Shown: piece by piece, positions 1 to 20,217 of the stretch
How positions within the stretch are numbered: position 1 is the stretch's first letter
How the letters are laid out: every line of letters starts with the position of its first letter
Source: a virus
UHGV virus genome: UHGV-1888586
Direction: 5' to 3' (one strand)
Length of the DNA: 20,217 nucleotides
Made by a program: the position numbers and the translations under genes
The notes under the pieces: generated by a model
What the model was told of the DNA's origin: nothing
What the model saw: only the letters and a program-made list of their open reading frames with translations
The model's database searches: none

Positions 1-61
1 AGAAAAATGATAAAAACCCGGCATAAATGGCGAGGGTTTAAGCAATCGAGCGGCAGCGTAC

Positions 62-90
62 TTACCCCGCAGTCCATTAGCGGGTATGCT
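62..90 (+). promoter_or_regulatory. Candidate sigma70 promoter for argW
   Basis: TTACCC (62-67), 17-bp spacer, TATGCT (85-90), then a GC-rich discriminator (catgccgc) just before the tRNA 5' end at 102. Hexamer matches are read by eye. Confidence 0.35.
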
Positions 91-101
91 CATGCCGCAT
101 T

Positions 102-176
102 GTCCTCTTAGTTAAATGGATATAACGAGCCCCTCCTAAGGGCTAATTGCAGGTTCGATTCCTGCAGGGGACACCA
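102..176 (+). tRNA. argW: tRNA-Arg, anticodon CCU; prophage integration target
   Basis: 75-nt sequence GTCCTCTTAGTTAAATGGATATAACGAGCCCCTCCTAAGGGCTAATTGCAGGTTCGATTCCTGCAGGGGACACCA folds as a cloverleaf: 7-bp acceptor stem with one G-U pair, anticodon loop CTCCTAA giving CCU, T-arm GGTTCGATTCC, encoded CCA end. A P4-type integrase lies directly downstream. Confidence 0.93.
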
Positions 177-271
177 TTTATCAGTTCGCTCCCATCCGTA
201 CCAGTTCGCAAAATCCCCTGAATATCAAGCATTCCGTAGATTCACAGTTCGTCATGGTTCGCTTCAGATCG

Positions 272-301
272 TTGACAGCCGCACTCCATGACGGGTAAAA
301 A
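272..301 (+). promoter_or_regulatory. Candidate integrase promoter
   Basis: Perfect -35 TTGACA at 272-277, 18-bp spacer, weak -10 TAAAAA at 296-301, about 35 nt upstream of the int ATG. Confidence 0.3.
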
Positions 302-337
302 GTGGATAAAATAATTTTACCCACCGGATTTTTACCC

Positions 338-1492
338 ATGCTCACCGTTAAGCAGATTGAAGCAGCAAAGCCGAAAGAAAAACCATACCGCCTTCTCGAT
401 GGTAATGGCCTGTACCTTTATGTCCCTGTATCCGGGAAAAAGGTATGGCAGCTTCGCTACAAGATTGACGGTAAGGAGAAAATCCTGACAGTCGGAAAAT
501 ATCCGCTTATGACTTTGCAGGAGGCAAGGGATAAAGCATGGACTGCGAGGAAAGACATCTCGGTTGGCATCGATCCGGTAAAGGCGAAAAAGGCTTCGTC
601 TAACAACAATTCATTTAGTGCGATTTACAAGGAATGGTACGAGCACAAGAAGCAAGTCTGGTCAGTAGGCTATGCAACTGAACTTGCAAAAATGTTTGAT
701 GACGACATTTTACCCATCATCGGCGGCCTTGAAATTCAGGATATTGAGCCGATGCAACTTCTTGAAGTAATCCGCAGATTTGAAGATCGCGGTGCAATGG
801 AGCGAGCCAACAAAGCCCGCAGAAGATGCGGCGAGGTTTTCCGTTACGCTATTGTCACCGGCAGGGCTAAATATAACCCGGCACCTGACCTTGCTGACGC
901 CATGAAGGGATACCGCAAGAAGAACTTCCCGTTTCTTCCTGCAGACCAGATCCCGGCATTCAACAAAGCACTGGCAACATTTTCAGGAAGCATCGTATCG
1001 CTCATTGCGACCAAAGTTTTACGCTACACAGCCCTAAGAACGAAAGAGCTTCGTTCCATGCTATGGAAGAACGTCGATTTTGAAAACAGGATTATCACCA
1101 TCGACGCCAGTGTGATGAAGGGACGCAAAATTCATGTTGTCCCGATGTCAGACCAGGTGGTTGAACTTCTCACTACACTAAGCTCAATCACTAAACCAGT
1201 ATCAGAGTTTGTTTTTGCCGGGCGCAACGATAAGAAGAAGCCAATCTGCGAGAACGCGGTGCTACTTGTGATCAAACAAATCGGCTATGAGGGTCTGGAA
1301 AGCGGTCACGGATTCAGGCATGAATTCAGCACGATTATGAACGAGCACGAATGGCCTGCTGACGCTATTGAGGTGCAACTGGCACATGCCAATGGCGGAT
1401 CTGTGCGCGGGATTTACAACCATGCTCAGTATCTCGATAAGCGCAGAGAAATGATGCAATGGTGGTCGGACTGGATTGATGAAAAGGTGTAG
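338..1492 (+). CDS. intS: P4-family tyrosine integrase with arm-type N-terminal DNA-binding domain
   Basis: 384 aa from the ATG at 338; the track ORF begins at a GTG at 302. The N-terminus MLTVKQIEAAKP...GLYLYV...W..RY is typical of P4/CP4-57-type integrases, and the C-terminal catalytic region has the R...H..R...Y signature context (HGFRHEF...RGIYNHAQY). The symbol is given from memory of the argW-adjacent CPS-53 integrase of E. coli K-12 and is not verified. Confidence 0.88.
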   Translation: MLTVKQIEAAKPKEKPYRLLDGNGLYLYVPVSGKKVWQLRYKIDGKEKILTVGKYPLMTLQEARDKAWTARKDISVGIDPVKAKKASSNNNSFSAIYKEWYEHKKQVWSVGYATELAKMFDDDILPIIGGLEIQDIEPMQLLEVIRRFEDRGAMERANKARRRCGEVFRYAIVTGRAKYNPAPDLADAMKGYRKKNFPFLPADQIPAFNKALATFSGSIVSLIATKVLRYTALRTKELRSMLWKNVDFENRIITIDASVMKGRKIHVVPMSDQVVELLTTLSSITKPVSEFVFAGRNDKKKPICENAVLLVIKQIGYEGLESGHGFRHEFSTIMNEHEWPADAIEVQLAHANGGSVRGIYNHAQYLDKRREMMQWWSDWIDEKV

Positions 1493-1521
1493 CAACCAAC
1501 ATTGCTATATCTCAGATAGCA

Positions 1522-1570
1522 CAAAGCCTTGCAATCCAGTGCAAAGCTTTGTGTGTCTCAGTTTTGTTTC
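1522..1570 (+). terminator. Candidate intrinsic terminator downstream of int
   Basis: Hairpin CAAAGCcTTGCA / TGCAAaGCTTTG (1522-1533 with 1540-1551, one mismatch, 6-nt loop) followed by the T-rich stretch gtgtgtctcagttttgtttc. The U-tract is not immediately adjacent to the stem, so confidence is moderate. Confidence 0.35.
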
Positions 1571-1674
1571 ATCGGTAACAGCACGCCATAGATAGAATGC
1601 TGACTTGCTTGATGTGTCTGCGGATCGCGATCCTTCAGTGCCCACTTAGTAGACAAGCGTTTGCAATCTTAGTG

Positions 1675-1702
1675 TTCAAACAAAGACAATATGTGGTATT
1701 GT
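1675..1702 (+). promoter_or_regulatory. Candidate promoter for the acetyltransferase moron (extended -10)
   Basis: TTCAAA (1675-1680), 16-bp spacer, TGgTATTGT (1694-1702). An alternative is TTTACA (1739-1744) with TATAGG (1762-1767). Both sit in the AT-rich spacer upstream of the ATG at 1775. Confidence 0.3.
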
Positions 1703-1774
1703 ACCAATTGCAGTTTTATCTATTAACATGAAGCTATATTTACAAGAATTTAGTAATTATCTATAGGTATAACA

Positions 1775-2419
1775 ATGAATTTTCCGGGCCCAGCATCAAC
1801 TGCTTCTTATTTAAGATCTAATTACAGCAGAGATTTCTTGACTATTCAGTGTGGTGAATACACATACGGAAAACCAAGAATTGAGATTGGGATGCATGAC
1901 GACAAGCGAATTCTTTCAATTGGTGAATATTGCTCTATAGCTTTCGACGTTGTGATTTTTGTTGGAAGACAAGGTCGTCATGCGACAAATACATTAACAA
2001 GTTACCCGCTAAATATGGTTGTAGATCCTGAGTTAAGAAATGGATTTAACCCTACAGGACATATATGGCAGGCGAGCTCTGACATATTTGGGAAAGATCT
2101 TGATGTTATCATAGGGCATGATGTATGGATTGGTTCTAGATGTACAATTTTAGCAGGGGTTAATATTGGAACTGGTGCCATCATTGCCGCAGGTTCTGTT
2201 GTTACTAAAGATGTACCGCCATATGCAATTGTAGGAGGAGTACCAGCTAAGGTTATTAGATACAGACATCCTCCAGAAATAATTGATAGATTATTAAAGA
2301 CTGAATGGTGGAAGTTAAAACCTAATGAGCTGTGGAATTTGATTGGTTCATCTTTCGGGACGTCTAATATTGAAATCCCATTAAAAATATTAGAAAACAG
2401 AAGCGCTTCAGAAAAATAA
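1775..2419 (+). CDS. Hexapeptide-repeat acetyltransferase of the XAT (CatB/Vat-like) family; prophage moron
   Basis: 214 aa. Putative catalytic His in GRQGRHATNTLTSYPL (compare the CatB/Vat NH..DG.T.YPF motif), left-handed beta-helix hexapeptide repeats (IGHDVWIGSRCTILAGVNIGTGAIIAAGSVVTKDVPPYAIVGGVPAKVIRYR), and the XAT-type C-terminal tail (EIIDRLLKTEWWKLKP). The gene is clearly more AT-rich than the flanking int and virion genes. Confidence 0.8.
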   Translation: MNFPGPASTASYLRSNYSRDFLTIQCGEYTYGKPRIEIGMHDDKRILSIGEYCSIAFDVVIFVGRQGRHATNTLTSYPLNMVVDPELRNGFNPTGHIWQASSDIFGKDLDVIIGHDVWIGSRCTILAGVNIGTGAIIAAGSVVTKDVPPYAIVGGVPAKVIRYRHPPEIIDRLLKTEWWKLKPNELWNLIGSSFGTSNIEIPLKILENRSASEK

Positions 2420-2433
2420 AATAATATTTATTA

Positions 2434-2463
2434 AGGCCATGCTCCCCACTGAAAGCATGGCCT
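2434..2463. terminator. Bidirectional hairpin terminator between the convergent acetyltransferase and tailspike genes
   Basis: aGGCCATGCT (2434-2443), loop ccccactgaa, AGCATGGCCt (2454-2463); perfect GC-rich stem flanked by A/T-rich sequence on both sides (aataatatttatta upstream, attgtattaaatattta downstream). Confidence 0.6.
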
Positions 2464-2513
2464 ATTGTATTAAATATTTATACCTTTGATAATTTTTACT
2501 TTATTAAAGCATG

Positions 2514-4877
2514 TTATATATTTTCTCTCATTTCTATCATTTCAATTCTAGATAATGCTTTTTGGTAATTCCTGCGTTGTAATGCAGCTTCAAGGACTAA
2601 AGCCTCTTCATAACGAATACCATAACGTGAGCCTGCCGGAGTGACCAGAATATCTTCATATTCTGGATCTGCCTCTTCTTCATACTCTTCTTCTACTTCT
2701 TGAAACTCTGTCTCGATGTACTCCTCTTCTACATCTTCAACTACAGGAACGCTTACGAATGGATTTTGCGCAAAAGGTGAACCATCTTCATTAAGAACAG
2801 GTATCATTTCCATTTTTGGAGTCTGATACTCTTCATTCACTACTCGTTTAATCCGTGTTCCGTCTTCCAGTACCTCATCCTTTAATATCTGACGACTCTC
2901 AGTAACCATCACTGGTTTGCTTACAATTCGAGTTTTAGTAACCTGCACTGGAACTGTTGTTATGCGAGTTTTAGTAACCATTACACCTTCGTTTGTCTGA
3001 ACCTTAGTATATTGATCATCCCACTCGTCAAAGCAAAAGAATCCAAATCGGTGCACATCAAGCCCATGACGTTCAAACGCCTCCTTTGCACGTTGAGCTA
3101 TTACGCCAAAATGCCAACGAGCTCCGTCTTCTCCTTTTTCTTCTGTTCTGTCAAGATACTGAAATTGAACGAAGTCAACCTCTGACCATGCGTCAAGTAT
3201 TGTATCAGTGATTTCAAGAGGTGCAGTTTTAGCTCGCTCATCTGAAGTAACGGTAAAGGCTGTTTGAGTGAATCCACCAGACCATGGAAGTGTGCTTATT
3301 CCACAACTAAATGCATTTCCCGTTGCAGGATGCAGGTTTTTGTTTACTTGAATAGTCCCAGATCCTGATGCCTCCAGTCTAACAGAACAATTAGAAACAC
3401 CCTCGGTAGCAATTCTAACTACTGGAGATGAATCACTTGCGGTATATAACCTGAAAGAACCTTTATCACCATCGGAATAGGTAATTCTAAGCATTCTAAA
3501 TCCATTACCATCAACATCAAAAGCCCTATTCCTTAAATGGACGCCTGTTCTTTGCGTTGTGTCTGTAACCTTAGAATTTATGTAGCTTAACGTTTGTCCC
3601 TGACCATTTTCCCAACCGATTCTATATGAATTCCTCAATAACAAGGCCTTCATATAAGTTTCCACACCTTCTTCTGATGAGAATTGCCTTAGAACACTTA
3701 ATGGGAATGTTATCCCTGCCCCCCATTTTGCACCATTAGAGCTAATACTCAGCGCTTGAGTGCAGTCCTCTGTAAGACCATTGATTGTAGGATCAGCACC
3801 GGCAACTATCGATACTCCATTTGTTTTGCCTTTATTTATGGTTTCATGTACATCAACATATTCTCCATGATTGGCCACTGCAATCTCGGCACCCCATGTC
3901 GTTCCATTAGCACCAGACATTCGTTTTGCATCAAGATAAAGAGACCATACATTTGATGTAGAAACTGTTAAGTCATTTAATGCTGCGCCTACAATTCCAA
4001 TTGCCGCACCGCCCTGATTTATTTTATTGTGCGCTGCACCTGCTATACCAATTGTACCAAGAGATGCATAACTTATAAGAGTGGCATTATTTTCTATCCA
4101 TCCAAGATTTGGCTGCATTGTTCCGTTAGGGGCCATAATGTCCTTCTGACCAAGCCATGTGTTTTGTTCTCCGGATGCGTCCCGCTTACCAGAATAATCA
4201 TAGGCAGCATCACCAACAAATAATCTAGGATATCTTGCTGGGTTCACTGGCGCATCAGGTGATGACCAGACAGATCGACGCTTAAGCATCACGCATCCCG
4301 AACCAATAAATTTAGCCTCGTTATCTACAATAAAATTACCCTTATGGATAGAATTTAATAAGTACGTACCTGTAGGAACATAAACATCACCGGAAAACAA
4401 TGCAGCGGAAGCGAATGCGCCGTCCGAATCAACAACCCCTGTCGGGTCAGCACCTCCTGCAAAACCACTCCAAGTAACAGGCTTTGCTAATCCTCCGACA
4501 AATCCAGCTCCACCAGGACCCTCCAGTTCAGATCGCAGTTGATCAGGGTCATACTTCAGCACATTAGGAAAATAGAACTGCTGTGCACCATATGCATCGT
4601 ACACAGCCATGGAGTGGCCTTGCACAGTTACGAATTTGGCAATCTGTCCGTTATATACAGGGTAACCAGCGGCGTTAATGATGATTGGCTGTGCAACAGG
4701 AACGTGAGAGCCGTCTTCATTCTCCACATAAACCTGAATCTGGTTTTCAGGATTTACCGGGTCAGTGTCAATTTTACCGATATAAATTTTGCCATTAGCT
4801 ACGGCTTTAAAAGAACGCGCCATAGTGAAGAGTTGCGAAGGCATGCTTACCACAACATTTGCGGTGATATCTGACAT
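2514..4877 (-). CDS. Tailspike: P22-type N-terminal head-binding domain, divergent receptor-binding domain, C-terminal intramolecular chaperone (peptidase S74-like) domain
   Basis: 787 aa from the ATG at 4877 (GGAG 8 nt upstream); the track ORF extends 16 codons further to 4925. The first ~115 aa ([11 protein letters not shown]...[22 protein letters not shown]...[13 protein letters not shown]...NVLKYDPDQ) closely match the P22 gp9 head-binding domain. The C-terminal region has the S74 hallmark TSDERAKT followed by RWHFGVIAQ. Confidence 0.9.
2517..3245 (-). other. Predicted autocleaved C-terminal chaperone domain of the tailspike; predicted scissile Ser codon at 3243-3245
   Basis: The SDERAK motif matches the SDxRxK Ser-Lys dyad motif of intramolecular chaperone domains in endosialidases and the T5 L-shaped fibre. 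The 243-aa region also contains 12-aa tandem repeats ([12 protein letters not shown] / [12 protein letters not shown]) and an acidic tract ([30 protein letters not shown]). Confidence 0.6.
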
Positions 4878-4902
4878 TTCATTGCTCCAGACGAATGATA
4901 TG

Positions 4903-4925
4903 ATGCAACCATGATGTGATTGCAT
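4903..4925. promoter_or_regulatory. Candidate operator palindrome in the mnt-tailspike divergent intergenic region
   Basis: ATGCAA-N11-TTGCAT inverted repeat within the 121-bp spacer between the divergently arranged tailspike ATG (4877) and mnt ATG (4999). The right half-site doubles as a possible -35 (TTGCAT) for mnt. Confidence 0.3.
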
Positions 4926-4998
4926 ACCGAAATGGTACTATTGAGTATTTATCCAGTAGGTTACGATGCCATTCCACCCAACTGGTGAGGCATCAAGG

Positions 4999-5265
4999 AT
5001 GTACAGCAAATACGATGAGGCGCAGTTTCACTTGAGACTTCCGCATGAACTCCACGCGAAAATTAAGCAGCGTGCGAAGATGAATAACAGATCGCTGAAC
5101 TCAGAGATAATTGCAGCGATTGAAGAATCGTTGGCTAAACAAAGCTCTGCATCCGTTTACATTGACGATGCAGAGCGTATGGCAGAACAACAATCTGATA
5201 TGGTTAAGAAAATGGTTTTTGAAACGCTTAAGACCATGTATAGCAATAATAAAAAGGAAACATAG
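4999..5265 (+). CDS. mnt: Mnt-like ribbon-helix-helix repressor (Arc/MetJ superfamily)
   Basis: 88 aa from the ATG at 4999; the track ORF starts at 4966. Clear similarity to P22 Mnt over the whole length: QFHLRLPHELHAKIKQRAKMNNRSLNSEI versus P22 HFNFRMPMEVREKLKFRAEANGRSMNSEL, and C-terminal DAERMAEQQSDMVKKMVFETLK versus DAERLADEQSELVKKMVFDTLK. Confidence 0.85.
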   Translation: MYSKYDEAQFHLRLPHELHAKIKQRAKMNNRSLNSEIIAAIEESLAKQSSASVYIDDAERMAEQQSDMVKKMVFETLKTMYSNNKKET

Positions 5266-5335
5266 AAATCTAGTTTCCGGCTAAAATGGCATTGCCTTCA
5301 TGCTATCCTGTGAAAAACTAAGGAGAGTTAACCAT

Positions 5336-5821
5336 ATGAAAAAATTACTGTTAATTATCCCGCTTCTGCTGGTTGGATGCGCAAAAGTAAGTGACTATCA
5401 AGCAAGTTGCGAACAACGCTATCAAAAGCTTAGCGATATGGCTAATTGCCTTGATGCCAGTGTGAAGAACGACTCACGCATGGCATCAGCACCAACACCT
5501 AAGCTGTATGTCCTTGCTGCAAAGATGCTCGGGCAAGGTGTCGATGAAGGCAAGATAAGTGACGCACAGGCAAGACTTGAGCTTCAGAATCTTTATGTTC
5601 AATTACAAAGCCAAGAACAAGCCCAACAAATAGCACAAAGCCAAGCATTCCAGCAGGCTTTATTGAATTATCAGGCTGTAAACACAATGCAAGCGATCGA
5701 GCAAAAAGCGAGACAGCCTGTTATAACTCAACCCTATCCAACACGCGTTGACACTTACACAAACTGCAATTCAGGGTTTGGAAATACAGTCACATGCAAC
5801 AGTAGCAGTAACATAAGATAA
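5336..5821 (+). CDS. Prophage lipoprotein, unknown function, in the sieA-equivalent position
   Basis: 161 aa from the ATG at 5336 with AAGGAG upstream; the track ORF starts at 5300. Signal peptide MKKLLLIIPLLLVGC with lipobox LVGC, Ala at +2, a Gln-rich helical middle, and a Cys-containing C-terminus (TYTNCNSGFGNTVTCNSS). Confidence 0.75.
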   Translation: MKKLLLIIPLLLVGCAKVSDYQASCEQRYQKLSDMANCLDASVKNDSRMASAPTPKLYVLAAKMLGQGVDEGKISDAQARLELQNLYVQLQSQEQAQQIAQSQAFQQALLNYQAVNTMQAIEQKARQPVITQPYPTRVDTYTNCNSGFGNTVTCNSSSNIR

Positions 5822-5911
5822 CAATCAGCAAAGGTATCTCCTATGCAGAGTTGTACGATAACCCTCGCGTTCTACATATTTGGTTTTTGCACGTTCCTGG
5901 TGTTTGAAAAG

Positions 5912-7909
5912 CTATTCTGACAACGCATCAGACTTAGCCCCCTGCGTCAGAGCGTTAATTGCCTTTTGTGCCTGCTGCATTGCTTTCTCAAAGGCTGTTG
6001 ATCCGCGTGGGGTGTTTGCCATTCGGAGCATTGCATTTCTGAATGGCTCGCTCTCATATGCGCGAGTAAGAAGTCCGTAGCTTACTGCTGCGCCAGTTGT
6101 CGCCGGGTTCATTGCTGTCCCATATCCGATAATGAACGGGATGGTTTGCTGCCCTGTTGGTGTTGTTACTGCCGCTTTTGCAGCCTGCTGCGTGGATTGC
6201 AGGTAGTTTTTCAATCCTTTCAGATAAGCAGCGTCCTGCCCCTTAAATGTGATGCCAGTCTGGTTTTGCAGGATGTTAAGCTGTCGAAGGAACTGGTCAG
6301 GGGATCCTCCAGATTTCTCCATCGCCTTTCCAATGATGCCATTGCGCATTTGCGCCCTGCCAACACGACCAACTGAGTTATACAGCGTCTTAATTTCAGA
6401 TTTGTTCTTGCTGAATAGCATGTTGTTGACAACTTCCGGCGTCAGGTCGCCTTTCATGAGAACATTCTTCAGCCTGGTATTCTTTAGTTTCGCCGCTTCG
6501 TCAGCGTAGACGGCATTGGCCTGCTGATATTTACGGAGAGTATCGTTGCCAAGATTCTGACCAATGGCACCATTGATATCGTCTGTCATCGCCTTGTAAA
6601 CGCGCTGAATGGCGGCATCGGAACGGTTTGGTAACACTGGTCGCTCACCCTTCACGTCCATTCTGAACTGGCTGCGCAGATCGCTTAATTGCTTCAAATC
6701 CAGATTTACCGGACCATCAGGACCAGCATTGCGAACAAGCTCATCACGATAGGACTGAAGTTTTGAAATAGTCTCGTTATCGGCGACCTTACCAAGCTTC
6801 TGCAGGTTAGATATTTCTGTATCAATCTGCTGAATTGCTCGAGCAGGCTGGATATTGACTCCCGCCATTGCATTCTGAACCTGCTCAAGACGGTTCCCTG
6901 CAGCACGACGAATTCCTGATGTTTTCGCTTTAAGGCTGTCAATAACAACAGCTGGATCATACTCACCGAATTTATCAGCAAATCTCTGCACCAACTGGCT
7001 TCTCGCTTCCTGTTGCGTTGCTCTCATCCCGCTTGTGCCAGCCAGGGGGATATTTTCCGCTGTCGTCTGCGCCATTTTCCCGACGCGGGAAGTAGGCTGT
7101 AACAGGTCTGTGGTGTGCAGAGGAACTCCTTCACGCTCTGCAAATCTGATAGCCTGCTGCGCTTCTGGCGCAATAGCACCACGAACGCCACGATAAGCAG
7201 CACCTAACCCACGTCCGGCAGCGTTAATAGCACCGCCAGCCAGCACACCAACGCCTAAATCGGTAGCAAGTGCTTCCGCATCATCTTTCATACTGTTTGC
7301 AGCAAGTGATCCAACTGCGTTTTCTGCGAGAAGGCGAGTTGCCCCCTGAGCAATTCGACCAGCAAGTGTTGGTGCCTGTACCGCCGCTCTCTCAACGCCA
7401 GAAGGAGTGAGGTAAGGCAATGCCTCAGCAAATACCCTGCCCTCTGTAGTTTGTGGAGTCAGCGCGCCTTGCTGAAGGCCAAAGTCCTGCTCTAATCCCT
7501 GCGTTGTTACTCGTGGCGCTGGTTGATATGTACCATCACCAATGCCGAGTTTACCGCCAGCCCAAGCCGCCGCACTTGTTACAGCATCGGCAACTGATGC
7601 AGGTATGTTTGCCACGTTCACGCCAGCCTGCACCAGTCCGCGACCAGTCTCTCTTACTGCTTCGCCAAGATCAGACATAAATCCACTTTGCTGTGGTTGT
7701 TGCTGTGCTAATGGTTGTTGTGTCTCCACTGGCTGCACAGATGGCAATGGATAGGCAGCATAGAAAGCTTGCTTAGCCTGCTCTGCATTTTCTCCGGCTT
7801 GCGGGGCCACGACTTCATTGAAGTATTGCTCCTGAGCCTGCGCTTTTTGTTCTGGTGCTAACGCCTGATACTGTGGAGAGGCGATAACATCTTTCCATGC
7901 TTTAGCCAT
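5912..7909 (-). CDS. Ejection (DNA transfer) protein, P22 gp16-like
   Basis: 665 aa, last gene of the 7-20-16 ejection trio, Gln/Ala-rich composition; start codon overlaps the gp20-like stop. Called mainly on synteny and size (P22 gp16 about 609 aa). Confidence 0.75.
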   Translation of the reverse strand: MAKAWKDVIASPQYQALAPEQKAQAQEQYFNEVVAPQAGENAEQAKQAFYAAYPLPSVQPVETQQPLAQQQPQQSGFMSDLGEAVRETGRGLVQAGVNVANIPASVADAVTSAAAWAGGKLGIGDGTYQPAPRVTTQGLEQDFGLQQGALTPQTTEGRVFAEALPYLTPSGVERAAVQAPTLAGRIAQGATRLLAENAVGSLAANSMKDDAEALATDLGVGVLAGGAINAAGRGLGAAYRGVRGAIAPEAQQAIRFAEREGVPLHTTDLLQPTSRVGKMAQTTAENIPLAGTSGMRATQQEARSQLVQRFADKFGEYDPAVVIDSLKAKTSGIRRAAGNRLEQVQNAMAGVNIQPARAIQQIDTEISNLQKLGKVADNETISKLQSYRDELVRNAGPDGPVNLDLKQLSDLRSQFRMDVKGERPVLPNRSDAAIQRVYKAMTDDINGAIGQNLGNDTLRKYQQANAVYADEAAKLKNTRLKNVLMKGDLTPEVVNNMLFSKNKSEIKTLYNSVGRVGRAQMRNGIIGKAMEKSGGSPDQFLRQLNILQNQTGITFKGQDAAYLKGLKNYLQSTQQAAKAAVTTPTGQQTIPFIIGYGTAMNPATTGAAVSYGLLTRAYESEPFRNAMLRMANTPRGSTAFEKAMQQAQKAINALTQGAKSDALSE

Positions 7910-9297
7910 TAATCACCCCATAGTGAAGAAAAGTTACTGCTGGCTGCTGGCTGTGATACCTGTGCAGGTTGAGATTGCTTCCGCTGAGATTTACCAACAT
8001 TAACGTTATATTGTTGGTTGTAATTGTTGGTGTATTCCTGAATTTCACGAATCGACTGCTGCATAGCCTCCGGGCTTGAATAGTCAACCTGCGGCATCCC
8101 CTGAAAATACATCTTCGCTTCTGCAACGGTGTTAATACCACTGGCACCCATGTCCCTTGCTGCCGCCACGCCCTGATTCTGCATTCTTCCCTGAATACGT
8201 TGTGCTGAGTTATATAACTGGCGCTGCTCTTTTCCTGTTAATCGGCTGCGAACATCAGCACCAATTGCCGGGTTACCTGCACCGCCGGTCATTCCTGTCA
8301 TGAAATCGAGAGCAGAAGCGTCTGCATTTGCGATCGCGTCGATATCCTTCTTCATGGCATAGTTTTGCGCTGATGCAGACGATGTTGCAGGCGCTGCGAT
8401 TGAACTGGCAGGAACGCGAACCATATTCCCCTCGTTGTCGATGCCTTCGTAGAACGCATTAGCCCCAGCGCCGTGAAGCTTCCCGCCTACCGTTACAGTT
8501 CTGCCATCTGATAACTGAACTGTACGCTCGTCATTCCCAGCGGTTCCTCTTGTTGACGCTCGCTGCATTGCCAAATCCTGCCCGCGTCGCGCAGTAGAAG
8601 CAGATAAATCCTGACCGCGCATCGTGATGTTTTGACCTCGTGCTGTTAGCGCCTCTCCGGCCTGATTGCTGCGGATTGTCTCTGCCAGTCTGCCTCTGTC
8701 AATCTCACGACCAGCCATCTTGTCCTGAACATTGAAGTAATCAATCGGACCAAGAGCAGCCATTCCGAGGTGATCAACAAACTCACCAAATCCTGAAGGA
8801 TTCTGCTGATACATCTGAGCAACGTTGTTAGGGTCAACGCCGACGCGCGCCAGTTCCTTGGCGTTGTTTTGCAGCCATGATTGCATTGCTTCTGGAGACG
8901 AGGCCGCAAGGCGTGCGCCAGCTGCTAAGGTGCCGATAGAATTACGCTGCTCTTCATCAATGAATCCCATGCCTTTACGAACGGATTCAATCTGGTCTGG
9001 ATATTGAGTAGCCAACTGACGCAAAGCACCGCGATCACCAGACGCATAAGCATTAGCGTATGCCTGCTGAAATTCTTTCTGCCGCTGAGCCTGCTTTTCC
9101 TGCTGAAACACCCCTGCAATACCTGAAAGACCTTGCAAAGCAGTCAGCCCAACATTGTTAGCGCCTGAACGCTCAATATCATTGTTCTGCCTGATAAGCT
9201 GAAGCGTATTGCCGATGTCATTTACGCTCGGAGCGTTTGAGTTGACGCCGCCGATACCAGCCAACAATCCACCATTTGATCCTTGCCAAGTAGCCAT
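7909..9297 (-). CDS. Ejection protein, P22 gp20-like
   Basis: 462 aa between the gp7-like and gp16-like genes (P22 gp20 is about 471 aa); called on synteny and composition. Confidence 0.75.
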
Positions 9298-9306
9298 GAT
9301 TACCCC

Positions 9307-9999
9307 TTAAAACAACGAGCCAAGCAATCCGATACCAGCACCAATGCCAGCGCCCCAAGGTGTTGATGTTCCCAAAAGGCTGGCAAGACCTGCACCGGCA
9401 ATCGCACCAGACGTTCCGCCACTAATTGCTGTCTGAAGACTTGATGGTTTATTGGCATTAGCAGCGGCAAGAGCTGCGCTTTGCTGTGCAATGCTGCTCA
9501 TGTTGTTGGCGTACGTCTGCCCGGCGTTTGCCTGACCTTGCAGCGCACCAAGCCCAACGTTTGCCAGATTGTTGTAATTGCTCATCTGATTTGATAACCA
9601 AGACTGACCGAGAGTCGGCGCGATCGTAGCCAGTTGATTGCTTGTGGCTGTCGAACCAAGTCCTCCCGTAGCCTCCGCAGCAGCAAGACTCTGGTAACGA
9701 GCCTGACCTGCAAGGTCTTTATACTGCTGAGAGTTGTAATACTGATTAAGTGCCTGCCCCTGACCTTCTAAACTGGAAAGGTTCTGAAGCTGGTTAACAT
9801 ACTGCTCCGCAAGAGGCGTGAACGGAGCAAGGTTTTTCATGATCGTCTGCCACTGCTGATTTTGCAGGTCTGCGGCATACTTCTGAGCTTCTGCTGCATA
9901 CTTTGCGCTTTTATCAGAGCTACCACCTTTCCCGCCTTTTTCATGGCACCAAGGTTCCTCGCCGCGCAGTTTTCTGCCCAGCTTAAATGCATATAACAT
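9307..9999 (-). CDS. Ejection protein, P22 gp7-like
   Basis: 230 aa with N-terminal MLYAF.LGRKLRGEEP and a Gly/Ala-rich C-terminus (GAGIGAGIGLLGSLF) typical of P22 gp7 (about 229 aa). Confidence 0.82.
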   Translation of the reverse strand: MLYAFKLGRKLRGEEPWCHEKGGKGGSSDKSAKYAAEAQKYAADLQNQQWQTIMKNLAPFTPLAEQYVNQLQNLSSLEGQGQALNQYYNSQQYKDLAGQARYQSLAAAEATGGLGSTATSNQLATIAPTLGQSWLSNQMSNYNNLANVGLGALQGQANAGQTYANNMSSIAQQSAALAAANANKPSSLQTAISGGTSGAIAGAGLASLLGTSTPWGAGIGAGIGLLGSLF

Positions 10000-10001
10000 G
10001 G

Positions 10002-10457
10002 CTATCTCCCGTGATTCAGGAAGTCGATTAGTTCTTCGCGTGTGGCGCTGTAAAAAGTCACGTCATCCACGCCTTTGAAGTATTTCTTGATGGTCCCTAC
10101 ACGCTTAAGGCCAATCATTGCGCAGTACATCTGCCCGTGGCGGAATTTGCGTGCAGCGAACGATGTGACACACTGAACGGTGGTGTTAGTCAGAATGTAT
10201 CGCCAGAACGCCAGCCCGATTTCCTTGCTGAATCCACGAACCTCTGGCAGGTACATGGCGTGGCAATCGAATGTCAGCGGCTGAATCTCCTGATAGTAAA
10301 CAATGCCGCCGAACTGCCCGTGCACGTTCACCTCAAAGTAACGGCATTCAGGCTTGTAGTCGTATCCATCACCGTTGTTGCTCCCGGCAATAATGTCAGG
10401 GTGATTTCCGACAGCTTCGATCAGGTCGATGTTTCGCGTTGGTTTGAATGTAATCAT
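10002..10457 (-). CDS. P22 gp14-like protein (head/ejection-associated)
   Basis: 151 aa in the gene-14 slot between the tail needle and gp7 genes; start overlaps the gp26-like stop (TGATG). Called by position; the sequence is not individually recognised. Confidence 0.6.
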   Translation of the reverse strand: MITFKPTRNIDLIEAVGNHPDIIAGSNNGDGYDYKPECRYFEVNVHGQFGGIVYYQEIQPLTFDCHAMYLPEVRGFSKEIGLAFWRYILTNTTVQCVTSFAARKFRHGQMYCAMIGLKRVGTIKKYFKGVDDVTFYSATREELIDFLNHGR

Positions 10458-11158
10458 CAGTCAATCAGCCCATGTAATCTAAGTGCTGTTTCAAGCGCCA
10501 GAATACGCTGCCGCGCCTGCTGCAAACCTGTAGCGAGAGCTGCGACTTCGGATTGTGTGTACGTAGTGCCGACCGTGTATGACTGGTTAGCGTTGAATGA
10601 GCCAAGAAGAGGTGTACCTGTGGCTGCAGTCCATCCGGTATTTCTTGCTCCAACAACCTGAATTCCATCAACTGAATATGATGTTTTTACATCCAGCGGT
10701 GACGCAAGAGACTGTGATTCTGTTACGGTTTTCGATACGTAATCACTCTTAATGCCAGAGACATCGTTTTCTACGTCATCCAGTCTTTGGTCAACAGTGA
10801 CCAGATGCCCCTGAATATCGATAACCTCATCCAGCAAGTAATCAACATCGCTACGCAGTACGACTATCTTCCCTTCGGCGGTTGTTAACCTGACCTCAAG
10901 GAGATTTATCGCTTTTGTGTTTGCGGTGATTCTTGAATTGTGATCTGCCAGTTCGACGTCCTGTTCATCGTTTTTTACCTGGGCATCGTAAGCGCCCTGA
11001 CCAGCCTGATTTGCCTTCCCGGCAATTGCACCGACATCAGCTCCCTGATTTATGACATACAGCAGGTAAGACTGGCTGAATATATTGCGTGGCAAAATTG
11101 AAGCATCAAGGCGCGTAGCATGAACCACGACAGGATCATTCAGTGATGAATCAGCCAT
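10457..11158 (-). CDS. Tail needle / plug protein, P22 gp26-like
   Basis: 233 aa, the same length as P22 gp26. N-terminal [25 protein letters not shown]...[22 protein letters not shown] and C-terminal ALE.ALR.HGLID match the P22 needle. Confidence 0.9.
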
Positions 11159-12576
11159 TACTCAATCCTTATCTGGCAGCCAGACAGAGTGACAGGTGAC
11201 TTCGTGATAACGCGCAATTTGAAGCCGACATTTTTCCTGATGCGCCCTACTCGCTTCCACAAAACGCGTTTGTCGTAAACGAACGGTTCATTCTGCTCAA
11301 TCATCTGCTCACGTCCGTAATTGATGCCGTCAGTGGTTGCAGAGAGGAACAGGCGGTCAGCGTACTGCGCAACTCCAGTTGACGATTCAACTTCAAGGTC
11401 GAAAACTCTGGCGTTATTCGCTTTGAACAACGGAGTAAACAGCAGGTGCTCCTGTTGCTTGTCGTACTGGCTGCTGATATCGAACTGCAATTTCCCGGTA
11501 ACCGATTCCAGCTTATCGCCGCACGTTATCTGATTGCCTTCGTAAATGAAGTCGATAGCGCGGTACACATCGTCATACAAGCCAGTTTTCAGCACACACC
11601 ATTGCGGACCATTGGCGCTTGAAGATGCGTCGTACACAAGGACGTGACGCGGAAGATGGATAATCAGCAACTCATGCGCATCAAATCGCAAAGACTCCAT
11701 CACACCATCAGCCAGTTCATCAGCAGTGTAGGAGCGGAGTATTTTCTCAATGCTCGCGCTGGCGATTGGTGACACCTGACCGGAGCCGATGATGTATACA
11801 GATGGCGCACCAGTTGCCGGATTGCTGATAAACGCATACGAATCAGCGAATGGCGTTTTGCAGTAAGTTCCGGCAATGCCTTTCTGCACCATCAGCGATG
11901 GTTGTGCAACATACAAAGCGGCACCAACGGTGGTTGCACCTGTCAGGGAAAAATATTCAATAGTCGATGAACCAAAGCAGACAATGAAGTCTCGCCATGT
12001 TCCGATTCCGATGATTCCGTCCGGCTGCGATTCTGCCCGATATTGTGCGCTGTAGCGGTCAGGATGCGATTCGTCTCCAAGGTCAGTGATAAACCATGAA
12101 TCAGTTCCGTCTTTTGACCACGCATAACGCCCACGTAAGCGCGTAATGTCGCGAACCGAACCTAACTCATACTGCGTGAATCCGCTGTCTGTAGGCCAGT
12201 TTGAGACGGTTTTAACCGTGCCATCATAACGATACTCTACCAGTTGACCATTAACGCCTACAGCCTGAGATGTCCGACCATGCGCCATTGATACACGACC
12301 ACTTCCAGCGACGTCACCGACTTCGCTTTCGCCTTTGTAGAGCTTGCCGCCACACACGCGATAAACAGCACTCTGCGCCATGTTGTACTCGACGCCGCGA
12401 GATACACCATTCACATCAGAACGTTTGGCAATGCCCGGGAATGAGCGAAGATATCCGCTGCTGTTGAGGATTTCTTTGGGTGTAGCCAGCATATTCACTG
12501 GAAGATAGTCGATATAGTCGGCGTTTCGAAAGTCTTTGCCGACACCTTTCATAAGCGGAAGTTGCTGAATCGGCAT
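11158..12576 (-). CDS. Head completion / tail accessory protein, P22 gp10-like
   Basis: 472 aa, the same length as P22 gp10, in the conserved 4-10-26 order; start overlaps the gp4-like stop. Confidence 0.82.
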
Positions 12577-13076
12577 TATTCGCTCCCGTTATCGCAAGGT
12601 TCCTTTCGGTGGAAGTAATTCCAACCGTTCCACTTCGCCAACTGGTTACCGCTACCAACAGGCATACGGTTTGGATAACCGGACTTACATTTAGCGGCTT
12701 TTGCTCTGTCCATTGCAGACAGTTTGACGAGTCGCTCTTTCCCGTATCTGGCAGTGGTTATAAGTTTTGCAGGCGCTTCCAGCGCATAATCCGGTGCAAT
12801 GCGGCAGGCAAGGTTGAAAATAACAGCATTGATAGCGTTATTTGATAAACCGTGCTCATCGCCCGGATCCGGAGCAACATCTGCATCAGCAAAAATGTAG
12901 CCAACGTTGATACCAGGTGACGCATCACCGCCAAGCCATTCAGCCATCATCATTTCAAGGTCGTTGACGCCGTCTTCCATAGACTGCGGTTCGACATCTG
13001 TTAACGTGGCATTTGATGCCACACCGAGCTTACGTAATGCCGCAAGAACTAAATCACCCTTCGTTGTCAGGTTCAT
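12576..13076 (-). CDS. Head completion / tail accessory protein, P22 gp4-like
   Basis: 166 aa from the internal ATG at 13076 ([33 protein letters not shown]...); the track ORF extends upstream to 13163. Matches P22 gp4 in sequence and length; the upstream extension overlaps the preceding small ORF and is rejected. Confidence 0.85.
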
Positions 13077-13302
13077 CTGCTGCCGCCTTAGGTTTTCTAC
13101 CAGGCTTTTTACGCTGTTTTTCTTCCGGCTCTGGCTCTGGCTCTGGCTCTGGCTCTGCAACATCCTTCAGAAGATCATCAGGATGTGCAAACCAGCCAGC
13201 ATCCAGATATTCCTGAAGCTCTTCGGCTTTCACGATTTCAAAGTCGTATCCAACGCCTTTCCATTTCTTCATGTCGCCATGACGAAAGATCATGTGTGTC
13301 AT
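13054..13302 (-). CDS. Small protein with an (EP)5 repeat and a basic C-terminal tail, between coat and gene 4
   Basis: 82 aa from the ATG at 13302 with GGAGA 5 nt upstream ([82 protein letters not shown]). The track ORF extends upstream into the coat gene. The 3' end overlaps the gp4 start by 23 nt in another frame. A small hypothetical gene is recalled at this position in Sf6-type genomes; this is unverified. Confidence 0.55.
13128..13157. repeat. Perfect hexanucleotide tandem repeat (GGCTCT)5 encoding (EP)5
   Basis: Five uninterrupted GGCTCT units on the plus strand, read as GAGCCA (Glu-Pro) on the coding minus strand. The unit length is a multiple of 3, so copy-number change would alter linker length but not frame. 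Confidence 0.95.
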
Positions 13303-13314
13303 GCTTGTCTCCAG

Positions 13315-13338
13315 ATAAAAAGGGAGCCGAAGCTCCCT
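13315..13338 (-). terminator. Intrinsic terminator-like hairpin immediately downstream of the coat gene
   Basis: On the minus-strand transcript: AGGGAGC-UUCG-GCUCCCU (7-bp GC-rich stem, UUCG tetraloop; plus-strand 13321-13338) followed by UUUUAU (plus-strand 13315-13320). It starts 8 nt after the coat stop and is directly followed by the RBS of the next ORF. Confidence 0.6.
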
Positions 13339-13345
13339 CTGGTTA

Positions 13346-14641
13346 TCACGCGGTCTGATTAGGCAGACCAACACCAATTGCCTCTGGTCGTACAGCACAT
13401 GCTGAATACCACACAGCAATACGGCACTTACCAGACAGAGTGTTGATATCACCCTGCGTTGCGAAGATGCCGTTAACACCAATACCAGGAATGCTGAAGG
13501 AAGACGTTTTCATGCCAGCAAACAGTTCATGGGTTACCGGGATCGGCTGAGACAGCAGACGGATTGAGTCATCAGCCCAGAACACGTTAGCGGTGGTTGT
13601 TGCCACGTTCAGAACGTTTACCGGAGTGGTATCAGCAAGAGAGGTGTTTACGTTAGCGTAAGCCTTCTCTTCTTTTGTCAGTGACGCGTCATCCAGCGCA
13701 ATCGGCTTCGGCGTGATTTCGATGTGAGTACTATCGATCACACGGGTGATTGAGAAAGTTGCATCATCAGTCAGCACGTTCTTCGCCATCTGAGACAGGA
13801 ATTTCACACCAGTGAAACTGATTTTGTCGCCGCGCTTAAATCCGGTGGTGGAGGATACGGTCACCGTTGCAACACGGTTGTCGACGTTCTCTTTGTTACC
13901 ATCGGTATCAAGGGTGTATGCCTGCGGCTTAAACTTCTGCGCACCAGAAACAGTTACACCAGTAGCGGTTGACTTGGTAACTGCCGGAAGTTTCGGTGAG
14001 CGAAGAATTTCATCAAAGCCAGCAATCTGACGCTGAATAGTACCGTTGTGATACGCGTCTTCAGGAACGCGCCCAAAGATGTCACCATCTACCAGGTTGC
14101 GGCCTGCTTTGCGGTAATCGTCAGGGTTCAGGAAGTAACTGATGCCCATATCGCGGTTTAGCTCACGGGAGAACATCAGGCGCTCTGCATCAGACACAAA
14201 ATCCCAGCCAGACAGGCCAGTAGATGGACCAATTGCGCGGGTATCGTGAACAACAAGTGAGCCCATTTCGGTTGCCTGTTTGGCAATTGCTGACTCAATG
14301 TTATTCGCCAGTTTTTTGGCGGATGCCTGGATGCGGCGACGGTAAGAACGCTCATCACGCAGGTCATCTGCACGAAGCTCGAAGAAATCGTTATCCGGAT
14401 CGCCCATGTTGCATTTCACGGAGAGTTCCAGAATCCCGGTTGCGTTGCCAGTTAAATCCCAGCCAGTCTGGGTTGGCGCTTCCTGCTCAACAGGCATCCA
14501 CACGGTGTTGCTTGAACGTTGCATGGATTCTGCCGGAGGGGTGTATTTTGTCACTTTGGACGCCATTGGCGTCAGGTTCTGGACGGTTTCGATGATTTCA
14601 TCCAGAGCATACGTGACCAGTTGACCTTCATTTAATGCCAT
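13346..14641 (-). CDS. Major capsid (coat) protein, P22 gp5-like (HK97-fold)
   Basis: 431 aa; the N-terminus and most of the length closely match P22 coat protein ([52 protein letters not shown]). ATG overlaps the scaffold stop (TAATG). Confidence 0.95.
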
Positions 14642-15552
14642 TATCGAATTCCTTTATTCAGTTGCGCCTTGAGCTTGCGGTACGTCTCTACATCCCCTTT
14701 GTTTGCTGCCGCTTCCATCTGCTTTTCAATCGCAGAGATATTTGCAGCAACAGCATGTCCCTGAATGGGTTCATCAGGTAACGGGGCTTCTGAAACAGGC
14801 TTGGCTCGAGGCTTGAGAGTTAAACGTTCTGACAGTCGAGTGAGTTCAATCAACGCGGATTGCCCGTCCATCGCCAGCAACTGGCGTGTTTTCTCAGGAT
14901 TAGCACCAAGGTGATACATGAGAGCAGCGGATTTCTCCGGGAAGAGGCGCATGATGTCGGCACCGACTGCTGGCGGCACCAGTTGCATGAATGCATCCTC
15001 TTTCTCCTGATAGTCAGGGATATTGAGCTTTTCCGCTGCGTCGTAGTGCTTACGGGCCGCCTCGACGTATTGCGCTGATTGCTGGGTGAACTCCTGAGTT
15101 TTGCGACCCTGCTCGGCGACAGCCTGGCTTCGTGCGTCCATAGCCTTGATCTGCCATTCACTGTTTGCCTGCTGGAAGGCAGCCAGTGCGCGGCTCTGGT
15201 CATAGTCGTACTTAGCCAGTGCGTCTTCGGAAAGATAATCGTTAGGGTCTGGTTGTTTTGGTAACTCAGGGTTCACCCGCAGGTGCTCCGGCAACTCTCC
15301 ACGCTTAACCGCTTCCATCTGCTGCTCAAGCTCACGCTGGCGTTTGCGTTCGATGCGGCGACGGGCAAATTCAGCATTAGTTGCCGGGTCTTGTTTTGGT
15401 TTCTCATCGTCTTTCAGGACAATCTCGAAGCCTTCTTCCTGACCTGCGTTGTCGTTGGCATTATCGACTACTAAGCCATCAGCAGATGCCGCTGCATGAT
15501 TGCTGGGCAGGGTTAATTCTTCAGAAGCCTGAATGTCGGTGGTTTGGTCCAT
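14641..15552 (-). CDS. Scaffolding protein, P22 gp8-like
   Basis: 303 aa, the same length as P22 gp8; acidic helical protein between the portal and coat genes. Confidence 0.85.
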
Positions 15553-15565
15553 GATTAACTCTCTC

Positions 15566-17731
15566 TTATTGAGGTGTCTCGGCTACTCCGCCGGAGGGGA
15601 TTTGAACTTGACGCATAAGATTCGCGAAATCCATGCGTTGTGAATGAGTCTGGTCTGCATCTTTAAGAAGCAGCTCAGCGTTAGCACGAGCATCTTTGCT
15701 GCGCTGTTGCTGGAATTGACCTACGAGCTTGAGGTACTCACGCAGTTCTGCCTGCTTGTCGAGGTCCATATTGTTGAAGATTTCCGCAATCTTCGCGGCG
15801 TTGAGTTGGTTTTGTGCTTCAACCTTGGCAGCTTCAACCTGAATCTGCGCCTGTTGGTTCTCTGCCTTGAGCAATTCAGCCTGACCTTGCAGAAGGATGC
15901 CCTGCGCCTGAATTTGCTCTGCTGATGGCTGCTGCGGCTGCTGTTGTGCCTGCTGCACCATCTCCATCTCTTCAGGTGTTTCTGGTTTCTTCAGCCCCAT
16001 CATCACCAGTTGCTTGTTCGCGTACTCTCGCATCATCTCGACGCCTTTACCGTCAAGCAGCGTGAAGTATTGCAGCATCAGCATCTGGAACTCTGGAGTA
16101 CCTTGCGGAACCTTGGTGAGCAACTCCTGAATCTCTGCGCGGTTCTGTTCCTTCATACTCTGGAAGGATGGTCCGACGTCTGTATAGCACTCATAGCGAC
16201 CGCGAATGTCGTTGAGTGTGACCACATTGCCGGACTGGTAATCGACAACTTGCGCGTAGAGTTGAACGTCTTTCTCGCTTCCATCTTCAAGTGTCAGCGT
16301 TACATGACGAGGAACGTCATAAATATCGTTGACCATTGAGGCATAAATCTCGCCATCACGTCGCATTGCGGTAGCCAGGTTATCCTGAAACACGTATGTC
16401 TCAAGGTCTGCCCGCATGTTCAGTTGATTGACGGTATCGAAAGCGACCTGACCATTTGCCGCCTGCGCATCCACGCCAAGACTAGCCACCTCTTTCACTG
16501 CGTTGGTGGCAGCCTCAAGCATGTAAGCGTTGGCTTGCGGCACTTCAGGGTTTTCCATGTAGGAGATTGGACCAATCGGCAGGTCGTTACCGTTTTCATC
16601 GGTCTTGTTCTGCAGATAGTACGGATAGTCATCATTTCCACCGTACATGTATTCGTAGCCTTCGATTTGCTCAGGGAAGAAGGTCGGTTTCTTCTTCGGT
16701 GAACGAGCAACAATATCGGCGTTGAATGACATGATCATGTTACGAAGGCGTTGACCGTCTTTCGTCAGCCTTACCACTCCTTCGTAGCACTCCTTGTCAC
16801 CAGCGAATGACCATTCGCCGTACACAGGAACTATTGGGATATGCTCTCCGGCTATCTTCTCGCGGTCTTTCAGTATCTGCATGCAGGTGATGATCGACTT
16901 ATACACACGCCGACGCTTGACCTTACGCTCTGCTACCTTAATGAATCCACGATTAGCCAGGTCATCGATGACGTCTTTGATATCCTGCTGGTAATAGCTG
17001 ACCGGCTCACCTGTCAGCGGGTCGCGGTAGATGAAGACTTTCTCTTTCTTCTCTTCGACCTCGTAATACTCAGCGACGTAGACGACATCATTCGATACCC
17101 ACGGAAACAGCCATGTATCGTTCGGATTCTGGAAAGATGGCAAGGTGTCCGGATCAATACCGTAATCCTCTGCGAACTCTTTCCAGCCATTGCGCGACAA
17201 GGCGTTAATCACCGTGCAGTGCTTAGCGTCGCTCTTATCCATCTGCTTGCTGTTGGCGTCCCATATGACGTGTGAGCAGGCTTCATGGATTGGCAGGCGT
17301 CGGATTACCTGATTGTTGCTTGTTGGGTCGTTGTCTTCGTACTGGGTGACCAGACGCCATGCACCAACGCCGGACTCTATCTGCTCACGAACGCCAACGT
17401 TAACGGCAATCTTTGCCGTGTTATGGCGCATATCAGTACGATACATCCCCATCAACACATCGGCTGCATCAGGATTAGCGCCGTCTTTGGGTCGGAAGAG
17501 AACGTCGATAGGGTTCCGGCGCATCTCTGCGACCAGTTTCCTGACCACCGGGCGAACAACATCGAATTGTCCGCGATATTGCAGGGTGGTGTAGTTTGAT
17601 AGCCAGTCATCCCATTGCGACACTCGGCTAAAATACAGGTCATTTGTCGCCTCGGTTCTGGCTTCATCGCTCGCCATCCAGTCCGCGTCAAACTTACACA
17701 GAATGGAATTGAGTCTGTTTTCGTCGGCCAT
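15566..17731 (-). CDS. Portal protein, P22 gp1-like
   Basis: 721 aa; near-collinear match to the P22 portal ([44 protein letters not shown], and the C-terminal Gln-rich barrel region). Confidence 0.95.
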
Positions 17732-19231
17732 TTAAGTTCTCCGTGCGATGGGCCTGATTGGGGCTGGTATCTTTTTCTCTTTTGGTTTTTTGATGTCGCG
17801 CATCATTTTTGCGAAGCGGCGCATCATGTATGCATAGCGAACGGCTGATAGCACGTCGTCGTTAAGCTTGACGATCTTCCCGTTTTCATCACGGTGATAG
17901 AGGCGGAACTCCTCAAAGAATGGCTCACAGGTGTTGAATACTTTGAAGCGACCATCGAGCATCATGTCGCGCAATTCAGTGATGCCAGGCTCCACAGCAT
18001 TACCGCCATCAGGCCATGTCGCATGCTCCTGCAACATCATAAAACCAGCGTCTGCATACTGCCCTTTGAGCTGCTCACCGCCGCCCTTCTCATGCTGGTT
18101 TCCGTCATGAGGCCATGCTGTTGGCACTTTATGCGCCCATGATTTAACCGCTCCCCATGCCTGAACGGCTGTTTTTTCTTTCGCCTTCCACACGCGTGAA
18201 ACGTAGATTGTGTCTGCGTCCTTATCCCACCAAAGCTGAACCTGCGCCTGTGGGTGATCCCATCCGAAATCCATCCCGCCAATTACGTAGAAGTGATCAG
18301 GACACTCGAACGGCTGACACTTAATCGTCTCTTCCGGTATCTGGAAGATTCGACCACTACCCATCGTAGGAATACCGCGAGCACGCGCCTCTCTCTCATG
18401 CTCTGGATAGGATGCGATGATTTGCTCTTTCTGCTCGTCGGTATAGTGCTCAGCGTCATAGATGGTCATGTTGACCACTTTCTGCGACTTGCTGGGATTC
18501 TTCAGGAACTTGGTAACAACGTCAGACATCCCCATCAGCGGGGTAAACGTCAGAATTGAGAATTGCCCGTATTTGTTGGTACGGGTAAGACCTTCGCCAT
18601 AAATGCTGTATGGTGGCTCTTCGTCAAACCACACGCCGTGGATTGTGTCACCCTGCCAGCGAGCACGGCCTTGCGAGTATGGTTTGAAGTAGCAGATTGA
18701 AATGCCATCTTCAACGCCATCAGCCGTGTGATGCTTAACCAGAAGATGATCAACAAGGTTCGGAAAGAAAGGAGACTTCTTCCAGCTAATGATGTCTTCT
18801 TTCGGTATGGAACCGTAGCCTGGCTCGTCATTCTCTTCGATACGACCGCACAGGATGCGTTGAGTCGTTTTGGTTACCGTCTCGTTTGTCTCGCCACCAA
18901 TCCAGAAGACAACAGGCTCATAGAAACGCTTACCTTTCCACTCACCGCCATATTTACCATCAGCAGGATAGCCTTTTGTGCCCGGATAACGCCCTGTAAG
19001 GTGAAACGCGACTTCGGCAGCACCGGTAAATGACTTACCAAGCTGGTTACCAGCCATAAAACAGCGCTCTGGATAGTCATGCCCGGCGTCGATGAACTCA
19101 CGCTGTTTGCTGTATGGCGTAAATTCATATAGCAGGTGTGTGTTCCGGTAGTTCTCTTCTTCTTCGAGTAGCTCGAGCAACTCGATTTGCTCTTCGTCGC
19201 TCAGGTTATCAAGAATCGCGTCCAGTTCCAC
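17732..19231 (-). CDS. terL: Terminase large subunit (ATPase/nuclease), P22 gp2-like
   Basis: 499 aa, the same length as P22 gp2; Walker A-like AGNQLGKS near the N-terminus; start overlaps the terS 3' end by 23 nt. Confidence 0.93.
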
Positions 19232-19697
19232 GGTTGAATAGCTCCTTGATACGAGAGCGCCGCTTATCGCGATCTCCCTTATCAGGTGTCACGTCTTCAA
19301 CTTGCGACTGCTCTTTGAGGCCCAAATCACGGGCGATGATGTTAGCGTTGAGAAGGTCAGCGGCTGCGCCAGAGAATTTCTGGTCGTAGATGATGTCTTC
19401 CGCTCGTGATGTGACGTCAGAAAAACCTTCCATTGACCGGAAGGTTCCCCATGTTTGCCTGGTGATATCAAGGAAGGTGCACAATCCTGAAATAGTCATG
19501 GCTCGCATCTTAGGGACATTAGCCTTAATTATTTCTCCCTGATATGAAAATACCTTACCCTCCCATAGCGGGTTATCATCAGCCCACTCGAAGTATTCAC
19601 AACAAGCAGCCCACAGCGCCTCAGGCGATTCGAATTTAGGATTTCGCCCATGACTACTGCGGGCCTCCCAAAATCGGTTGCCCTTTGGTGCTGCCAT
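19209..19697 (-). CDS. terS: Terminase small subunit, P22 gp3-like
   Basis: 162 aa from the second ATG ([38 protein letters not shown]...), matching the P22 gp3 N-terminus and length. The track ORF begins two codons earlier at 19703, where no SD spacing is possible. Confidence 0.9.
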
Positions 19698-19720
19698 ATT
19701 CATCTCACTTAGTTGTTATT

Positions 19721-19900
19721 TCATGCTGAGGACTCTTTCGTGCCTTCAATCAGTGACTGCTTCAGCAATTCGAGTGTGCCAATCGCCTCGCATAAACTGA
19801 TTTCACCATCGTAATCATGAATGACGATTTCCAGCCGCTCGTATAGCTCTTGAGTAATTGGGAATTTCTTCTCCTTACCCAAATTGATTACGCGGCTCAC
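19721..19900 (-). CDS. Small hypothetical ORF (59 codons) with GTG start, upstream of terS
   Basis: Not in the supplied track, which appears to omit ORFs shorter than 60 aa; found by hand translation (VSRVINLGKEKKFPITQELYERLEIVIHDYDGEISLCEAIGTLELLKQSLIEGTKESSA). GGAG lies 6 nt upstream of the GTG; the stop is 21 nt before terS. No family recognised. Confidence 0.3.
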   Translation of the reverse strand: MSRVINLGKEKKFPITQELYERLEIVIHDYDGEISLCEAIGTLELLKQSLIEGTKESSA

Positions 19901-19901
19901 A

Positions 19902-20144
19902 TCATGCTCCGGTGGTGAACAGGTCTAACGCTTCCTTCGATTTACGCACCGCTTCGATCGTGCGGGTCGTGATATCCGAATTAGCGCCGCCTGACTGGAA
20001 GTGAATTTTGAATAGCTCAAGCTTCAGCTCGTCAGTGCCAATGAATTGAAATGCTTCTTCTGCGGCTGCGTTCTGGTTCATGACCAGTTTGTAAATCTCT
20101 AACTGGAATTTCTGTTCTTCAGTCATGGGAATAATCTCTGCCAT
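19902..20144 (-). CDS. Small hypothetical protein upstream of the terminase genes
   Basis: 80 aa (MAEIIPMTEEQKFQLEIYKLVMNQNAAAEEAFQFIGTDELKLELFKIHFQSGGANSDITTRTIEAVRKSKEALDLFTTGA), GGAG 6 nt upstream of the ATG; same strand as the late operon. No family recognised. Confidence 0.5.
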   Translation of the reverse strand: MAEIIPMTEEQKFQLEIYKLVMNQNAAAEEAFQFIGTDELKLELFKIHFQSGGANSDITTRTIEAVRKSKEALDLFTTGA

Positions 20145-20217
20145 TGTTGGCTCCGTTTATCCGTTAAAAGGGATATCAGTTAAGTTATCCCGTGTAGGGT
20201 ATAAGCCATTATCAAAG

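Follow-up and report, generated by a model that had tools for sequence, protein, structure and literature searches.

The window analysed here is a stretch of 20,217 nucleotides from UHGV virus genome UHGV-1888586. It is the late half of a P22-like (Lederbergvirus) prophage that is integrated at tRNA-Arg(CCT). The genes and features of the window discussed below are as follows.

102-176: tRNA-Arg(CCT), the integration site
302-1492: integrase gene
1775-2419: hexapeptide O-acetyltransferase gene
2514-4877, minus strand: tailspike gene, 787 aa, the last gene of the late operon, with Pfam domains Head_binding and Peptidase_S74
4903-4925, no strand: inverted repeat ATGCAA-N11-TTGCAT, with arms at 4903-4911 and 4917-4925 (9 nt, one mismatch)
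4923-4939, no strand: proposed cognate Mnt operator CATACCGAAATGGTACT (TACC-N5-GGTA), at the position homologous to P22 O_mnt
4941-4967, plus strand: putative Pmnt, with -35 TTGAGT at 4941-4946, a 15-nt spacer, and -10 TACGAT at 4962-4967
4946-4974, minus strand: decayed Pant remnant pointing toward the tailspike, ATGGCA followed by TAAATA (15 nt) or AATACT (17 nt)
4999-5265, plus strand: mnt, 88 aa, a ribbon-helix-helix repressor with a C-terminal tetramerisation helix and the reading strand AQFHLRLP
5245-5278, minus (late) strand: weak terminator-like hairpin, GGAAAC, an 11-nt loop, GTTTCC, then UUUUUAUUAUU, overlapping the end of mnt
5336-5821, plus strand: lipoprotein gene, 161 aa, with lipobox LLVGC, downstream of mnt on the same strand
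beyond 5821, minus strand: gene-16-like gene and the remaining late-operon genes up to terminase (ORF map, Pfam)

The ORF map and Pfam matches place mnt between a Phage_P22_gp16 neighbour and a Head_binding neighbour, antisense to the late operon. The mnt gene is intact, as the first-pass annotation had stated, and both Mnt Pfam domains score above their cut-offs. The N-terminal ribbon-helix-helix domain is indicated by Arc (PF03869; 54.8 bits, cut-off 20.4) and the C-terminal tetramerisation helix by Repressor_Mnt (PF11423; 46.1 bits, cut-off 20.9). Residues 6-78 match the solved N-terminal domain of P22 Mnt (PDB 1MNT, E 5.7e-19), and residues 56-83 match its tetramerisation domain (PDB 1QEY, E 1.2e-6). 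A ribosome binding site, GAGG, lies 8 nt upstream at 4987-4990. A 99-aa ORF that begins at 4966 is an ORF-calling artefact, and RefSeq calls the 88-aa form. The identical protein is encoded by E. coli T43, JNE082640, and GCA_052906665.1. From its family membership, the window Mnt is predicted to be a tetrameric repressor, and its reading head places it in a distinct specificity class.

On the other side of the spacer, tailspike residues 1-113 match Head_binding at 224.6 bits and residues 545-606 comprise the Peptidase_S74 domain. The tailspike ATG is at 4877 on the minus strand, with GGAG 7 nt before it; an 803-aa ORF starting from 4925 is a mere in-frame extension of the 787-aa gene. The same tailspike is found, with no differences, in the GCA_052906665.1 contig (L240), but the integration context there is different and the contig stops short of the early region. 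Among complete E. coli genomes, none covers 80% or more of the segment with the tailspike and acetyltransferase genes. Downstream of mnt, the lipoprotein gene is a separate moron that encodes a putative lipoprotein. Its product belongs with phrog_6067, a family without an assigned function (E 2e-109), and had no significant match in Pfam, NCBIfam, or PADLOC (GspK of NCBIfam reached 18.9 bits against a cut-off of 130). This gene is missing from Sf101, L210, and L212, in which mnt abuts gene 16. The terminator-like hairpin at the end of mnt was read from the sequence and then folded; in phage epsilon34, a Rho-independent terminator is annotated at the corresponding spot.

The spacer between mnt and the tailspike is 121 bp (4878-4998) and runs straight into the tailspike gene. 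This spacing and the lack of arc and ant, both reported in the first-pass annotation, were borne out. At the locus itself arc, ant, sar, and the t_ant terminator are all absent. In tblastn searches of the window, P22 Arc and Ant, CUS-3 Ant, and seven other antirepressor-like proteins returned nothing at E<=1, and Pluralibacter Arc found no match. While the window covers only the late half, T43 and JNE082640 are complete sister prophages, and we looked in both for an arc-ant pair elsewhere under a Mnt operator; none was found, which leaves the first-pass annotation unrefuted on this point. Homologues of Arc and of the Ant, KilA, Rha, and Bro types were likewise lacking from the window and the two complete prophages, apart from a Rha-family gene of T43 that is unrelated and sits close to the lysis genes.

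This layout is already known as the mnt-only form of the P22-type immI region. Villafane et al. 2008 named the slot the "ant moron" and described mnt-only forms in ST64T and ST104 (PMC2629481), which removes the novelty that the first-pass annotation had implied. Their Fig. 3 draws the E. coli B7A prophage (PMC2629481), and E. coli B7A matches the window module at 97.4% identity over the full query. A tailspike/mnt layout without arc or ant is also present in Sf101, IME10, Gally, vB_EcoP-720R6, VSe13, ST64T, and SE1, and a query spanning 4700-5900 is covered to 80% or more in at least 106 of the complete E. coli genomes. Mnt proteins with a QFHLR reading head occur in at least 119 distinct contexts in IMG/VR and species-representative genomes. 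In all such contexts listed, the divergent neighbour is a tailspike or tail-fibre gene, sometimes interrupted by HNH or IS elements, and never arc or ant. The missing arc and ant are a common, previously described variant, not a peculiarity of the window prophage, and the practical value of the observation is modest. Annotations can be misleading in the group of Sf101, IME10, and VSe13, for example "partition protein ATPase".

The reading strand of the window Mnt, AQFHLRLP, differs from PHFNFRMP in P22 as had been claimed, with the residues Gln/His/Arg in place of His/Asn/Arg. With an altered reading head the operator should therefore differ from that of P22, and this expectation agrees with a candidate site that varies with the head across four Mnt classes. 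In P22 immI (X01916, oriented as the window), O_mnt AGGTCCACCGTGGACCT stands directly before ATTGAG, the -35 of the annotated Pmnt. The candidate CATACCGAAATGGTACT also stands directly before ATTGAG, at 4940-4945. Its half-sites are TACC at 4925-4928 and GGTA at 4934-4937, and its centre, at 4931, is 9 nt ahead of the -35 ATTG. The ST64T site AAGACCACGGTGGTCTT has the same centre relative to the -35 as both P22 O_mnt and the candidate. The four classes pair their reading heads and sites as follows.

P22, epsilon34, Pluralibacter: head PHFNFRMP, site AGGTCCAC-C-GTGGACCT
ST64T, SE1, Gally: head PQFNLRLP, site AAGACCAC-N-GTGGTCTT
Phlomobacter: head PQFNFRMP, site ATATCAC-C-GTGATAT
Window Mnt: head AQFHLRL, site CATACCGA-A-A(T/C)GGTAC(T/G)

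The sites of all four classes share one common centre relative to ATTG, and the site co-varies with the reading head. The ST64T-class site adjoins its head in all mnt-linked IMG/VR loci that carry it (n at least 44), and the 4923-4939 candidate is present in all loci with a QFHLR head. The P22 Mnt half-site is GTGGACC, in which the TGG of positions 2-4 includes the base most critical for P22 Mnt (PMC2726951). These three positions are constant in the P22, ST64T, and window classes and read TGA in Phlomobacter. Position 5 varies with His6>Gln, and positions 1 and 6 vary with Asn8>His. Such co-variation of head and half-site would be a useful data set and may amount to a natural recognition code for ribbon-helix-helix beta-strands.

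Mosaic junctions (three, independent of one another) and one IS2 insertion lie immediately to the left of 4923, and in each case the 17-mer stays joined to mnt, though the conservation to the right of 4923 could merely reflect common ancestry of the mnt module. The dyad symmetry of 4923-4939 in the window is 4 of 8 pairs, with a chance of about 0.11 at a fixed centre. The same-class sites of JEP4 (TACCG-AAA-CGGTA) and Buttiauxella L211 (GTACC-AAAAT-GGTAC) are more symmetric, at 6 of 8 pairs. The left half-site is polymorphic among 85 close relatives (4928 C>A in six contexts, 4926 A>G in one). The 17-mer is not depleted in SNPs, with 3 sites against 3.8 expected, and SNP-level conservation is uninformative for either candidate site because divergence among the 85 contexts is too shallow. 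No second copy of the 17-mer, at up to 4 mismatches, was found in the window or in the complete prophages of T43 and JNE082640, nor was a second operator found near the antirepressor-like genes that are convergent with mnt in JEP4, L213, L214, and L218. The antirepressor-like genes of JEP4 have their own C2-like repressor. Based on its position and its co-variation with the reading head, 4923-4939 is most likely the site to which the window Mnt would bind. The likely operator thus corrected, TACC-N5-GGTA, points the design of EMSA and reporter experiments at the right DNA.

The correction concerns the inverted repeat ATGCAA-N11-TTGCAT, which the first-pass annotation had offered as the operator. 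The repeat itself is real, and its right arm abuts the 17-mer. There are also weak signs that its pairing matters: Escherichia sp. E1V33 (L210) has a homologous repeat with a compensated pair, ATTCAA-N11-TTGAAT, and the single mismatch of the arms is mended by either of two independent SNPs (4909 C>T, 4919 A>G). However, the chance probability of the L210 compensation is estimated at about 0.1 at 30% local divergence, and a perfect 6+6 inverted repeat with a loop of 0-15 nt appears in 39% of dinucleotide shuffles of the 121-bp spacer. Among the 85 close contexts the repeat region is instead enriched in SNPs (9 sites where 5.1 would be expected, with five that break an arm), again at a divergence too shallow to be informative. 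The distribution of the repeat is more telling. It is missing from most loci with the same head, including VSe13, JEP4, L036, L052, L053, L211, L213, and L214, and it moves with one tailspike-leader type rather than with mnt. Nor does it coincide with the position homologous to O_mnt, and 17 bp separate the centres of its half-sites, compared with a total site of 17 bp for the Mnt tetramer (PMC2726951). The repeat may equally well reflect a stem-loop in the leader RNA of the tailspike, at -9.4 kcal/mol on the minus strand, though folding stability is not kept in L210 (-2.7). We conclude that the repeat is probably not the Mnt operator and is a possible tailspike-leader element; a role as the operator, or as a second operator, of the window Mnt is highly improbable.

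The predicted Pmnt aligns with the annotated Pmnt of P22 X01916, TTGAGA-17-TATCAT, and has counterparts in ST64T (TTGTGG-17-TATGAT) and VSe13 (TTGTTG-17-TACGAT). Its hexamers contain zero SNPs among the 85 close contexts. The 15-nt spacer is poor, and the promoter was uncalled by a simple consensus scan. That scan for promoters and terminators over 4700-6000 gave nothing above shuffle expectation and no minus-strand promoter.

The promoter that faces the tailspike has fared differently in phages with and without ant. Pant is intact in the ant carriers P22 (TTGACA-17-TATATT) and L296 and L307 (both TTGACA-17-CATCAT). Every mnt-only lineage, the window included, has a degraded counterpart of Pant: ST64T has TCGGCA-17-TATATC, without the invariant final T, Gally has TCGGCA-17-TGCATC, and VSe13 and JEP4 have ATGGCA-17-CAAATC. 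At the P22-aligned Pant positions the window retains 0 of 6 bases of the -35 and 3 of 6 of the -10. There is therefore no support for tailspike control from the old Pant.

These data bear on the proposal of the first-pass annotation that Mnt had been repurposed for tailspike control. In such a scheme, Mnt at the spacer would repress a tailspike-directed promoter in the lysogen, or would act as a roadblock that tunes late read-through. The candidate operator is 46-62 bp upstream of the tailspike ATG and is kept beside a tail gene in every mnt-only lineage, and the ST64T O_mnt remains a perfect palindrome despite the decay of Pant. Minus-strand -10-like hexamers can be found at 4949-4944 (AATACT) and 4903-4898 (TATCAT), and the 2008 epsilon34 paper of Villafane et al. 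raised, as speculation, an effect of Mnt and Arc on late read-through into gene 9, the tailspike gene (PMC2629481). Besides the loss of Pant and the lack of a minus-strand promoter in the scan, this proposal has to contend with at least 12 contexts in which an HNH gene of about 600 bp intervenes between the spacer and the working tailspike start, with the mnt module retained. In P22, moreover, tailspike expression is already supplied by the antiterminated late operon. The repurposing of Mnt for the tailspike is not supported by this comparison, and we consider control of this kind unlikely.

A different question is whether mnt does anything at all. The gene could be a functionless relic of an arc-ant deletion that is heading for decay. 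No recognisable Mnt target other than its own operator is present in the window or the two complete sister prophages, Pant has decayed, and the P22-like phages Sf6 and HK620 live without mnt. Decay is visible in the IS2-disrupted locus L048, in which the reading-head Arg is replaced by Ile and the lipoprotein gene is truncated. But L048 and a stop-interrupted Citrobacter copy (L214) are the only two damaged mnt copies among the loci examined. Compared with relatives from Escherichia, Shigella, and Serratia hosts, dN/dS of mnt is 0.12-0.28, and this is at high synonymous divergence (pS 0.72-0.91 between mnt and its most distant relatives). The DNA-binding half of Mnt is nearly invariant across five host genera, Escherichia, Salmonella, Serratia, Citrobacter, and Buttiauxella. 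The mnt gene is under purifying selection, and a matching operator is kept in each of the three mnt-only specificity classes, which makes a mere relic very unlikely.

The reading that we prefer, with a probability of roughly 0.6, is that the locus is an mnt-only ant moron encoding an autoregulated orphan repressor, the operator of which is probably 4923-4939. Mnt would bind the 17-mer, which occupies the place of the ancestral O_mnt directly beside the -35 of the mnt promoter. Since the site abuts this -35, Mnt's own promoter would be its only cis target, forming an autoregulatory loop whose sign we infer. Expression of mnt, possibly together with the lipoprotein moron, would come from the prophage and run antisense to the late operon. 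With the Pant that faced it decayed, the tailspike would depend on read-through of the late operon rather than on a promoter under Mnt control.

Mnt may also act in trans, on an incoming phage that shares its operator class, by repressing the ant promoter of that phage. By analogy, such activity against ant-carrying phages is plausible. A scan of IMG/VR for the exact operator CATACCGAAAYGGTAC upstream of ant gave at least 86 matches. Those listed include 63 mnt-linked copies, one spacer copy at a contig end, and 22 in unrelated contexts, the last being about the number that we estimate for chance matches of a 16-mer in IMG/VR. One context recurred, in an unrelated group of phages with a higher GC content (L092 and L096 among them); CATACCGAAAYGGTAC there matched a promoter-like tandem repeat, which we put down to coincidence. 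No ant-carrying phage with the window operator class was among the matches listed, so a role in trans-immunity is without an identified target. Operators of the ST64T class do precede arc-like and ant genes, in L243, L296, and L307.

More broadly, the three mnt-only lineages keep the repressor and a matching operator under purifying selection while the promoter once controlled decays. We tentatively raise the possibility that orphan Mnt/operator pairs form discrete, co-evolving classes (His/Asn/Arg, Gln/Asn/Arg, and Gln/His/Arg) that are selected without an antirepressor of their own. If the classes are kept in this way, Mnt would have a job that is independent of ant. One option is a trans-acting "anti-antirepressor" immunity, by which incoming ant-carrying P22-like phages would be unable to induce the prophage; if true, this would add a layer to prophage-prophage competition. 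The other option is that Mnt governs how far late transcription reads through into the tailspike gene.

Compared with P22 immI, the window locus has the same two-domain Mnt, genomic slot, and orientation, and its candidate operator has the same geometry relative to the -35. It differs in being without arc, ant, sar, and t_ant, in its decayed Pant, and in the change of residues 6 and 8 together with the half-site. In the Salmonella phages ST64T, ST104, and SE1, as in the window, mnt is the sole immI gene, located between gene 16 and the tailspike and transcribed divergently from the latter. The ST64T type further resembles the window in being antisense to the late operon and in the decay of Pant, and it has a dyad next to the Pmnt -35, where the window has its weakly symmetric candidate site. 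The two Mnt proteins are about 50% identical, and the spacer is 135 bp in the ST64T type compared with 121 bp here. The pairing of head and site is PQFNLRLP with AAGACCAC-N-GTGGTCTT in the ST64T type and AQFHLRLP with CATACCGA-A-ATGGTACT in the window. The downstream accessory gene also differs, being the lipoprotein gene in the window and another gene in the ST64T type. The E. coli and Shigella phages Sf101 and IME10 and the Salmonella phage VSe13 have a Mnt of the same QFHLR class facing the tailspike. The Mnt of Sf101 and IME10 is 90.5% identical; Sf101 has the same spacer as the window, and IME10 matches at 95.9% over the region. VSe13 has no ATGCAA repeat and has a truncated antirepressor-like remnant convergent with mnt. 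The window locus adds a member of a specificity class to this previously described arrangement.

Several relatives carry antirepressor-like genes, of the Rha/Bro-N and KilA/ORF6 types, downstream of mnt and in convergent orientation.

Antirepressor-like genes convergent with mnt, in the coordinates of each relative locus
L006 (JEP4), 3270-5930: antirepressor-like region
L213, 1072-2745: antirepressor-like region
L214, 2808-4348: antirepressor-like region
L218, 2772-4186: antirepressor-like region
L003 (VSe13), 3269-3559: antirepressor-like remnant

In JEP4, a small Arc-like ribbon-helix-helix gene lies ahead of the antirepressor-like genes with a divergent C2-like repressor opposite, and together they form a second immI-like switch that is not run by Mnt. 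The antirepressor-like gene of VSe13 is reduced to a 96-aa C-terminal remnant. At loci L243, L296, and L307, a consensus TTGACA promoter is followed by the ST64T-class operator AAGACCACGGTGGTCT, which lies directly upstream of an Arc-like gene; L296 and L307 also have a P22-type Ant motif close by, paired with a PQFNLRMT Mnt. The ST64T specificity class is therefore found both with and without arc/ant-type partners.

Insertions were located around the tailspike start and at the edge of the proposed Mnt operator.

Insertions in relative loci, with the equivalent window position
L212, 1830-2369: HNH/AP2-type gene insertion, equivalent to window about 4863-4877
L048, 1321-2549: IS2-like element, junction equivalent to window 4922/4923

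The HNH/AP2-type homing-endonuclease gene is inserted a few codons into the tailspike gene in 12 related contexts (L212, L030, L038, L046, L061, L106, L132, L138, L140, L151, L169, and L186). The tailspike remnant 'ATGTCAGATATCACC' still adjoins the mnt spacer in these contexts, and the new tailspike start is some 600 bp farther away from it. In L048, the IS2-like insertion coincides exactly with the left boundary of the proposed operator. This prophage copy is decaying, since the Arg of its Mnt reading head is replaced by Ile (QFHLILP) and its lipoprotein gene is truncated.

Among the matches listed, the exact 16-mer CATACCGAAACGGTAC also occurs in an unrelated, GC-richer phage group (L092, L096, L104, L109, L115, L133, L139, L144, and L155), as part of a unit of about 60 nt that resembles a promoter. 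This unit often recurs at a distance of 515 bp, and it precedes a pair of small genes in the neighbourhood of a cytosine methyltransferase and a terminase. We rejected these units as Mnt sites and judged the 16-mer a chance match; the unit is nevertheless itself a conserved regulatory repeat.

The tailspike (window 2514-4877) carries a C-terminal Peptidase_S74 (intramolecular chaperone) domain, and this exact tailspike was found in no complete E. coli genome of the collection. Further features lie near or overlap the tailspike and mnt genes.

Window features around the tailspike and mnt genes
1775-2419: CatB-related hexapeptide O-acetyltransferase gene, after the tailspike gene
4871-4904, plus strand: promoter-like elements directed toward mnt, located right where the tailspike gene begins
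5245-5278, minus (late) strand: weak terminator-like hairpin with a trailing U-run, overlapping the mnt stop codon
5336-5821: lipoprotein gene, 161 aa, lipobox LLVGC, phrog_6067

The acetyltransferase possibly modifies O-antigen. The plus-strand elements (CTGACA-17-AATGAT, with TGaTATGAT at 4896-4904) did not exceed chance in a scan, and are reminiscent of STnc6030, an antisense RNA that the P22-like phage BTP1 expresses as a prophage at the 5' end of its tailspike gene (PMC7067206). The hairpin has the same relative place as an annotated Rho-independent terminator of epsilon34. The lipoprotein may act as a surface or exclusion factor expressed from the prophage; its gene occupies the slot held by sieA in P22, which is filled by different lipoprotein genes in Gally and in the Buttiauxella locus L211.

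What the first reader, a model, noticed from the sequence alone, without database searches (positions are those of the whole stretch)
5336..5821. Lipoprotein in the sieA slot: candidate superinfection-exclusion or injection-blocking factor
Between gene 16 and mnt, P22 carries sieA, an injection-blocking gene. This prophage instead encodes a 161-aa secreted lipoprotein (lipobox LVGC, Ala at +2 implying outer-membrane sorting) with a Gln-rich helical core, apparently co-transcribed with mnt on the lysogenic strand. A periplasm-facing lipoprotein expressed from the prophage could block the ejection-protein channel of related phages, or mask an outer-membrane receptor as Cor and Llp do. I do not recognise the sequence.
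Basis: inference. Interest (0 to 1): 0.65.

Follow-up and report, generated by a model that had tools for sequence, protein, structure and literature searches.

The report
Prophage lipoprotein replacing the sieA gene
A P22-like E. coli prophage carries an uncharacterised lipoprotein gene exactly where phage P22 keeps its infection-blocking gene sieA, behind the same ribosome-binding-site sequence, so it is a good but untested candidate for a new way of shutting out rival phages.

Summary
Window 5336-5821 (+) encodes a 161-aa lipoprotein precursor (MKKLLLIIPLLLVGC|A) between mnt and the 3' end of gene 16 in a P22-like prophage.

- **Real gene:** it is under strong purifying selection (dN/dS 0.03-0.09). 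A 97%-identical orthologue in E. coli LF82 prophage Gally is transcribed in lysogens.
- **Family:** phrog_6067, function unknown. It has no Pfam, PADLOC or PDB relative. It occurs in 186 of 5426 complete E. coli genomes.
- **New evidence:** in related prophages the ORF replaces sieA precisely. About 415 nt upstream, including P22's annotated sieA promoter and Shine-Dalgarno, are nearly identical to P22, and homology stops at the SD and at the stop codon.
- **Shared "socket":** the same 27-nt sequence precedes at least 10 unrelated ORF families in 95 viral contigs. All ten have an N-terminal transmembrane segment or signal peptide. Only SieA has been characterised.
- **Exclusivity:** SieA types A and B are absent from every lipoprotein locus examined.

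This supports an envelope-level superinfection-exclusion role by position, regulation and localisation, but nothing tests it directly. Distant homologues sit in non-phage chromosomal contexts, and expression rises in macrophages, so a host-fitness role remains a live rival. Confidence in exclusion is about 0.45.

The parts
5336..5821 (+). Lipoprotein precursor gene, 161 aa, family phrog_6067. It occupies the sieA slot.
   Evidence: ORF and translation. phrog_6067 hit at 1.7e-109, full length. 98 homologues. dN/dS 0.03-0.09. Orthologue LF82_138 transcribed in lysogens.
5336..5380 (+). Signal peptide (residues 1-14) with lipobox L-V-G-C. Cys15 (5378-5380) is the predicted lipidated first residue of the mature protein; +2 is Ala.
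   Evidence: Lipoprotein rule matched here and in 31 of 31 (A1) and 85 of 94 (A4) family members. The +2 residue is never Asp. Cys15 is invariant.
5381..5605 (+). Conserved N-terminal helical domain (precursor residues about 16-90) with the invariant pair Cys25/Cys38. This domain defines the wider superfamily.
   Evidence: Alignments A1 and A4. AF2 pLDDT 88-98 over mature residues 1-80. The profile search finds 256 clusters, mostly matching positions 1-102.
5585..5719 (+). Gln-rich segment (precursor residues 84-128; 15 Gln in 45 residues), part of one long predicted helix that spans precursor residues about 76-125.
   Evidence: Residue count. DSSP on both AF2 models: H76-125 in the precursor model and H62-111 in the mature model.
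5747..5815 (+). Variable C-terminal beta-hairpin carrying the conserved pair Cys144/Cys154 (motif C..GN..xC). It comes in at least two sequence types across the family.
   Evidence: Alignments. Low-confidence hairpin in the AF2 models.
5299..5325 (+). The 27-nt 'socket' CATGCTATCCTGTGAAAAACTAAGGAG. It corresponds to the 27 nt that begin at the last three bases of P22's annotated sieA promoter and run through the Shine-Dalgarno (SD 5320-5325). Homology between unrelated cassettes ends here.
   Evidence: Alignment with P22 and with L050/L081. An exact scan of IMG/VR finds 95 contigs in which at least 10 unrelated ORF families follow this sequence. The core CAAAACTAAGGAG also precedes HS1 type-B sieA.
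4966..5265 (+). mnt-type ribbon-helix-helix repressor gene, directly upstream on the same strand. The true start is probably Met12 at 4999.
   Evidence: Pfam Arc 1.1e-14 and Repressor_Mnt 3.9e-12. 47% identity to P22 Mnt.
5266..5298 (+). mnt-lipoprotein spacer with a GGAAAC...GTTTCC hairpin and no U-tract. No consensus sigma-70 promoter was detected in it.
   Evidence: Fold z = -2.0 but no T-run. Promoter and terminator scan.
5822..5911 (.). Intergenic region between the lipoprotein stop and the convergent gene 16 stop. No intrinsic terminator on the + strand, so the lipoprotein transcript may run antisense into gene 16.
   Evidence: Scan. Fold z = +0.26. Three unrelated sequences begin right at the stop codon in different prophages.
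5912..7909 (-). Gene 16 homologue (ejection protein), convergent neighbour of the lipoprotein gene.
   Evidence: 99% identical to Gally 'injection protein similar to P22 gp13'. Followed by gp20 (PF16928) and gp7 (PF25688).

Best explanation
The gene encodes a prophage-expressed lipoprotein. After export and lipidation at Cys15 it is most likely sorted to the inner leaflet of the outer membrane, where it projects a disulfide-stabilised helical domain, a roughly 50-residue Gln-rich helix and a Cys-clamped hairpin into the periplasm.

It is an alternative cassette to sieA, installed between the same 5' leader/Shine-Dalgarno sequence and the end of gene 16. Its most likely job is the one the slot is known for: superinfection exclusion of P22-like phages at the cell envelope. 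It would interfere with outer-membrane or periplasmic steps of DNA delivery, either the assembly of the gp7/gp20/gp16 conduit or a host envelope factor that conduit needs. SieA acts at the inner membrane instead.

**Shown:** the ORF, the lipoprotein signal, purifying selection, precise replacement of sieA, mutual exclusivity with sieA, and expression in lysogens.

**Inferred:** outer-membrane location, periplasmic orientation, the exclusion function and its target.
For: 1. **Precise replacement of sieA.** In L050 and L081 the roughly 415 nt from orf59a to the lipoprotein ATG are nearly identical to P22's orf59a-to-sieA interval. This includes the annotated mnt terminator, the annotated sieA promoter and the SD, and homology ends at the SD. 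Downstream, three unrelated sequences start right at the stop codon.
2. **The slot is a cassette socket for envelope proteins.** The 27-nt socket occurs in 95 IMG/VR contigs. It is followed by the lipoprotein (29), SieA type A (9) and at least 8 other unrelated families. Seven are separate PHROG families of unknown function and one has no PHROG match. All ten families have an N-terminal TM segment or signal peptide. In nearly all contigs with enough downstream DNA a convergent gene 16 homologue follows, usually within about 20-35 nt of the stop codon (two small families gave no gene 16 hit), and mnt or orf59a was found upstream in most.
3. **The one characterised occupant is an exclusion protein.** SieA blocks DNA entry at the envelope, with escape mutations in gp16 and gp20 (PMC10883804).
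4. **Mutual exclusivity.** No SieA type A or B is found in the window or in any of about 88 lipoprotein loci at E <= 1.
5. **Fixed synteny across genera.** The order mnt-side, lipoprotein, gene 16 holds in E. coli, Salmonella, Proteus, Providencia, Tatumella and Serratia, down to about 30% identity.
6. **Expressed in lysogens.** LF82_138 reads 70 against a prophage median of 15.6 in LB, second only to the c2 repressor, while the adjacent ejection-protein genes stay at background.
7. **Real, constrained protein.** dN/dS is 0.03-0.09. The lipobox Cys and four further Cys are conserved, and +2 is never Asp.
8. **Assorts independently of the resident phage's ejection proteins.** A 97-100%-identical lipoprotein is combined with at least 3 gp16 types and several gp20, gp7 and needle types. 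This is expected of a moron aimed at incoming phages.
Against: - There is no experimental test of exclusion for any family member in the literature searched.
- The N-domain superfamily has members in non-phage chromosomal contexts (Pectobacterium dsbB-holE-X-ycgN, and a metagenomic locus near uvrC). The ancestral function is therefore not specific to P22-like phages.
- Strong purifying selection with no hypervariable patch is not the signature of an arms-race interface.
- The orthologue is induced about 16-fold in macrophages together with its neighbours, which fits a host-adaptation moron equally well.
- The argument from position is guilt by association. Nine of the ten socket families are uncharacterised.
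Confidence: 0.45

Rival explanations
1. Host-fitness moron. The lipoprotein alters envelope physiology for the benefit of the lysogen (stress, serum or macrophage survival, adhesion), as Bor, Lom or TraT-type prophage and plasmid lipoproteins do. It would have no role against phages.
For: The 97%-identical LF82_138 rises from log2 about 6.1 in LB to about 8 in DMEM and 10.3 inside macrophages at 1 h, together with the neighbouring lipoprotein gene LF82_139 (PMC9928086). The family has stable chromosomal members in non-phage contexts. Purifying selection is strong. The gene is widespread in pathogenic lineages, including LF82, O104:H4 C227-11 and B7A.
Against: The macrophage induction covers the five rightmost Gally genes, including the tailspike gene, so it is regional and not specific to this gene. 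The precise substitution for sieA, and the fact that every cassette in the socket is an envelope protein in a slot whose only known function is exclusion, favour a phage-directed role. There is no homology to Bor, TraT or Lom.
Confidence: 0.3
2. The transcript is the active element, not the protein. The mRNA reads through into the 3' end of gene 16 and acts as an antisense RNA against incoming or resident late transcripts, as reported for STnc6030 in the same slot of the P22-like prophage BTP1.
For: There is no intrinsic terminator between the lipoprotein stop and the convergent gene 16. [quoted passage not shown]
Against: The protein is plainly under selection: dN/dS is 0.03-0.09, 66 codons vary only synonymously, and the lipobox and Cys residues are invariant across genera at 50-60% identity. 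The same lipoprotein is joined to three unrelated downstream sequences, so no conserved antisense target travels with it. At most this is an additional effect.
Confidence: 0.07
3. Self-directed 'progeny protection'. The protein blocks DNA ejection of the phage's own released virions into lysogens, lysing siblings or outer-membrane debris, as T5 Llp does for FhuA. It would not be a defence against foreign phages.
For: The envelope location and lysogen expression are the same as in the main hypothesis. Gally has very high spontaneous induction, about one virion per cell, so self-adsorption losses would be large. The 'anti-Kronos' concept is in the literature.
Against: The lipoprotein does not co-vary with the resident phage's ejection proteins, needle or tailspike. 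A self-specific blocker would therefore have to act on a conserved or host component. Mechanistically this is a sub-case of exclusion and cannot be separated from it by sequence.
Confidence: 0.1
4. Other role or none: a lysis component such as an o-spanin-like lipoprotein, a toxin partner of the RHH protein, or a neutral passenger gene.
For: Outer-membrane lipoproteins occur in phage lysis cassettes. An RHH gene followed by a small ORF resembles toxin-antitoxin layouts.
Against: The gene is on the lysogenic strand, far from the lysis cassette, and is expressed while late genes are silent. It has no C-terminal TM segment or proline-rich spanin character. mnt and the lipoprotein gene are separable in many prophages. 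Purifying selection and presence in 186 genomes argue against a neutral passenger.
Confidence: 0.05

Closest known systems
P22 SieA (phrog_7745; types A, B and C of Leavitt et al. 2024, PMC10883804)
   Same: Same genomic slot, convergent with gene 16 on the mnt strand. Same upstream promoter/5'-leader/SD sequence in related prophages. Similar size (161 vs 162-164 aa). Expressed from the prophage. Envelope-located. Mutually exclusive with the lipoprotein.
   Different: SieA is a polytopic inner-membrane protein with 3-4 TM segments, no signal peptide and the cytoplasmic motif FxRYPxEAxxFNK. The lipoprotein has one cleavable lipoprotein signal, no TM segment in the mature part and no sequence similarity to SieA. 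If it excludes phages, it must act from the periplasmic or outer-membrane side.
Cor (phi80/N15/HK022) and Llp (T5): outer-membrane lipoproteins that block the FhuA receptor
   Same: Small phage-encoded lipoproteins that are expressed to prevent entry of phage DNA at the outer membrane.
   Different: The only similarity is the signal peptide (phrog_1119 Cor, E = 0.006, residues 1-31). Cor and Llp are about 60-80 aa and serve siphoviruses that use FhuA. P22-like phages use O-antigen or capsule plus outer-membrane contacts, and no receptor target is known here.
Ltp of Streptococcus phage TP-J34: a lipoprotein that binds the tape-measure protein and blocks DNA injection
   Same: This is the nearest mechanistic analogy to the main hypothesis: a prophage-expressed, lipid-anchored, helical protein that intercepts the ejected conduit-forming protein outside the cytoplasmic membrane.
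   Different: Ltp belongs to a Gram-positive system. No sequence or fold match was found. The analogy rests on established knowledge of Ltp, cited in PMC10883804, and was not tested here.
STnc6030 antisense RNA of P22-like prophage BTP1 (PMC7067206)
   Same: Comes from the same inter-gene slot and strand, is expressed in lysogens, and is reported to exclude the cognate phage.
   Different: It is an RNA-only mechanism. The element here is a conserved protein-coding gene.
Bor / TraT / Lom-type prophage or plasmid outer-membrane proteins
   Same: Lysogen-expressed envelope morons. The pattern of induction in host-like conditions resembles the LF82 data.
   Different: No homology. Those genes do not sit in an exclusion slot.

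Membership tests
Bacterial lipoprotein (signal peptidase II substrate) | Positively charged n-region, hydrophobic h-region and a lipobox [LVI][ASTVI][GAS]C within the first ~35 residues | tested here: met
   MKK-LLLIIPLL-LVGC with Cys15. The PROSITE-type rule is matched here and in 31 of 31 (A1) and 85 of 94 (A4) homologues. Cys15 is invariant.
Bacterial lipoprotein (signal peptidase II substrate) | Actual diacylglyceryl modification and globomycin-sensitive cleavage | not testable with these tools
   Requires labelling or a globomycin experiment.
Outer-membrane-sorted (Lol-released) lipoprotein of Enterobacteriaceae | No Asp at +2 (no Lol-avoidance signal) | tested here: met
   +2 is Ala here, and A, V, T, Q or M across the family, never Asp. 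Localisation itself is untested.
phrog_6067 (unknown function) | Full-length match to the family profile | tested here: met
   E = 1.7e-109, residues 1-161 on profile positions 1-161 of 161. Distant superfamily members also hit only this PHROG.
SieA superinfection-exclusion family (phrog_7745) | Sequence homology; 3-4 transmembrane helices; C-terminal FxRYPxEAxxFNK motif | tested here: not met
   tblastn with types A and B gives no hit in the window at E <= 1. The protein has only one hydrophobic segment, the signal peptide. The motif is absent.
SieA superinfection-exclusion family (phrog_7745) | Genomic position and regulatory context: downstream of the sieA-type 5' leader/SD and convergent with gene 16 | tested here: met
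   This shows positional equivalence only, not family membership.
Cor / Llp receptor-blocking lipoproteins | Homology of the mature protein to Cor (phrog_1119) or Llp | tested here: not met
   The phrog_1119 hit is E = 0.0058 and covers residues 1-31 only, i.e. the signal peptide.
Known anti-phage defence systems (PADLOC-DB 2.0) | Match to any defence-protein model | tested here: not met
   0 families at E <= 0.1.
Functional class: superinfection-exclusion protein | Expression from the prophage in the lysogenic state | tested here: met
   The 97%-identical orthologue LF82_138 reads 70.2 against a prophage median of 15.6 in LB and is higher in DMEM and macrophages. Adjacent late genes stay at background (PMC9928086 S1 Table). 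This is an orthologue, not this exact prophage.
Functional class: superinfection-exclusion protein | Reduces infection or DNA entry by a superinfecting phage when expressed alone | not testable with these tools
   No experiment was found in the searchable literature.

The most novel reading that the evidence does not exclude
The sequence just upstream of sieA (end of its promoter, 5' leader and SD) is a dedicated cassette socket in P22-like prophages. At least ten unrelated small envelope proteins are swapped into it with ORF-precise boundaries, and each is a distinct exclusion device against the P22-type DNA-delivery machine. The lipoprotein is the commonest occupant in E. coli. On this reading it is the first Gram-negative exclusion factor that works from the outer-membrane/periplasmic side, by intercepting the ejection-protein conduit (gp7/gp20/gp16) or a host periplasmic factor that conduit needs. 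It would be a recruited member of a widespread, unnamed periplasmic lipoprotein superfamily.
Probability: 0.3. Interest if true: 0.8.

Novelty: new variant of a known kind. Interest (0 to 1): 0.6.

Why it matters
How short-tailed phages build a channel across the Gram-negative envelope is still being worked out. SieA is the only genetic probe of that step, and it acts at the inner membrane. A lipoprotein that blocks the same process from the outer-membrane or periplasmic side would give a second, independent handle on conduit assembly through escape mutants in gp7, gp20, gp16 or the needle.

The gene is common. It is in 3.4% of complete E. coli genomes, including LF82, O104:H4 C227-11 and B7A, against about 1% for both sieA types together. 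It may therefore shape susceptibility of clinical strains to P22-like phages and to transduction.

The socket also supplies a ready list of nine further uncharacterised candidate envelope factors (eight besides the lipoprotein) that can be tested in one experimental system. If the lipoprotein instead proves to be a macrophage-induced fitness factor, it becomes relevant to the biology of adherent-invasive E. coli.

Tried and rejected
**Database and structure searches that gave nothing**
- Pfam gave no hit for the lipoprotein (only DUF2802 at E = 0.39). NCBIfam gave only a spurious GspK match at 18.9 bits against a cut-off of 130, which probably explains one 'GspK' name. PADLOC gave nothing.
- A PDB profile search gave nothing below E = 0.49.

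**Wider homologue and context searches**
- The genome-contig scan returned only 5 loci, since it holds one genome per species.
- A profile search with distant members through the word index returned only 20 proteins.
- The cluster look-up of remote members gave no informative names; the only one carried was 'hypothetical protein'.

**Functional ideas rejected**
- *Inhibitor of a muralytic ejection protein.* PGAP labels some gp16 orthologues 'lytic transglycosylase domain-containing', but the window's gp16 has no Pfam domain at all. The idea was dropped as unsupported.
- *Spanin.* Rejected on strand, expression, size and lack of a C-terminal TM segment.
- *RHH toxin-antitoxin pair with mnt.* Rejected because mnt and the lipoprotein gene are separable.
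- *Co-variation with ejection-protein type.* Looked for and not found.

**Literature**
- Four literature searches for a characterised P22-like lipoprotein exclusion factor found none.
Full report
**1. The observation**

Window 5336-5821 (+) is an intact ORF of 161 codons. An AAGGAG Shine-Dalgarno sits at 5320-5325, 10 nt before the ATG. The product starts MKKLLLIIPLLLVGC|AKV. That is two basic residues, a hydrophobic core and an L-V-G-C lipobox with Cys15, which fits the PROSITE-type lipoprotein rule.

Residue +2 is Ala. In Enterobacteriaceae, by established knowledge of the Lol pathway, this predicts release to the outer membrane.

Residues 84-128 hold 15 Gln in 45 residues and are modelled as one long helix.

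- An Arc/Mnt ribbon-helix-helix gene lies upstream on the same strand (4966-5265).
- The gene 16 homologue converges from downstream (5912-7909, -). It is followed by gp20 and gp7.
- The tailspike gene is at 2514-4925 (-).
- An integrase and tRNA-Arg(CCT) lie at the left end.
- No SieA of type A or B is encoded anywhere in the window.

**2. It is a real, constrained, expressed gene**

The protein is a full-length member of phrog_6067, annotated 'unknown function' (E = 1.7e-109).

- **Spread.** Ninety-eight homologues at 47-99% identity occur across Enterobacterales, including Escherichia, Citrobacter, Serratia, Klebsiella aerogenes, Cronobacter, Yersinia, Pectobacterium, Morganella, Providencia and Xenorhabdus, and almost all are annotated 'hypothetical'; Proteus (phage Brookers) and Tatumella members come.
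- **Conserved residues.** The lipobox Cys, the pair Cys25/Cys38 and the pair Cys144/Cys154 are invariant or nearly so. That pattern suits a periplasmic protein with two disulfides.
- **Selection.** Against E. coli orthologues dN/dS is 0.03-0.09. Among 54 alleles, 66 codons vary only synonymously and 28 vary in amino acid.
- **Frequency.** The gene is present in 186 of 5426 complete E. coli genomes. These include O104:H4 C227-11, where it is annotated 'lipoprotein'. B7A is among the genomes matching the wider 4900-5950 segment, and LF82 carries it in prophage Gally.
- **Expression.** In LF82 the 97%-identical orthologue LF82_138 / GALLYPH_13 has published RNA-seq values (PMC9928086, S1 Table). 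The normalised count is 70.2 in LB against a prophage median of 15.6. That is the second-highest gene after the c2 repressor and just below the authors' five-fold moron cut-off of 78, which is why they reported Gally as having no morons. Log2 values rise from about 6.1 in LB to about 8 in DMEM and 10.3 inside macrophages at 1 h. The adjacent ejection-protein genes stay at 2.5-4.

**3. Structure**

With a 95-sequence alignment, AlphaFold2 models the mature protein at mean pLDDT 79.
- Residues 1-80 form a compact helical domain at pLDDT 88-98.
- The last helix of that domain continues as a roughly 50-residue helix.
- A low-confidence linker follows, then a beta-hairpin that carries the second Cys pair.

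No solved or predicted viral structure resembles it significantly. No Pfam, NCBIfam, PADLOC or PDB sequence relative exists.

**4. The wider family**

A full HMMER scan of 1.84 billion representatives found 256 clusters at E <= 1e-3. Most are lipoproteins of 125-190 aa that share the N-domain motif GC..V..YQ..CE....F.....CL......KLY.L.A..L...V..G.ISD.DAR.ELQ.LYV. Many also have the C-terminal Cys hairpin. None has a Pfam family, and all hit only phrog_6067.

Contexts split into two kinds:
- A Serratia member at about 30% identity still sits in the order mnt, X, gene 16 within a P22-like prophage.
- Pectobacterium members are fixed at a chromosomal locus, dsbB-holE-X-ycgN, in at least two species. 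A metagenomic member sits among uvrC, UDG and earP.

The phage gene is therefore a recruited member of an unnamed periplasmic lipoprotein superfamily whose native function is unknown.

**5. Position: a precise replacement of sieA**

Across 80 IMG/VR contigs, 5 species genomes and the phages Gally and Brookers, wherever a gene 16 homologue was detectable the lipoprotein gene lay about 20-100 nt from its end, on the mnt strand. What lies upstream varies: mnt alone as here, mnt plus an opposite-strand lipoprotein gene as in Gally, mnt-orf59a, or a full arc/ant immI region.

In L050 and L081 the roughly 415 nt between orf59a and the lipoprotein ATG are nearly identical to P22's orf59a-to-sieA interval. 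This covers the annotated mnt terminator, the antisense hkcC ORF, the annotated sieA promoter and the SD. Homology ends at ...CAAAACTAAGGAG. The window keeps only the last 27-32 nt of this sequence (5299-5325).

Immediately after the lipoprotein stop codon, three unrelated sequences begin in different prophages, each leading into a different gene 16 type. The cassette is therefore ORF-precise at both ends.

SieA type A (P22) and type B (HS1, fetched from E. coli HS) are absent from every lipoprotein locus at E <= 1. In E. coli genomes sieA types A and B occur in 35 and 21 genomes, against 186 for the lipoprotein.

**6. The socket**

An exact scan of IMG/VR for the 27-nt junction (CATGSTATCCTGYRMAAAACTAAGGAG) returned 95 contigs. 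The ORF that starts 2-25 nt downstream was as follows:

| ORF family after the socket | Contigs |
|---|---|
| Lipoprotein (phrog_6067) | 29 |
| phrog_8100 | 24 |
| SieA type A | 9 |
| phrog_2651 | 8 |
| phrog_5962 | 7 |
| phrog_21338 | 4 |
| phrog_7294 | 3 |
| phrog_10450 | 3 |
| Unnamed 149-aa protein | 2 |
| YobH-like phrog_21022 | 1 |
| No ORF of 60 or more codons | 5 |

In nearly all contigs with enough downstream DNA a convergent gene 16 homologue was found, usually starting about 20-35 nt after the stop codon; phrog_7294 and phrog_21022 gave no gene 16 hit. mnt or orf59a was found upstream in most contigs. The core CAAAACTAAGGAG also precedes HS1 type-B sieA.

Every one of the ten families has an N-terminal transmembrane segment or signal peptide. 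Apart from SieA, none has a known function.

To my knowledge, and in the literature I could search, this pattern has not been described. Villafane et al. 2008 noted only that the 'ant moron' is in rapid flux. Leavitt et al. 2024 noted only that 22 of 66 P22-like phages have sieA.

**7. Interpretation**

[quoted passage not shown] Four things point to an envelope-level exclusion function for the lipoprotein:
- it is a lysogen-expressed envelope protein;
- it replaces sieA exactly, behind the same leader and SD;
- it never coexists with sieA in the slot;
- every alternative cassette in the socket is also an envelope protein.

Given the lipoprotein topology, that function would operate from the outer-membrane or periplasmic side. 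The lipoprotein assorts independently of the resident phage's gp16, gp20, gp7 and needle types. This fits a moron aimed at incoming phages, or at a conserved or host component.

The case is inferential. No homologue has been tested. No similarity to any exclusion protein exists. Chromosomal relatives exist outside phages. The selection pattern is purifying rather than diversifying. The macrophage induction in LF82 supports a host-fitness role equally well. I put exclusion at about 0.45, or about 0.55 if the self-directed 'progeny-protection' variant is included. A host-fitness moron gets about 0.3.

An antisense-RNA role like BTP1 STnc6030 is possible as an extra effect, because no terminator separates the gene from gene 16. 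It cannot be the main function, given the selection acting on the protein.

**8. Verdict**

The gene is already catalogued as phrog_6067 ('hypothetical protein') and is uncharacterised. As a candidate exclusion factor it would be a new variant of a known kind.

The most useful outputs of this analysis are the ORF-precise sieA socket, its ten envelope-protein cassettes, and a directly testable hypothesis in an existing experimental system.

Noticed in passing
window 5299-5325; loci L096-L190 (IMG/VR): A 27-nt promoter-end/leader/SD 'socket' shared by at least 10 unrelated small envelope-protein ORF families in P22-like prophages: SieA, the lipoprotein, phrog_8100, 5962, 2651, 21338, 7294, 10450, 21022 and an unnamed 149-aa protein. 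Nine of the ten are uncharacterised.
   Followed up: partly
window 5819-5830 and the equivalent position in L096, L097 and L108: Homology between lipoprotein loci stops exactly at the stop codon, and three unrelated downstream sequences follow. How unrelated ORFs were installed with ORF-precise boundaries at both ends is unexplained. No recombinase or repeat was looked for.
   Followed up: no
window 1775-2419 (+): A hexapeptide-repeat O-acetyltransferase (Vat/CatB/WbbJ-like, E about 1e-30 but below all NCBIfam cut-offs) lies between the integrase and the tailspike gene. It is probably a lysogenic-conversion (surface polysaccharide acetylation) gene, in the slot where CUS-3 carries neuO (from memory).
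   Followed up: partly
window 2514-4925 (-): The tailspike has the P22 head-binding domain and a Peptidase_S74 intramolecular-chaperone domain. Its receptor-binding body has no close DNA match among 50,697 phage records; only the N-terminal roughly 390 nt match.
   Followed up: partly
L001 4447-4866 (-) (phage Gally GALLYPH_14 / LF82_139); also L030, L065 and others: A second lipoprotein gene (139 aa, lipobox LSGC, no Pfam family) lies on the late strand between mnt and the lipoprotein gene in Gally-type prophages. In DMEM and macrophages it is expressed at even higher levels than the lipoprotein studied here (log2 about 10-11).
   Followed up: no
window 4966-5265 (+) and 4871-4899: This prophage has an mnt-only immI region with no arc or ant, so what Mnt represses here is unclear. 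A promoter-like site (CTGACA-17-AATGAT) overlaps the probable tailspike start codon.
   Followed up: no
L008 3892-4212 (P22), retained in L050 and L081: The hkcC ORF, antisense between orf59a and sieA, is not annotated in BK000583. It is conserved at about 98% identity in prophages where sieA has been replaced by the lipoprotein gene.
   Followed up: no
L090 and L095 (Pectobacterium chromosome): The chromosomal homologue of the lipoprotein sits next to a holE-like (DNA polymerase III theta) gene between dsbB and ycgN. Proteus phage Brookers also carries a theta-like gene near its tailspike gene. The link could be coincidence or a prophage remnant.
   Followed up: no
NZ_CP127324.1 (E. coli 980-2): One genome carries both the lipoprotein (at 2.70 Mb) and type-B sieA (at 1.29 Mb), in two different P22-like prophages. 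This is a natural strain for testing whether the two factors are additive.
   Followed up: no

What the first reader, a model, noticed from the sequence alone, without database searches (positions are those of the whole stretch)
13054..13302. EP-repeat small protein between coat and gene 4, with a slippage-prone (GGCTCT)5 tract and an AT-hook-like basic tail
The virion operon is otherwise tightly packed in P22 order, but an extra 82-aa ORF lies between coat and gene 4. It has a good RBS immediately after the coat terminator hairpin, a perfect 30-bp hexanucleotide repeat encoding (EP)5, and a C-terminus ([16 protein letters not shown]) resembling a DNA-binding AT-hook. Its last 23 nt overlap the gene-4 start out of frame. 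The repeat can expand or contract without frameshifting, giving a variable-length linker.
Basis: seen in the sequence. Interest (0 to 1): 0.5.

Follow-up and report, generated by a model that had tools for sequence, protein, structure and literature searches.

The report
P22 orf69-type gene with variable EP repeat
The small gene between the coat and gene 4 is real, but it is the counterpart of phage P22's uncharacterised orf69 rather than an extra gene, and its Glu-Pro spacer is a six-base repeat that ranges from 0 to 33 copies among related prophages.

Summary
An 82-codon ORF lies on the minus strand at 13054-13302. It contains a perfect 30-nt hexanucleotide tract (13127-13156) encoding (EP)5, follows a hairpin and a GGAG ribosome-binding site, and overlaps gene 4 by 23 nt. 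It is not an extra gene. P22 orf69 sits in the same slot, and both match PHROG 1175 (unknown function) over their full length. dN/dS of 0.05-0.24 shows the peptide is under selection. The predicted protein has three parts: a folded 48-residue N-domain, a disordered acidic EP spacer, and a basic GRKPK tail with an acidic end. The repeat is a genuine in-frame VNTR. I found 0 to 33 copies, and 10 of 15 groups of loci with identical flanks differ in copy number. The tail lacks the AT-hook RGRP core, although some relatives have it. About a fifth of the sampled E. coli prophages with this coat and gene 4 carry an allele with a WDGH domain inserted between the N-domain and the EP repeat. Function is inferred only. 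The most likely role is a non-structural, DNA-contacting head-assembly accessory, positionally analogous to lambda FI. This is a member of a known but uncharacterised family, of moderate interest.

The parts
13317..13340 (-). Hairpin (stem GGGAGC 13337-13332, loop UUCG, stem GCUCCC 13327-13322) with a U-run at 13321-13317, directly after the coat stop codon (13346-13348). It has the form of an intrinsic terminator or an mRNA-stabilising stem-loop.
   Evidence: The fold is -20.8 kcal/mol with z = -2.7. The same element is aligned in 12 phages including P22, Sf6, a Proteus phage and a Pseudomonas phage, and 2 of its 6 pairs show compensatory changes. It is annotated as a stem_loop in P22 and as terminator 't coat' in Sf6.
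13309..13312 (-). Shine-Dalgarno GGAG, 6 nt upstream of the ORF's ATG (13300-13302).
   Evidence: Read from the sequence. GGAG is conserved at this position in 11 of the 12 aligned phages.
13054..13302 (-). The 82-codon gene, a homologue of P22 orf69 and a member of PHROG 1175.
   Evidence: Synteny of coat, ORF, gene 4 holds in 98 of 99 loci. dN/dS is 0.05-0.24.
13159..13302 (-). N-terminal folded mini-domain, codons 1-48: a beta-hairpin, a helix carrying the [10 protein letters not shown] motif, and a short second helix.
   Evidence: The AlphaFold2 model has pLDDT 85-91 for residues 1-40. W14, G16, E28, Y32, G36, W37 and P41 are invariant from E. coli to Pseudomonas phages. Residues 21-39 match a module repeated in homing endonucleases, with hhalign probability 96.5%.
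13127..13156 (-). In-frame hexanucleotide VNTR encoding (EP)5, read as (GGCTCT)5 on the plus strand. It forms the disordered acidic spacer.
   Evidence: Copy number ranges from 0 to 33 in relatives. pLDDT is below 50. It is also the right-hand junction of the WDGH allele replacement.
13084..13119 (-). Basic tail [12 protein letters not shown] (+7 net charge), AT-hook-like but without the RGRP core. Its last codons, AAA-CCT-AAG-G, contain the gene 4 Shine-Dalgarno sequence (AAGG, 13086-13089).
   Evidence: Charge. The RKKPG codons vary synonymously while AAA-CCT-AAG is invariant. Relatives carry RGRP. The Pfam AT_hook model gives no match for the window protein.
13054..13076 (-). The 23-nt out-of-frame overlap between the ORF's 3' end (acidic end DEPDNEG, stop TGA 13054-13056) and the start of gene 4 (ATG 13074-13076).
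   Evidence: The junction is an overlap or a 4-nt gap in every relative examined.
12576..13076 (-). Gene 4 homologue (head-tail adaptor, 'packaged DNA stabilization' protein), the downstream partner in translation.
   Evidence: PF11650, E 4.3e-58.
13346..14641 (-). Coat protein gene, the upstream neighbour.
   Evidence: PF11651, E 1.2e-164.

Best explanation
SHOWN. This is a genuine late gene of a P22-like prophage and the orthologue, by family and position, of P22 orf69. It belongs to a fixed cassette: coat stop, GC-rich UUCG hairpin with a U-run, GGAG, small ORF, gene 4. The cassette is conserved from E. coli to Pseudomonas phages.

The product (9.5 kDa, pI 4.8) has three parts:
- a folded 48-residue N-domain;
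- a disordered acidic (Glu-Pro)n spacer;
- a 12-residue basic GRKPK tail followed by an acidic end.

The spacer is encoded by a pure GAGCCA array. The array changes length by slipped-strand mispairing faster than the flanks acquire substitutions. Because the unit is 6 nt, the frame is never lost. The protein tolerates 0 to 33 units, and even a whole WDGH domain inserted at the same point. The ORF ends on top of the gene 4 ribosome-binding site and start codon.

INFERRED.
- Ribosomes finishing the ORF probably help initiate gene 4 (translational coupling). The hairpin probably sets the high-coat, low-downstream expression ratio.
- The protein most likely acts as a non-structural head-assembly or DNA-packaging accessory that contacts DNA. 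The basic tail would bind DNA in an AT-hook-like way. The N-domain shares its core motif with a module repeated in the presumed DNA-binding regions of GIY-YIG/HNH homing endonucleases.
- The two ends are joined by a tether whose exact length is not critical. This would make it a functional counterpart of lambda gpFI, which occupies the identical cassette position (E, hairpin, RBS, FI, FII) and is also small, acidic and has a charge-rich central segment.

My confidence is about 0.95 in the gene, family and VNTR part, about 0.4 in DNA binding, and about 0.25-0.3 in the FI-like packaging role.
For: Family and synteny:
- PHROG 1175 matches are full length for the window ORF (E 3.8e-37) and for P22 orf69 (E 4.5e-31).
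- The ORF occupies the same slot in P22, SEN22, a Proteus phage, a Pseudomonas phage and Sf6.
- The ORF lies between coat and gp4 in 98 of 99 fetched loci.

Coding:
- dN/dS is 0.05-0.24 at dS of about 1-1.4, and the ratio exceeds 1 in the other frames.

Architecture:
- AlphaFold2 gives pLDDT 85-91 for residues 1-40 and below 50 for residues 51-65.

VNTR:
- (EP)24 and (EP)33 alleles occur in complete E. coli genomes, and a Citrobacter prophage has 0 copies.
- 10 of 15 identical-flank groups differ in copy number, and 549 of 611 units are GAGCCA.
- Spans across 226 E. coli records change in 6-nt steps.

Tail under peptide-level selection:
- The RKKPG codons vary synonymously.
- RGRP versions occur in relatives and give weak Pfam AT_hook matches.

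N-domain motif:
- hhalign gives 96.5% probability, E 8e-10, against 39 copies of the homing-endonuclease module.

Cassette analogy with lambda FI:
- The hairpin, RBS and gene layout are the same.
- The P22 record itself notes that the stem-loop resembles those of lambda and HK97 in location.
Against: - There is no experimental datum on any family member. No paper in the searchable library discusses the function of orf69.
- The whole protein is acidic (net -8, and far more negative in long alleles), which is unusual for a DNA binder. The window tail lacks the RGRP core, and Pfam AT_hook does not match it.
- The similarity to homing endonucleases covers only 19 columns. That module's DNA-binding role is itself only inferred from its location.
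- There is no sequence similarity to lambda FI (hhalign probability 0.1%), and the domain order differs, so the FI analogy is positional only.
- As far as I recall, classical P22 genetics never mapped an essential gene between genes 5 and 4, so any role may be subtle.
Confidence: 0.5

Rival explanations
1. Virion-delivered, DNA-tethered carrier. The basic tail holds the protein on the phage DNA, so it is packaged and injected with the genome. The N-terminal part, or an inserted cargo domain such as WDGH, then acts immediately in the new host, for example against a defence system.
For: - Alleles in the same slot carry a WDGH domain inserted exactly between the N-domain and the EP repeat, while the tail stays identical.
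- Elsewhere, WDGH is fused to a Tad2-like (Thoeris anti-defence) domain and a Sequestin domain. It also lies in an early region next to a Sequestin gene and a Lar-like gene.
- The gene is expressed late, together with the virion genes.
Against: - The window allele has no cargo domain.
- As far as I know, no such protein has been reported in P22 or Sf6 virions.
- PADLOC gives no hit, although it is a library of defence proteins rather than anti-defence proteins.
- The function of WDGH is unknown, and it has no structural neighbour.
- The argument rests on guilt by association only.
Confidence: 0.12
2. Capsid-surface fibre or decoration. The N-domain sits on the coat lattice, and the rigid polyproline-II EP rod holds a charged tip up to about 20 nm from the shell. 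The VNTR would then vary the reach of a surface appendage.
For: - The gene lies directly after the coat gene.
- Extreme length tolerance (0 to 33 units, roughly 0 to 20 nm) is easiest to accept for an outward-pointing appendage.
- Similar EP-VNTR small ORFs follow the major capsid gene in HK97-like phages and in a Dhillonvirus.
Against: - To my knowledge, published P22, Sf6 and CUS-3 capsid reconstructions show no decoration protein.
- The hairpin and the coupling to gene 4 imply low expression compared with coat.
- There is no similarity to known decoration proteins.
Confidence: 0.1
3. The peptide itself is unimportant. The ORF exists only to bring ribosomes past the hairpin to the gene 4 start, and its lysine-rich tail merely reflects an A-rich translation-initiation region for gene 4.
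For: - The stop codon lies on or just before the gene 4 start in every relative.
- The codons AAA-CCT-AAG carrying the gene 4 Shine-Dalgarno are invariant at the nucleotide level.
Against: - The N-domain shows strong purifying selection at the amino-acid level (dN/dS 0.05-0.24).
- Residues are invariant out to a Pseudomonas phage.
- The RKKPG codons vary synonymously while the amino acids are kept.
- Coupling is probably a second function of the ORF, not its only one.
Confidence: 0.05
4. The repeat is a contingency (phase-variation) locus that switches the gene, or gene 4, on and off.
For: It is a pure short tandem repeat with very high copy-number polymorphism.
Against: - The unit is 6 nt, and every observed allele keeps the frame.
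- The repeat lies about 50 nt upstream of the gene 4 start and outside its RBS, so length changes cannot switch either gene off.
Confidence: 0.03

Closest known systems
Phage P22 orf69 (NP_059631) and its relatives, grouped as PHROG 1175 (unknown function)
   Same: Both match the same profile family over their full length. Both sit between coat and gene 4 behind the same hairpin and overlap the gene 4 start. They share the same N-domain residues (W14, G16, E28, Y32, G36, W37, P41) and a GRKPKA tail.
   Different: P22 orf69 has a short non-repetitive acidic linker (PVEADDV) instead of the (EP)n VNTR. Identity is only about 35%. The function is unknown for both.
Lambda gpFI (DNA packaging chaperone)
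   Same: The cassette position is identical: major capsid gene stop, UUCG-loop hairpin, RBS, small acidic protein, head-completion gene. Both have a charge-rich central segment.
   Different: There is no detectable sequence similarity (hhalign probability 0.1%). FI is 132 aa, and from memory its folded domain is C-terminal. FI has no repeat and no basic tail.
AT-hook DNA-binding motif (Pfam PF02178)
   Same: Both are short basic Pro/Gly/Arg/Lys peptides in a disordered context. Some family members carry a true RGRP core (KRRGRPPKA, KKRGRPAKV).
   Different: The window tail is KKPGRKPKA, with no RGRP. The Pfam model does not match it, and relatives score below the gathering threshold.
TonB-type (Glu-Pro)n/(Lys-Pro)n spacers and Ala/Pro linkers of 2-oxo-acid dehydrogenase E2 chains
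   Same: An extended Pro-rich charged spacer lies between functional ends. The resemblance is strong enough that some database records name the protein 'dihydrolipoamide acetyltransferase'.
   Different: This is compositional resemblance only. There is no homologous domain, and here the spacer is encoded by a hypervariable pure hexanucleotide array.
DUF7210 / PHROG 5463 small proteins of HK97-like siphophages (Providencia PSTRCR_117lys, Pantoea AH07)
   Same: They occupy the same slot, between the major capsid gene and the adaptor. They have the same layout: an N-domain of about 40 residues, (EP)7-22 built from the same GAGCCA unit, and a short basic tail.
   Different: The N-domain belongs to a different family, and homology is not demonstrable (hhalign over 6 columns).

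Membership tests
P22 orf69 family (PHROG 1175) | Significant full-length match to the family profile | tested here: met
   The window ORF scores E 3.8e-37 over residues 1-80. P22 orf69 scores E 4.5e-31 against the same profile.
P22 orf69 family (PHROG 1175) | Position between the coat gene and the gene 4 homologue, ending at or over the gene 4 start | tested here: met
   It holds in 98 of 99 loci by tblastn.
P22 orf69 family (PHROG 1175) | Conserved N-domain residues and a GRKPKA-type tail | tested here: met
   Alignment A1 shows W14, G16, E28, Y32, G36, W37, P41, K72, A73 and D76 as invariant.
AT-hook (Pfam PF02178) | Core Arg-Gly-Arg-Pro flanked by basic residues | tested here: not met
   The window tail is KKPGRKPKA. 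RGRP is present only in relatives P0134, P0225 and P0235.
AT-hook (Pfam PF02178) | Match to the Pfam model at or above the gathering score (17.4 bits) | tested here: not met
   There is no match for the window protein at E <= 5. Relatives score 14.0 and 14.4 bits.
AT-hook (Pfam PF02178) | Binding to the minor groove of AT-rich DNA | not testable with these tools
   This needs a gel-shift or NMR titration.
In-frame VNTR generated by slipped-strand mispairing | Head-to-tail identical short units | tested here: met
   There are 5.2 copies at 100% identity, with none expected by chance.
In-frame VNTR generated by slipped-strand mispairing | Copy-number polymorphism between otherwise identical sequences, in steps of one unit | tested here: met
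   10 of 15 identical-flank groups differ. Spans of 378 to 570 nt change in 6-nt steps.
Contingency (phase-variable) locus | Repeat changes shift the frame or the promoter spacing and switch expression | tested here: not met
   The unit is 6 nt, and all alleles are in frame.
Intrinsic terminator or 3' stabilising stem-loop after the major capsid gene | GC-rich stem, short loop and a following U-run, conserved by structure | tested here: met
   with 2 of 6 pairs compensatory. It is annotated as such in P22 and Sf6.
Intrinsic terminator or 3' stabilising stem-loop after the major capsid gene | Actual termination or mRNA 3' ends at this site | not testable with these tools
   This needs RNA 3'-end mapping in induced lysogens.
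Lambda gpFI-like packaging chaperone | Sequence or profile similarity to gpFI | tested here: not met
   hhalign probability is 0.1%.
Lambda gpFI-like packaging chaperone | Gene directly after the major capsid gene and its hairpin, and before the head-completion genes | tested here: met
   Searches compared.
Lambda gpFI-like packaging chaperone | Stimulates binding of the terminase-DNA complex to proheads, and is absent from virions | not testable with these tools
   This needs in vitro packaging assays and virion proteomics.
Homing-endonuclease 'I..eeLQ.YLd.GW' repeat module | Profile similarity to the module | tested here: inconclusive
   hhalign gives 96.5% probability and E 8e-10, but over only 19 columns. 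The module is in neither Pfam nor the PDB.

The most novel reading that the evidence does not exclude
The slot between coat and gene 4 encodes a modular 'DNA-rider'. A conserved basic tail, genetically linked to gene 4, would tether an exchangeable N-terminal module to the phage chromosome. That module is either the mini-domain alone or the mini-domain plus a WDGH domain, a domain that elsewhere is fused to Tad2-like and Sequestin anti-defence domains. The protein would then be packaged and injected with the DNA as a ready-made effector. The hypervariable EP rod would be the flexible joint, and the recombination point, that lets modules be swapped.
Probability: 0.1. Interest if true: 0.75.

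Novelty: new member of a known kind. Interest (0 to 1): 0.4.

Why it matters
A small gene occupies this slot in every P22-like phage examined, and most of them belong to the orf69 family (Sf6 gene 6 sits in the slot but is not detectably related). P22 is one of the best-studied phages, yet this gene has no assigned function. Four results from this work turn an anonymous ORF into a set of testable hypotheses:
- The peptide is under purifying selection.
- It has a three-part, probably DNA-contacting architecture.
- It sits in the cassette position that lambda uses for its packaging chaperone FI.
- Its spacer tolerates anything from 0 to 33 EP units, or a whole inserted domain.

There are also practical consequences. 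The GAGCCA array is a hypervariable marker inside common E. coli prophages. It will be collapsed or mis-sized in short-read assemblies. It also misleads annotators: records name the protein 'dihydrolipoamide acetyltransferase', and in at least one phage record the antisense LWLWLW ORF is annotated instead.

Tried and rejected
- Pfam and NCBIfam give nothing for the window protein except a compositional match to trypanosome procyclin.
- PADLOC gives no hits.
- Rfam finds only a tRNA elsewhere in the window.
- PDB sequence searches found nothing with the family profile or with a homing endonuclease carrying the module. The module profile gave only one chance-level match, E 0.39.
- The afdb50 library was unavailable.
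- Ten literature searches and several full-text look-ups found no statement on the function of orf69. An 'ORF69' in the Stx2 phage paper is an unrelated gene in that phage's own numbering. I could not retrieve Casjens & Thuman-Commike 2011.
- A longer gene 4 starting at ATG 13163 and reading the repeat as (SQ)n is rejected. The Pfam gp4 model starts at residue 2 of the 166-aa form. That ATG has no spaced RBS and is not conserved in relatives whose sequence differs at that position.
- The plus-strand ORF 12907-13362 (LWLWLW) is the antisense of the repeat and is not a gene.
- Homology of Sf6 gene 6 (PHROG 3251) and of the DUF7210 proteins to this family could not be shown. I treat them as positional analogues.
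- The genome-contig scan gave only 10 loci, because the collection holds one genome per species.

Full report
**What is in the window.** The window is one end of a P22-like prophage. It starts with tRNA-Arg(CCT) at 102-176 and an integrase. An acetyltransferase-like gene and a tailspike follow. The rest, all on the minus strand, are the P22 virion genes in P22 order: small and large terminase, portal, scaffold, coat, gene 4, gene 10, a needle-like gene, gene 14, and the ejection proteins.

**The finding itself.**
- The finding lies between coat (13346-14641) and the gene 4 homologue (12576-13076).
- The ORF at 13054-13302(-) encodes 82 residues.
- Tandem Repeats Finder reports a single perfect period-6 array at 13127-13157.
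- The exact (GGCTCT)5 occurs once in the window and never in 100 shuffles. On the coding strand it is GAGCCA x4 plus GAGCCG, giving (EP)5.
- After the coat stop codon there is a GGGAGC-UUCG-GCUCCC stem followed by UUUUU (-20.8 kcal/mol, z = -2.7). GGAG then lies 6 nt before the ATG.
- The ORF's last 23 nt overlap the gene 4 start in another frame.

**It is a real gene, and it is not extra.**
- PHROGs places the protein in phrog_1175 (unknown function) over its whole length, E 3.8e-37.
- A tblastn search with the N-terminal 50 residues picked up weak matches at the same map position in P22 and many Salmonella phages.
- The P22 reference record annotates orf69 (69 aa) exactly there. It is preceded by a 'stem_loop ... 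similar in location to stem-loops in phage HK97 and phage lambda' and overlaps gene 4 by 17 nt.
- P22 orf69 matches phrog_1175 with E 4.5e-31.
- The slot is also filled in SEN22, a Proteus phage, Pseudomonas phage PfAn1 (151 aa) and Sf6. In Sf6 it is gene 6, behind an annotated 't coat' terminator.
- An alignment from E. coli to Pseudomonas keeps W14, G16, E28, Y32, G36, W37, P41 and a K-A-x-x-D in the tail.
- In 98 of 99 fetched loci the ORF lies between recognisable coat and gp4 homologues. The exception is Sf6, whose coat is too diverged to detect.
- Against prophages of Citrobacter, Kluyvera, Buttiauxella, Yersinia and Rahnella, the N-domain has dN/dS of 0.07-0.24 at dS of about 1-1.4. The same DNA read in the other two frames gives ratios of 1.6 and 2.3.
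- The hairpin is conserved as a structure in 12 phages, with compensatory changes in 2 of 6 pairs. GGAG follows in 11 of the 12.

**Architecture.**
- With a 39-sequence alignment, AlphaFold2 predicts a beta-hairpin (residues 2-14 and 17-25), a helix (26-34) and a short second helix (41-48).
- pLDDT is 85-91 over residues 1-40. Residues 51-65 and 72-74 are below 50 and the rest of the tail averages about 50, so residues 49-82 are effectively disordered.
- Segment charges are: N-domain -4, EP spacer -7, [12 protein letters not shown] +7, acidic end -4. The whole protein has pI 4.8.
- Neither sequence nor fold searches found a solved relative.

**The repeat is a hypervariable in-frame VNTR.**
- In complete E. 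coli genomes the 401-nt query spans 378 to 570 nt, always in 6-nt steps apart from a 1-nt intergenic indel.
- Fetched examples translate to (EP)24 and (EP)33 with perfectly pure GAGCCA arrays.
- A Citrobacter prophage has no EP unit at all (62 aa).
- In a systematic sample of the E. coli hits, copy number runs from 1 to 24 with a broad mode at 1-7.
In total 549 of 611 units are GAGCCA.
- Length therefore changes faster than point substitutions accumulate, as expected for replication slippage. The frame is never lost, so this is not an on/off contingency switch.
- EP spacers of 1-9 units are also present in the family in Klebsiella, Pectobacterium, Enterobacter, Yersinia and other genera. The spacer is a family trait, not an accident of this prophage.

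**The tail.**
- The window tail KKPGRKPKA lacks the RGRP core that defines an AT-hook. The Pfam model does not match it.
- Relatives have KRRGRPPKA, KKRGRPTKV and KKRGRPAKV, with sub-threshold AT_hook scores of 14.0-14.4 bits against a cut-off of 17.4.
- The RKKPG codons vary synonymously while the amino acids are kept, so the peptide is selected. AAA-CCT-AAG is invariant at the nucleotide level because it carries the gene 4 Shine-Dalgarno sequence.
- 'AT-hook-like' is thus a fair description of how the tail may work, but the window protein does not pass the membership test.

**Leads on function.**
- Homing-endonuclease module. An exhaustive search of 1.8 billion representatives with residues 1-50 found only 24 proteins. 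Besides short family members, they are GIY-YIG or HNH homing endonucleases with 3-6 tandem copies of a module of about 36 residues, 'I.k....K.I...eLQ.YLd.GW..G'. A profile of 39 such copies aligns to residues 21-39 of the family with 96.5% probability, E 8e-10. The module lies among NUMOD3 motifs in the region of these enzymes that normally binds DNA. It is described in neither Pfam nor the PDB.
- WDGH allele. 11 of the 57 sampled E. coli prophages with the same coat and gene 4 carry a 195-197-aa allele. It has a diverged N-domain, a Pfam WDGH domain (E 2e-39), and then the same AEPEP...[23 protein letters not shown] tail. The replaced segment runs from just before the start codon to inside the EP repeat, window 13140-13308. 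This architecture is widespread in Enterobacterales. WDGH has no known function and no structural neighbour. It does occur fused to Tad2-like and Sequestin domains, and in an early region next to Sequestin and Lar-like genes.
- Lambda FI. Lambda has the same cassette: E stop, GGCCC-UUCG-GGGCC hairpin, GGAGG, FI ('DNA packaging chaperone'), FII. FI shows no sequence similarity to this family.
- Other phage lineages. HK97-like phages of Providencia and Pantoea have, after their major capsid gene, a DUF7210 mini-domain followed by (EP)7 or (EP)22 made of the same GAGCCA unit, and then a short basic tail. A Dhillonvirus has a 154-aa head-module ORF ending in (EP)17.

**Interpretation.**
- Shown: a conserved, selected late gene of the orf69 family; a three-part product; a slippage-driven spacer whose length is largely free; and a stop codon placed on the gene 4 initiation region.
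- Inferred:
  - translational coupling to gene 4;
  - a role for the hairpin in setting the ratio of coat to downstream expression;
  - a DNA-contacting, non-structural head-assembly or packaging accessory that works like lambda FI, using the N-domain and the basic tail as two ends of a length-tolerant tether.
- The evidence for DNA contact is indirect, and the net acidity of the protein argues for caution.
- Rival readings are listed with their tests: an injected DNA-bound carrier, a surface fibre, a coupling-only ORF, and phase variation. The last two are largely excluded.

**Novelty and interest.** The gene family is already annotated as hypothetical (P22 orf69, PHROG 1175), so the object is a new member of a known but uncharacterised kind. 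Three things appear to be new:
- the extent of the EP VNTR;
- the cassette-like allele exchange at the repeat;
- the recurrence of the layout 'mini-domain, EP repeat, basic tail' after the capsid gene in unrelated head modules.

A specialist would find this moderately interesting.

Noticed in passing
L006 399-992 (E. coli strain 44), replacing window 13140-13308: An alternative allele in the same slot: a diverged N-domain, a Pfam WDGH domain (PF25311), and the identical EP/basic tail. It is present in 11 of 57 sampled E. coli prophages with the same coat and gene 4. RefSeq annotates it as two pseudogene fragments although the ORF is intact.
   Followed up: partly
P0293 in L104 5001-5798; P0289 in L105 5001-5609: Outside this slot, the WDGH domain occurs fused to Tad2-like (Thoeris anti-defence) and Sequestin domains, between the lysis genes and the terminase of a P22-like prophage. 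It also occurs in the early region of Klebsiella phage ZX1, near a Sequestin gene and a Lar-like gene. This hints at an anti-defence role for WDGH.
   Followed up: partly
P0129, P0132, P0135-P0140, P0142-P0144 (alignment A4): GIY-YIG and HNH homing endonucleases carry 3-6 tandem copies of a module of about 36 residues, 'I.k....K.I...eLQ.YLd.GW..G'. The module has no Pfam model and no solved structure. Its core matches residues 21-39 of the orf69-family N-domain.
   Followed up: partly
L100 1662-1880 (Providencia phage PSTRCR_117lys); L101 1656-1943 (Pantoea phage AH07): HK97-like siphophages have a small ORF between the major capsid gene and the adaptor. It consists of a DUF7210 N-domain, (EP)7 or (EP)22 built from the same GAGCCA unit, and a short basic tail (PHROG 5463). 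This is the same layout in a different head module.
   Followed up: partly
L103 1580-2044 (+) versus the annotated CDS at 1841-2047 (-) (Escherichia phage SM_A2): A 154-aa head-module ORF ends in (EP)17. The GenBank record instead annotates the antisense ORF that reads the repeat as LWLWLW, which is probably a mis-annotation caused by the repeat.
   Followed up: no
L106 1050-1110 (lambda, between E and FI): Lambda has the same micro-layout as here: capsid gene stop, GGCCC-UUCG-GGGCC hairpin, GGAGG, start of FI. The UUCG-loop hairpin after the capsid gene is shared across lambda, P22-like, Sf6 and Pseudomonas phages.
   Followed up: partly
window 12576-13163 (-) and 12907-13362 (+): Two mechanical ORFs read the repeat in other frames, as (SQ)n fused upstream of gene 4 and as (LW)n on the opposite strand. 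Neither is supported, but either could mislead gene callers.
   Followed up: yes
window 2514-4925 (-): The tailspike combines the P22 head-binding domain with a Peptidase_S74 (endosialidase-type intramolecular chaperone) domain. Its receptor-binding part therefore differs from that of P22.
   Followed up: no
window 5300-5821 (+) and 5912-7909 (-): A 173-aa ORF on the opposite strand, between the tailspike and the ejection-protein genes, has no Pfam match. The 665-aa ORF in the position of P22 gene 16 also has no Pfam match.
   Followed up: no
window 15915-15956: An imperfect trinucleotide (TGC-like) repeat of about 14 copies at 69% identity lies inside the 3' part of the portal gene.
   Followed up: no
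L093 2224-2500 (Kluyvera genomosp. 1): In this prophage about 280 nt of unrelated sequence lie between the coat stop and the orf69-type ORF, in place of the usual hairpin-only spacer.
   Followed up: no

Follow-up and report, generated by a model that had tools for sequence, protein, structure and literature searches.

Hairpins directly past the major capsid gene are on record for several P22-like and lambdoid phages. The P22 record (BK000583) contains a putative 'stem_loop' at 6102-6119, directly past gene 5 and before orf69, and likens its location to those of HK97 and lambda. A terminator is annotated past the coat gene of phage L / ST64T (MW013503, 6366-6390), and the HK97 record (NC_002167) has a putative terminator at 5192-5213, six nucleotides past gp5. 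In lambda the 41-nt gap between E and FI is unannotated; its hairpin TGGCCC-uucg-GGGCCA leads into a U-rich tail, past which comes the RBS of FI. The phage L genome paper gives the role of such hairpins as not known. It suggests that they could partly terminate transcription and so lower the downstream mRNA, or alternatively that they halt transcription begun without gp23/gp24 antitermination (PMC8022706).

In this paper we describe a hairpin past the coat gene of a P22-like E. coli prophage. The window, by which we mean the whole stretch of 20,217 nucleotides that was analysed, holds the virion-assembly half of this prophage (Lederbergvirus, IME10/Louie-type), with its genes on the minus strand. 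An initial annotation, made from the letters of the sequence, had read the hairpin as a partial terminator that raises coat and scaffold transcripts relative to the genes further downstream. Because the phage L genome paper proposes it (PMC8022706), the partial-termination idea is already in print, and the hairpin belongs to a class that is annotated already; it is known and not new.

Results

Genomic context of the hairpin

The coat protein of the window is 72% identical to P22 gene 5 over its full length and 99% identical to IME10 gp5 (both by tblastn). The DNA round the hairpin is 95-98% identical to that of the phages Louie, Dewey, HZ41, APC_JM3.2, IME10 and CurroJimenez, and among 5,426 complete E. 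coli genomes 217 (about 4%) contain the hairpin locus, in prophages; E. coli 2012C-4431 is one of the carriers. The coordinates of the genes and of the hairpin elements are collected in Table 1. On the plus strand of the window, a tRNA-Arg (anticodon CCT, about 102-176) and a 396-aa integrase-sized ORF (302-1492) together look like the attachment end of the prophage.

The hairpin lies in the gap of 43 nt between coat and orf82. Of the 12 junctions between terS and gp16 no other exceeds 13 nt; the rest span -23 to +13 nt. Scaffold and coat share one base (ATGA) with nothing inserted between them; in Louie an HNH endonuclease gene is inserted at this junction on the opposite strand (locus L110, 5058-5585). 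The first essential gene 3' of the hairpin is gp4, which overlaps orf82 by 23 nt.

Table 1. Genes of the virion operon and elements of the post-coat hairpin, in positions of the window
Feature	Position	Strand	Evidence
terS	19703-19209	minus	
terL	19231-17732	minus	
portal	17731-15566	minus	
scaffold	15552-14641	minus	
coat (major capsid), 431 aa, P22 gp5 homologue	13346-14641	minus	ORF list, tblastn
coat stop codon TGA	13348-13346	minus	sequence
spacer UAACCAG, 7 nt, stop codon to 7-bp stem	13339-13345	minus	sequence
RNA hairpin, core and optional outer pairs	13319-13340	minus	folding, scan, covariation
5' arm GGGAGC	13337-13332	minus	sequence
loop UUCG	13331-13328	minus	sequence
3' arm GCUCCC	13327-13322	minus	sequence
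U-rich tract UUUUUAUCU	13313-13321	minus	sequence
Shine-Dalgarno GGAG of orf82	13309-13312	minus	6 nt ahead of ATG
ATG of orf82	13302	minus	sequence
orf82, 82 codons, variable slot between coat and gp4	13054-13302	minus	phrog_1175 E = 4e-37
gp4 head-tail adaptor, 166 aa	12576-13076	minus	phrog_637 E = 2e-66, residues 1-165
over-extended gp4 region	12576-13163 (L001 3639-4244; L004 1539-2126)	minus	
gp10, gp26, gp14, gp7, gp20, gp16, after gp4 in order	12576-5912	minus	

Hairpin anatomy and folding

On the operon strand the coat stop codon is followed by UAACCAG-A-GGGAGC-UUCG-GCUCCC-U-UUUUAUCU-GGAG-ACAAGC-AUG. The stem has a core of six pairs, five of them G-C, and three optional outer pairs (A13338-U13321, G13339-U13320 and A13340-U13319), which gives a total of 7-9 pairs. 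Past the 3' arm the sequence runs U13321-U13317 and then A, U, C, U, and the tail UUUUUAUC has T at 6 of the 8 nucleotides 3' of the GC core. The initial annotation had given a 7-bp stem, a UUCG tetraloop and a U4AU tail, starting 8 nt past the stop codon, and this description is exact when A13338-U13321 is counted as the seventh pair.

The order of elements is the one found in P22 and L, namely a stop codon, a spacer of 5-8 nt, a GC stem, a (U)NCG tetraloop, a U-rich tract, GGAG, a small variable ORF and gp4. The window differs from these phages in detail. Its stem has one extra A-U pair (GGGAGC/GCUCCC versus GGGGC/GCCCC), its U run is unbroken for 5 nt whereas P22 has UUUCUUU, and another member of the family, orf82 (phrog_1175), is the ORF that comes next, in the position of orf69 in P22 and of orf186 in L.

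Folding of the minus strand, which had been suggested as a check, bears the hairpin out: the 28-nt element reaches -14.4 kcal/mol (z = -3.0) and the whole 43-nt gap -16.9 kcal/mol (z = -2.67), and the hairpin is kept in both the MFE and the centroid structures of a 141-nt context. The plus strand folds at -12.2 kcal/mol and lacks the T tail, so that the hairpin is unidirectional and a bidirectional terminator is ruled out. In the MFE of the 43-nt gap an additional lower stem pairs CCAGA (13342-13338) with UCUGG (13315-13311) and covers part of the RBS. Occlusion of the RBS by this lower stem was rejected, the pairing being missing in P22, L, Proteus, Providencia and other relatives, and the stem length of 6-9 bp would exclude an RNase III site.

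Terminator scans

In its anatomy the hairpin corresponds to an intrinsic terminator, with a GC stem, a UUCG loop, a U-rich tract and a noncoding site past a stop codon. We wrote an all-sub-stem scan for this analysis, which scores hairpins with a T tail on either strand of the window. The post-coat hairpin comes first among these sites with -13.7 kcal/mol, and the runner-up has -10.4 kcal/mol. Second on the operon strand is ACCUUCC-ggucaau-GGAAGGU, with UUUUCUGA behind it, a terminator-like hairpin that sits within the coding sequence of terS (19425-19445, minus strand, -10.4 kcal/mol).

A consensus promoter/terminator scan of the window, whose negatives are not to be taken as absence, left the post-coat hairpin unlisted. 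This is likely because its greedy A-T/G-T stem extension takes three of the tail Ts and leaves 4 T. An Rfam search of the window at the gathering score gave no family at the hairpin; only the tRNA, at 102-173, passed.

Conservation and covariation in distant relatives

For a comparison with distant relatives we used 25 P22-type coat loci, which comprise seven named phages (P22, L, Brookers, AH02, Sortsne, Sf101 and Firinga) and 18 prophages. The prophages were drawn from one-genome-per-species contigs and located with a 3-sequence coat alignment; their hosts are Citrobacter, Buttiauxella, Kluyvera, Tatumella, Rahnella, Pantoea, Rosenbergiella, Pseudescherichia, Providencia, Proteus and Morganella. 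In 24 of these 25 loci a GC-rich hairpin separates the coat stop codon from the next RBS, over coat identities of 25-98% and about 15 genera, with Escherichia, Salmonella and Pseudomonas among the hosts. Ralstonia phage Firinga is the only one of the 25 loci in which it is missing. The spacer from stop codon to stem ranges from 2 to 19 nt in this set, and from 2 to 25 nt over the relatives as a whole, and its sequence is not conserved. In nearly all relatives GGAG or GAGG comes 3' of the T tract.

We aligned 23 sequences, nearly all of them enterobacterial, and find that 93.5% of the stem cells pair. Double changes occur at three of the six stem pairs, and pair 12-22, for example, is GC in 15 sequences, AU in 6 and GU in 1. 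When the partner is slid by one column pairing falls to 67-70%, and none of 500 shuffles matches the observed pairing or covariation. The hairpin is conserved with compensatory changes and is therefore a real RNA-level element. On the opposite strand the G-U of pair 12-22 would read C-A and fail to pair, so it is the RNA of the operon strand that is indicated. Of the 23 aligned relatives, 22 have 5 or more T among the 8 nt past the GC core (median 7), while the exact sequence drifts; the tail 3' of the hairpin is weak in Pantoea. The initial annotation of a terminator-type hairpin on the operon strand, directly past the coat gene, thus agrees with sequence, folding and conservation alike.

These data also bear on the possibility that the hairpin arose by chance and has no biological meaning. 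A short GC hairpin with a T tail can arise at random: of 100 shuffles that kept the dinucleotides of the whole window, 3 yield an equally good site anywhere. However, the observed site falls in the one gap of 43 nt and on the strand of the operon, and it is conserved with covariation across about 15 genera, and we consider the chance reading to be effectively refuted by the comparative data.

The search was extended to more diverged coats in IMG/VR. Of 80 loci with Sf6/Sf101-type coats (25% identity), 79 have UGGGGC-uucg-GCCCCA and then UUUUUAUU. Past AH02-type coats (about 30% identity, on environmental contigs) a strong hairpin of -13 to -20 kcal/mol comes right behind the stop codon in 10 of 11 distinct loci. 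The T tract is missing in 4 of these 10 hairpins; such T-less hairpins lie within the first 60 nt past the coat stop codon of L194, L196, L198 and L200/L201, with -17.7 to -20 kcal/mol. This argues that the hairpin by itself may be the selected feature, and it agrees with protection of the 3' end no less well than with termination.

Close relatives and the mosaic joint

In 80 close relatives from IMG/VR, whose coat proteins are 99-100% identical, the stem does not vary at all. Among them the loop differs (UUCG, UUCU, UUUG, UUAG), as does the length of the T run (T4C, T5, T6, T7), and one variant of the tail, found in some E. coli and Shigella prophages, opens with G (GCUCCC-G-UUUUU). Directly 3' of the T tract, two unrelated small ORFs alternate behind near-identical coat genes and hairpin, one of the alternatives beginning MSVMIFQAGGD. 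The joint is seen when L006, L039, L041 and others are compared with L005 and L012 (about 2820-2900 in locus coordinates; 13303-13313 in the window). Since the sequence switches between the two ORFs at this point, a mosaic joint adjoins the hairpin element. In P22, L and Sf101, too, the content of the slot past coat varies.

The position of the joint raises the question whether the palindrome is a DNA-level or evolutionary by-product, a linker at a module boundary which mosaic recombination has kept and which has no function in expression. The exchange of unrelated ORFs behind an identical hairpin and the variable slot in the other phages would fit such a linker. But recombination would require identity of sequence and not of structure, whereas the stems differ by lineage and yet stay paired, including through a G-U that pairs only in RNA of the operon strand. 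The T tract is moreover strand-asymmetric. We find it very improbable that the hairpin is a linker of this kind.

Neighbouring reading frames

The orf82 product matches phrog_1175 over its full length. Its N-terminal part of about 50 aa also matches phrog_3769, a profile of 186 residues; orf186 of L/ST64T is equally long. By eye, the motif of this N-terminal part, M..M.YK.G...W/G, can also be recognised in the post-coat ORF of P22, L, Brookers, Sf101 and AH02. Within orf82 there is a perfect tandem repeat of 6 nt x 5.2 (13127-13157; GAGCCA on the coding strand), which encodes Glu-Pro repeats and gives short megablast matches to unrelated Vibrio, Pantoea, Klebsiella and Microviridae records.

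For gp4 the most likely start is the ATG at 13076, which gives 166 aa; this is based on the match to phrog_637 and on the N-terminus, which we take to resemble that of P22 gp4. The IME10 and Louie records over-extend gp4 to 195-201 aa and leave orf82 out, and the Louie record has a 45-aa ORF annotated across the hairpin.

Discussion

We propose that the hairpin is the IME10/Louie-type counterpart of the stem-loop which closes the terS-terL-portal-scaffold-coat block in P22-like and lambdoid phages, and that it works as a leaky 3'-end-forming element. We regard this identity and this mechanism, taken jointly, as probable. The hairpin would act as RNA, in cis, on the late transcript. RNA polymerase without Q modification, and a minority of the Q-modified polymerase, would release in the U tract. 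On read-through RNA the hairpin would form behind the polymerase and block 3'-to-5' exonucleases after cleavage in the AU-rich stretch downstream. Both routes would lead to mRNA that ends just past coat, and the coat-proximal message would thereby be raised modestly relative to gp4, gp10, gp26 and the ejection genes. The fold, strand, place and covarying conservation of the hairpin are seen in the data; termination, protection of the 3' end and effects on protein ratios are what we infer, and the combination of termination with 3'-end protection, leading to a modest enrichment of the procapsid message, is the reading that we favour.

Judged from its sequence, the signal would be a moderate-to-good terminator for unmodified E. 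coli RNA polymerase. It must be leaky because all essential genes downstream need read-through. The partial terminator of the initial annotation would be plausible as a mechanism, and its interpretation is supported in part, as far as a real and conserved RNA structure is concerned. Q-modified polymerase of lambda ignores intrinsic terminators. Louie, which is 98% identical to the window here, has a Q-like antiterminator ahead of its lysis and head genes, and for this reason the late polymerase is expected to be largely terminator-resistant. By analogy, the fraction of transcripts terminated in late infection may be very small.

The Q-type antitermination of such a close relative would also suit a hairpin that is purely a post-transcriptional stabiliser. 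Nearly all Q-modified polymerase would then read through, and the hairpin would be a barrier to 3' exonucleases that lengthens the life of the procapsid segment; the U tract would be incidental, or an AU-rich cleavage site, or a translation enhancer for the next ORF. It is the hairpin that is the universally conserved part, and the T-less AH02-type hairpins together with the weak tails in E. coli, Shigella and Pantoea show it to be conserved more than the predicted terminator competence. On the other hand, the T-rich composition kept in all but one of the aligned relatives is what selection on termination competence predicts, and the T-less hairpins come from environmental contigs. We think it rather unlikely that stabilisation is the whole explanation.

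The initial annotation had gone further and matched the hairpin to the hundreds-to-tens ratio of copy numbers in the capsid. The gene order speaks against this match. Terminase and portal, which are needed in low copy number, are encoded upstream of the hairpin in the same transcript segment as coat, so the differences in copy number must come mostly from translation, and the claim about virion stoichiometry is overstated. Classic lambda work by Sampson et al. in 1988 reportedly concluded as well that copy-number differences arise mostly at translation.

Translation might also affect the hairpin directly. The coat stop codon lies at a distance of 5-8 nt from the stem. Judging by the size of the ribosome footprint, a ribosome terminating there would reach over the 5' arm, which could keep the hairpin from forming or weaken termination. 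Such damping is unlikely to be a selected feature because the distance from stop codon to stem is not conserved. We tentatively consider, as possible and still doubtful, that the hairpin is primarily a post-transcriptional dosage device, which would protect the 3' end of the procapsid mRNA despite Q-modified read-through and would perhaps be gated by ribosomes. If true, this would account for the distant lineages that keep the hairpin without a U tract, and gating by ribosomes would couple the translation of coat to the downstream message.

A different role would be that of an insulator which is bypassed in the late phase and stops Q-less polymerase, from internal or spurious promoters or from lysogenic read-in, before it reaches the head-completion and ejection genes. 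The phage L authors propose a role of this kind (PMC8022706). The signal looks like an efficient one for polymerase that is unmodified, and four internal promoters have been seen in the capsid cluster of BTP1. In the window, however, the consensus scan (with the same caveat on its negatives) shows nothing like a strong sigma-70 promoter on the minus strand from terS to coat; its sole match in that stretch is a weak one (9/12) inside coat. An insulator leaves unexplained why the site is constantly right past the most abundantly needed gene, and why the placement is the same in the unrelated phages HK97 and lambda. Leaky expression of gp4 and later genes would also have no obvious cost, unlike that of the lysis genes, which are upstream. 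We therefore hold an insulator to be decidedly unlikely as the main role, and prefer the leaky 3'-end-forming element.

We found no transcript 3'-end, coverage or half-life data for the site in the literature on this phage and P22. The accessible part of the P22 small-RNA paper places no RNA at the hairpin site, the nearest one being upstream of gene 5, and the available text of the BTP1 transcriptome papers mentions no 3' end there; the Stx-phage Term-seq paper has tR' only.

The hairpin itself would not surprise a phage specialist, and its chief use is in annotation. The initial annotation had expected an element that a gene-based annotation would miss; this applies to the IME10 and Louie records, which lack the feature, miss orf82 and over-extend gp4, but not to those of P22, L and HK97, which have it. 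In addition, the comparative set with its T-tract-positive, T-tract-negative and G-first variants is a starting point for studies on intra-operon terminators in Q-antiterminated late operons.

The comparison with other known systems can be made at several levels. With HK97 and lambda the window shares a site past the capsid gene in a Q-dependent late operon and the succession of hairpin, tetraloop, U-rich tail and next RBS. The lambda E-FI hairpin has a UUCG loop too, on a 7-bp GC stem, while the stem of HK97 is longer, with 11 bp and -21 kcal/mol. We treat both as positional analogues and not as orthologues, likened by layout alone.

In T7, the leaky and experimentally proven terminator T-phi lies right past capsid gene 10, so that the capsid message exceeds the downstream message. 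Inefficient T7 terminators are described as balancing expression (PMC9163698). T-phi acts on T7 RNA polymerase, however, and not on a host polymerase under Q antitermination, as would be the case for the putative terminator of the window.

REP elements, for example in malEFG, are intercistronic hairpins that stabilise mRNA; they are repeated genome-wide and have no U tract. The hairpin of the window resembles them in being a stable stem-loop 3' of a highly expressed cistron in a polycistronic mRNA, but differs from them in being single-copy and in having the full anatomy of a terminator. Stabilisation of the REP kind would explain the T-less hairpins of the distant relatives.
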